Of a DNA stretch of 38,937 nt, positions 1 to 38,937 are shown in pieces (position 1 is the first letter of the stretch; each line of letters opens with the position of its first letter). This DNA comes from Anaerolineales bacterium Chloro_02. GTDB taxonomy: Bacteria > Chloroflexota > Anaerolineae > Anaerolineales > Anaerolineaceae. The notes below the pieces were generated by a model, which worked only from the letters and a program-made list of their open reading frames with translations, ran no database searches and was not told the DNA's origin. The stretch covers positions 1 to 38,937 of the forward strand of contig LUZV01000032.1 of the NCBI GenBank assembly GCA_001603765.1. Reading direction: 5' to 3'. The translations under genes were made by a program, and so were the position numbers.

Positions 1-1
1 G

Positions 2-2077
2 CTGGAAAAAGGCGGCATTCGTGATTTGATTGCCGACATTTATGATATGGATGGTCAGGAAGTGACTACGCAAGTCGCCGACAGTATCAAGGATATCGGT
101 TTCCGTTTTGCCTCCCAATCCGGCTCCACGCTGGCGGTCGCTGATATCACCGTTCCGCCAGAAAAAGCCGAATACATCCAGACGGCGCTGCTGGAAGTAG
201 AACGTGTTCAGAAAGAATATCGCCGTGGTTTGCTGACAGAGCAGGAACAGAACGACCTGATTATTGAAGTATGGCAAGACACAACAAAGAAGGTTGGAGA
301 CGCAGTTAAAAAGCATCTTGATCCAAATGGCAACCTTTCCACGATGGCTGTTTCCGGGGCAACAAAAGGTGGTTTTAGCCCTATTTCACAGATGGCTGGA
401 ATGCGCGGTTTGATGGCTGATCCGTCTGGTCGAATTATCCCAATGCCTATCCGCTCAAACTTCCGTGAAGGGCTGTCCGCGCTGGAATACTTTATTTCCA
501 CGCATGGTACCCGCAAGGGCTTGGCTGATACCGCTATCCGAACCGCTGACGCAGGGTATCTGACAAGGCGTTTGGTGGATGTTGCGCAGGATATGATCAT
601 CAATAGTGAAGACTGCGGCACCGAGGAAGGCATTTGGATTTCAGCGGCAGATGACGTGGCAGGACAGCCTTTTAGCGAACGAATTTTTGGACGTCTGCTG
701 GCGGAACGTGTCCTTGACGCCGAAACCGGCGAGGTCATCGGTGAACCCAACGACATGATTAATAAGGAACTCAGCCGTAAGATCATTAAAGCTGGAGTGA
801 AGAAGGTGAAAGTGCGTTCTCCACTAACCTGTGAGCTAATTCACGGGATTTGTTCACGATGCTACGGTATGGATCTTGGTCGGGGCAATCTGGTTGAACT
901 TGGGTCGGCTGTCGGTGTTGTGGCTGCCCAGTCCATTGGTGAGCCTGGCACACAGCTGACACTGCGAACCTTCCACACGGGTGGTGTGGCAGGCGGCGGT
1001 GATATTACCACTGGTCTTCCCCGTGTTGAGGAGCTTTTTGAAGCACGGCGGATGCCCCGCGGCGAAGCAGTAATCACTCAAATAAACGGCAAAGCCCACA
1101 TTATGGTTTCCGACAAGAATCCTGATATTCGCACTGTGCGCGTGGAAAGCAGCGGGATGGTCTCTCAGCGCTATGCTATCCCGACTGGTTGGGAAATCAT
1201 GGTGCAGGATGAAGACGAAGTCAAAAAAGACGCGGTGCTTGCAGTTCACGAAGAAACAGCCGTTAGAGCGGAACACGAAGGCAGAGTGCGGATCGAGGAC
1301 GGCGAGGTTGTGGTTTCGTATGAAGATCGCATAAGCGAGGATTACGAAATTCCTTCGACTTCCCGCCTTTTGATTTCTGAAGGACAAATGGTGATTGCGG
1401 GCGAACAGCTGACCGAAGGGTCGCTCAACCCCCATACCATTTTGAAGATCAATGGTCCTGAGGCAACTGAACTTTATCTGCTGAAGGAAATCCAACAAGT
1501 TTACCGCACGCAGGGTCAGAACATCAACGACAAGCATTTTGAGGTCATTATCCGCAAGATGCTGAATAAGGTTCAGATCACTCGCCCCGGCGACTCGGAA
1601 TTCCTGCCGCAGGATTTGGTTGACCGCCTTGAAATCCGCAAAATCAATGATGACCTGGTGGCACGCGGTCTGCGCCCCGCGCGCTTCCTGAACGTGTTGT
1701 TAGGTGTCTCGAAGGCATCGCTGAGCACGGATTCGTTCCTCTCCGCGGCGTCCTTCCAACATACGATTAAGGTTCTGGCTGGCGCGGCGATCTCCTCCAA
1801 GGAAGACCCGCTTTATGGCTTGAAGGAGAACGTCATCATTGGCAAGCTCATTCCGGCCGGAAATGGCTTTGTTCCTGGTCGCTTTGATGATCAGTTGGCA
1901 GAGACAGATCTGGGCAACCTTGATATTGCTAACCAGCAGATGCATATTTTCACCGATGATGCAGACCTTTCAGAAGGTTTGTATGACGATGAAGACGATA
2001 TTGAAGCTGGCGATTATGATTTGTATGATGAGGGTGGGCTCGACGATGATGAAGACCTCACGGACGATGAAGAGTAG
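2..2077 (+). CDS. rpoC: DNA-directed RNA polymerase subunit beta' (C-terminal part, 5' end outside window)
   Basis: The frame is open from the window edge (the track start at 26 is only a TTG). It carries conserved beta' motifs [16 protein letters not shown] (trigger loop) and [19 protein letters not shown], and ends in an acidic D/E tail. Confidence 0.93.
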
Positions 2078-2104
2078 TCCAACGAGGAGTATGTAATAAA
2101 AAAG

Positions 2105-2136
2105 ACCCGGAGTGGACCATCACTTCGGGTTTTTTT
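2105..2136 (+). terminator. Rho-independent terminator after rpoC
   Basis: Stem ACCCGGAGT / ACTTCGGGT (one mismatch) is followed by a T7 run, 28 nt after the rpoC stop. Confidence 0.7.
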
Positions 2137-2194
2137 ATGCTATAGTTGGTGAAAATTGAGAAAAATAACGGCTGAAGCAGAGAAAGAGCGGAAT

Positions 2195-4642
2195 ATGAAC
2201 TCAACCGCCACCCAAAAAGTTAATATCAACGCTGAGATGCAACAATCGTATCTGGATTATGCGATGAGCGTCATTGTTTCGCGCGCGCTGCCTGACGCGA
2301 GAGACGGTCTGAAACCGGTTCAGCGGAGAATCTTGTATGCCATGTACGATATGGGCATACGCGACGACACTCCGCATAAAAAATCGGCTCGTATTGTTGG
2401 CGAAGTGCTTGGCAAATATCATCCGCACGGCGATACGGCTGTTTATGACGCGATGGCAAGGATGGCGCAGGACTTTTCGGAGCGCTATCTTTTGGTCGAT
2501 GGACAGGGGAACTTCGGCAGTGTGGACGGTGATCCACCAGCAGCCATGCGCTACACTGAAGCAAGACTTTCTTCGCCTGCGATCGAGATATTACGCCAAC
2601 TCGACCTGGATACCGTTGATTACATTGACAATTTTGACGGAACGTTAAAAGAGCCGGAAGTGCTGCCTTCCGCAATCCCGAACATGCTAGTTAATGGGGC
2701 TTCGGGTATAGCCGTTGGGATGGCAACCAACATCCCGCCTCACAACCTCGGGGAAGTGGTGGACGCTTTGGTGATGATGCTTGAAAACTGGGATGACATT
2801 GAAAACATCACTGTCGAAGACATCATGCGTTTCATCAAAGGACCTGATTTTCCGACCGGTGGTTTGATTATTCAGGACGAAGGCTCAATCCCTCTGACGA
2901 CGATTTACGGCAGCGGAAATGGAACGGTAAAAGTACGAGCGCGCACGCGGATTGAGGAAATGTCTCGCGGGCGGATGAGGATCATCGTGACTGAATTGCC
3001 CTACATGGTCAATAAATCCGCGCTGATCGAGAGGATCGCCGAGATCTCGCGCGAAGGCGGGCTGGAGGGTCTTTCGGACCTGAGGGATGAATCGGATCGG
3101 CAGGGTATGCGGATCGTGATCGACCTGAACAAAAACGCTGACCCTGAGGAAGTTTTAGCAACGCTGTATAAACGCACTCAGATGCATAACACTTTCGGGA
3201 TCAACATTCTGGCTTTAGTGGATGGCAGCCCGCACCGCTTGACCCTGAAACAGGCTCTGAGAGTCTTCGCGGATCACCGATTGACGATTATCCGAAGGCG
3301 CAGCGAGTATCTGCTGAAGAAAAACGAAGATCGACTGCACATTCTGGAAGCGCTAAAGGTGGCAATCGATCATATTGATGAAGTCATCCGGATTATCCGA
3401 AAATCCGCATCAGTAGAAGAAGCGCGCGAGAACCTGATGGCAAAGTATAAGCTTGATGAAATTCAGGCGAACGCGATTCTCGAGATGCCGCTGCGCCGTT
3501 TAGCCTCGTTGGAACGGAAGAAAATTGAGGATGAATTCAAGGAAGTCAGTAAAACTATTGCTGAACTCAAAGCGCTGCTGAAGTCGCCTAAAATGATGCG
3601 CAAAGTGGCAGTAGAGGAGCTGAAAGCAATTAAACAGAAATATGGCGACTCCAGGCGGACTCAGATTATTCACTTGGGCGAAGGCGAAAAGGCATCAGAT
3701 ATGTTTACGATGACCGACGTCATGCCAGTGGAGAACTTCTGGATTGAAGCGAGCGAAAACGGGCTGCTTTCGCGAACGGACGCGGATAAACCCAATCGGC
3801 TCGGTGGCGATGGCGCCCCATGGAATATGGTCCGCACGAACACCCATCAAACCATCTTTTTGGTGACGACAGAAGGAAAGGCAGCGGCAATCTCTTCTTA
3901 CTCGGTGCCGGTACAGAAGGCTGATGAAGAGGGCGTGCCCGTTTCGAAGTTGGCGCCGCTGCATCAAAATGATATCCTTCAAGGGATTTTTGCCGTCCCA
4001 ATCAATGGGGAGCCGGCAGATGAGCGCTTTGTAGTCACAGTTACCAGGCAGGGCATGATTAAACGCTCAGCGATCTCGGATCTGCCCGGGGCATCGGCTA
4101 GCGCGTTTACGTTGGTGAAGGTCAACGATAACGACGAGCTATTTGAGGTGCTGCTGACAAGGGGCAATCAGGATATTCTGCTGACGACAGCCAGCGGGAT
4201 GGCGATTCGATTTAGTGAAACCGAAGTCAGGGCAATGGGGTTGATCGCGGCGGGTGTAAACGCGATTAAATTAAAGCCCGGCGATTATGTTGTTGGCGCC
4301 TCTATTGTTGAAGACAAAGATGAGGTGGCGATGATCACCCAAAGAGGTTTGGCAAAGCGCATGCCAGGAACGGAGTTCCCGGTGCAGGGCAGGTATGGGC
4401 AGGGTGTGATTGGCTGGAAGCTCGGCAAAGAAGATCAAATTTGCGCGGTCATTGTTGGAAAACTGACCGATAAAGGCATCTGCCATTTTCAGAAGAGTGC
4501 CAGCAAGGTCTTTACAATCACAAACGCCATCAGTAGAAAACGAGCCTCAAATGGGCAGGAACTGTTTACACTAAAGCCCAATGATGAAGTGATTGGCTTC
4601 ACCAACCTGGACGATTTTGTTCAGTTTTGGGAAAAAGCTTAG
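2195..4642 (+). CDS. gyrA: DNA gyrase subunit A
   Basis: Motifs [28 protein letters not shown] and YHPHGD (QRDR), with C-terminal beta-pinwheel repeats. The ATG at 2195 is preferred over the TTG at 2156. Confidence 0.95.
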
Positions 4643-5229
4643 CCTTGCGCCGCGTTTGGGCTGAGGTTGCCCTCGAGATCCAGCTCCTTCGCGATTTTGC
4701 GCATAGCCATAATTGAAAAATCAACGTGCTGCCAAAGATCCAGCCCGAATTCCTGGGCACCTTGAGCAATTAAATCCCGATCGGCGCCAGCCGCGAAGGA
4801 TTTATCTTTCCATTTCTTACGGACGGATGATGCCTGAAGATCGTAAAGCGAGCGGGAGGGTCTGACGAGAGCCACTGCGGTAATCAGACCCGTCACCTCG
4901 TCGCAAGCGAAAAGAGCTTTGGCAAGGCGGCTCTCGCGAGGGATGCCGGTATGGTCAGAATGCGCGCCAATAGCTTCTATCACGTCTTCAGGAACACCAG
5001 CCTCGCGCAAGATAGGCAGCCCAGCCAGGGGATGTTCTTCGGCAGTTGGGTGTATCTCCCAGTCAAAATCGTGAAGCAAGCCTGTCAAGCCCCACAAGTC
5101 AATATCCTCACTGAGCGCTTCGGCATAAGTGCGCATGACAGCCTCGACACTGAGCATATGGCGCACGAGGGCTTCGTTTTTAACATAGGTTCTCACAAAA
5201 TCCAAAGCTTGTTGTCGCTGCATAAACAC
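4639..5229 (-). CDS. HD-domain metal-dependent phosphohydrolase
   Basis: HD signature LLHDFDWE plus downstream His residues (GAHSDH). The 196 aa length is typical of stand-alone HD/HDIG hydrolases. Confidence 0.7.
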
Positions 5230-5232
5230 CTC

Positions 5233-5880
5233 TCAGGGAGTAAAAATGGGTTCTGGTTTGCCCAGAATTGGTTCTGGTTTTAGAAAAAAGACATCAAGAT
5301 AGGCTGCCACGCTGGCAAAAACCTCCCGAAAATTCCAGAAAATGTATCGGCTGCGAAGATAATCGGACTGTTTCACCGCTAAACCGGAGGCTTTGAGACC
5401 AAACTGATTACACAGGAAAATCATCCGCGGCAAATGGTAATTTTGAGTTGTGATGATGACTGAATTTAGGCCGAATATTTCTTTAGCGCGGTAGCATGTG
5501 TCGTAAGTGCGGCGACCGGCATAGTCAATGACGACGTCCGCTTCCGGAACGCCTTGCTCAACCGCGTAATTTGCCATAACACCGGGTTCGTTGTAGTGGA
5601 TTGAACTGTTATCGCCAGAAACGAGGATTTTTTGAACTTTTCCGGCAAAATAAAGATCAATCGCGCCGTCCAGCCTGTCTCGCAGGGCGAGAGTCGGGCG
5701 ACCGTCAGCAGTGATGCCAGCGCCGGGGACCAGGGCAACCTGGGCTGACGGGATTGAATCAAGATCAAAGATCTGAGATTGAGTGGTCATGATCAGCGCA
5801 ACGCGGGAAAGACCAAGCAGAAAAAAAGAAACGCAGGCAAGGATCAAGAGAAGACGGATGAACTTTTTCATGGCGATCAA
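5233..5880 (-). CDS. DUF218 (SanA/YdcF-like) membrane-anchored protein
   Basis: An N-terminal TM helix is followed by ALVPGAG...LALRDRL...KILVSGDN, typical of the SanA/YdcF family. Confidence 0.65.
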   Translation of the reverse strand: MIAMKKFIRLLLILACVSFFLLGLSRVALIMTTQSQIFDLDSIPSAQVALVPGAGITADGRPTLALRDRLDGAIDLYFAGKVQKILVSGDNSSIHYNEPGVMANYAVEQGVPEADVVIDYAGRRTYDTCYRAKEIFGLNSVIITTQNYHLPRMIFLCNQFGLKASGLAVKQSDYLRSRYIFWNFREVFASVAAYLDVFFLKPEPILGKPEPIFTP

Positions 5881-6932
5881 TTGGAAAGAAGATCGGCAAG
5901 CCGCACGTTCGTGACAGCCAGCAGTTCGCGCAGGGTGGAATAGGCGCTATCCGGCAAAGGTTCCAGCGCCGCGACTTCATAGTTGAGCGCGAGGCTGAGC
6001 TGAGCCTTACCGGCATCTGTCCGGGCGAATTCGCGCAAAAAATCAGATACGCGGGACTGCAGACTGAGATCCACCTGAGGGGAAAAAGACAAATTTAGAT
6101 TTGGGATGATCTGAGGGGATAGCCACAGGACGGGGAGCTTTTCAATCGTGTCTGGGAGGTCTTTTATGACCTCAGACGAAGTGCGCGGGTCCGCCGAAAC
6201 GGCGTAGGTGGCGGCGTAACCGCAGACGCCTTTGATGTAAAGCGCTCGGATGGCGGCACTGTACGAATAAGTTTGGACTGGCTCAAGGAACGGGATGTTG
6301 TTTTGGATCAGGTAGCCCAGAGGGACCCAATAACCTGCCAGCGAATGGTCGTCCGTCAGGCAGCCGCGCAGACCAGAGAGCTGCGCCAGCGCGGCGCTGG
6401 CAGGGGCTGTGGAAGTATGTGTGCCGACGTTGAAATACGGCACCATGCCGCTATCGGAATGACCAAGGAACTGTACGCCGTAGCCTGTGACGCCGAGGTG
6501 GTTGCTGACAAGGAGAGACGTGGCAAGCCCTTTTTGGGAAGCAAGCAGATATTCAACCGGCTGCAACCAGGCAAAATGCACCTGCTGCCGCTGAAGGGCA
6601 TATTCAAGATCGTGATAACTGCTGAAAAAACGAGCCGTAACGCTTTGCTGTAAGAGGATTCCAAGCTGGTTGGCGATTTCCGATAGAGCAGATTGCTGTT
6701 CGGTTGTGGGAGATGGATGAACCAACGCAATCACAATGGGGTTTTCAGCTGACCCTAACGCGGCAGGAGTGGGGGTGAAAGTGGGCATGGCGGTTGGGTA
6801 GCCAGGGTTGGGGGTGGAAGTGGAAAAGTCGTGCGAGAGGGTTGGAACTGTTTGTCCGCTGACCCCGCAGGCAGAAAGCAGCAGGCTCGCAACAAGGCTC
6901 AGAATCAAAAATGACTTACGCATGTCAAACAT
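5877..6932 (-). CDS. PhnD-like (phosphonate/phosphite-type) substrate-binding lipoprotein
   Basis: Lipobox LLLSAC, a Pro/Thr linker, then a periplasmic-binding-protein-like body. No ABC permease or ATPase gene is adjacent. Confidence 0.5.
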   Translation of the reverse strand: MFDMRKSFLILSLVASLLLSACGVSGQTVPTLSHDFSTSTPNPGYPTAMPTFTPTPAALGSAENPIVIALVHPSPTTEQQSALSEIANQLGILLQQSVTARFFSSYHDLEYALQRQQVHFAWLQPVEYLLASQKGLATSLLVSNHLGVTGYGVQFLGHSDSGMVPYFNVGTHTSTAPASAALAQLSGLRGCLTDDHSLAGYWVPLGYLIQNNIPFLEPVQTYSYSAAIRALYIKGVCGYAATYAVSADPRTSSEVIKDLPDTIEKLPVLWLSPQIIPNLNLSFSPQVDLSLQSRVSDFLREFARTDAGKAQLSLALNYEVAALEPLPDSAYSTLRELLAVTNVRLADLLSN

Positions 6933-7161
6933 GCCTGAATTTTACCTTATTTCACTCACTGAATTGTTTGGCGGGAAGCTGGTCTTAATGTGAACATAAT
7001 TAACTATCAATACTGTAAAGATTATGCCTGTTGTGGCGAAATCGCTGATAAGTAAGCTGCTTGGTGCCTTTCCTGAACAGGCGCTTGCTGCGGAAATGGT
7101 TGTTGGCCGGTTTTATCTCAACTCAGGTATGCTAAAATCGAAGAAAAGGCTGGAGGTCAGG

Positions 7162-7647
7162 ATGGAGATCAAAACTGTAAAGATAGTGAAACCGGAATTA
7201 ATCAATTTTGTGCTTGGGCAGTCCCATTTTATCAAGACGGTTGAAGATGTTCACGAGGCATTGGTGAGCACGGTGCCCGGGATCAAGTTTGGGCTGGCGT
7301 TCTGCGAGGCGTCGGGAGAGTGCCTGGTTAGGTGGACGGGCACGGATGAGGAAATGATCAAGCTGGCACAACAAAACGCGCTGGCGATTGGCGCGGGGCA
7401 CAGCTTTATCCTTTTTTTGGGTGAAGGTTATTACCCGATCAATGTTCTGAAAATCCTCCAAAACGTCCCTGAAATTTGCGGTTTTTTCTGCGCCACGGCC
7501 AACCCAACGGAAGTGATTGTGATAGAGACCGAACTCGGACGAGGGATTTTAGGCGTGGTGGATGGATTTTCGCCGAAAGGGATCGAAGACGAAGCCGGGA
7601 TTGCGTGGCGCAAGGGGCTGCTGAGGAAGATTGGGTATAAGTTTTAG
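7162..7647 (+). CDS. Adenosine-specific kinase-like protein (DUF355 family)
   Basis: MEIKTVKIVKP...GQSHFIKTVEDVHEAL...FCEASG matches the small archaeal/bacterial adenosine-kinase-like family. GGAGGT lies 5 nt upstream of the ATG at 7162. Confidence 0.6.
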   Translation: MEIKTVKIVKPELINFVLGQSHFIKTVEDVHEALVSTVPGIKFGLAFCEASGECLVRWTGTDEEMIKLAQQNALAIGAGHSFILFLGEGYYPINVLKILQNVPEICGFFCATANPTEVIVIETELGRGILGVVDGFSPKGIEDEAGIAWRKGLLRKIGYKF

Positions 7648-7648
7648 C

Positions 7649-8254
7649 TCAATCCTGACGCAGCGGAAGCTTCAGCTGTGAGATCATGCCCAAGACGGCT
7701 TTAGCCCGGTGGCTGATCTGATTCTTTACTGATGGCTCAAGTTCTGCCATAGTTTGGTCGGAGGAATCAACCAGAAAGATCGGATCATAGCCAAACCCAT
7801 TCTTTCCGCGGAATTCCGGGATGATCTGACCGCTGCAAATGCCGTGGCTGTGCTTCAGCCGACCTTGCCGGTCCAATAGCACTACCTCGCAGTGGAAGGC
7901 AGCGCGCCAGGGCTGAGGATACGGCTTAAGGAGTTCAAGCAGATAGAGGCAGCGGTCGGTGCTGGTGGCGTTTGGGTCAGGTAAAAGTCGGTTCGATTGA
8001 ATGCCAGGGGCGCCATCCAACGCCTCAACTTCCAGGCCGGAATCGTCCGCCAGTACCGAGAATTTTCCACCCTGCCAATAGGATTGGGCTTTTAAATAAG
8101 CATTTTCGTAATAGGTGCTGCCGTTTTCCTCAACATCGCTTAGGATGCCAAATTCAGTTGGAGTGTGGAGCACCACATCGTAAGGCGAAAAGATAGATTT
8201 GAACTCGAGAACCTTATGCTGGTTGGATGTGGCAAGTAGAAATGAGGCGGTCAT
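7649..8254 (-). CDS. rdgB: Non-canonical purine NTP pyrophosphatase (RdgB/HAM1)
   Basis: Motifs ATSNQHKVLEF, DDSGLEVEALDGAPG, GFGYDPIF and SHRAKA. Confidence 0.88.
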   Translation of the reverse strand: MTASFLLATSNQHKVLEFKSIFSPYDVVLHTPTEFGILSDVEENGSTYYENAYLKAQSYWQGGKFSVLADDSGLEVEALDGAPGIQSNRLLPDPNATSTDRCLYLLELLKPYPQPWRAAFHCEVVLLDRQGRLKHSHGICSGQIIPEFRGKNGFGYDPIFLVDSSDQTMAELEPSVKNQISHRAKAVLGMISQLKLPLRQD

Positions 8255-8333
8255 GGTCTGGGCTCTCTGGTTTCTGAGCGTTGGGCTCCTGGGATGTTAT
8301 AATCAAAAAAAGCTTGGGAAATTGTAACTTACT

Positions 8334-8819
8334 ATGGAAAAAATGCGCATACCTCTACGGACAAATATCGGATACTTTTTCAATAGACCGATCGGTTTTT
8401 CACGGGATTTCACAATGGAATATCCCGAAATCTTCATTGATCCCGATTTGCAGTTATTTAACCTGTCAGGGCGCTACACAATCTCGCGCACACGCGAAGG
8501 TCTTCTACTGCAAGCCTGGATTGAAGCGGAAATTGAGAGCCAATGCAGCCGCTGCCTGGATTTATTCCGCGCTAAGGTTTCAACCGATTTTGAGGAACTT
8601 TATGTTTTTGGCAATCGAGTGCAGGAAGAATTGGATGAGGAAGTTGTACCTGAGGATGGATATATTGACCTCGGGAAACCCATCCGGGATTATTTGCTGC
8701 TTGACCTGCCGATGAATCTGATCTGTAAGCAAGACTGCAAAGGCATTTGCGTGGAGTGCGGCATCAACCTCAACCTGCAGATATGCGAGCATACTGACAG
8801 ACGGATAATCTTCGATTAA
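8334..8819 (+). CDS. yceD: YceD/DUF177 family protein
   Basis: Cys pairs CSRCL and CKGICVECGINLN have the spacing typical of DUF177. Confidence 0.7.
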   Translation: MEKMRIPLRTNIGYFFNRPIGFSRDFTMEYPEIFIDPDLQLFNLSGRYTISRTREGLLLQAWIEAEIESQCSRCLDLFRAKVSTDFEELYVFGNRVQEELDEEVVPEDGYIDLGKPIRDYLLLDLPMNLICKQDCKGICVECGINLNLQICEHTDRRIIFD

Positions 8820-8859
8820 TTAGACAAACGTTTATCCCAGTTCGATAGATGATAAAATA

Positions 8860-8880
8860 CCTCATCAAGTTTTGATGAGG
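8860..8880 (+). promoter_or_regulatory. 9-bp hairpin overlapping the metG Shine-Dalgarno (or a weak yceD terminator)
   Basis: CCTCATCAA-gtt-TTGATGAGG. The right arm contains the GAGG of the GAGGAG SD located 7 nt before the ATG at 8890, and is followed by AGTTTTGA. Confidence 0.35.
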
Positions 8881-8889
8881 AGTTTTGAT

Positions 8890-10695
8890 ATGACTGAGAA
8901 CATATTGATTGCCGTTGCATGGCCTTACGCCAATTCGGATATCCACGCCGGGAATATCACTGGGTCTCACCTTCCGGGTGATATTGTGGCTCGATACCAT
9001 CGCTTGCGCGGTCGGAATGTTCTGATGGTCAGCGGTTCAGACTCGCACGGCACCGCAATTACTATCAAAGCGGACCAGATGGGCAAAACCCCTGAAGAAA
9101 TTTACAAATACTACCATCCCCGTTTTATCGAGCTGTTTCAGAAGCTGGGGATTGGCTATGACATTTTCACTTCCACCCACACCGAAAACCACTTTGACGT
9201 GGCGCAAAAAGTGTTCCTAACCCTGCTTGAAAACGGCTACCTGAAAACAAGCGTCTCCAAGCAATGGTATAGCGAGGCGCTTGGTCGATTCCTGCCGGAC
9301 CGCTATGTGGAGGGAACGTGCTATTTCTGCGGCAACACCGACGCGCGCAGCGACCAATGCGAAAAATGCGGGAATGAGTTGGAAGCGGAAAAACTGATCG
9401 ATCCGCGATCCAGAGTGGACGGGTCGAGACCTGAATTAAGAGAAACTGAACACTTTTTCCTCGATCTTTCTTCATTGGAACCACAAATCGAGAGCTTTCT
9501 GAAAGCGCGTGAAAGCTATTGGCGCCCGAACGTCCTGAGGCAATCGCTTGGGACGATCCAATCAGTGGGGCTTAAACCGACATCCATTACGAGAGACCTT
9601 GACTGGGGTATTCCGGTGCCGCTGGAGGACTGGAAGGGCAAGAGTCTCTATGTCTGGTTTGAGGCGGTGATGGGCTACCTGTCTTCCACTATTGAGTGGG
9701 CTAAGCTGGTGGGAGAGGCCGATTCATGGCGCAATTGGTGGTTTGATCAAAACGCGAAAGCTTTTTACTTCATCGGCAAAGATAATATTACGTTCCACGC
9801 CGTTACGTGGCCGGCAGAGCTGTTGGGAATGGGTGATGGGTTCGACCGCCGAATGGGCACAGAGGATCCGCAGCGTTTGGTTTTGCCCTACAACGTGCCG
9901 GCAAATGAGTTTATGAACCTTGAAGGGCGTAAGATCAGCGGTAGCCACAACTGGGCGGTCTGGGGTCTGGACGCGCTGGAGAGATACGACGCGGACGCGA
10001 TCCGCTATTACCTGACTGTAGCGATGCCGGAACAGCGCGACACGGATTGGGACTGGGAGGAGTTCTTCCAGCGCAACAATAACGAGCTTGTCGCGACTTG
10101 GGGCAACCTGGTGAACCGGGTGCTTTCGTTTACATATAAAAATTTTGACGGAAAAATCCCAAATCCAGAACAGCTGCGTGAAAGTGACCAAGAGCTGCTG
10201 CGGGTGATTAGGGCCGGGTTTGATAGCGTTGCAGCAAAACTTGAACAAGTGGAGCTGAAATCTGCGCTGGCTGAGGTGATGGCGCTGGCCGGTGAGGTGA
10301 ACAAGTATCTGGACGTCCACGGGCCCTGGTTTGAGATCAAATCCGACCGCGAACAAGCCGCGAAATCGCTCTATACCGCGATTCAGGCAATTGATTGGAT
10401 CAAAGTGATGAGCGCTCCTTTCCTCCCACACACAAGCGAAACTCTTCATCGGCTTTTGGCAAACGAAACCCCGCTTTTTGGCAGTCAATTCACACAATCG
10501 GTGACGGATAACCTCGGAGAGCACGAAATCTTGGGTCTGGATTCCCGCGGGGCTGAAGCCCGAACCGGAAATGACGTCTGGAAAGCCGGGATGCTGGAAG
10601 GTGGAAGAACTTTCAATCAGCCTGTACCGCTAATCAAAAAGCTTGATCACAAAATTGTTGAAGAAGAACGGGCGAGGCTGGGTAAGAGCTCATAG
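8890..10695 (+). CDS. metG: Methionine--tRNA ligase (no C-terminal Trbp111 domain)
   Basis: WPYANSDIHAGN...ARYHRLRG, a single zinc knuckle CYFCGN..CEKCGN, and a KMSKS-position loop reading RKISGS. The ATG at 8890 has a GAGGAG SD. Confidence 0.88.
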   Translation: MTENILIAVAWPYANSDIHAGNITGSHLPGDIVARYHRLRGRNVLMVSGSDSHGTAITIKADQMGKTPEEIYKYYHPRFIELFQKLGIGYDIFTSTHTENHFDVAQKVFLTLLENGYLKTSVSKQWYSEALGRFLPDRYVEGTCYFCGNTDARSDQCEKCGNELEAEKLIDPRSRVDGSRPELRETEHFFLDLSSLEPQIESFLKARESYWRPNVLRQSLGTIQSVGLKPTSITRDLDWGIPVPLEDWKGKSLYVWFEAVMGYLSSTIEWAKLVGEADSWRNWWFDQNAKAFYFIGKDNITFHAVTWPAELLGMGDGFDRRMGTEDPQRLVLPYNVPANEFMNLEGRKISGSHNWAVWGLDALERYDADAIRYYLTVAMPEQRDTDWDWEEFFQRNNNELVATWGNLVNRVLSFTYKNFDGKIPNPEQLRESDQELLRVIRAGFDSVAAKLEQVELKSALAEVMALAGEVNKYLDVHGPWFEIKSDREQAAKSLYTAIQAIDWIKVMSAPFLPHTSETLHRLLANETPLFGSQFTQSVTDNLGEHEILGLDSRGAEARTGNDVWKAGMLEGGRTFNQPVPLIKKLDHKIVEEERARLGKSS

Positions 10696-10772
10696 CTCAT
10701 TAGCAGAATTTCGGAAATAGCGAGAAGGGTTAGCGTCAGATCAACTTTGATGTTACCCGGCGCGCAGCGGCT

Positions 10773-11483
10773 TTAGGTTTGCGGCGAGCAGTTGTTTTGG
10801 GTGAATTCTTTCAGGTAGAAGGGCAAGTCGGCGAGCAAATTACCCATCAATCTCTCAAGTCGGGAACGCCAAAGGTCAACTTCGCCATCGGTTTCGGAGG
10901 CATGGCGCGTTATAAGATCCGAGACTGATCTCAGGGCAAGCCAGGGTATCTGATTTCTGGCGGCGACCCAGGCAAAAGCGCCTGTTTCCCAATCCGCGGC
11001 AACAGCCTGATGGATTTTGGTGAGCCTGTCGAAGGCGGAAAAATCAACATCCTGGTCTGCCGAAGCGAGCCGGGCAAAGCGCGTGTTTGGCGGCAGTGGG
11101 CTTTTAATCCATGAGTATCCATTTGAGGACTGATAGTGCTTTAATGCCGCGATCGGATCATCCATGCGTTCAAAAATGTCATAAACAACCACGTCATTGA
11201 CGATAAGCGTCTCGCCAATCACGCTATATCCCTCAAACCCACCACAAGTTCCGAGATTAATGATCAAGTCTGGTTGATAGCGGTCGATGATGAATTGCGC
11301 TGCGCTGGCAGTGGAGATTTTTCCCCAGCCGGAATGGAAAAAGAGGCATGGAAAACCGGACAGCTCAAACCCAAAAGACTCGCCAAGTGGGGTTTGGTGA
11401 ATAGCGTTCGGCTGTAGAATTGCGCGAACAGCCGCCCATTCGCCATTGGCGCTGACTAAAACAGGTATTGGGGTGGTTGGCAT
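10773..11483 (-). CDS. PNP_UDP_1-family nucleosidase (MTA/SAH nucleosidase- or futalosine hydrolase-like)
   Basis: SGWGKISTASAAQFII..PDLIINLGTCGGF and ETGAFAWVA...ALRSVSDL parallel the MTAN motifs GIGKVNAA / SAGG / EMEA / RxISD. Confidence 0.6.
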   Translation of the reverse strand: MPTTPIPVLVSANGEWAAVRAILQPNAIHQTPLGESFGFELSGFPCLFFHSGWGKISTASAAQFIIDRYQPDLIINLGTCGGFEGYSVIGETLIVNDVVVYDIFERMDDPIAALKHYQSSNGYSWIKSPLPPNTRFARLASADQDVDFSAFDRLTKIHQAVAADWETGAFAWVAARNQIPWLALRSVSDLITRHASETDGEVDLWRSRLERLMGNLLADLPFYLKEFTQNNCSPQT

Positions 11484-11486
11484 TTT

Positions 11487-12248
11487 TTATGCCGGCTGGA
11501 CTTTTTTGCCGACCGAGGCGATATAAGCGGTGAAGCGTTCCTGACCGTCCAGGTCGAGCACGGCATTCGCCTGTTCGTCTTTAAATGCGGCGATCGCGCA
11601 GACACCGTAACCAATGGATTCGGCAGCCAGGTACAAATTCTGGCAAACGTGCCCCGCGTCAATATCGATATAACGATAGGCGCGAGTCCCATAGCGCCAG
11701 GACGTACGGTAAACCTCCGCAGCCCAGAAGAAGGTAACCGCGGAAGTGAGGACCTGCCTTTGGTTAGTGGTGGCGGCATGCGCTTCTTTGAGCGACTGGT
11801 TACCCGGTCGGAAGACTTCAAGCGCATGAGGTTCGGGCAGATAGTGGTAGATACCAGGTTCCAGGTCGCTCACTCGCTGGACGGCGAGATAGGTCTCGAA
11901 AGGATGGCGCGACCCCGCGGACGGCACGTAGCGCCGCGTGACCTTTTCAGGTTGGGGCGCTTCGCGCAAACCCTGAGTGAGCAGGAGTAAATAGCCGAGC
12001 TCAGCGAGAGACATAAAAGCTTCGGTATCGTATCGCCGGTGGGTGCGGCGGTTGAGGGCAAGCTGATAGAAATTGTTATCAGGTGGGGTAAACAGGGTAG
12101 GGTCGGGCAGCGCCACACGCGGCAAATTTGGGTCTGAGGCAGCTAAATACTGCGGGAAAGGTTCGCCCAACTCTTCGGATGAAGGTCCCATATTGGCATA
12201 GCGCGTAGCCCGCAGAAAAGCATCTCCAGTTGGTTCAAATTTCGCCAT
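11487..12248 (-). CDS. SagB-type dehydrogenase domain protein (nitroreductase superfamily)
   Basis: LNRRTHRRY..., YVPSAGSRHPFETYL...GIYHY and a C-terminal nitroreductase-like segment. Confidence 0.7.
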   Translation of the reverse strand: MAKFEPTGDAFLRATRYANMGPSSEELGEPFPQYLAASDPNLPRVALPDPTLFTPPDNNFYQLALNRRTHRRYDTEAFMSLAELGYLLLLTQGLREAPQPEKVTRRYVPSAGSRHPFETYLAVQRVSDLEPGIYHYLPEPHALEVFRPGNQSLKEAHAATTNQRQVLTSAVTFFWAAEVYRTSWRYGTRAYRYIDIDAGHVCQNLYLAAESIGYGVCAIAAFKDEQANAVLDLDGQERFTAYIASVGKKVQPA

Positions 12249-12258
12249 TTTTCACCTC

Positions 12259-12363
12259 TTAGAAACGGATCATCGAAAGGATCATAGCCAACACAATAAT
12301 CACGGCGAGAACCGCCATGAGTATCTTATTTGCTCGACCTGAGTTGCTTGTGTTTTTTGCCAT
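12259..12363 (-). CDS. 34-aa single-TM small protein (not in ORF track)
   Basis: MAKNTSNSGRANKILMAVLAVIIVLAMILSMIRF. The ATG is 2 nt after the uvrC stop, with GGAG 5 nt upstream, and the ORF ends 10 nt before the SagB-like gene. Confidence 0.4.
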   Translation of the reverse strand: MAKNTSNSGRANKILMAVLAVIIVLAMILSMIRF

Positions 12364-12365
12364 AC

Positions 12366-14234
12366 TTACTCCAATTGTGCTTTGATTGCCTCAGCCATTT
12401 CCGAAGAAATGCCCTTAATTTTTATGATTTCCTCCACCGGAGCGGCAAGGATGCCATCGATTGAGCCAAAGCGAGAAATGAGCTCTTTTCGCCGGGCAGG
12501 TCCAATGCCAGGGATGGAATCCAAGCGTGAAACCAAACCGATTTTACCACGTTGATTGCGGTGCGCGGTGATCGCAAAGCGGTGAGCTTCATCGCGAATC
12601 CTTTGAATAAGATAAAATCCCTGAGAATGATCATCCAGGCGAACTGAGTCGGTTTTCCCCGGCAAAAACAGCTCTTCTTCCTGCTTTGCCAACCCCACGA
12701 CAGCGAATTGCCCCTGGAGGTCAAACTCCTGAATGACTTCCACTGCCTGACGCAGCTGCCCTTTTCCGCCGTCAACAATCAGAAGGTCGGGCAGCAATGA
12801 GAATGCCAGGTCAGGTTTGTGACCGGGTTGATCTTTTTCTTGCTGCTCAGTTACATAGCGGTTTATTCTCCGTTTGAGCACTTCGCGCATGGAAGCGAAA
12901 TCGTCCGGTGTGCTAAGAGTCTTGATGTTAAAGCGACGATAGTGCTTTTTGGCGGGCACTCCCTGCTCAAAAACAACCATACTGCCGACACTGGCGGTAC
13001 CCTGGATGTTTGAGATATCGTAGCACTCGATCCGGTTGGGCGCTTCGGGCAGTCCCAAAATCGCCTGTATCTCAGAAAGCGCCTGATGTTGACGGTCTTT
13101 ATCGGCTTTCCATCGCATTTCGAGGGATTTGAGCGTTTCCTGCGCGTTCTCTGAAGCCATCTTCACCAATTCTTTGCCCTGACCGCGCTTGGGGACAGTG
13201 AGCTGCACTTTTTCGCCGCCCCGGCGGGTGTTTAGCCATTCTTTGATGATGCGGGCTTCTTCAACCTCTTCAGGTAGTAAAACTTTGTTTGGGACGTAAG
13301 CCGCCTGGGAGTAAAACTGCTTGATAAACTCCTCGAGAATATCGGAATTGTCTTCGGCTTCGGTTCCTTCGAGGATGAAATATTCCCGCCCGATCAGTTT
13401 TCCAGACCGAATAAAGAAAACCTGCACACAGGCTTCACCCTTTGAGCGCGCCATGGCAATGACGTCCGAATCCTGACGTTCATCCGAAATGATTTTCTGC
13501 CGCTCCACAACCCTTTCAATCGCCTGTATCTGGTCGCGGTAGACAGCCGCTTTTTCGTAGTTGAGGTTGTCGGAGGCGTCCGCCATGGCTTGCCTGAGGC
13601 GGCTCATGACCGGGTCGGTGCGACCTTCGAGGAATTTGCAGAGGTCATCGATCATCTGGCGATATTCCGCCTGGTTGACCGCGCCGACACATGGCGCAGA
13701 GCAAAGCTTGATGTCGTAATAGAGACAGGCGCGCTCGTCCTTGCCGGTAATTTCACGCGCGCAGGTGAGATAGGGGAAGATTTTTCGCAGCACGTCGAGC
13801 GTTTGGTGGACTGCCCAAACAGAGGTATAGGGACCAAAGTAGCGTGAGCCGTCGTTGATCATGTTGCGGGTGACTGTTAGCTTCGGGAAGGGGTCAGACC
13901 AATGGACTTTGATGTAAGGGTAGCGCTTATCGTCTTTAAGCCGGACGTTGTAAAAAGGGCGGTGCAGCTTTATGAGATTCATCTCGAGAATCAAAGCTTC
14001 GAGTTCGGAAGCGACCACAATCCACTCGATGTCTCTGATTTTCCGCACCATCTGCCGGGTTTTATAGGTTTGGTCGGAGGATTGTTGGAAATAGGAGCGC
14101 ACGCGATTTTTAAGGTTGATAGCTTTACCAACGTAAATGATGGCGCCTTCTCCATCCTTCATCAGGTAGCAGCCAGGTTTATCGGGCAGGGTGGCAAGAA
14201 TGCCCTTAATTTTTTCCGAATACTCCATAGGCAC
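12366..14234 (-). CDS. uvrC: Excinuclease ABC subunit C
   Basis: GIY-YIG motif PGCYLMKDGEGAIIYVGKAINLKNRV, a UVR domain, an Endo V-like domain and a C-terminal (HhH)2. Confidence 0.95.
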   Translation of the reverse strand: MPMEYSEKIKGILATLPDKPGCYLMKDGEGAIIYVGKAINLKNRVRSYFQQSSDQTYKTRQMVRKIRDIEWIVVASELEALILEMNLIKLHRPFYNVRLKDDKRYPYIKVHWSDPFPKLTVTRNMINDGSRYFGPYTSVWAVHQTLDVLRKIFPYLTCAREITGKDERACLYYDIKLCSAPCVGAVNQAEYRQMIDDLCKFLEGRTDPVMSRLRQAMADASDNLNYEKAAVYRDQIQAIERVVERQKIISDERQDSDVIAMARSKGEACVQVFFIRSGKLIGREYFILEGTEAEDNSDILEEFIKQFYSQAAYVPNKVLLPEEVEEARIIKEWLNTRRGGEKVQLTVPKRGQGKELVKMASENAQETLKSLEMRWKADKDRQHQALSEIQAILGLPEAPNRIECYDISNIQGTASVGSMVVFEQGVPAKKHYRRFNIKTLSTPDDFASMREVLKRRINRYVTEQQEKDQPGHKPDLAFSLLPDLLIVDGGKGQLRQAVEVIQEFDLQGQFAVVGLAKQEEELFLPGKTDSVRLDDHSQGFYLIQRIRDEAHRFAITAHRNQRGKIGLVSRLDSIPGIGPARRKELISRFGSIDGILAAPVEEIIKIKGISSEMAEAIKAQLE

Positions 14235-14306
14235 ATTTTAACAGATAAAGATAAGCAAAAAATATGAGAATAAGGTGGGGGTTGGTATAATCTCAGAAGA
14301 GGAATT

Positions 14307-16058
14307 ATGCCGATCCGAGTCTTGCCAGAAACAATTGCCTCACAAATCGCCGCCGGAGAGGTGGTGGATCGCCCTGCCTCGGTGGTGAAAGAGCTGCTGG
14401 AGAACGCCATTGATGCCGGCGCGCGGCAAGTCGAAATCGAAATTCGGCAGGCTGGTAGGGAGCTGATTCAGGTGACGGATGACGGCTGCGGTATTCCCGC
14501 TCAGGAGATATCATTGGCAGTTTGCCGCCACGCCACCAGCAAACTGAGCGTCGCAGAAGATCTGTTTAAGATTCAAACGCTGGGATTCAGAGGCGAGGCG
14601 CTTGCCTCGATTGGATCCATTTCACGGCTGACGCTGACTTCCGGCACTGCTGAAAATGCGGTTGGGGGTAGGCTGGTGGTGGAGGGCGGTTTGGCGGCGG
14701 AAATCTTGCCCACCACTGCCGCGGTTGGCACGCGCGTGAGTGTGGAAGATCTGTTTTTCAACCTCCCAGCCAGGTTGAAATTCTTAAAGTCCGACACAAC
14801 TGAGAGCCGGCATATTGTGGGTCTGGTTACACGTTACGCGCTGGCTTATCCGCATATTCGCTGGTCAATTATCCAGGACGATAAACAGGTTTTTCAGACA
14901 ACCGGCAGCGGCGAGCGGCTCGAAATCCTGCAAGCGCTGTTTGGGGCATCAGAGGCTGCCAGATTAATGCCGATCAGCTTTACCGAAAACAACTTAAAAC
15001 TCGAGGGATTCATCAGCAACCTCTCTCTTACTCGCTCCAATAGGCGCGATATTACAGTTTTTGTGAACGGTCGCTGGGTTCAGGACCCAACCCTGACCTC
15101 GGCGGTGATCCGCGCTTATAACACCCTCTTGATGGTCGGACGTTACCCCGTAGCGGTGATTTTTTTGACGATTCCGCCGGAGTTAGTGGATGTAAACGTC
15201 CACCCCGCTAAGGCGGAAGTGCGCTTTCGCGATCAGGATGCCGTCTTTAGTGGCGTTCAGCGGGCAATCCGCAGGGCTCTATTGGCTTTTACGCCTGTGC
15301 CGGATCTGAATAGCGCGAGTTTGTGGGGTAGAAGCACGCCTGATTTACCTGAACAGACCTGGAAACAGCCTTTTCAGGCTGAAGACGCCGATCGGGCGGA
15401 TGAAGAGGGGCTTCCGGGTGCGGGCTTCAGACCAGCTTCCAACCCAGCTCAGGCTCCGCTGCCAGGCAGTCATCTGCCTCTCCTGCGACTGATTGGACAA
15501 GTCGCGTCGACCTATTTAATCGCCGAAGGACCTGACGGGCTTTATTTGATTGATCAGCATGCCGCTCATGAACGAGTATTGTTTGATCAACTTATGGCGC
15601 AATATAATGCTCAAAGCATTCCATCTCAGGCGCTTTTATCGCCAACGGTTATTGAACTATCGCCTGAGCAAGCTGGGGTTTTGGAACAAGAACTCGAGGC
15701 AATGACCCGTCTGGGGTTTGAAATCGAGCCATTTGGACCTAACACTTTCATAATTCGATCGATTCCGATCGTGGTGGAAAAAAGCGATCCGCGGGAAGCA
15801 ATTCGCGCGGTTGTCAGCGCGTTTGAAGAAGATGAAACCCCGTTGATGGCTGAGGTTGAAGCCAGGATCGCGGCAAGAGTGTGCAAACGCATGGCGGTGA
15901 AAGTGGGTCAGGTTTTATCGGAAATTGAACAGCAAAACCTGCTTTTCAACCTCGAATCCAGTCAATCACCGCGCACCTGTCCGCACGGCAGACCCACGAT
16001 GATACATCTGAGTGTGAACTTGCTTGAAAGACAATTCGGGAGGACTGGGGCGATATGA
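14307..16058 (+). CDS. mutL: DNA mismatch repair protein MutL
   Basis: GHKL ATPase motifs IAAGEVVDRPASVVKELLENAIDAGA and DDGCGI, plus a C-terminal dimerisation domain with CPHGRP. Confidence 0.95.
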   Translation: MPIRVLPETIASQIAAGEVVDRPASVVKELLENAIDAGARQVEIEIRQAGRELIQVTDDGCGIPAQEISLAVCRHATSKLSVAEDLFKIQTLGFRGEALASIGSISRLTLTSGTAENAVGGRLVVEGGLAAEILPTTAAVGTRVSVEDLFFNLPARLKFLKSDTTESRHIVGLVTRYALAYPHIRWSIIQDDKQVFQTTGSGERLEILQALFGASEAARLMPISFTENNLKLEGFISNLSLTRSNRRDITVFVNGRWVQDPTLTSAVIRAYNTLLMVGRYPVAVIFLTIPPELVDVNVHPAKAEVRFRDQDAVFSGVQRAIRRALLAFTPVPDLNSASLWGRSTPDLPEQTWKQPFQAEDADRADEEGLPGAGFRPASNPAQAPLPGSHLPLLRLIGQVASTYLIAEGPDGLYLIDQHAAHERVLFDQLMAQYNAQSIPSQALLSPTVIELSPEQAGVLEQELEAMTRLGFEIEPFGPNTFIIRSIPIVVEKSDPREAIRAVVSAFEEDETPLMAEVEARIAARVCKRMAVKVGQVLSEIEQQNLLFNLESSQSPRTCPHGRPTMIHLSVNLLERQFGRTGAI

Positions 16059-17026
16059 ATGACGCGACCATGAGCGGGCTCTGGCTGGAAGATCGGAAAT
16101 TGAGCTTCCGCCGCGATCTGCCTTTGCCGAAGTTGGAGGGGGATGAGGTCCTGATCAAGGTCATAATGGCTGGGGTTTGCTCAACTGATTTAGAAATGGT
16201 GAAAGGATATTATCCTTTTAAGGGCGTTCCAGGGCACGAATTCGTTGGCAGAGTCATAGAAAGCAGCGGACATCCGGAACTCCTTGGCAAACGGGTAACA
16301 GGCGATATTAACATAAGCTGCGGAGAGTGTGAACGCTGCCTGAACCAGGAGCCAAGCCAATGCATGCGGCGAAGGACGCTTGGAATCTTTGATTACCCGG
16401 GTGTTTTTGCGGAGTTCTGCAAACTGCCAGCAAAGAATCTGACCGTTGTCCCTGATTCGGTTTCGGATGTGGTGGCGGTTTTTGCTGAGCCAACAGCCGC
16501 GGCGCTGCGAATTTTGGACCAGGTGAAGGTGAGACCGAGCGACCGGGTGATTGTGGTCGGCGCGGGCAGGCTGGGCTTGCTGATCGCGCAGGTATTGAAA
16601 AACACCTGTTGTGACTTAAAAGTGGTGGTTCGCAGACCTGAACCCGCGGTAATTTTGGCAGCCCTGGGCATTAATGCGGTCTATCCTGATGAAGTACACG
16701 GTGAGTTGGCGGATATTGTCATTGAGGCGACCGGCTCACCAGAGGGATTTGACCTTTCGCGCTCTTTAACAAGGGCAAGGGGAACATTGGTCTTAAAATC
16801 AACGTTTGCGGGGGATGTCCGCATTAACCTGTCAAAACTTGTCGTGGACGAAATTTCTTTGATCGGGTCGCGCTGCGGGAATATAGCAGCAGGATTGCGA
16901 GCCCTTTCTGGCGGAATGGTTCAGGTAGGGGAAATGATCGATTCAGTCTTTTCTCTTGAGCAGGGCTTTGAGGCAATCACACGCGCTGGAGAACCTGGCG
17001 TATTGAAGGTTCTGGTTAAACCATGA
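16055..17026 (+). CDS. Zn-dependent medium-chain alcohol/threonine dehydrogenase-like oxidoreductase
   Basis: GVCSTDLEMVKG...PGHEFVG, a structural-zinc Cys cluster CGECERC and a Rossmann motif VVGAGRLG. Its ATG overlaps the mutL stop (ATGA). Confidence 0.8.
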   Translation: MNDATMSGLWLEDRKLSFRRDLPLPKLEGDEVLIKVIMAGVCSTDLEMVKGYYPFKGVPGHEFVGRVIESSGHPELLGKRVTGDINISCGECERCLNQEPSQCMRRRTLGIFDYPGVFAEFCKLPAKNLTVVPDSVSDVVAVFAEPTAAALRILDQVKVRPSDRVIVVGAGRLGLLIAQVLKNTCCDLKVVVRRPEPAVILAALGINAVYPDEVHGELADIVIEATGSPEGFDLSRSLTRARGTLVLKSTFAGDVRINLSKLVVDEISLIGSRCGNIAAGLRALSGGMVQVGEMIDSVFSLEQGFEAITRAGEPGVLKVLVKP

Positions 17027-17071
17027 AATTCCACTCGCATCGACGGCTGATTGTGCTATAATGATGCCTCA

Positions 17072-17146
17072 CGGGGCGTGGCTCAGCCCGGATAGAGCGC
17101 ACGGTTCGGGACCGTGAGGTCGGCAGTTCAAATCTGCTCGCCCCGA
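17072..17146 (+). tRNA. tRNA-Pro (anticodon CGG)
   Basis: Hand-folded cloverleaf. Acceptor CGGGGCG/CGCCCCG, D-arm GCTCAGCCCGGATAGAGC, anticodon stem CACGG/CCGTG with loop TTCGGGA, T-arm GGCAG-TTCAAAT-CTGCT, discriminator A. No CCA is encoded. Confidence 0.9.
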
Positions 17147-17239
17147 CAAAAAACCTCTCAACGAGGAAAATCTGAGGAAAAACAACCTCGGATAGCAAGG
17201 ATAAGCTGCAACGGACATCACGGATTAGCAGCAGAAAGG

Positions 17240-17270
17240 CACCAGTTTATAAAAAAAACTGGTGTTTTTA
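17240..17270 (+). terminator. Rho-independent terminator downstream of tRNA-Pro
   Basis: Stem CACCAGTT / AACTGGTG with an A-rich loop, followed by TTTTTATT. Confidence 0.6.
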
Positions 17271-17331
17271 TTATTCCAAACCAAACCATGCGTTACCCAA
17301 ACCACCGTTAGCTGTTTAGGAGGCAGCAAGG

Positions 17332-18255
17332 ATGAAAAACGTTACCCTTTCTCAAGCTCTCGAAGGATATATCCTCTTTATGGAGCCAAAGCTTTCTACA
17401 TGCACACTCCGTGACTATTTCAACACTTTTCGCAAATTTCAAGCTTACTTGGGTCATGACCCATTGCTCGATGAGATTGATGTTGAAGATATTGCAGGAT
17501 TTATGGGTCAATATCAGCATCTCAAGAAGAAAACCTTACTCAACTACCATGTCGGGCTCTCCGCTCTGTGGACCTGGGCATTTCAGCAAGAAATTGTTGA
17601 TAAAAAGGTCCCTCAAAGTTATCAACCCCCGAAACCGGATGAAATTGCTATCTTGCCATATTCTGAAACAGATATTAAAGCGATGTTGGCCAGCTGCCAA
17701 AAGAGAAAACCGTATTCACTCTCTGGTCAACGTGAGACAGCAACGGACTTTCCAGAAGGTTTGCGATTGAAAACAAGTGTGCTTCTGTTGCTTGACACTG
17801 GGATCCGTGCAAGCGAGTTCTGTAACCTGAAATATAAGGATATCGATTTGCAAAATAAACATATCATCGTAATGGGAAAAGGAAGAAAGGAACGTCAGAT
17901 ACCCATCTCCAGTAGAACAGCGCAGGCTGTTTGGACGTATTTTTCAAGCAAGCCTGACATGACAATCAACACACCTGCTTTCGCGACAGCCAACGGCACT
18001 TCGATTCTGCGAGACAACCTTCTCAAATCTATCTATAGACTGGGAGAAAGGGCAGGGGTCCAGGACCCTACCATCCACCGCTTCCGCCATACTTTTGCAA
18101 TCAACTTCCTGCGTAATGGTGGCGACATTTACACGCTGCAATGGATCCTTGGCCATTCTACGTTGGATATGGTCAAACGCTACCTGGCCATCGCTCAAGT
18201 CGACGTGCAAGCCGCCCACCGCCGAGCCAGCCCGGTGCTAAACTGGGGGCTATAG
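17332..18255 (+). CDS. int: Tyrosine-type site-specific integrase
   Basis: An N-terminal SAM-like core-binding domain, then the catalytic residues in TGIRASE (R), HRFRHTFA (HxxR) and LGHSTLDMVKRY (H..Y). A GGAGG SD is present. Confidence 0.92.
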   Translation: MKNVTLSQALEGYILFMEPKLSTCTLRDYFNTFRKFQAYLGHDPLLDEIDVEDIAGFMGQYQHLKKKTLLNYHVGLSALWTWAFQQEIVDKKVPQSYQPPKPDEIAILPYSETDIKAMLASCQKRKPYSLSGQRETATDFPEGLRLKTSVLLLLDTGIRASEFCNLKYKDIDLQNKHIIVMGKGRKERQIPISSRTAQAVWTYFSSKPDMTINTPAFATANGTSILRDNLLKSIYRLGERAGVQDPTIHRFRHTFAINFLRNGGDIYTLQWILGHSTLDMVKRYLAIAQVDVQAAHRRASPVLNWGL

Positions 18256-18262
18256 CCCCCAG
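18243..18262. promoter_or_regulatory. Perfect 20-bp palindrome spanning the integrase stop codon
   Basis: CTGGGGGCTA|TAGCCCCCAG lies between the convergent int gene and the late operon. It may be a bidirectional terminator stem or a protein-binding site. Confidence 0.4.
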
Positions 18263-18439
18263 TCCCAATTTTGCCCTCGCGTACGCGTGATTTCCGCATT
18301 CGCAGTAACTACGCGCAATGTAGAGATTTGACCGCCCCTTCCCCTTTGGCGCGGCGCACGGCGATAAGGCGTGCGATCCCATTCATGCCAGCGACGACTA
18401 TCAGCAGGTGATCAGCGACATGCAGGCAGATTGGGCAGC

Positions 18440-18709
18440 TTATATCTCAGAAGAGCCTGCAGGCGCGGGATTTTCGGTTATGTACCAGAGCTCGCGATTT
18501 GGCACCAGCCTTATATATTCCAATCGCCAGCCTCGATAACCTTTGACGCGCCAGGGAAACATACTTGTAGAAACTGAGCTCATACCCTCATTCTCGCCCT
18601 TCCCTTCAGCCAGAATGTCAACCTCGCGGATTATTCCGTCTGCACCAATGTGATACCAGTGGTCAATTCGCTTCTTTGTACCGTCAGGCTGGGGTTCATA
18701 AAATTGCAT
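18440..18709 (-). CDS. Hypothetical protein (last ORF of late operon)
   Basis: An 89-aa ORF starts 14 nt after the endolysin gene. It has no TM segment and no recognisable motif. Confidence 0.4.
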   Translation of the reverse strand: MQFYEPQPDGTKKRIDHWYHIGADGIIREVDILAEGKGENEGMSSVSTSMFPWRVKGYRGWRLEYIRLVPNRELWYITENPAPAGSSEI

Positions 18710-18723
18710 TGGATCTCTGATTG

Positions 18724-20136
18724 TTATGGTAGCCTCCGGTAATACCCGAACCGGATAATCGGTTTCGTATACTTGTCCCGCAGCCGCTCAATGCTGCCTG
18801 ACCACGGATCGGCAATGATAATATCTCCGCCAGAATAGCCAATCGCCAGAACCCAGTGCATTTCAATTAGCGGTGTTGCATCGTCAAAGTCTACGTACAA
18901 GATCGGCAATATGCCAGCCTGCAGCTTTTCGATGATCTGCGTGTCTGTTGGCGAGTAGACGAACGGCTCAAATATCATATCGGGATACAACCGTTCCAGA
19001 CTCGCCCACAAAAACAGGTTGCCGTCCAGATAGCCGTCGTTGTCGGTCAGCCAGCGGTTGAGTGAGTACGGATTAGTCGCGTGCCCGTGATGGTTGCAGA
19101 CCATTGACACCGCAGTCATCAGGCAGCCATGAGCTTCGATAGTTGATTTCGTCCCAAGTGCAAAATCTTTCCAGCGCGGGTCCCGTTGGCTGAATATCCC
19201 GCCCCAGAACACACTGCTCAAATTGACAATCGGCGGAGTGATAACGTCCTGCCGTGTAAGCCAAGTGCTGTCGCTCCACCCGCCTTTGTTATGCCTGTAC
19301 CAGCCATTGAGCGTTTCGTTCACCTCAACGATAGTGCCGTAAAGCATTGTAGGGGCTGACACTGGATAACTCAAGCCCGCGCCCGATCTTACCCGCAGTC
19401 CTGCGGTTGCCGTAACCCGCGCCTCGAATAGCGCCTCATCAATCGGGACGGGTTCTGGTTCCGGCTCTGGTTGTACTTCATCAAGCCCAAAGTAAGCCAA
19501 TAATTCGGCTTCTGTTCCATTCCAGCGATTAGTGTCTACGTAATAACTCTTTACGCCCACTGCGCCGCCGTTTCCGCGCTCGCCGGTCTGATGGATCAGC
19601 CACTTGCTGACCCCTTTAGGCAATAAGGGTGGCGGTGTTTTCTCCGGCGTATACTGAGGCGAGGGCAAGGCGGTTAGATAATTTGCAAGCCACCAATCTA
19701 CCGCCGGTAATCTGCTTACGTCCACGTAAGTATTAATCCACAATGCTCGTGAATAAACAATCGGGTATCGCCCTGTCTTGAGTTTGAGATATTCTAAGCA
19801 TTCCAGCAGGCAGGCTGTTATCCGTGTTTTACCAACGCCCTGATCCAGCTCCATGTCCATTACAAGACGGTCATGTTGAGTTGGCTTGACGATGTTCAAA
19901 AAGTTATCCATCTGGCGTTGTGCGTCTTCTGCCGGATAGACCACGTGATATGCCATGCGCGGGTGTCCTGCCAATGCCGTCCAAGACTGGTCAAATGTCG
20001 GGTCTTTGTAGCCCCAGCTGATACCAGCCCGAACCGCCACAAATGATGTGTTAGCTCGCATTTTTGCAAAGTCAGGCGGTGCGCCCTCTGCTGTGTACTG
20101 GTACTTTGAGATGTCAATGCCGAATGGGTATGCCAT
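18724..20136 (-). CDS. Three-domain endolysin: GH25 muramidase, SH3b-like, papain-like (C39/CHAP-like) cysteine peptidase
   Basis: GH25 motifs: FGIDISKYQ, AYHVVY, WWLANY, WLIHQTGERG. A PEPEPEPVP linker follows. SH3b-like segment: GLRVRSGAGLSYP..GTIVEV..NGWY. Peptidase: SQRDPRW...HGCLMTAVSMV with HWVLAIGY..IIADPWSG (Cys/His/Asp). Confidence 0.82.
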   Translation of the reverse strand: MAYPFGIDISKYQYTAEGAPPDFAKMRANTSFVAVRAGISWGYKDPTFDQSWTALAGHPRMAYHVVYPAEDAQRQMDNFLNIVKPTQHDRLVMDMELDQGVGKTRITACLLECLEYLKLKTGRYPIVYSRALWINTYVDVSRLPAVDWWLANYLTALPSPQYTPEKTPPPLLPKGVSKWLIHQTGERGNGGAVGVKSYYVDTNRWNGTEAELLAYFGLDEVQPEPEPEPVPIDEALFEARVTATAGLRVRSGAGLSYPVSAPTMLYGTIVEVNETLNGWYRHNKGGWSDSTWLTRQDVITPPIVNLSSVFWGGIFSQRDPRWKDFALGTKSTIEAHGCLMTAVSMVCNHHGHATNPYSLNRWLTDNDGYLDGNLFLWASLERLYPDMIFEPFVYSPTDTQIIEKLQAGILPILYVDFDDATPLIEMHWVLAIGYSGGDIIIADPWSGSIERLRDKYTKPIIRFGYYRRLP

Positions 20137-20936
20137 TATTCTCCTAATCTGTAAATCGACAAATAGTTATTGTTCTTATTGGCAAAATAACTATCCAAAG
20201 ACCCACCAGAATATTGTCGTCCGCACAGTTCTACATAGTCGTTTACTGCCAGAGGAATAATTCCAAAGGCGTTCAGCGTGCATGTGCCTGACGCAAACGC
20301 CTCTAATCTCTGCTGGGCAAAATAATCTGTGCCGTTCAGTCTGAGCAGCAGGTCTCGATTGCCTGTTGCGTTCGCTGCAAATGTCAGCGTGCCATTGACC
20401 ATATACATGCCCGCTTTTTTGCAAGTAATGCGAGTGTTATTCGTTACGTTGTCATGGTGGTTATGCGTGTCCCATTCCTCTTGGTTGAGAGGCAACGCAT
20501 ATATTGTTCCTGAGGTTGCGTAAGAAAACGCCGTAGCGTCTCGGTAAGCTCTTGCAGCATAACGAGTGTGTAGGCTGTCTACATATGCTTTTCTAACCGC
20601 CTGATTGTCAGTCGTTGGGTCTGCGTTCGGTAGGTTGGGAATTGCACCAAAGGTCTTTTCACCAATTATTGTCTGGCTACCTGATGTCTGCACAAAATTT
20701 GAGCTATCAAGATTGTCCAACTTGTCAGCGTCTGCTGCTTTTGCAGTTTTTCCAAGATACCGCTCATCCCCTCTATCGTTTGTCAGATACTGAGGATGGT
20801 CATCGTCAGCCAACCCGTCCAGTAAACCGTGATCAGTTACTCCACCACCACCGCCTGCTGGTTTTTCAAGTGTCAGCAGGTACGCTATTTGTTGCTGGAG
20901 AGTTTTTATCTTTTGCGCTATTTCCAACTCAAACAT
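20136..20936 (-). CDS. Tail fibre protein with C1q/TNF-like C-terminal head
   Basis: An N-terminal coiled segment, a GGGGG tract and DDDHPQYL (a common fibre motif). The C-terminal ~130 aa (ITCKKAGMYMVNGTLTF...LLLRLNG...LAVNDYVEL) resemble the C1q jelly-roll pattern. Confidence 0.6.
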   Translation of the reverse strand: MFELEIAQKIKTLQQQIAYLLTLEKPAGGGGGVTDHGLLDGLADDDHPQYLTNDRGDERYLGKTAKAADADKLDNLDSSNFVQTSGSQTIIGEKTFGAIPNLPNADPTTDNQAVRKAYVDSLHTRYAARAYRDATAFSYATSGTIYALPLNQEEWDTHNHHDNVTNNTRITCKKAGMYMVNGTLTFAANATGNRDLLLRLNGTDYFAQQRLEAFASGTCTLNAFGIIPLAVNDYVELCGRQYSGGSLDSYFANKNNNYLSIYRLGE

Positions 20937-22023
20937 CTGCCCACCTCTTTAGCTCTATGTAGGTCGTCTCTTGACCTGCCTCATCCAAGGACACACTGAC
21001 ACTTTTCACCTGCATTTTATAGACCTCGTTGTTGAAGGGGTTTATTGCGCTGACCAGGTCGCCCAGGTCATAGTGGACCCCATATTTACTGGCTTCTGTT
21101 TGCAGCACCGTGAAGAAGAATTCCTTTGAAATCTGGTTTTCAGCGAGCTTGGCTTGACCGCGGTTGATCAACCCTGCTTCTGTCTCAACATCGGTCGCGC
21201 CGAGAAATGCCTCATAGTTGTCGGTTTCTGAAAAATCATCCGACTGGACGATCACGATTTCCCGCTCTTCTTCCTCGCCTTTCCCACCAACAATGACCGA
21301 AGTCAGACGCGATGATCGGCGCTCCCGATATCGCGGGTTTGCCATATTGCCACGCTGCAAGGAAAACACTACATCCGCTGATCTGTCGATGCCCAGCTGG
21401 TTGTCATACCAGCGAAATTCGTAAGCAGCTGCTCCAGTTTTGACCAGATCAAAATCACCGCCCCCGCTTTCAGCAAGTTTTTGCAGTGTTTCAAGCAGGT
21501 TCTGCCAGGCGCAAAACCAGTCCATTACTTTACCAGTGGCATGATTTGTTTCAACCGATAAGCCTGGAATCACGCCGTCCAATTCCCGACCATTTGCGAC
21601 CGTTGCCGAGGGTCCAGCGTTATACTCCACCAATGTTTTTGCGATTGTCTCTGCCGGCTTATTGGTGAAGGCGGTCCTGTTGGCCATATTGGCCGTATAA
21701 CCGGAAACCCGCCACGCAAGCATCACCATGATTCCATTGGCGGTAAGAGAAGCGCGAGGAGCCACGTCCTGCTGGATCCAGTCAATATCCTGGTAAAACC
21801 CGCTGAATTCTTTCCTCCAGGCGTGCCCCTTTGGCCGGCGATATACCTCGATAAGCCAATTTTCTGCAATGGCTGAAAGGATCGGATGATTACCGCGGAT
21901 CTCCGTCACCAGAATGCCTGGGGCGTTGACTGTGCTTGAGTAAGTCAAACTGATAGGGTCAGTGATTACTGCCTGCAGCACACCGTCTTTATCTGAGAGG
22001 TTAATGCGGTAATCTGATCTCAT
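20929..22023 (-). CDS. Baseplate/tail-tip structural protein (Sipho_Gp37/Tal-N-like)
   Basis: Assigned from its position in the fibre cluster and general resemblance to siphovirus gp37-like proteins (YDLGDLVSAINPF...V.SVSVSL). Confidence 0.45.
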   Translation of the reverse strand: MRSDYRINLSDKDGVLQAVITDPISLTYSSTVNAPGILVTEIRGNHPILSAIAENWLIEVYRRPKGHAWRKEFSGFYQDIDWIQQDVAPRASLTANGIMVMLAWRVSGYTANMANRTAFTNKPAETIAKTLVEYNAGPSATVANGRELDGVIPGLSVETNHATGKVMDWFCAWQNLLETLQKLAESGGGDFDLVKTGAAAYEFRWYDNQLGIDRSADVVFSLQRGNMANPRYRERRSSRLTSVIVGGKGEEEEREIVIVQSDDFSETDNYEAFLGATDVETEAGLINRGQAKLAENQISKEFFFTVLQTEASKYGVHYDLGDLVSAINPFNNEVYKMQVKSVSVSLDEAGQETTYIELKRWADV

Positions 22024-22436
22024 AGTTTCACGATGTAGATAGCGTACTTATGCGGAGGTAAGGCATCTGCAATGCCTGTATCAGGATCTGTCAGGTCGTG
22101 CTCATGAGAATCGTTTTCTGCAAGCGTAAACGTACCGGTGTGATTATGACCTCGCGCCATTGTTACTGCAGGAGTGCCAATGGATTTCAATCGTGTTGCG
22201 CTGACCGAACTGTACGTCACAGTTGGGGATGTTCCGTGCGGGTGTGCTCCACCGCTTTGCACCGCGCCAGCTTCATGCTCATGCTCGCTTTCAAACGCGG
22301 TCCCGACGGTTCCTCCGATTGTGTCACCACTTTTATAGCCTTTCGGGATAAAACCGCGTGCGTCTGTCAATTCAGCCCAATCATCGGGGATTGCGCCAGA
22401 TGTCCATAGTAAAACCGTGCCAGTAGGGAAGTTCAT
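22020..22436 (-). CDS. Collar-like fibre module protein with 4 HxH motifs
   Basis: FPTGTVLLWTSGAIPDDW (tail-collar-like), then EHEHE, AHPHG, GHNHT and SHEHD, ending in LPPHKYAIYIVKL. Confidence 0.6.
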   Translation of the reverse strand: MNFPTGTVLLWTSGAIPDDWAELTDARGFIPKGYKSGDTIGGTVGTAFESEHEHEAGAVQSGGAHPHGTSPTVTYSSVSATRLKSIGTPAVTMARGHNHTGTFTLAENDSHEHDLTDPDTGIADALPPHKYAIYIVKL

Positions 22437-23290
22437 CAGATTATCCTCATCCAGAATTGAAGCACGATATATGGCGGCAAGCTGCTCTCGCTTGATGTGT
22501 CCGCCACATCGTGCTCATGTCCACCGCCAGAAGCCGATACTGCGCCAGTTTTCGTGTGATAGTGTTCTGCGACACCTGCAACTTCGCCGCTGGTGGATCT
22601 GTTCGTATCACCAACAGTGTTAGTCGTCAGGTCTACGGTATGGATGTGCTCCCCATCGGTAGATGTGCCATTGCTGTTGGTATGTTCATGCTCCGCATCA
22701 CCGCCGGTTTCGTTGCCATCGTTTCCGCCGGAATAAACGAAATAATCCTGCATGTCGTAAGTGCCATTATCCCCATCACAAACCGCCCAGTCACTATCGA
22801 GCGCGGTGAGTGTGTTCTGCATGACGATTGCACCAAGCGGAGCTTCTCGGGCAGTGACAGACTTGATCCAGCGCAGCCGGCGATATGGCGGTAAGTTCGA
22901 GGCTGGATCGGTGTCGTTTAGTGTGTGTCCGTGCCCACCAGCGGTGGACTCGTTCGAACCGGTTGCGGAATGCTCGTGAATCGGCGCGAAATTGGTTTGG
23001 GCGAAGTTGTAAACGTTGCTGTCGCCGCCTGAGCTTGATGTTTGTGATGCCTGGATGGCATGATTGTTGTGCCCTGCCACCGGCTCTGCATCGGGGTTTG
23101 TGTGAAAATGGGTCAACGCCCCTCTGGCAGTAACCAAATCCGCTGCATCATTGCCCATCACAAAATAACCATCAAGGGCTGTTTCAAAGGTAAAGCCAGC
23201 AGGAGCTGAAGCACCACCCCAGAGCAACAACGCTCCTGCGGGTATTTGGTAACCTTCGTCTGTTCCGGCGTAAGTGATGTATCGCATCAT
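22436..23290 (-). CDS. Fibre protein made of two collar-like modules with 7 HxH motifs
   Basis: Module 1 is IPAGALLLWGG...GHGHTLND...LPPYRRLRWIK. Module 2 is APLGAIVMQ..DSDWAVCDG...GHEHDVAD...LPPYIVLQFWMRI. Confidence 0.6.
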   Translation of the reverse strand: MMRYITYAGTDEGYQIPAGALLLWGGASAPAGFTFETALDGYFVMGNDAADLVTARGALTHFHTNPDAEPVAGHNNHAIQASQTSSSGGDSNVYNFAQTNFAPIHEHSATGSNESTAGGHGHTLNDTDPASNLPPYRRLRWIKSVTAREAPLGAIVMQNTLTALDSDWAVCDGDNGTYDMQDYFVYSGGNDGNETGGDAEHEHTNSNGTSTDGEHIHTVDLTTNTVGDTNRSTSGEVAGVAEHYHTKTGAVSASGGGHEHDVADTSSESSLPPYIVLQFWMRII

Positions 23291-24138
23291 TTCTCCAATA
23301 CAAGCATTACTTCAAGTCCCTTTGCGCCAGTACCTGCGGATAAGATGTCGAATGATAGTCCACCGCCTGCCCGCACAGTCATGTCATTGGTCTGCCCTCT
23401 TGTTCCTACATAAGAGTTTTTCGTCCCTGACATAATTGATGGTTTACTTGTAAGAACGCTTAGTCCCTCATACAGTACATCTATGCTTGTGTTTCCAGTT
23501 ACTGCCGGGACTGTAACGGCGATGTCTGCATGAGCAATAATATATCCTGCAAATTCGAGCGGGATTGTCCAGTAAAGCACATCAGAACCAACTGACACCG
23601 CTGTCTTGTCTGTGACGATTTTCAGCTGTACTACTGTCGTGTCCAATGGTGTTGCCCATACTCGTTCGTCCGTGAGCGTGATCGTTCCGCTTGTTGAGAC
23701 CTTCGCCTGCCACAGCAGCAGATCGTAAGTCGTACCGCTGTTCTTGGTAATGGTAGGTGGGGTTGGCTTTGCGGCTGCAGTCCCAGTCAATATAGTTAAA
23801 GACGCCTTGAATGTTGTGCCCCAGATGCAGCGCAAAACAATCCGGTCTATGCGGGAGTTGCCCGCCCCAGTGGCAGATGGGATTGTCAGGTTTACCACTG
23901 AGTCCGAATAGAACCAATGGCCATCGACCATCGCGCCGCCAGGGAATATGTTAACGTTATTTACGTCGTTGGTGGAAGCATTGAGTTCGGTCAGGTAGGA
24001 TTTCACTACCCCCTCGAACCCGCTTGCGCCACCAATAATCTTGAACGCTTCCGCAAGCTGTGATTGCGTATAGCTTACTTGCTGGTCTCCCGATCGTGCG
24101 CCGTCTGATGTTGTCCAAAATCCTGATAGTTGAGCCAT
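23287..24138 (-). CDS. Tail/baseplate structural protein (unassigned)
   Basis: Lies between Dit and the fibre modules and is translationally coupled on both sides. No firm motif. Confidence 0.4.
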   Translation of the reverse strand: MAQLSGFWTTSDGARSGDQQVSYTQSQLAEAFKIIGGASGFEGVVKSYLTELNASTNDVNNVNIFPGGAMVDGHWFYSDSVVNLTIPSATGAGNSRIDRIVLRCIWGTTFKASLTILTGTAAAKPTPPTITKNSGTTYDLLLWQAKVSTSGTITLTDERVWATPLDTTVVQLKIVTDKTAVSVGSDVLYWTIPLEFAGYIIAHADIAVTVPAVTGNTSIDVLYEGLSVLTSKPSIMSGTKNSYVGTRGQTNDMTVRAGGGLSFDILSAGTGAKGLEVMLVLEK

Positions 24139-24147
24139 TGTGTCTCC

Positions 24148-25047
24148 TTAAATTCCGAGTAACCGGATGTAATATAAAAAGCTGACGTTTGTAGCTGCCG
24201 TAGTTGAGATTCCATTCACCTGGATTCCGTTATCTCCATTCAGCGCGATTGGGTGTGGTTGCAGGCTAAAGGTTGAAATGTCGCTGTCAGCTGTTAAGTC
24301 TGCGATCTTGTTATTCCCAGCTGCATCAACCACAGTTTTGTATCCTGGGCGTAAATCGAGCGTGTACGTGTCCCCGTTGGCGATAGTCACACCGCTGAAG
24401 TCCAATTTGTCACCGGTGGTAAGGTTCTTAATTACCAAATCGGTAACTGGACCAGTAACAATTATTTGCGGGTAAGTTTTTTCTGTTCCTTCGTAGGGGA
24501 TAATCTTGGTTGTTTCAAATAATGAAGCGCCCACAAACATCGGCACTGGCATTGGTATGATAAGATTGTCGCTTCCGCCTCCGCCTGTTCCAAAATCGAT
24601 GTAAACTGCTTCAGGATCGTAAAACGTCGGATCAGGACAGCGCACGACAAGCGATGTTTTCTGGGTAACATACGATCGGTCTGAATCAGAAAATTCCAAA
24701 CCGTTAAGCAGGTGCCCCTGAATCTCTCTGACTTTGCCTGTAGGCAAGGTGATCCGCAAAATGCCGGGTGTCATATCTGGCCGCCAAAGCCGTAATAAAT
24801 CCTCGCGCCGTTGGTAATATCCAGCGAGATCCTTTTCATTGAAACCAAGAATGATGCTGATCAACCGCTCCTGCAGCCGATAACCTGTGTCGGTGATTCC
24901 CTCTTGCAAAGGGCTGCTTTCGCTGAAACGGGTGTAGGTCGGCATACCCAGTCCAGACATCCCAAGCAGATACATCCCCAGATCTGGATCATTGAGCTTC
25001 AGGGTTGTTTGGTTTTGGATCCATTCAGCTTTGTAATCTGGTGCCAT
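24148..25047 (-). CDS. Distal tail protein (Dit, Sipho_tail family)
   Basis: Immediately downstream of the tape measure gene, with an N-terminal pattern typical of Dit (LGMSGLGMP...SPLQEG). Confidence 0.65.
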   Translation of the reverse strand: MAPDYKAEWIQNQTTLKLNDPDLGMYLLGMSGLGMPTYTRFSESSPLQEGITDTGYRLQERLISIILGFNEKDLAGYYQRREDLLRLWRPDMTPGILRITLPTGKVREIQGHLLNGLEFSDSDRSYVTQKTSLVVRCPDPTFYDPEAVYIDFGTGGGGSDNLIIPMPVPMFVGASLFETTKIIPYEGTEKTYPQIIVTGPVTDLVIKNLTTGDKLDFSGVTIANGDTYTLDLRPGYKTVVDAAGNNKIADLTADSDISTFSLQPHPIALNGDNGIQVNGISTTAATNVSFLYYIRLLGI

Positions 25048-26984
25048 TAGGTGCTCCCCAACAGATTGAGTACCCTTATCTGCTCGATTAGTGATAAGGG
25101 GTTCTGATATCCATAATTGGCAGTCAGGTTGTATTGCACGGTCGAGTTTGTCGTGTTATTGGTGGTGTTGCTCAATGCCTGGAGGATCGTGTCCTGATTT
25201 ACAATCTGCCCGTTCTCAGTCGGAATAAACAACTCAGGCTCACCTCTCTCACCAACCCAATAGGGCGCGCCGCGTTCCACCGGTCCGCCGTCAGCCCGGA
25301 GCAGGGGATGAGCAAAGTCAGGTATTTGCCCGAAAGTTGAAATGCTATAAGTGACCGGAATGTTGATCGGAGTGATGTCCATCTTGAGTAGCTCCAGGAT
25401 CTTATTCTTCGCCGGCTGGGTGTCAACAATCACTTGCGGTTTGGCAGGGTTCCCGTTGAGGGTGTCCACAGCGTCCCGCCAGGCTTGCATTGCCATATCC
25501 GCTGCTTCCCGACTGACAAACCCCATCTGCACCGCCATGTCAAAATAAGCCTGCATTTCCCCTTCGGTCACCCCATCGATGGCGATGGATGCGGCAAACA
25601 TGTCCAGGGTCATCTGGTTGGCAGATTTTGTCATCGCTGCCTGTGCGGCTTCAATCAGTTCCTTCTGCTTCTCCAGCTCGTCGTTCACTTCCTTCGCTGA
25701 CATTTTCACCCCGTCCAGGGTTCCGCCGGTCTCCTTGAATGGCTCCAGCTCCGCGATCCGTTCTTCTGCGGCTGTTATGTTCTTGAGCTGTGTTGTGTAA
25801 TCAGCTGCCAGTTTGGTGATCGAACTGAAATTGGCATTGGCTGAATAAACCTTTTCAGCCAATAATGCTTGTTTTTCCAGCTCCGCGTTCTGTTCGGCAA
25901 GTTCTTGATTGGTTTTGCTAACCTGATTCCCATATTCCGCCGATCCTTCCGCTGGATACTTATATAAGTCCTTATAACCTTCCCTGGTCTTTTCTGCGGC
26001 TTCCACTTCAGCCTTAAGCGCATTGATCAATGATGGATTTTCCGCGAGAACCTTTCTGATGTTAGCCAAAGCCTGATAGCCGGTTGCTCCTTTGGTGATT
26101 TCATCGGTGTTAATCCTCAAACCTTCCGCCGTATCAACCAAATCCTTTGCCGATTGAACTGAAATGTTTTCATTAAACCTGGCTGTCCAGAATTCAGCCC
26201 AGCCAGACGTTCCTTCCGCCAGCTGCACTTTCAACCCGTCAAAATAATTCTTCTGAGAGGCAGACATCTGTTCCCATTTTCCGGCTGTGTCCAAAGTTAA
26301 TCCACCGGTCGCTGCCAGCAAGCCCTCTGATTTTTCCAATACCCCATTCAGCAGTGCCTGGGTCTTTTCAGCTTTCGTCAATTCGCTGCTGGCTTTGCCA
26401 ATGGTATCGGCATACGCCTTGTACGTATTATCGGCATCGATCACGATTCCCAGGTTGTCCAGGATCATCGGTGATGCGCGTCCGATACCGGTCACGATAT
26501 CGTTAAATGCTTGGGTGGTGGAAAGCCCCATTGCCCTGCCTCTCACCGCCGCCACTTCCATCAACTGCGCTAACTGGCCTGCGTCAGTGCCAACTCCCAG
26601 CATCATTGCTTTTGATGCCGACTGCATGATCTCATAATCCGAGATCATGCCAAGGGAAGCGCCTCTGATAGCCTCAACCACCTCATCCATGTTCATGCCC
26701 ATCGAAGATGCCAACGCGGCTGAAGACTCTGTAAGGCGCATGATTTCCGCCCCCTCTTTCGAGAAGTCGATCACTTTCTTCATCGTGGCAATTGCGGTTC
26801 CGATTGCGGCAGCAATCGGAATGATTGCTGATTTTGCTGCTTTCCACGAATCCATGAAAGAATTCGCCGGCTTGTCCATATCCTTGCCCGCGGTTTCAAT
26901 ATCCGCTTTAGCCTTGTCCATCTCCGCTTTCACGGAAGACATCTTTACTCGGACATTGATGGTTGCTTCACCCAGTGTGGCCAT
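25047..26984 (-). CDS. Tail tape measure protein
   Basis: 645 aa, Ala/Gly/Met-rich with long helical or coiled regions, positioned after the G/G-T chaperones. Confidence 0.85.
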   Translation of the reverse strand: MATLGEATINVRVKMSSVKAEMDKAKADIETAGKDMDKPANSFMDSWKAAKSAIIPIAAAIGTAIATMKKVIDFSKEGAEIMRLTESSAALASSMGMNMDEVVEAIRGASLGMISDYEIMQSASKAMMLGVGTDAGQLAQLMEVAAVRGRAMGLSTTQAFNDIVTGIGRASPMILDNLGIVIDADNTYKAYADTIGKASSELTKAEKTQALLNGVLEKSEGLLAATGGLTLDTAGKWEQMSASQKNYFDGLKVQLAEGTSGWAEFWTARFNENISVQSAKDLVDTAEGLRINTDEITKGATGYQALANIRKVLAENPSLINALKAEVEAAEKTREGYKDLYKYPAEGSAEYGNQVSKTNQELAEQNAELEKQALLAEKVYSANANFSSITKLAADYTTQLKNITAAEERIAELEPFKETGGTLDGVKMSAKEVNDELEKQKELIEAAQAAMTKSANQMTLDMFAASIAIDGVTEGEMQAYFDMAVQMGFVSREAADMAMQAWRDAVDTLNGNPAKPQVIVDTQPAKNKILELLKMDITPINIPVTYSISTFGQIPDFAHPLLRADGGPVERGAPYWVGERGEPELFIPTENGQIVNQDTILQALSNTTNNTTNSTVQYNLTANYGYQNPLSLIEQIRVLNLLGST

Positions 26985-27641
26985 CGTATTTCTCCTGGCT
27001 TTGCTTGAACAGTTTCGCGCTTTCTTTAGCTCGCGATTCTGTGTCAGCTACTGAACTGAACAAGCTGCTCAGTTCCGGCAATCTCTTCATCCGTGCAAAA
27101 GCAGCCCCATACCAGGCGCTTTCAATCTGTGCCCGGTGAGTTCGCTCACCTCTTTCTGTTGCTGCCTTTATCGTCATGTACGTTTCTTTCATCGTCAGCT
27201 GCCAGAATTCCTGGACGCTTATACCTTTTCCTAATGCGAGTTCCAAAAATGCGTCCCAGCTGAAGGCTACGCCGCTCTTTACGGCTTCTTCTCCCGAGTA
27301 AAAAAAAGCACCTCGCTCACTGCCGGCATCACCTGTGTGACGGTGTACGCATAACCAACCAGATCAAGGATTTGGTAGGCATCATCCGTGCTCACCTGCC
27401 GGTTGTGCGGATCATGCTCGCGCCGGTAAGCTTCCATGCCTGCCTTCAGCAGCACAACCAGGTCCGCAATCGGCGGGTAAAAGCTCTTGCTGAAGGCTTC
27501 CACCATCAACCAGACAGACTTTCCGGTCTGTGCTTCCACCTCAGCCAGGGCGCGGTTGGTATACAGTAAGCCAACCGTTCCCTCGCCGCTGTCAAACGTC
27601 ACTTCACTGCGCGGTCCAAATGTCGGTTTGTCCTCGCTCAT
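26968..27641 (-). CDS. Tail assembly chaperone G-T (-1 programmed frameshift product)
   Basis: The downstream frame (26968..27307) is exactly -1 relative to G. It stays open from the slippery site and has no ATG of its own. Confidence 0.65.
27279..27641 (-). CDS. Tail assembly chaperone G
   Basis: A 120-aa ORF between the tail tube and tape measure genes. It ends 19 nt after a T8 slippery run. Confidence 0.75.
   Translation of the reverse strand: MSEDKPTFGPRSEVTFDSGEGTVGLLYTNRALAEVEAQTGKSVWLMVEAFSKSFYPPIADLVVLLKAGMEAYRREHDPHNRQVSTDDAYQILDLVGYAYTVTQVMPAVSEVLFFTREKKP
27300..27307 (-). other. Slippery site T_TTT_TTT for the G/G-T -1 frameshift
   Basis: On the minus strand, gtg ctT TTT TTT act appears as an A8 run on the plus strand. 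Confidence 0.65.
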
Positions 27642-28039
27642 TCCTCTTCCTCCACCAGCGTCCAGGCTCCGCTGATCGTCAGGTTCGCGCTGAAGGTCAC
27701 CCCGCCGTCCAGTGGGGCAGCTTTGCCAATCGATGTGATCAGCGCGTTTGCCGAACGGACAGGGTCCCCGTCCTCTTCCTCGGTCACCGTGATCAGGGTG
27801 TTTGCGTTGAACGCAGCCACTAATGCCAGGTAAGCCGCGTCAGTTGGAGCGTATAGCGATTCCAGGGATAAGGTCTCTTTCAACCGTCCCACAGAAACCC
27901 TGCTCACGTCTTCATTCTTGCAGCTCATGTCGATTTCGCTCCGCTGCGCGTTCCAGGTGTAACTGCGCTGACAGGCGACCAGTGTCGCTGTTCCCGCCAC
28001 GTCCACCATCAGCATCAAATCAGAACCATTTATGGCCAT
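27638..28039 (-). CDS. Major tail (tube) protein, paralog 2
   Basis: 133 aa, roughly 60-65% identical by hand alignment to the upstream gene. It has an EEEE tail. Confidence 0.7.
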   Translation of the reverse strand: MAINGSDLMLMVDVAGTATLVACQRSYTWNAQRSEIDMSCKNEDVSRVSVGRLKETLSLESLYAPTDAAYLALVAAFNANTLITVTEEEDGDPVRSANALITSIGKAAPLDGGVTFSANLTISGAWTLVEEEE

Positions 28040-28054
28040 CTTTCACATCCTCTC

Positions 28055-28447
28055 CTACAGCGCGAACGCGCCGTCAATCGTCAGGCTGGCGCTGAAGGTT
28101 ACCCCGCCGTCCAGTGGGGCGCTCTTGGACATCGAGGTGATAAAAGCGCTGCCTTTGCGTTTGGTCACGCCGTCTTCCTGTTCAGCGATCTTGATCTTCG
28201 TGCCGGCATCCATTGCGCCTTTCAATGCCAGGTAAGCCTCGTCGGTCGGCGCGTACAGCGATTCCAGCGAGATCGTCTCTTTCAGCCGACCTCCTAAAAC
28301 CCTGCTCACATCCTCGTTTTTGCAGCTCACGTCAATCTCACTGCGCTGCCCGTTGTACGTAAAGCCCCGCTGGCAGGCGACCAGCTTGTAATTGGGCGTG
28401 GCGGTGGCTGAAGTGTCCACCAACAACATCAAATCTGCTCCATCCAT
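28055..28447 (-). CDS. Major tail (tube) protein, paralog 1
   Basis: 130 aa of TP901-1/Phage_tail_2 size. Its position after the tail terminator is typical for a tube protein. Confidence 0.7.
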   Translation of the reverse strand: MDGADLMLLVDTSATATPNYKLVACQRGFTYNGQRSEIDVSCKNEDVSRVLGGRLKETISLESLYAPTDEAYLALKGAMDAGTKIKIAEQEDGVTKRKGSAFITSMSKSAPLDGGVTFSASLTIDGAFAL

Positions 28448-28449
28448 CT

Positions 28450-28893
28450 CTAATCCTCCGATAAGCTAATTCTTAAAGTTACAATGCGTCCGTATACTTC
28501 CAGGCTGTCAGTGCTCATAGGTCCGGAAGCTGAAATGCCATTCACCGCGAAACCGGACACGGTCAAAGCCGTGCGTTTGCGGTGGAACATCCGTCTCACT
28601 TCCTCCGCGATCTCTTCAACCTTCAGGTTGTCTCCGTCATTTTTTGTGTAAATGCGCAGATCACGAAGGACCTCTCTCCCATAACAATTTTTAGTGTCAT
28701 CAGGTCGGTCTCCTGGGATCGAGCCGCCAATGATGTAGGGCAATACCGCGTCTTTTGGGGCGGGATCCTGCATGAAGATCGCTGGCTTCTCAACGCCGTC
28801 TTTGCCCTTGTATGTCGCCAACTTGCTTGTTACCGCTGCGTTGGCCGAGAGCGCGCTGTAAAGCGGTGTGGTCAAATCAAGCGCTTTTGTCAT
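28450..28893 (-). CDS. Tail completion/terminator protein (DUF3168-like)
   Basis: Assigned from position and the pattern AIFMQDPAPKDAVLPYIIGG...RIYTK. Confidence 0.5.
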   Translation of the reverse strand: MTKALDLTTPLYSALSANAAVTSKLATYKGKDGVEKPAIFMQDPAPKDAVLPYIIGGSIPGDRPDDTKNCYGREVLRDLRIYTKNDGDNLKVEEIAEEVRRMFHRKRTALTVSGFAVNGISASGPMSTDSLEVYGRIVTLRISLSED

Positions 28894-29258
28894 CCTAATA
28901 ACTCTCCCATCTCGTTAGGCAGGTCTTGGATCAGAGTCGATCGCAGGTAGTTGGCTGCTGGTGCTGTCTCACTGCCGGTCTCGATGTAAAACCCTGTCAT
29001 TGGTTTAGCATCGGCCACGCCAATCGAGAGCACAACATCGTCTCCTTCGGTTTCAACCTGGTGCTCGATCCTTGAAGCCACAAAACGGCGGTAATTCGCA
29101 TCCCGCTTGTTGTCAGGATGACTGATCGCTCTCAGCCGACCTCTGGCGCTGTTGCGCATCCGGTAACCGACCATGTCCGCGTTTTTCGCGATGCGCGTTT
29201 TGTATTCACCGATCAGCTTTTCCGGTGTCCAGCTGTCCCAGTTGATATCTACGCTCAT
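28890..29258 (-). CDS. HK97 gp10-like neck protein
   Basis: Assigned from size and position between the head-closure and tail-completion genes. Confidence 0.5.
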   Translation of the reverse strand: MSVDINWDSWTPEKLIGEYKTRIAKNADMVGYRMRNSARGRLRAISHPDNKRDANYRRFVASRIEHQVETEGDDVVLSIGVADAKPMTGFYIETGSETAPAANYLRSTLIQDLPNEMGELLG

Positions 29259-29620
29259 TCCAGTCCTTCCATCTGTACACAGTCGATCTCAAGGTGCTCG
29301 TGTGCCAGGCTCGGGTCGTTCACGCCCAGAACCTCGATTTTCAGATCACCATAAACCACCAGATCGCCGCGTTTTATTTCGCTCCCGTCCAGCTCACCGG
29401 CTTTCGGGTTGCTGTAGGGGACGTATAGGATATGCGTCGTCTCCCGATCTTCCGAGTTGGCGACCACTTTCTCTCCGCCTGTCATCGGACGCAGCCTGCC
29501 AGAGATCACTCCCAGCAGCACTTCCGTCTCTGGCCATCCGCCGACATCGTTGCTTTCCCGCTCAATGCGGTAGATCATGAACTGCCGGTTCATCAAGCCC
29601 AGGAATACGCCACCGCTCAT
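29255..29620 (-). CDS. Head-tail adaptor / head closure protein (SPP1 gp16 / HK97 gp9-like)
   Basis: Assigned from size and position, with the pattern RQFMIYRIE..DVGGW...RLRPMTGGE. Confidence 0.55.
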   Translation of the reverse strand: MSGGVFLGLMNRQFMIYRIERESNDVGGWPETEVLLGVISGRLRPMTGGEKVVANSEDRETTHILYVPYSNPKAGELDGSEIKRGDLVVYGDLKIEVLGVNDPSLAHEHLEIDCVQMEGLE

Positions 29621-30216
29621 AACAGCTTGTACCTCAGGGTGTCTAAAAGCTCTTTTTCACCAGCCAAAAGGGTTCTGGCAGCTGAAGCGCCTTTTCCCGT
29701 GTCCGTGCTGGTGTATTCCCGCTCAAAAGTTACCGAGAAATCGCCCAGCGTTTTTGATGCGACACCTGGCACCCCCGCTGTTTCAGCAGAACGCTTCCCT
29801 GCCTGATAAACACGCGCCGCAACCCGCATACACACAATCCGCGCTACCTCAGGTGGGTGCTCATATCCATGCGTATAGGTGACCTCGATGTTTTCAACAC
29901 CGTCTGGCCAGCGCTGCCCGTTCAGGCGATAGACGATCCCTTTCTTCCGGTTTGTCTTGAAATCGGCGCCGTCAATCAGGCTGGCACCGTCAACAAGCAC
30001 GCTTTTTACCGAGACCACCGGCAGCTGGCTGAGATACAGCTTGTCGCCATAACCGCCGTCAAAGTATTCGACATCATCCTCAACCTGGACAATCTCCTGG
30101 TTGCAGTAAGCCTTGATCACAGCGGTTGCGTCAGTGATCGCTTGCACCGCGGATACATCCGAGGACGATATGTCTATCTGCAAAAATTCCGCGAGATCGG
30201 TTACCTGGCAAAACAT
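29617..30216 (-). CDS. gp6-like head-tail connector protein
   Basis: The N-terminus VTDLAEFLQID...AITDATAVIKAYCNQ is typical of the gp6-like family. Confidence 0.6.
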   Translation of the reverse strand: MFCQVTDLAEFLQIDISSSDVSAVQAITDATAVIKAYCNQEIVQVEDDVEYFDGGYGDKLYLSQLPVVSVKSVLVDGASLIDGADFKTNRKKGIVYRLNGQRWPDGVENIEVTYTHGYEHPPEVARIVCMRVAARVYQAGKRSAETAGVPGVASKTLGDFSVTFEREYTSTDTGKGASAARTLLAGEKELLDTLRYKLL

Positions 30217-30218
30217 GT

Positions 30219-30482
30219 TTACTTCTTCCCTGTAGCCTTGGGCTTTTTTACCACCCCCTCGGACTGTCTTTCCACCCCCTCTTTAGAGGGGGATAAAGGG
30301 GGTGTGGGCAGGGGGGTGCTTACAGCCTTATCTTCTGCCGGCCTGAGTTCCTTGGTTTCAGCTGGCTTCACAGACTTCGTTTCAACCGCCTTCAACCCGA
30401 GCCTTTTTCCTTCGCCTTCCGGCAGCAAAATCCCCTGCCCTTTCTCTTCGTCCAACCAGAATTCCATCAGTTTTCTGTCCAT
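30219..30482 (-). CDS. Small Lys/Pro/Glu-rich head-module protein carrying repeat copy A
   Basis: An 87-aa ORF between the capsid and connector genes. Its C-terminal half is the repeat-encoded TPLPTPPLSPSKEGVERQSEGVVKK. Confidence 0.5.
   Translation of the reverse strand: MDRKLMEFWLDEEKGQGILLPEGEGKRLGLKAVETKSVKPAETKELRPAEDKAVSTPLPTPPLSPSKEGVERQSEGVVKKPKATGKK
30251..30318 (-). repeat. G/C-tract hairpin repeat, copy A (in frame)
   Basis: CCACCCCCTC occurs twice. The hairpin is CCCCCTC-ttta-GAGGGGG (30275..30292), followed by GATAAAGGGGG and CAGGGGGGTG. Confidence 0.7.
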
Positions 30483-30496
30483 CTTTTTTCTCCTGT

Positions 30497-30521
30497 CCGG
30501 GGCGGGTTTACTCCGCCCCGG
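30497..30521 (-). promoter_or_regulatory. GC-rich 9-bp stem-loop just downstream of the capsid gene
   Basis: CCGGGGCGG-7 nt-CCGCCCCGG in the 59-nt gap after the capsid stop, with no U-tract. Confidence 0.45.
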
Positions 30522-30541
30522 CTGTAATCGAACAAACGTTG

Positions 30542-31822
30542 TTATGTGCCAGCGGTTGTAATCTTTACAAACGCCTTGGGCTTGATCACGCCGAATGCGG
30601 CGCGTACCTCACCCAAAACGGCCAGCAAATTGCGGACAAAGAAGTCCGCGTGGCTGTCGCTGATGCTGATTGAGGCTTGCTCACGGTCCCATAACACTGC
30701 TTTTTTCCAGTTAGCAAGGTAACCAGTCTTGGCAGTCAGCCCGAAGTATTCCACCACGGGCACCCGCCACAGTGATTTTTGATAGGGCAGGTAAGGCGCG
30801 GCGCTGAAAAGAGCCAACTCCAAGCCTTCCCAGTCGCTCGGTGAGAGCACAAACGCGGTCGGCTTTTCATTCCCGTTTGTCTTCAGGTTTGTGATTGCCT
30901 TGCGGCTGGTGGTCAGCAGGTCGGTGGCGAATGCCTGGGTCAAAATGCCCGTAGTGCCGGCAATACCCGCAAATTGCGGGGTTCCACTCCCCTCAAGGAT
31001 CATGTCCTCGATTTCCTCATTGAGCGCGTCCCGCAGTTCCTGGTTGATAATGCCCCGCAGCTGCGCGGCATCAGCCATAGCCCGTTTTGTAACAGGCAGC
31101 CACACTGCGATCGTTTCCACCAAAGCGGTCATTCTCGCGAAGGTCATTGTGCCTTCGGGTTTATAGCCGCCGCCGGCGTTAGGGGTGACGGTGCTTGTGT
31201 AAGCCAGGGGGTCACCTGCAGCAGTTGTTACCACTGTCGGTGCGGCACCGGAGGTTGCTTCTGCCACTGCGGCAGCCTGGGTGATCTTTGCGGTCTGCAC
31301 CACAAAATCGACCGCGTCACTCTCGGTCTGTCGCACACTGATCAGGTCTCGGATTCCAGGTTCTTTGTAACCCAGCCGGCCGTACTCGCCAGAATCTTCA
31401 TTCTGGATAAACGCGCCGGCAGAGGTGTCTGAAAGACCGGTGATCACTGCCTTGCTTTCCAGCGGCATCTTTACCTGGAAGGATGGTGAGTTCAATCCCT
31501 TGGCACTGTCAGGGATGCGCCCGTCCGGCGCAACTGATTTCAGCCAGGTTTTGAATTCTTTGGACTGGACAAACTGACTGCCCAGATCAGCGGAAACATG
31601 ACTCTTTTTGTCGGGTTCCTCACCGCGGATAGCCTCAGCTTCCAACTGCTTGATTTTGTTCTGCAGCGCGATGTCATCCAAACCTTGTTTGGCTTCTTTG
31701 ACCATGTTTTCAGAGCGATTGCGCTCATCATCGGTCATGACGCGACCCTCGGCAACTGCCTTTTCAACAATTTCGCGAGCATCGGCAAGTAAAGTCTTAA
31801 ATTTAGTGTCGTTCATTTTCAA
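30542..31822 (-). CDS. HK97-family major capsid protein with N-terminal delta (scaffold) domain
   Basis: About 110 aa of coiled-coil N-terminus, then an HK97-fold-like body. It directly follows the prohead protease gene. Confidence 0.85.
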   Translation of the reverse strand: MKMNDTKFKTLLADAREIVEKAVAEGRVMTDDERNRSENMVKEAKQGLDDIALQNKIKQLEAEAIRGEEPDKKSHVSADLGSQFVQSKEFKTWLKSVAPDGRIPDSAKGLNSPSFQVKMPLESKAVITGLSDTSAGAFIQNEDSGEYGRLGYKEPGIRDLISVRQTESDAVDFVVQTAKITQAAAVAEATSGAAPTVVTTAAGDPLAYTSTVTPNAGGGYKPEGTMTFARMTALVETIAVWLPVTKRAMADAAQLRGIINQELRDALNEEIEDMILEGSGTPQFAGIAGTTGILTQAFATDLLTTSRKAITNLKTNGNEKPTAFVLSPSDWEGLELALFSAAPYLPYQKSLWRVPVVEYFGLTAKTGYLANWKKAVLWDREQASISISDSHADFFVRNLLAVLGEVRAAFGVIKPKAFVKITTAGT

Positions 31823-32813
31823 ACTCCATTTCTGTAATAGTGATTAGTAGTTCCATATCCTTTGGATCAACACCGCTCGCGTTATCGTCTTCTACGACCT
31901 CCGCTTCAGTTCCTTCCTTAGGTTCAATCGCTTCCTCGTCGGAAGCGGATTTGATAATTGTGGTTTGGGTGTTGTTGCCGGCACCAATCAGCACCGGGCT
32001 CACCTCGTAAACATCCAGCTCTTCCAGATGCCGGATTTCGTCGTTGCCGATTTTCCTGATTGACCTTTGCAGCACGTTGAAGCCGTAGCTCCACTCCTGC
32101 AGCTCGCCCAGGTTCTTCACTGTTTTGTAAGTTTCCATTCCGCCGGTCGTGTCCAGGAAGAATTCACCATCCACCCAGGCTTTTTCTCCGTCTTGATGGA
32201 TCACACCCCTTCCCACCGGCAGCGCGTCCCAGTTGTGCCCCCAGGCGGCAATTCTGACGGCCGCCCCGTCTTTGAATGCGCCAGCTACCGTTATGTCGCC
32301 TTGCTTGTCAACTTCGCCAAATCGGCTGAAAATCGCCTGAAAAACGCCGCTCTGGTCGCTGTCGTCCTTGAACTCAATCGTTGTTTTGAAAGATTTCTTT
32401 TCCATTGTTTTATTCCCTTCTTTTTTGTTTGCGTCGAACCAGCGGTCAATATACTCATGCCATTCTTCTGGTCTGCCGTCCTGGTCGCAGCGGATATGCG
32501 CTTCTTCCCGGCTGATTTCGATTTCAACCAGTTCAGCTTCAAATCGCTTTACCAAAACTTGCGCTTTTTCTTTACTCCTGGCACCTGTGATGATCCAGGC
32601 GTCCAGTTCCGGATGTAATTCGATTGTTTGATAGACTTTTTCAACCAGATCCAGCATCGCTCGGGTGAGTTTTTCCACTCGCACCTTGCTTGGCATCCCT
32701 GAAATTGCTTGATATATGGCGTCATAATCGCAGATCAGATCGCCTTCCTTGGCATTCTTTTGCACATACGTGCTTTTGCCGGAACAGGGTGGACCCCAAA
32801 CGATAGTTCTCAT
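31803..32813 (-). CDS. P-loop NTPase/kinase-like domain fused in frame to HK97-family prohead protease (S78)
   Basis: aa 1-136 carry a Walker A GPPCSGKST and a Walker B-like LDAWIITG. aa 137-336 carry FQAIFSRFGEVDKQGDITVAGAF...WGHNW..PVG...EWSYGF...EVSPVLIGA. An internal ATG at 32405 is preceded by GAAGGGA. Confidence 0.75.
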   Translation of the reverse strand: MRTIVWGPPCSGKSTYVQKNAKEGDLICDYDAIYQAISGMPSKVRVEKLTRAMLDLVEKVYQTIELHPELDAWIITGARSKEKAQVLVKRFEAELVEIEISREEAHIRCDQDGRPEEWHEYIDRWFDANKKEGNKTMEKKSFKTTIEFKDDSDQSGVFQAIFSRFGEVDKQGDITVAGAFKDGAAVRIAAWGHNWDALPVGRGVIHQDGEKAWVDGEFFLDTTGGMETYKTVKNLGELQEWSYGFNVLQRSIRKIGNDEIRHLEELDVYEVSPVLIGAGNNTQTTIIKSASDEEAIEPKEGTEAEVVEDDNASGVDPKDMELLITITEMEFENERH

Positions 32814-34801
32814 TCTTTAGCTCTCCCATAAACCAGCGAGCATTGACAATACGCCACCTCACTGGCTCCAGCTCGATAATCTCCTGGCCACATCGCCCCG
32901 TTGGGGAACGTGTCTCTGATTCCCACGGTTACGCCGTTCAGCGCTGCGTGGGTGTCCCTCGGGTGGCCGCTTCTGGTAACCCAGGTCTTGGTTTTGATCA
33001 ATCCGCTTTTTTCCGCGACGTCATATTCCGCGAAATTCTCCAGCTCGTGCACTCTGAACATCACAAATCGCAATAAACCGCTGGCCAGCAGTGCCGCAAA
33101 GACCTTCTTCACGGCCTCCAGTGGATCTTCACCACCCATTACTTTTGCCAGCTGTTCATACGTGCTTCTATTCAGGTTTTCCGCTGCTATCCGCGAGTTG
33201 GTTTTCAGGAACTCTTCCATCCATTCAGGGTTGTACGCAAACGCCAGCTGACTGGCAAAAGCTCTGGCGTATGCCCCTGCCGTTGTTTTTGAAAGCGCAA
33301 AGAAATCCGCCGAGACTTCCCTGTTCCATCGTTCCTCATCCCACCATAGAGGGAGACTTTTCGCGCTTTTGATCAGCGGCAATACGGCGTCCCGCTGCCT
33401 GGTAAGCGTTTTGCTGACCAGCTCGGTCCAATCCTTCACCGCTTCTTCAGTGATCTCCGGAAATTCAGGCTTCACCGTGAAACCCGCTGCCTTCTTCCCC
33501 CCCTCTGCTTGCCTTTCAACCCCCTCCACGGAGGGGGGCAGGGGGGTGGGTGCTGTCCTGTCAACCGACTTCCCGTCATTCGGTTCCTGATAGGTCGCTG
33601 GCGTGCTCATGTTCAGCGGCGTCACCAGCTGATCAGCCTCAGGGCTGTCAATCCTCGGCAGGTTCATCCGTTCCCTGGCTTCGTTGGCAGTCATGTAGGG
33701 CACGCCCACAGCCTGGCGGAAACTTGCTGTCTGCTTCTCAAAATCACCCTGCAGCTTCGCTTCAATGTTGAATTCAACGTAAGCGCCCTGCATGTCCGGA
33801 AATTCACTCAAATATTGCGTGTCAAAGTCATCCTGCACAGATCTGAACAGCGGACCCAACACATCGGTGTAAAGGCTCTTGTTTTGGCTTTCGATGTTGT
33901 TAAAAGTTGAACGCTCTAAGATCCCCACCATTGGCGGCGGGATGTGATAAGCTCTGGCGCACTCTTCCCGCGTCAGTTTCCGGCTTTCGATGTACAGCGT
34001 GTCCTTTGGTGCCCAGCTGATCGGCTTGAACTGCATCCCCTCTTCCAGCACCGCGGTCTTGCCTGCATTGTCCTGACCGGAATAAAGCGATTCCCACTGC
34101 GCCCTGAAGTTTGCCCTGGCTGCGTCACTCCAGTCATTAGCTTCTGGCGGCCGTTCAATCACCCCGCCAATTCGGGCAGCGTTCTGCCAGAACTTAGAGG
34201 AATACTTTGTGTTTTCGTGCTCCTCTGCCAGAATCTCGCGCAACCCTTCCAGCGGCGAGATGCCGTAGGTGTTGTTGTGCGGGTTGTAGGTCCTGAAGTG
34301 GATCACCTCGCTGGGTTCAATCTTCAGCTCACTTTTTCCCAGATTGACTCGGTAAAGGGTCGGGGTCAAAACGCCTTCCACACTGACCAGCATGTAAGGG
34401 ATCCGCAGCAGCCCCTTGAGCTTGTTATCACCATCCCTGATCTTTAGCAGGTACCCATTCCCGCTGACAAACATGTCAGAAAGCACCGATTCCAGCATCT
34501 TGTAGGTTGTGACCTTGTTGTCATTCGGCAGCGGCCGTTTCAGGATCTGCACGGCTTCATGCTCCCGCAGCCTTACCCTGCCGTTGTCTTTGTCGCGTGT
34601 GTACACGTGCAAGCCTGGGTGCGCCATATTGCGCGCCAAAAAGTCCACACAGATCTTGACGTTGTTATGCCTGCGGTACATGGCTTCATAATCCAGCGTG
34701 TAATCACTGTACGTGTCAAGGCTGATAAAGCCTCCGTTCGTTGGCCACCAGCCAGCTGGCAGGGACGAGAGTGTCGCTTCAGAGATGATCGTGCTACCCA
34801 T
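32810..34801 (-). CDS. Portal protein (HK97 family) fused to a Mu-F/SPP1 gp7-like minor head domain
   Basis: The N-terminal ~410 aa are portal-like. The C-terminus THAALNGVT...WPGDYRAGASEVAYCQCSLVY carries the Phage_Mu_F signature. Repeat copy B forms the linker. Confidence 0.8.
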   Translation of the reverse strand: MGSTIISEATLSSLPAGWWPTNGGFISLDTYSDYTLDYEAMYRRHNNVKICVDFLARNMAHPGLHVYTRDKDNGRVRLREHEAVQILKRPLPNDNKVTTYKMLESVLSDMFVSGNGYLLKIRDGDNKLKGLLRIPYMLVSVEGVLTPTLYRVNLGKSELKIEPSEVIHFRTYNPHNNTYGISPLEGLREILAEEHENTKYSSKFWQNAARIGGVIERPPEANDWSDAARANFRAQWESLYSGQDNAGKTAVLEEGMQFKPISWAPKDTLYIESRKLTREECARAYHIPPPMVGILERSTFNNIESQNKSLYTDVLGPLFRSVQDDFDTQYLSEFPDMQGAYVEFNIEAKLQGDFEKQTASFRQAVGVPYMTANEARERMNLPRIDSPEADQLVTPLNMSTPATYQEPNDGKSVDRTAPTPLPPSVEGVERQAEGGKKAAGFTVKPEFPEITEEAVKDWTELVSKTLTRQRDAVLPLIKSAKSLPLWWDEERWNREVSADFFALSKTTAGAYARAFASQLAFAYNPEWMEEFLKTNSRIAAENLNRSTYEQLAKVMGGEDPLEAVKKVFAALLASGLLRFVMFRVHELENFAEYDVAEKSGLIKTKTWVTRSGHPRDTHAALNGVTVGIRDTFPNGAMWPGDYRAGASEVAYCQCSLVYGRAKE
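33497..33552 (-). repeat. G/C-tract hairpin repeat, copy B (in frame, portal-MuF linker)
   Basis: CCCCCCTC...CCCCCTC-cacg-GAGGGGG (33520..33537), followed by CAGGGGGGTGGGTGCT. It encodes APTPLPPSVEGVERQAEGGKK. Confidence 0.7.
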
Positions 34802-35003
34802 TCAGCACCTGCATAAAATCGACATCCGCGGTGAATATCAACACCTCACCGTCAACCTTTCGGGTGTGGCCGTTTTCGTGCAGCACCGCATCTCGCAGCA
34901 CCAGGTAATCGCCCCGGCGTTTCCAGAGCACTCCCTGGAAGGCTTTGTCGGATTTCAGGTTCACGATCACCTTGCGCACAATTGCATAAAATCCAAATGT
35001 CAT
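34794..35003 (-). CDS. Small protein with Sm/LSm-like sequence pattern
   Basis: 69 aa: KVIVNLKSDKAFQGVLWKRRGDYLVLRDAVL...DGEVLIFTADVDFMQVL. It is coupled by ATGA to the TerL stop and overlaps the portal start. Confidence 0.55.
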   Translation of the reverse strand: MTFGFYAIVRKVIVNLKSDKAFQGVLWKRRGDYLVLRDAVLHENGHTRKVDGEVLIFTADVDFMQVLNG

Positions 35004-37615
35004 AGGACCTCCAGACCTCTGGTTTCGTAAACAGATTTATGCGGCTCAGTCGCGTGTCTGATTGCCCGGTCTGTCGCCATGATTCCGGCAACGATGCCGT
35101 CAATCTTCTGCCGGCTTTTTGACTTGTCCGGTTTGATGTTCCCAGCAGCGTCCGTGGTGGTCATCACGTTATCCGCCATCCAGCGCAAAACAGGGTGGCT
35201 CCCATGCCGCAATCGCTTGTTCAATACCAGGCGCTCGACTTCTTTGGTTGGTGGGCTCATGCTCACATACCCCTGGCCAAACCCCACCAGAGTGAACCCC
35301 ATATTCATCAGCGTCTGGCTGATCTGCGTTGCTCCCCAGCGGTCAAAAGCGATTTCTTTGATGTTGAACCTTTCGCCCAGCTTTTCAATCTCTGCCAGGA
35401 TCCAGTCGTAATCAATCACGTTCCCGGGTGTCGCGATCATGAACCCCTGGTCCACCCACCCCTGGTACAGCTCCCGGTCTTTGAAAGATCGGTCTGTCAG
35501 CTTCTCTTCGGGCACGAACAAGCGCGGGATCCAGCTGTGCATCTCTGGTTCTCCGGGTTCATTCGGCACGTCCAAAACAAACGCGGCAATGTCAGAGACC
35601 GATGCCAGGTCAAGCCCACCGTAAGCAACCGAGCCTTCCAGCATCTTTTCGTCCAGCTCGTCAACCCCGCAGGCGTCCCATGCAGCCATATCCAGCCAGC
35701 GTGTCTCCTGACTCGTCCACATGTTGAGATACAGCCGTTTGAAGGTGTTCTGGTATGCAGGGCTGTTTTTTGCCTTCTCAAACTCCTGCCTCAGATATTC
35801 GATCTTGATTGTGTCCCCCAGGCTTGGGTTTGCCTTTGCCCAGGTCTCTTCGGATTCCCAGTCGTCCGTTGGGGACGCCTCGTAGATTGCCGGATAAAAC
35901 CAATCCATCTGGATGATGCCGTCTCTCACCTGGCAGGCGCGTTCATAAACTTCGTAACAGATAGATGTGCGGTCGTAACCGGCGGTAGTCATCGAGAGCA
36001 AAAGCGGCTGCCGCCTGGCTCCAAAGCTCGTTTGGATCGTGTCGTACAGTTCCCGGTCCTTCTGGGTGTGCAGCTCGTCAAACGCGGCTCCGTGCAAGTT
36101 GCCGCCGTGCTTTCCGCCTGCATCGCTTGAAACCACCTTGTAGACGCTTGCCCCTTGCTTGCCGACGATGGCATTGCGAAAAGGCGAAACCACCTGCGAG
36201 AGGGTCGAGTTCTGCATGACCATGAACCGCGCTGTGTCAAAGATCAGCCTGGCTTGCTCCCGGTCTGCGGCGATCGAGATCAACTCCGCGCCTGGTTCCT
36301 GGTCTACAATCAGCAGGTAGAGCATAATTGCCGCGCCTAAGGCTGAATTGTGCGTAGGAATCAAATGTCTGCCAGCGAGGTACATCCCTCCATCAACTGT
36401 TATACAATTGACAATTCTTTTTCCAGTACGCACCACGTTAGAGATCTTCCGCGTTTGGCTTCTTTGTTTAGTAACAGGCATTTCTTTTTGCCGGGAAGAT
36501 TTCCGCTTTACATAAGAAACATCGATGTCGTTGTAAGCAAAAAATTGAGCTCTGTATCTGGGGCCACAATCTTTACCGTAGAGTTTTGCGCGGTCAACCA
36601 TCACTCGAGGCTTATACCCAAGCCCAACCAACAATTCAACAACTTGCTCAAATAACAATCTGTTTACAAGGACTATTTCACATTGACCAGCTTTTGATAC
36701 AAAACCATCGGTATCCATAATCCCGCGCAACAATTCCATACGCTGTTCTGTAGACCCCATGAGGTATTCTGAGGGTATATGTTTATTGTGAACAAGTCCG
36801 TTTCTTATTAACTGCTTTTTGAATTTTCCCATGCCGACCAGATAGGAGTAGCGATACTTGTATTCAGCTTCATACCCATATTCTGATAACTTCTCAACAA
36901 TTTCAGGCTCTGATATTGTTATCCTTGCGGTATTGCAATCTCCGTCCCCCAGCCAAACACCAAGAACATATGGAGGAATTTCATACTCCTTTTCAGGGAA
37001 TTGTAGGGGTTTAGCTACATCAACTGAATGTACTATATCGTTGCGTGCGCCAGCCCTAAGTGTTTTGGCTATCTCTTTAGTGGTAACAAGGGGTTTTTCA
37101 CCTCTTACCCATTTAGGTTTTCCTGTGTGGACAGTTCGATTAGTTTTCCATTCATGATTTTCATGGGCAATAATGGCATCATCCCCCGAAAAATCCACAT
37201 AGTAACATTCTCCTTCATAATGCGGGGTAACATAACGAACTTTTGTGGGCACTCCTTCTGGGGTAAATACATAATCGCCTGGGGCTAAATCACCGTGGTT
37301 TTTCCATCCTTCGGTAGTCATAATTGGAGTGTTAACTTCCAAAGCTTTTCCGTTTTTCCTGGCCACAAATACAAATGCTTCCCGATATCGCCTGAAACCG
37401 GTCTCTTTTTCTTTCCAGCCAAACAGATTGCTTACCAGTTCCTTTTCCCAGTCCAAAAGCAAAAATGGTTTTCCGCCCAGATCACCTTTCACGTGGGTTA
37501 TATACGTTTCGATAAAATCAACCGCCACTTGCCCAGCCACAGCGTCATATGCGTACCTTTCGAGGTCACACTTCCAGGGATCGTAGATCTTGGGTGCTGT
37601 CACTTTCTCACTCAT
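35000..37615 (-). CDS. terL: Terminase large subunit (Terminase_1 family) interrupted by an intein
   Basis: The Walker A reads ARKNGK|...|SALGAA once the insert is removed, and C-terminal nuclease domain motifs are present. The ATG at 37615 (SD AGAGGG) is preferred over the GTG at 37621. Confidence 0.9.
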   Translation of the reverse strand: MSEKVTAPKIYDPWKCDLERYAYDAVAGQVAVDFIETYITHVKGDLGGKPFLLLDWEKELVSNLFGWKEKETGFRRYREAFVFVARKNGKALEVNTPIMTTEGWKNHGDLAPGDYVFTPEGVPTKVRYVTPHYEGECYYVDFSGDDAIIAHENHEWKTNRTVHTGKPKWVRGEKPLVTTKEIAKTLRAGARNDIVHSVDVAKPLQFPEKEYEIPPYVLGVWLGDGDCNTARITISEPEIVEKLSEYGYEAEYKYRYSYLVGMGKFKKQLIRNGLVHNKHIPSEYLMGSTEQRMELLRGIMDTDGFVSKAGQCEIVLVNRLLFEQVVELLVGLGYKPRVMVDRAKLYGKDCGPRYRAQFFAYNDIDVSYVKRKSSRQKEMPVTKQRSQTRKISNVVRTGKRIVNCITVDGGMYLAGRHLIPTHNSALGAAIMLYLLIVDQEPGAELISIAADREQARLIFDTARFMVMQNSTLSQVVSPFRNAIVGKQGASVYKVVSSDAGGKHGGNLHGAAFDELHTQKDRELYDTIQTSFGARRQPLLLSMTTAGYDRTSICYEVYERACQVRDGIIQMDWFYPAIYEASPTDDWESEETWAKANPSLGDTIKIEYLRQEFEKAKNSPAYQNTFKRLYLNMWTSQETRWLDMAAWDACGVDELDEKMLEGSVAYGGLDLASVSDIAAFVLDVPNEPGEPEMHSWIPRLFVPEEKLTDRSFKDRELYQGWVDQGFMIATPGNVIDYDWILAEIEKLGERFNIKEIAFDRWGATQISQTLMNMGFTLVGFGQGYVSMSPPTKEVERLVLNKRLRHGSHPVLRWMADNVMTTTDAAGNIKPDKSKSRQKIDGIVAGIMATDRAIRHATEPHKSVYETRGLEVL
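36347..37345 (-). mobile_element. Intein (333 aa) with LAGLIDADG homing endonuclease, class-3 WCT signature
   Basis: Block A ALEVNTPIMTTEG. Block B IIAHENHEW. LAGLIDADG motifs LGVWLGDGD and LLRGIMDTDGF. Block F IVNCITVDG. Block G LIPTHN followed by Ser+1. Confidence 0.85.
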
Positions 37616-38150
37616 GAGCACCCTCTTCTACTTTCTTACGTGCGGTATTAAACAGACTGTCTGCCAGGGAAAGGCTTTTGTCGTTTGGAGAGAGCGCTTT
37701 TACCCGTGTCCGCTCAGCTGGAGTAAGTCCAAACTGCGTCAGCATGTCCTTCACTTGCTTCCACGCCGTGTTGGCAATCCCGACATTCGGGTGTTGATAC
37801 ACCGTGGCTTTGTCGGTGATCACAATGTTCCCGGACTTCATCAAAGCTTTTCTGGCAGCTACCATGTCGCCATACGCCATACAAAGCAGCTCGAGCGCCG
37901 TATAGTCACCGCTGGAATACAATCCTGCCTCTTTCAGCTGTGGACCCAGCTCCCGCCATAAACGCTTACCGTAAAGGTTCATCGTGCTGGGCGGCTTAGG
38001 AAACGCCTCAGGAACTTCAAAGACAGCCTGTGAGTTGTTCACACGGCTCTTTTTGAGCGTTCCCTGCGCTTCTTTGATTGCATCTGGCACTGGTTTCCTA
38101 CCGCGCACGCCTTCTCCATCTTTCGCCGGCTGGGTTGTGCTCTGCCTCAT
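37608..38150 (-). CDS. terS: Terminase small subunit (P27 family)
   Basis: RGRKPVPDAIKEAQGTLKKSR...LWRELGPQLKEAGL...DYTALELLCMAY. The start is uncertain: either the ATG at 38150 or the GTG at 38108, which has GGAG 5 nt upstream. Confidence 0.7.
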   Translation of the reverse strand: MRQSTTQPAKDGEGVRGRKPVPDAIKEAQGTLKKSRVNNSQAVFEVPEAFPKPPSTMNLYGKRLWRELGPQLKEAGLYSSGDYTALELLCMAYGDMVAARKALMKSGNIVITDKATVYQHPNVGIANTAWKQVKDMLTQFGLTPAERTRVKALSPNDKSLSLADSLFNTARKKVEEGAHE

Positions 38151-38445
38151 GGCAGCGCCGGCATAATGCTTCCAGATTGTCTTCATCATCCGCGCCACCT
38201 TCACGTTTTCGGATGATGTGATGCGCCAGCTCCGCGGGTTCTCCGCATCGTTCACAGAGGGGGTTGTGAGCCAGGAAGATCTTGGATCGCTTCTGCCAGA
38301 CGGGATCGTCATACGTTATGTCCCTTGGACGTTCCCACTGTTTCAGGTATTCCCGCTGGTGTTCCGGACATCTGTAAACATTCGGAGTGGATACCAGGTT
38401 TGGACAGCCGGGCACCATGCAGGGTCTCTTAGGACTGATCGCCAT
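38098..38445 (-). CDS. HNH endonuclease (terminase-associated)
   Basis: CxxC...CxxH zinc-finger layout CMVPGCPN, CERCGEPAELAHHI and LCRRCHEAEHN, immediately upstream of TerS. Confidence 0.85.
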   Translation of the reverse strand: MAISPKRPCMVPGCPNLVSTPNVYRCPEHQREYLKQWERPRDITYDDPVWQKRSKIFLAHNPLCERCGEPAELAHHIIRKREGGADDEDNLEALCRRCHEAEHNPAGERWRRRAR

Positions 38446-38830
38446 TGCTTTCTTCCTGCTTACTGATGCGCGTTTTCGGCTTTCGCTTGACCTCGTTCAG
38501 GATTTCCCGTGCTTGCGCGTCGTGAGCCTGGAAATTCCCGAAAAACACCGTTGTGTCAGAGCGCACCTCACGCATCTCAACCACCATCGACTGCGTCACC
38601 TGTGTCAGATCCTGCAGACTCTTCTGCACATCCGCCATCGCGCAATTATTCTCTTCGCGCTGCTCCTTGTTGAACAGCCGCCACTTGTCGTCAATGTCAA
38701 ACATGAACTGCTGCCACTTTTCCGATTGTCGGCTGAACCAATTCAACAGCGCCGCCACAAATACAATGAACAACACCACAAACACCGCCTGTTCCCAGGC
38801 AACGTATGGAATAGCCTCACCCGCGTTCAT
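38429..38830 (-). CDS. Membrane-anchored coiled-coil protein (unknown function)
   Basis: One N-terminal TM helix (AVFVVLFIVFVAALLNWF) followed by a charged helical region. Confidence 0.5.
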   Translation of the reverse strand: MNAGEAIPYVAWEQAVFVVLFIVFVAALLNWFSRQSEKWQQFMFDIDDKWRLFNKEQREENNCAMADVQKSLQDLTQVTQSMVVEMREVRSDTTVFFGNFQAHDAQAREILNEVKRKPKTRISKQEESNGDQS

Positions 38831-38937
38831 TTACCCGCCCTTGAACCGCTTACGTCCAGCTCTGCTGGAAAGGTGCCTCGTAGGGAAGGGGACAAGCCCC
38901 TTCCGTCCACTCCCTCCTGGGAGGGGGATAAAGGGGG
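38827..38937 (-). CDS. 3' end of an ORF entering from beyond the window, carrying repeat copy C
   Basis: The frame is open from the window edge: PPLSPSQEGVDGRGLSPSLRGTFPAELDVSGSRAGK*. Its TGA overlaps the next ATG (ATGA). Confidence 0.35.
   Translation of the reverse strand, partial: PPLSPSQEGVDGRGLSPSLRGTFPAELDVSGSRAGK
38881..38937 (-). repeat. G/C-tract hairpin repeat, copy C (truncated by window edge)
   Basis: TCCACTCCCTCCTGGGAGGGGGATAAAGGGGG aligns with copy A. A second hairpin, GGAAGGGG-acaag-CCCCTTCC, precedes it. Confidence 0.6.

Follow-up and report, generated by a model that had tools for sequence, protein, structure and literature searches.

The DNA analysed here, a stretch of 38,937 nucleotides that we call the window, carries a prophage whose host is an uncultured Anaerolineaceae-like bacterium represented by a metagenome-assembled genome. 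Between the portal and major capsid genes of the prophage lies the protease segment of a 336-aa open reading frame, and a P-loop domain precedes it in the same frame. The ATG of this fusion overlaps the portal stop codon as ATGA at 32810-32813. In the major capsid protein gene, an ATG at 31816, preceded by GGAG, is the likelier start. The features of the locus are as follows.

38098 to 38445, minus strand: separate HNH endonuclease gene, upstream of the small terminase (TerS) gene
32810 to 34801, minus strand: portal gene, the upstream neighbour, whose stop overlaps the ATG of the fusion
31803 to 32813, minus strand: whole fusion ORF (P0001), 336 aa, without an internal stop
32421 to 32813, minus strand: polynucleotide kinase (PNK)-like P-loop domain, aa 1-131, as judged from the AF2 fold, structural and profile matches and dN/dS
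32772 to 32795, minus strand: Walker A motif GPPCSGKS, aa 7-14, with G7, G12 and K13 invariant in 147 relatives
32721 to 32741, minus strand: acidic motif D25...D29-x-D31, nearly invariant in 147 relatives
32379 to 32420, minus strand: Lys-rich linker, aa 132-145, disordered in the model (pLDDT < 50)
32414 to 32420, minus strand: Shine-Dalgarno (SD)-like GAAGGGA, 8 nt upstream of the internal ATG
32403 to 32405, minus strand: internal ATG (M137), putative start of a protease-only isoform, as judged from homologue starts
31944 to 32378, minus strand: S78 prohead protease fold, aa 146-290, from Pfam and the model
31872 to 31943, minus strand: acidic disordered segment, aa 291-314, in the full-length model
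31809 to 31865, minus strand: C-terminal helix, aa 317-335, which remains free since the fusion is at the N-terminus
30542 to 31822, minus strand: major capsid protein gene, the downstream neighbour

The initial annotation had placed the P-loop domain and the prohead protease in one frame with no stop between them, and this holds: the 336-aa ORF is open throughout and the fusion is conserved. A sequencing error hiding a stop or frameshift is excluded, since the identical 336-aa protein is present on 6 contigs, the frame is open in about 20 clusters of fused homologues ranging from 85% down to 41% identity, and the dN/dS of the N-terminal domain, measured against an 85%-identical relative, is 0.034. 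The same comparison gives 0.147 for the protease and 0.86 for the tail; judged by these ratios, the N-terminal domain is under strong purifying selection, tighter than that on the protease. In the full-length model (pTM 0.49), the fusion consists of two independent domains without fixed contact, a disordered 14-residue linker and a free C-terminal helix.

Residues 1-136 had been described as a compact P-loop domain resembling small kinases or AAA_33-type proteins. The AF2 model (pLDDT 95.3) supports a compact domain of the kinase type whose fold most resembles polynucleotide kinases. The first five hits in the structure comparison are T4 Pnk (two entries), Pnkp1, PSTK and Clostridium thermocellum Pnkp (CthPnkp), with Z scores of 11.9-13.3 (VIA Z 13.3 for T4 Pnk, 13.2 for Pnkp1 and 11.9 for CthPnkp). 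The polynucleotide kinases superpose with an rmsd of 2.9-3.8 over 130-139 residues and a TM score of 0.71, at 13-18% sequence identity, and the remaining kinases score Z ≤ 10.7. Searched as a single sequence against PDB sequences, the domain gave chance-level matches only, and a profile search was therefore required. The profile matched the kinase domain of CthPnkp over the whole domain (E 1.8e-4), with the Walker A motif, the Asp of the SSD motif and the lid Arg residues lined up. The Pfam family AAA_33 (PF13671) matches aa 4-104 of the window protein at E 0.013 and 16.2 bits, under the cut-off of 27, and it is matched at E ≤ 0.001 by 102 of 150 relatives (the best 150 of 1239 representatives). 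NCBIfam returned nothing useful for the domain. The PADLOC defence models left it unmatched and so gave no sign of a defence-system origin.

Besides the invariant Walker A residues, P9, D25, D29, D31, R108 and W125 are near-invariant among the 147 relatives. D31 is aligned with the Asp of the SSD motif in CthPnkp, after strand 2, whose residue we take to be the general base of polynucleotide kinases. The Arg-rich lid of CthPnkp lines up with R108 and with an R-P motif at 114 that is kept by the fused homologues and the family consensus alike. The domain thus resembles T4 Pnk, Pnkp1 and CthPnkp in fold, Walker A, strand-2 Asp and lid Arg, but differs in two respects. First, the Arg that binds the acceptor phosphate at position +3 from the Asp in T4 Pnk and CthPnkp is replaced by the aligned Y34, and the position is non-basic in the family consensus. 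Second, the motif LDAWIITG, initially read as Walker B-like, does form a core beta-strand at the Walker B position in the model (E72-76), but a conserved acidic residue is absent from the family consensus AWII(T/S). The domain is also smaller (~130 aa) than T4 Pnk or bacterial Pnkp and has no phosphatase or ligase partner domain. Together, model and alignments indicate a PNK-like fold with intact catalytic-type residues, and the domain may transfer phosphate to nucleic-acid 5'-OH ends.

The protease part matches Peptidase_S78 (PF04586) in Pfam at aa 150-290 (E 5.7e-13, 49.8 bits against a cut-off of 21), while its score for TIGR01543 (proheadase_HK97), 43.5 bits, is under the cut-off of 59; by these profiles it belongs to the S78 family and is not an HK97 equivalog. 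The only invariant columns in 76 homologues are H193 (32235-32237) and S242 (32088-32090), presumably the counterparts of the catalytic pair of the HK97 protease. The fusion shares with proteases of the HK97 gp4 type (MEROPS S78) the PF04586 domain, the invariant His and Ser, the position between portal and capsid genes, and a disordered acidic segment followed by a terminal helix; it differs from them by the 131-aa kinase-like domain at its N-terminus. The helix of aa 317-335 is a candidate capsid-binding tail by analogy with HK97 gp4 as reportedly described by Duda, Oh and Hendrix in 2013.

The protease segment appears to have its own translation start. The ATG proposed for it and the GAAGGGA upstream are both confirmed (32405-32403 and 32420-32414, respectively), and the Met is retained among fused homologues: of 31 fused proteins, 23 have it right at the protease start and 7 more within -8 to +3 residues (30/31), compared with a background Met frequency of 1.6%. 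In 42 of 45 protease-only homologues, the protein starts at the M137 column (MEKKSF...) or at most 3 residues from it. The window has an SD-like motif ahead of the internal ATG, as have three of four relatives examined (L002, L007 and L005), and the motif matches the SD of the split gene in the relative L048. A split relative has GGAAGGAAT at the GAAGGGA position, before its separate protease gene. Since the protease Met is kept and an SD-like motif precedes it, these sequences make two products likely, a long kinase-protease and a short protease. Nested in-frame head genes are familiar from lambda C/Nu3 and P2 gpO, where a long product and a shorter C-terminal product from an internal start both act in head assembly. 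The fusion is like them in having an internal in-frame SD and ATG at the domain boundary; it differs in that the extra N-terminal part is enzyme-like, rather than protease or scaffold, and in that its dual starts are predicted.

The P-loop cassette is optional. In a phage with ~95% identical flanks, precisely the stretch from the portal stop to the protease ATG is missing, a clean indel of ~400 nt. Among nearby relatives, the domain is split from the protease, fused to a ClpP-type head protease that is non-homologous to S78, or fused to the capsid protein; more distant relatives are HNH endonuclease fusions or standalone. In the split form, the domain gene lies directly upstream of the protease gene, with no more than a stop codon and a single base in between. 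The best 150 of 1239 representatives include 30 S78 fusions, 3 ClpP-protease fusions, ~30 HNH fusions, and P-loop-capsid and P-loop-S78-capsid proteins, the remainder being standalone. The gene contexts include portal-[P-loop-ClpP] and [P-loop-capsid]-S78. A word-indexed search aimed at shorter homologues yielded 1 protein and missed the known split form P0122, and it was left out of the counts. Classified by geometry, 79 of 148 representatives are standalone, and fusions to head proteins make up 35 of 147, some of them less than 30% identical to each other. The S78 fusion of the window, a ClpP fusion and a split gene share a clade that has 99% support. Resolution of the domain tree is low, with 79 of 144 forks open, and its well-supported branches, the only ones used, force at least 6 changes of the protease- or capsid-fusion state. 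These comparisons indicate that the domain has repeatedly been joined to, and split from, head-interior proteins.

We then propose a model, which in our view has an even chance of being right, in which the locus is a two-part and probably two-product head gene whose long form carries the PNK-like cassette into the procapsid. An accessory cassette encoding a minimal polynucleotide-kinase-like enzyme would have been placed in the gap between portal and protease in a head module of the HK97 type. The cassette has no stop codon, and its own ATG, coupled to the portal stop, would therefore yield the 336-aa kinase-protease, while the SD-like motif and the ATG at M137 would yield an ordinary 200-aa protease. 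In the model, the N-terminal fusion joins the domain to a procapsid-interior protein and leaves the targeting-end helix (aa 317-335) free. As this C-terminal tail is free, the long form should co-assemble with the short form inside the procapsid, and an enzyme of ~15 kDa would be carried into the shell on the flexible 14-residue linker. Maturation proteolysis could then free the kinase within the shell. We infer that both starts are used, that the long form is encapsidated, and that the kinase is released and possibly delivered along with the DNA; the idea that the enzyme enters the head gains strength from the independent fusions to the ClpP-type prohead protease and to capsid proteins. We count as a precedent that GFP has been loaded into HK97 shells by fusion to a segment of the gp4 protease. 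T4 internal proteins and Alt, GFP-gp4 and effectors fused to MuF or portal proteins are alike in that the effector is tied to a procapsid-interior protein or tag. Compared with the zeta-toxin-like kinases fused to MuF or portal proteins, the kinase here is PNK-like (Z 9.4 to zeta toxin), and compared with other capsid-loaded passengers, the carrier here would be a whole active protease, with packaging and injection predicted.

Another possibility, on the doubtful side in our judgement, is that the fusion is incidental: a late-expressed accessory gene has its usual place in the portal-protease gap, the kinase acts in the cytoplasm and any capsid loading is a by-product. The stop codon could have been lost without harm, as the protease has its own start and continues to be made from it. 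This would fit the interconversion of split and fused forms within one tight clade, where a single stop and base separate the two states, as well as the predominance of standalone forms and the near-identical phage that manages without the cassette. The existence of split versions also means that the covalent link is unnecessary for the role of the domain. However, the fusions are frequent and old, as seen in their number, their divergence and the state changes counted above, and the fused N-terminal domain is more constrained than the protease. Moreover, the partners are three unrelated head-interior proteins (S78, ClpP-type and capsid) and never the portal, no fusion to this upstream neighbour being found among the relatives classified. 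The partner set partly mirrors gene order, because gene fusions can join neighbours only.

The domain might alternatively be a genome-end kinase of the packaging machinery that phosphorylates 5'-OH termini left by cos cleavage by HNH and terminase. On this reading, it would act on the DNA ends while they are packaged or once they have entered the host, which would account both for its HNH fusions and for its place in the head module. The ~30 HNH fusions among the best 150 relatives, which occur in either order, speak for this, as do the nearest folds, which are nucleic-acid 5'-kinases. The HNH-fused and standalone forms adjoin terminase genes, outside the head genes; in Lactobacillus and Mycobacterium phages, they are the last genes before cos and the terminase, and an HNH-TerS-TerL arrangement occurs in the window and in L048. 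The ends left by HNH and terminase nucleases, however, already carry a 5'-phosphate, which should make a kinase superfluous. Furthermore, L002 and L005 have no HNH gene beside TerS, and the acceptor-binding Arg of Pnk is absent. We consider this reading improbable.

We regard it as very improbable that the domain, instead of acting on a substrate of its own, regulates or chaperones the protease in a nucleotide-dependent way, such as by keeping it inactive until assembly. Such a role would fit the placement of the domain, which always precedes a head protease of either family, within the same protein or in the gene directly upstream, yet the model has no fixed interdomain contact (pTM 0.49, disordered linker), near-identical phages mature without the domain, it also occurs HNH-fused or standalone far from any protease, and it has conserved Asp and Arg residues of the kinase type. 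An artefact of assembly or sequencing that conceals a stop or frameshift between two separate genes, for which one could cite how little the junction differs between split and fused versions, has a negligible chance given the same protein on 6 contigs, the ~20 fused clusters from independent samples and the fusion in deposited phage genomes.

By the usual view, small HK97-type phages pack little besides DNA, and the protease degrades itself before it exits the head. With the long form carried into the procapsid as we propose, the repeated swapping of a conserved enzyme domain among capsid proteins and head proteases of unrelated families suggests that simple phage heads are commonly loaded with an enzyme by a route as yet unstudied. 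The arrangement also offers a natural blueprint for bringing cargo into shells of the HK97 type. It is tempting to speculate further, to an extent that we ourselves consider rather unlikely, that many temperate siphophages preload a minimal nucleic-acid 5'-kinase by way of their prohead protease (S78 or ClpP-type) or the N-terminus of the capsid protein, cleave it free during maturation and deliver it with the DNA into the next host, where it heals 5'-OH ends. Such preloading would mean that 5'-OH ends are healed on the phage genome before cos ligation, or on RNA cut by host defence.

We found no description of a kinase-protease fusion in the literature searched. The initial annotation did not recognise the arrangement as a standard head architecture; this stands in so far as it is undescribed in that literature, but it is common in sequence data, where PHROG 9644 covers it, and these data indicate that the fusion is widespread in phages. 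The phrog_9644 profile, 'head maturation protease', matches aa 3-292 of the window protein, and the same P-loop-protease fusion lies between portal and capsid in Corynebacterium phage LGCM as a 'capsid and scaffold protein'. Identity to these counterparts is ~30%, and their annotations leave the extra domain unmentioned. BigNuz gp82, an actinobacteriophage 'polynucleotide kinase', and the 'small terminase' of Lactobacillus phages Lrm1 and J-1 (phrog_4581) are members of this domain family (tblastn E 1e-8 to 2e-6; phrog_4581 E 3.5e-27); they differ in being standalone or HNH-fused, cos-proximal and unjoined to a protease. RefSeq labels the domain 'terminase small subunit', which we reject because the window has its own, separate P27-type TerS and the label traces to phrog_4581, a profile of HNH plus P-loop; a spreading mis-annotation of the domain's relatives is thereby corrected. 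An obligatory association of HNH with the cassette is likewise rejected, since L002 and L005 show none next to TerS. The type of separate HNH protein encoded in the window is elsewhere in phages itself fused to the P-loop domain.

The fusion ORF is part of the HK97-type head module of a prophage, which runs from about 18.7 kb to the end of the window. Genes on the same strand follow the order HNH endonuclease, P27-type TerS, TerL, a 69-aa ORF, portal, fusion ORF, capsid and head-tail adaptor, and related head genes come mostly from MAGs of Anaerolineaceae and other Chloroflexota. The start ATG shares bases with the portal stop (ATGA at 32810-32813), and the capsid gene is next.

31803..32813, minus strand: stop-free fusion ORF of 336 aa

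The initial annotation had proposed that a P-loop domain and the prohead protease are joined in frame, and this holds. The protein is identical on 6 contigs, and fused homologues form about 20 clusters (330-520 aa, 85% down to 41% identity). Against L002, a contig carrying an 85% identical relative, the N-domain shows 5 amino-acid changes in 130 codons, with a dS of 0.48 and a dN/dS of 0.034. Together, these results rule out an artefact as the source of the fusion. The dN/dS values of the protease part and the acidic tail against L002 are 0.147 and 0.86.

Pfam assigns aa 150-290 of the fusion protein to Peptidase_S78 with a score above the cut-off (E 5.7e-13); AAA_33 matches weakly at aa 4-104, below its cut-off (E 0.013). 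H193 and S242 are the sole invariant protease columns across 76 homologues. The full-length model is divided as follows.

aa 1-131: independently folded domain 1
aa 132-145: disordered linker
aa 146-290: independently folded domain 2
aa 291-314: disordered acidic stretch
aa 317-335: terminal helix

Its overall pTM is 0.49, so the two domains have no fixed packing against each other.

The proposed compact, kinase-like N-terminal domain was recovered with high confidence. An AF2 model built on an alignment of 147 domain copies (pLDDT 95.3, pTM 0.87) shows a P-loop core of four strands and a helical lid. In an all-against-representatives structural search, T4 polynucleotide kinase ranks first (1ltq, Z 13.3; 1ly1, Z 13.2), followed by Pnkp1 (Z 13.2), O-phosphoseryl-tRNA kinase (Z 12.1) and the C. 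thermocellum Pnkp kinase (Z 11.9); the remaining kinases score 10.7 or less. Foldseek gives a TM of 0.71 to 4gp7 and 2ia5. The N-domain profile also finds the CthPnkp kinase domain (E 1.8e-4), in a full-length match that aligns Walker A, the SSD-motif Asp (D31 in the window) and the Arg-rich lid. G7, G12 and K13 are invariant in the family, and P9, D25, D29, D31, R108 and W125 nearly so. The acceptor-binding Arg of Pnk, three residues past the Asp, is absent from the N-domain, which has Y34 there, and the family lacks the conserved acidic Walker B residue, unlike true Pnk enzymes. By its fold and catalytic-type residues the N-domain resembles a PNK-type phosphotransferase and is a candidate member of that class.

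The protease had also been suggested to possess its own ATG preceded by GAAGGGA, and the relatives bear this out. Among 31 fused S78 proteins, a Met stands exactly at the M137 column in 23 and within -8 to +3 residues in 7 more, leaving one with none (background Met frequency, 1.6%). Protease-only homologues begin at this column in 27 of 45 cases and within three residues of it in 42. Purine-rich SD-like motifs precede the internal ATG in the window (GAAGGGA), L002, L007 (GGAGG) and L005, and the split gene of L048 carries GGAAGGAAT at the equivalent position. The Corynebacterium phage fusion gene has no ATG within the junction region. In lambda C/Nu3, initiation occurs internally within one reading frame; the conserved Met and SD-like motifs would fit a similarly retained internal initiation, with two probable isoforms.

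The kinase cassette is optional in this head module. The Logan contig L001 carries the same module, with flanks of about 95% nucleotide identity, and lacks the N-domain: alignment with the window leaves a clean ~400-nt gap that opens just past the portal stop and closes at the protease ATG. Its protease begins MEKKSF and is 86% identical over the common part. The acidic tail of this protease (P0007, 4001-4660) contains an additional PPLSPSEEGV-type peptide; the motif recurs in an 87-aa ORF of the window (30219-30482) and at portal aa ~416-435, so an in-frame repeat element also inserts in head proteases.

With aa 1-136 as the query, a full HMMER search (E <= 0.001) returned 1239 cluster representatives, and partners were tallied by Pfam on the top 150.

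Partner domains among the top 150 of 1239 representatives (Pfam)
Peptidase_S78: 30 members
CLP_protease: 3 members
HNH: 25 members
HNH_5: 5 members
Phage_capsid: 2 members

The remainder of these 150 are mostly standalone proteins of about 135-180 aa. Among the fused architectures are P-loop-ClpP (P0124, with an N-domain sharing 59% identity with that of the window), P-loop-capsid (P0129), P-loop-S78-capsid (P0156) and P-loop-HNH (P0201). The contexts are TerS-TerL-portal-[P-loop-S78]-capsid, TerL-portal-[P-loop-ClpP] and an integrase-bearing element with [P-loop-capsid]-S78.

The survey of relatives called for initially found both fused and split versions, the latter in L047, L048 and L049. 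L048 and L049 read HNH-TerS-TerL-69 aa-portal-[P-loop 165 aa]-[S78 215 aa]-capsid, with the P-loop TGA, one base, then the S78 ATG; this P-loop protein shares 59% identity with the window's N-domain, and the collection lists it in 30 blocks (24 contigs read). A gap of 30 nt separates the two genes in L047. The window copy, a ClpP-fused copy, a split copy and two others form a clade with 99% support. The domain tree is otherwise poorly resolved, but its well-supported branches by themselves require the protease/capsid-fusion state to have changed at least 6 times.

Apart from HNH, the fusion partners (S78 protease, ClpP-type protease and capsid N-terminus) all face the procapsid interior. HK97 gp4, the subject of Duda, Oh and Hendrix in 2013, is reportedly co-assembled inside the procapsid via its C-terminal part. 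According to a review, HK97 shells encapsidate GFP when it is fused to a gp4 segment. By analogy, an N-terminal passenger should enter the procapsid, and the N-domain may be carried in with the protease on its flexible linker. We give an even chance to the N-domain being brought into the head in this way. That the fusion is incidental seems rather unlikely to us, and action of the N-domain at DNA ends with HNH and terminase improbable. Several points speak against a strict need for the covalent link: split and standalone forms are common, HNH-fused forms adjoin cos and terminase in Lactobacillus and Mycobacterium phages, and fusions can join neighbouring genes only.

The published idea that comes closest is the injection of effector domains, zeta-like kinases among them, as fusions to MuF or portal proteins; there the carrier is MuF or portal, whereas in the window it would be the protease. 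No description of a P-loop kinase-protease fusion was found in the literature searched. The fusion already forms phrog_9644, and in the deposited Corynebacterium LGCM phages it goes by the name 'capsid and scaffold protein'. In actinobacteriophages the standalone relatives bear the annotation 'polynucleotide kinase', and RefSeq and Lrm1-type records call them 'terminase small subunit'. The latter label, also seen on standalone or HNH-fused relatives in NC_023692, NC_028796, NC_022756, EU246945 and others, is probably wrong; its apparent sources are Lrm1 and phrog_4581, the latter being HNH plus P-loop.

Several further features were observed. The window TerL (35000-37621, minus strand, 873 aa) is interrupted by a LAGLIDADG/Hom_end-type insert that separates the N-terminus from the ATPase domain; TerL of the close relatives L001, L002 and L048 is 534-538 aa without it. 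The 69-aa ORF in the terminase-portal gap (34794-35003, minus strand) has no Pfam match, is conserved in length and position in L001, L002 and L048, and has a 78-aa counterpart in L007. The portal (32810-34801, minus strand, 663 aa) shows weak Mu F-like similarity at aa 589-656 (E 0.2), and portals are similarly long (648-651 aa) in relatives with and without the cassette. A ~30-aa optional segment (GDLI..W.AA..E motif) forms the P-loop-protease linker in the fused P0006 and the C-terminal tail of the split protein P0122. P0121 (203 aa) joins a close N-domain relative (59-62% identity) to the apparent C-terminal part of a head-tail adaptor and probably arose by deletion in a prophage undergoing decay. 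On the 6.5-kb contig L006 (Logan SRR35396595), where no terminase or portal was seen, an integrase-bearing element at 891-6298, which may be satellite-like, encodes a 536-aa P-loop-capsid fusion followed by a separate S78 protease.

Follow-up and report, generated by a model that had tools for sequence, protein, structure and literature searches.

The insert of 333 residues that interrupts the large terminase subunit (TerL) of a prophage in the window (the whole stretch of 38,937 nucleotides that was analysed, to which all coordinates refer) is very probably a full-length class-3 intein that carries a double-motif LAGLIDADG homing endonuclease. Its match to inteins is far beyond chance, whether judged by protein similarity (phmmer), by structural similarity (Foldseek), by the gap that intein-less homologues leave at its position or by its GC content, and it is an ordinary example of a type of element known at the same site in many phage terminases. 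The assignment to class 3, first made in a sequence-only reading of this DNA, is supported by residue conservation and by a structural model, and the branched-thioester mechanism that belongs to this class is inferred by homology with studied relatives.

The terL gene and the boundaries of its insert

TerL is encoded by a gene of an HK97-like prophage in a bacterial chromosome, and the host is probably a member of the Anaerolineae (Chloroflexota). A megablast search of positions 34000-38937 against 50,697 phage records returned no match; the prophage thus has no close sequenced relative, and no annotated reference could be transferred to it. The gene is divided as follows.

35000..37621, minus strand: precursor ORF of a Terminase_1-type large terminase, TerL (from the ORF list and Pfam)
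37346..37621, minus strand: N-extein, ending with the first half of the Walker A motif (...VARKNGK)
36347..37345, minus strand: very probable intein of 333 aa, made up of a class-3 HINT splicing domain into which a LAGLIDADG homing endonuclease domain is inserted
35000..36346, minus strand: C-extein, starting at the Walker A Ser (SALGAA...) and holding the remaining ATPase domain and the nuclease domain

Read from the GTG at 37621, the ORF runs uninterrupted for 873 codons. The probable start of TerL is the ATG at 37615, which would give a protein of 871 aa: this codon is preceded by a GAGGG ribosome-binding site and overlaps the stop codon of terS. Public assemblies hold the 871-aa ATG form, and a look-up of the 873-aa GTG-start form in the same assemblies did not find it.

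It had been claimed from the letters of the DNA that the TerL ORF is about 330 codons too long and that an in-frame segment of 999 nt (36347..37345) splits its Walker A motif, and both statements proved accurate, the second to the exact coordinate. The insert comprises 333 codons (aa 93-425 in GTG numbering, aa 91-423 in ATG numbering) and sits between the Lys and the Ser of Walker A (ARKNGK/S, the slash marking a junction here and below), with the junctions reading ...FVFVARKNGK / ALEVNTPIMTTEG ... HLIPTHN / SALGAAIMLYLL. In the full precursor the Pfam TerL_ATPase match is split into parts, and TerL_nuclease is matched as well. In-silico removal of the insert restores the Walker A motif ARKNGKS and yields a single contiguous TerL_ATPase match that spans positions 2 to 175 of the 178 in the profile and scores 104.3 bits instead of 88.5. 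Splicing would leave a protein of 540 aa if translation starts at the GTG, or of 538 aa if it starts at the ATG, and the closest intein-less homologue (P0003) has 540 aa. In mass, the spliced TerL is expected at about 60 kDa and the free intein at about 38 kDa, as against 97 kDa for the unspliced protein.

Alignment with TerLs that lack the segment, which the sequence-only reading had put forward as a check on the insertion point, confirmed it: eight intein-less homologues, 52-91% identical, show a clean gap of 333 residues at the insert. The gap is based on these eight; there are further intein-less TerLs of about 520-555 aa. At the DNA level, the junction in one intein-less allele (L002) reads AAG AAC GGT AAA/TCA GCT, within the longer stretch ...GCGAGAAAGAACGGTAAA/TCAGCTTTGGGAGCG....

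The insert also differs from its surroundings in base composition, with a GC content of 0.42 versus 0.54 in the exteins. The N-extein is itself low in GC, and since the same is found in the intein-less allele, this is a property of the gene. Sliding comparisons of identity with intein-less alleles showed no clear tract of co-conversion or of unusual extein divergence beside the insertion. Three plus-strand ORFs that overlap the insert (36350-36655, 36858-37157 and 37028-37288) were considered as free-standing genes and rejected, as they are antisense shadows of a well-supported minus-strand coding region.

Splicing domain, endonuclease and selection

Intein blocks A, B, F and G and the two LAGLIDADG motifs, all of which had been named in the sequence-only reading, were located at their expected positions. 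The features within the insert, in the order in which they are translated, are given here with block positions of the catalytic triplet as defined in PMC2807308.

37307..37345, minus strand: block A (ALEVNTPIMTTEG), which begins with Ala as residue 1 and hence offers no N-terminal nucleophile
37205..37207, minus strand: Cys47, which lines up with Cys48 in DnaBi1 of M. smegmatis
37142..37183, minus strand: block B (DDAIIAHENHEWKT), with HENHEW inside; His64 is position 10 and Trp66 position 12
36938..36964, minus strand: first LAGLIDADG motif, LGVWLGDGD, with the acidic Asp134 (kept in 92/97)
36701..36733, minus strand: second LAGLIDADG motif, LLRGIMDTDGF, with the acidic Asp213 (kept in 96/97)
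36371..36415, minus strand: block F (IVNCITVDGGMYLAG), with VNCITV inside; Cys314 is position 4 (codon 36404-36406)
36344..36367, minus strand: block G with Ser+1 (HLIPTHN/S); Thr331 is position 5, followed by His332 and Asn333

The combination of Ala1 with a Trp-Cys-Thr (WCT) triplet, on which the assignment to class 3 had been based, is borne out by the presence of Trp66 in block B, Cys314 in block F and Thr331 in block G, and by a Ser at position +1 (Ser426 in GTG numbering), where class-3 inteins have Ser, Thr or, rarely, Cys. One search identified 96 other TerL proteins, from metagenomes, with a homologous intein at the GK/S or GK/T site, and the conservation counts given here accordingly refer to 97 inteins at one TerL site. 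Within this set His64, Trp66, Cys314, Thr331 and His332 are each present in 97/97 and Asn333 in 96/97; no intein of the set begins with Cys, Ser or Thr, residue 1 being Ala in 88/97; and all of the homologues have Ser or Thr at +1. Cys314 is predicted to be the initiating nucleophile. The notion that the segment is an accessory domain that is not excised was rejected, since intein-less homologues exist and the catalytic residues are invariant; the eight homologues without the segment, the nearest of which is 91% identical, contradict the idea that homologous TerLs keep it as a domain.

Scans of the insert with Pfam and NCBIfam found no dedicated intein model and gave only LAGLIDADG matches below threshold and incidental matches to intein-containing proteins, so that the identification rests on PDB matches, homologues and structure. 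Among PDB sequences, the top phmmer matches are class-3 inteins, led by 6bs8 (M. smegmatis DnaB, E = 2.7e-14) and followed by 6rix (2.6e-13) and then 6riy, with E-values for the class-3 DnaB inteins ranging from 2.7e-14 to 1.2e-12. The alignment with 6bs8 pairs Cys314 with the catalytic Cys118, THN with THN and HEW with HQW. The nearest relatives of solved structure are thus class-3 DnaB inteins whose catalytic residues align with those of the insert, which supports the class assignment.

An AlphaFold2 model of the intein has a pLDDT of 95.5 and a pTM of 0.93, and the intein is predicted to fold into a HINT domain together with a LAGLIDADG domain. The best full-length Foldseek match of this model is PI-SceI (E = 4e-19, TM 0.77); TliVMA and PI-PfuI are matched as well, and the class-3 DnaB mini-inteins align over the splicing domain, with a TM of about 0.8 relative to the target. 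In all, the model matches more than 25 intein structures (PI-SceI, DnaB, DnaE and Prp8 among them) and the HINT domains of Hedgehog proteins.

An alternative to class-3 splicing is that the intein splices by another route, for example by a direct attack of Ser+1 on the N-terminal junction in the manner of class-2 KlbA inteins, with Cys314 having a structural role only. Such a route is most improbable. Ala1, taken by itself, would fit class 2 too, but the known class-2 inteins are archaeal KlbA orthologues with Cys+1 and without the WCT triplet (PMC2807308), whereas the intein here has the full triplet and Ser+1. Moreover, it shares homology (E about 1e-14) with M. smegmatis DnaBi1, an intein whose splicing has been shown by experiment to require the block-F Cys and is abolished by mutation of this residue (PMC6195587).

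As for the endonuclease, Pfam finds LAGLIDADG_3 (19.0 bits, gathering threshold 22.5) and Hom_end (15.5 bits, 21.1) at the second motif, both below threshold, and Foldseek shows strong structural similarity to the endonuclease domains of both PI-SceI and PI-PfuI. Compared with a relative (L005), the splicing part and the endonuclease part alike have a dN of 0.17-0.27 and a dS that has reached or passed saturation; the Nei-Gojobori dN/dS ratio is undefined for several segments owing to synonymous saturation, and these rough values are used only for the statement that dN is much below dS. At the level of codon substitution, this indicates purifying selection on both the splicing and the endonuclease parts.

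These results bear on the question of whether the element is still functional. Prophages often decay, and the one described here extends past the end of the window; under such a scenario the intein would be splicing-dead, the prophage defective and TerL a pseudogene at the protein level. Decay of this kind is nevertheless highly improbable, as the catalytic residues of class 3 are all intact, the ORF is uninterrupted, and the divergence from the relative is low at non-synonymous sites while synonymous sites are saturated. The genes that adjoin terL (HNH, TerS, portal, protease and capsid) are likewise intact ORFs with strong Pfam matches, and another sample yielded an independent contig that encodes an identical TerL protein of 871 aa.

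Proposed splicing and homing, and relation to known inteins

By homology with MP-Be DnaB, DnaBi1 and M. chimaera DnaB1, splicing of the class-3 intein would begin after translation with an attack of Cys314 on the Lys92-Ala93 bond, assisted by His64, Thr331 and Trp66, to form a branched thioester. The N-extein would then pass to the side chain of Ser+1, cyclisation of Asn333 would release the intein, and an O-to-N acyl shift would join the exteins as ...ARKNGKSALGAA..., which would give back a functional packaging ATPase of 538-540 aa. The freed intein is predicted to cut intein-less terL at GGxAAA/TCA during co-infection, whereupon homing would copy the intein into the cleaved allele. Homing of this sort would account for the patchy distribution of the intein among close relatives and for its foreign base composition.

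Elements of this type have been described before. Class-3 inteins in phage TerLs, mostly in the P-loops, were noted in 2009-2010 (PMC2807308), and in 2016 the 'TerL1-a' site was named for an insertion point between the invariant Lys and Thr of mycobacteriophage TerL (PMC5050341). The same study showed that mycobacteriophage TerL inteins at sites b, c, e, f and g splice, a tested set that does not include the 'a' site. The TerL1-a inteins of Manda gp8, Eureka and Goku (Kelley et al. 2016) resemble the one described here in that the host protein is a Terminase_1 TerL and in their architecture of about 331-333 aa with a LAGLIDADG endonuclease. In Manda the junctions read ARKNGK/A...THN/T, so that the insertion point, between the Walker A Lys and the following Ser or Thr, is the same; the intein aligns end to end with ours and has the same class-3 signature (Ala1, H-x-W, V-C-I-Q, T-H-N). 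Identity with Manda is, however, only about 36% for the intein and about 33% for the whole TerL, the +1 residue is Thr rather than Ser, and the TerL1-a inteins reside in actinobacteriophages rather than in a prophage of a probable member of the Anaerolineae.

Of all solved structures, those of M. smegmatis DnaBi1 and M. chimaera DnaB1 (6bs8, 6rix, 6riy) match best in sequence. These inteins, too, are inserted in an ATPase P-loop, and their catalytic residues align with those of the TerL intein (His-x-Trp, the block-F Cys, Thr-His-Asn and the Ser or Thr at +1), as does the equivalent of Cys48. The M. chimaera DnaB1 intein has been studied both structurally and biochemically, and its His65 and Trp67, like those of MP-Be DnaB (PMC2807308 for block positions), correspond to the HQW of DnaBi1 with which His64 and Trp66 align. 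Unlike the TerL intein, these are mini-inteins without an endonuclease, and they interrupt the cellular replicative helicase DnaB, not a phage terminase. The founding class-3 intein, MP-Be DnaB of mycobacteriophage Bethlehem (Tori et al. 2010, PMC2807308), is, like the TerL intein, of phage origin and of full length with an endonuclease; it likewise lacks an N-terminal nucleophile, has Ser or Thr at +1 and, in a comparison made via published block positions, carries the WCT triplet at positions B 12, F 4 and G 5 as here. Its residue 1 is Pro instead of Ala, and its host protein is DnaB. The arrangement of a HINT domain with an inserted LAGLIDADG endonuclease is shared with PI-SceI (yeast VMA1), archaeal VMA inteins and PI-PfuI, but these are class-1 inteins that begin with Cys1, are 13-15% identical and occur in other host proteins.

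Possible conditional splicing, and significance

The sequence-only reading had also raised the idea that splicing acts as a gate on packaging, which is speculation. In one form of the idea, oxidising or metal stress would make Cys314 unavailable, for instance through a disulfide bond to Cys47, and TerL would remain an inactive precursor as long as the stress lasts; such a gate would add to class-3 splicing and homing as the best explanation and would not replace it. The counterpart of Cys47 in M. smegmatis DnaBi1 is Cys48, which forms a reversible, H2O2-induced disulfide with the catalytic block-F Cys that blocks splicing in vivo (PMC6195587). Cys47 is kept in 85/97 of the TerL P-loop inteins, and 8 of the 97 naturally have Ser or Ala in its place. 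Conditional splicing of TerL inteins has, moreover, already been proposed in the literature (PMC5050341). On the other hand, every substitution of Cys48 that was tried in DnaBi1 abolished splicing (PMC6195587), so that the reason why Cys47 is conserved may lie in catalysis or folding rather than in sensing. The mycobacteriophage TerL inteins that were tested spliced rapidly (PMC5050341), and selfish homing fully explains the patchy distribution and the intact endonuclease. Taken together, a gate on packaging appears unlikely.

A more specific version of the idea, and one that is quite doubtful, is that the redox state of the host, a probably anaerobic member of the Anaerolineae, controls maturation of TerL and with it packaging: a Cys47-Cys314 disulfide would hold the precursor during oxidative stress, and reducing conditions would release TerL. 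If this were true, the cysteine toggle of the class-3 DnaB intein of M. smegmatis would be extended to virus assembly, and selection for sensing would be what has kept Cys47 in 88% of the TerL P-loop inteins. The conserved Cys47-Cys314 pair is the only forward-looking lead that the case provides, and it makes redox-conditional maturation of a terminase directly testable.

The case matters mainly for annotation and opens no new question. For the ORF of 871-873 aa, the proper annotation is that of a TerL precursor whose intein spans aa 93-425 (GTG numbering) and whose mature terminase has 538-540 aa, and studies of homology or structure that involve this TerL are best done with the spliced sequence. 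With about 36% identity to the described actinophage alleles, the intein extends a very widespread lineage of terminase P-loop inteins by a divergent member, and the 96 other TerLs with an intein at the site support the published view that class-3 inteins have spread through the P-loops of phage ATPases.

A precise insertion in the terminase P-loop

The large terminase (TerL) gene of the prophage is an unbroken ORF in which Pfam recognizes the TerL nuclease and ATPase domains, the latter in two stretches. Translation more probably begins at the ATG at 37615, which is preceded by GAGGG, overlaps the stop of terS, the gene upstream, and yields the 871-aa form recorded in public assemblies.

TerL precursor and insert
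35000..37621, minus strand: TerL precursor ORF, 873 aa from GTG
37345..36347, minus strand: insert of 999 nt, TerL residues 93-425 (GTG-start numbering)

The junctions read ...VARKNGK / ALEVNTPIMTTEG ... HLIPTHN / SALGAA..., and the GC content of the insert is 0.42 versus 0.54 for the remainder of the gene, a dip that is also seen in a sliding profile. The sequence-only reading had held that the Walker A motif is broken by this in-frame element and that its removal restores a terminase-sized protein, and both claims are borne out by comparison with intein-less homologues. From the many TerL homologues retrieved among 5.8 billion proteins, eight insert-free examples (including P0003, P0004 and P0006), 52-91% identical to the window TerL, were aligned with it. 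All eight show a single clean gap of exactly the 333 residues, with the flanks RKNGK and S(A/P/T)L aligning without shift. At the DNA level, an intein-less allele (locus L002) reads AAG AAC GGT AAA/TCA GCT, and the window has 999 additional bases at the same point. Removal of the insert in silico leaves a TerL of 538 aa (from ATG) whose TerL_ATPase match is one contiguous stretch (profile positions 2-175 of 178), with the score rising from 88.5 to 104.3 bits. The clean gap and the rejoined ATPase match thus place the insert within Walker A, between the invariant Lys and the Ser.

A conserved class-3 residue set on a predicted HINT and LAGLIDADG fold

When the insert was compared with all PDB sequences (phmmer), three class-3 mini-inteins ranked first, namely Mycobacterium smegmatis DnaBi1 (6bs8, E = 2.7e-14) and then M. 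chimaera DnaB1 (6rix, 6riy), which align at both insert ends (N-terminal 72-75 residues, C-terminal 32 residues). In the 6bs8 alignment the catalytic Cys118 lies opposite Cys314 (intein numbering), Thr-His-Asn opposite Thr-His-Asn, and the block B His-x-Trp (HQW) opposite His64-x-Trp66. The W-C-T triplet that defines class-3 inteins occupies block B position 12, block F position 4 and block G position 5 (Tori et al., PMC2807308); in the window intein these are Trp66, Cys314 and Thr331, with Ala at residue 1 and Ser at +1. The triad, noted earlier from the sequence along with Ala1, stands where the Tori scheme and the DnaBi1 alignment place it, and it is invariant among the 97 inteins compared at this TerL site.

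Conservation among 97 same-site inteins (the window intein and inserts taken from 96 further homologues)
His64, Trp66, Cys314, Thr331, His332: each 97/97
Asn333: 96/97
Residue 1: Ala in 88/97; Cys, Ser or Thr in none
+1 residue: Ser or Thr throughout

A high-confidence AlphaFold2 model of the intein (90-sequence alignment; pLDDT 95.5, pTM 0.93) combines a HINT splicing domain with a LAGLIDADG endonuclease. Foldseek against the PDB gave a full-length match to PI-SceI (E = 4e-19, TM 0.77), with further full-length matches to the TliVMA intein, the PhoVMA intein and PI-PfuI, and the class-3 DnaB inteins match the splicing domain (TM ~0.8 relative to target). The two LAGLIDADG motifs that had been read from the sequence are indeed present, their acidic residues Asp134 and Asp213 being retained here and in 92/97 and 96/97 homologues, respectively; Pfam LAGLIDADG_3 and Hom_end gave sub-threshold matches only. 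Relative to the intein-bearing locus L005, non-synonymous divergence is 0.17-0.27 with saturated synonymous sites, alike for the splicing and endonuclease parts, a pattern indicative of both functions being under purifying selection. A class-3 intein is thus supported by sequence, homology and predicted structure, the splicing chemistry being assigned by homology.

The prophage, its host and related inteins

Bacterial chromosome makes up the left 17 kb of the window, with the genes listed below among others, and the prophage (17332-38937) continues past the right window end. It encodes a GH25 lysin, siphovirus tail proteins, an HK97-type capsid, an S78 protease and a portal, together with TerL, a Terminase_4 small subunit (TerS) and an HNH endonuclease.

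Chromosomal and prophage genes
26-2077: rpoC-like gene
2156-4642: gyrA
8872-10695: metG
12366-14234: uvrC
14307-16058: mutL
17332-18255: tyrosine integrase, opening the prophage
37608-38312, minus strand: Terminase_4 small subunit
38098-38445, minus strand: HNH endonuclease, directly upstream of the small-subunit gene

The order HNH-TerS-TerL-portal is usual in HK97-like cos phages. At 234 aa, the longest TerS ORF shares ~215 nt with the HNH ORF and TerS of relatives measures 167-193 aa, so the true terS start is probably further downstream. Among species-representative genomes the nearest intein-less TerLs belong to Anaerolineaceae and Anaerolineales MAGs (77% and 55-59% identity), which makes a member of the Anaerolineae (Chloroflexota) the probable host. 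An identical 871-aa precursor lies ~1.3 kb from the end of a separate 21.8-kb contig from another sequencing run (locus L088, Logan SRR36204435), so at least one further sample contains this prophage or phage.

The window intein is a divergent member of a well-described kind. Tori et al. had already recorded class-3 inteins in large terminase subunits of phages, mostly within P-loops. Kelley et al. (2016, PMC5050341) catalogued mycobacteriophage TerL inteins, among which 'TerL1-a' lies between the invariant Lys and the nucleophilic Thr, the 'classic' P-loop insertion; those at sites b, c, e, f and g were shown to splice, b and c cut DNA, and conditional splicing was already raised as an idea. 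A 2025 preprint lists 287 class-3 inteins in actinophages, chiefly in TerL and Cas4. In a phage database 826 records match the window intein, 519 of them nearly full-length, and the joint best matches are the intein of Manda-like mycobacteriophage TerL (~36% identity, same GK/T site) and that of a DnaB-like helicase of Brevibacterium phage Rousseau (L089; 36.6%, full length). The latter sits in a P-loop (GEGAGK/ALALDTP...IPTHN/T) and illustrates movement of the lineage between unrelated P-loop ATPases. Species-representative genomes with the same TerL site occupied include prophages of Mobiluncus curtisii and Ruminococcus callidus and several MAGs of Clostridia and other Bacillota, with residue 1 usually Gln. 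Mini-inteins of 157-162 aa, free of the homing endonuclease, occupy the same GK/S site in some TerLs (P0104, L036), so the lineage shows the usual cycle of endonuclease loss. Some related TerLs carry inserts elsewhere: in P0016 (1282 aa) a second class-3-like intein (PLALDTP...IPTHN) follows the equivalent of window TerL residue 451, P0054 has a further insert at that point, and P0083, without a P-loop intein, carries an ALALDTP...IPTHN intein near residue 833, within the nuclease domain.

Predicted splicing and homing in relation to packaging

By analogy with characterized class-3 inteins (PMC2807308, PMC6195587, PMC7664689), His64 together with Thr331 and Trp66 would activate Cys314, which would attack the Lys92-Ala93 peptide bond to form a block-F branched thioester. 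The Ser+1 hydroxyl would then receive the N-extein, and cyclization of Asn333 followed by an O-to-N shift would leave a TerL whose ARKNGKS P-loop is whole. Once free, the intein is predicted to cleave alleles that lack it and to home. The closest extein relatives in the TerL alignment (91%, 87% and 82%) are without an intein; farther ones (75% and 74%) carry inteins 73% and 69% identical to that of the window. Such patchy occurrence, and a base composition foreign to the gene, fit homing.

One lead bears on a possible regulation of splicing. Cys47 (37205-37207) aligns with Cys48 of DnaBi1, which under H2O2 becomes reversibly disulfide-bonded to the catalytic block-F Cys (here Cys314, codon 36404-36406), pausing splicing in vivo (PMC6195587). 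Cys48 was termed non-conserved in that study, unlike Cys47, which is retained in 85/97 TerL P-loop inteins. As every Cys48 substitution tried in DnaBi1 abolished splicing (PMC6195587), this conservation may be catalytic or structural and not regulatory, and conditional, redox-gated packaging through the TerL intein appears improbable. With its P-loop split by 333 residues the unspliced precursor is not expected to bind ATP, which makes splicing a prerequisite for packaging, as holds for every P-loop intein.
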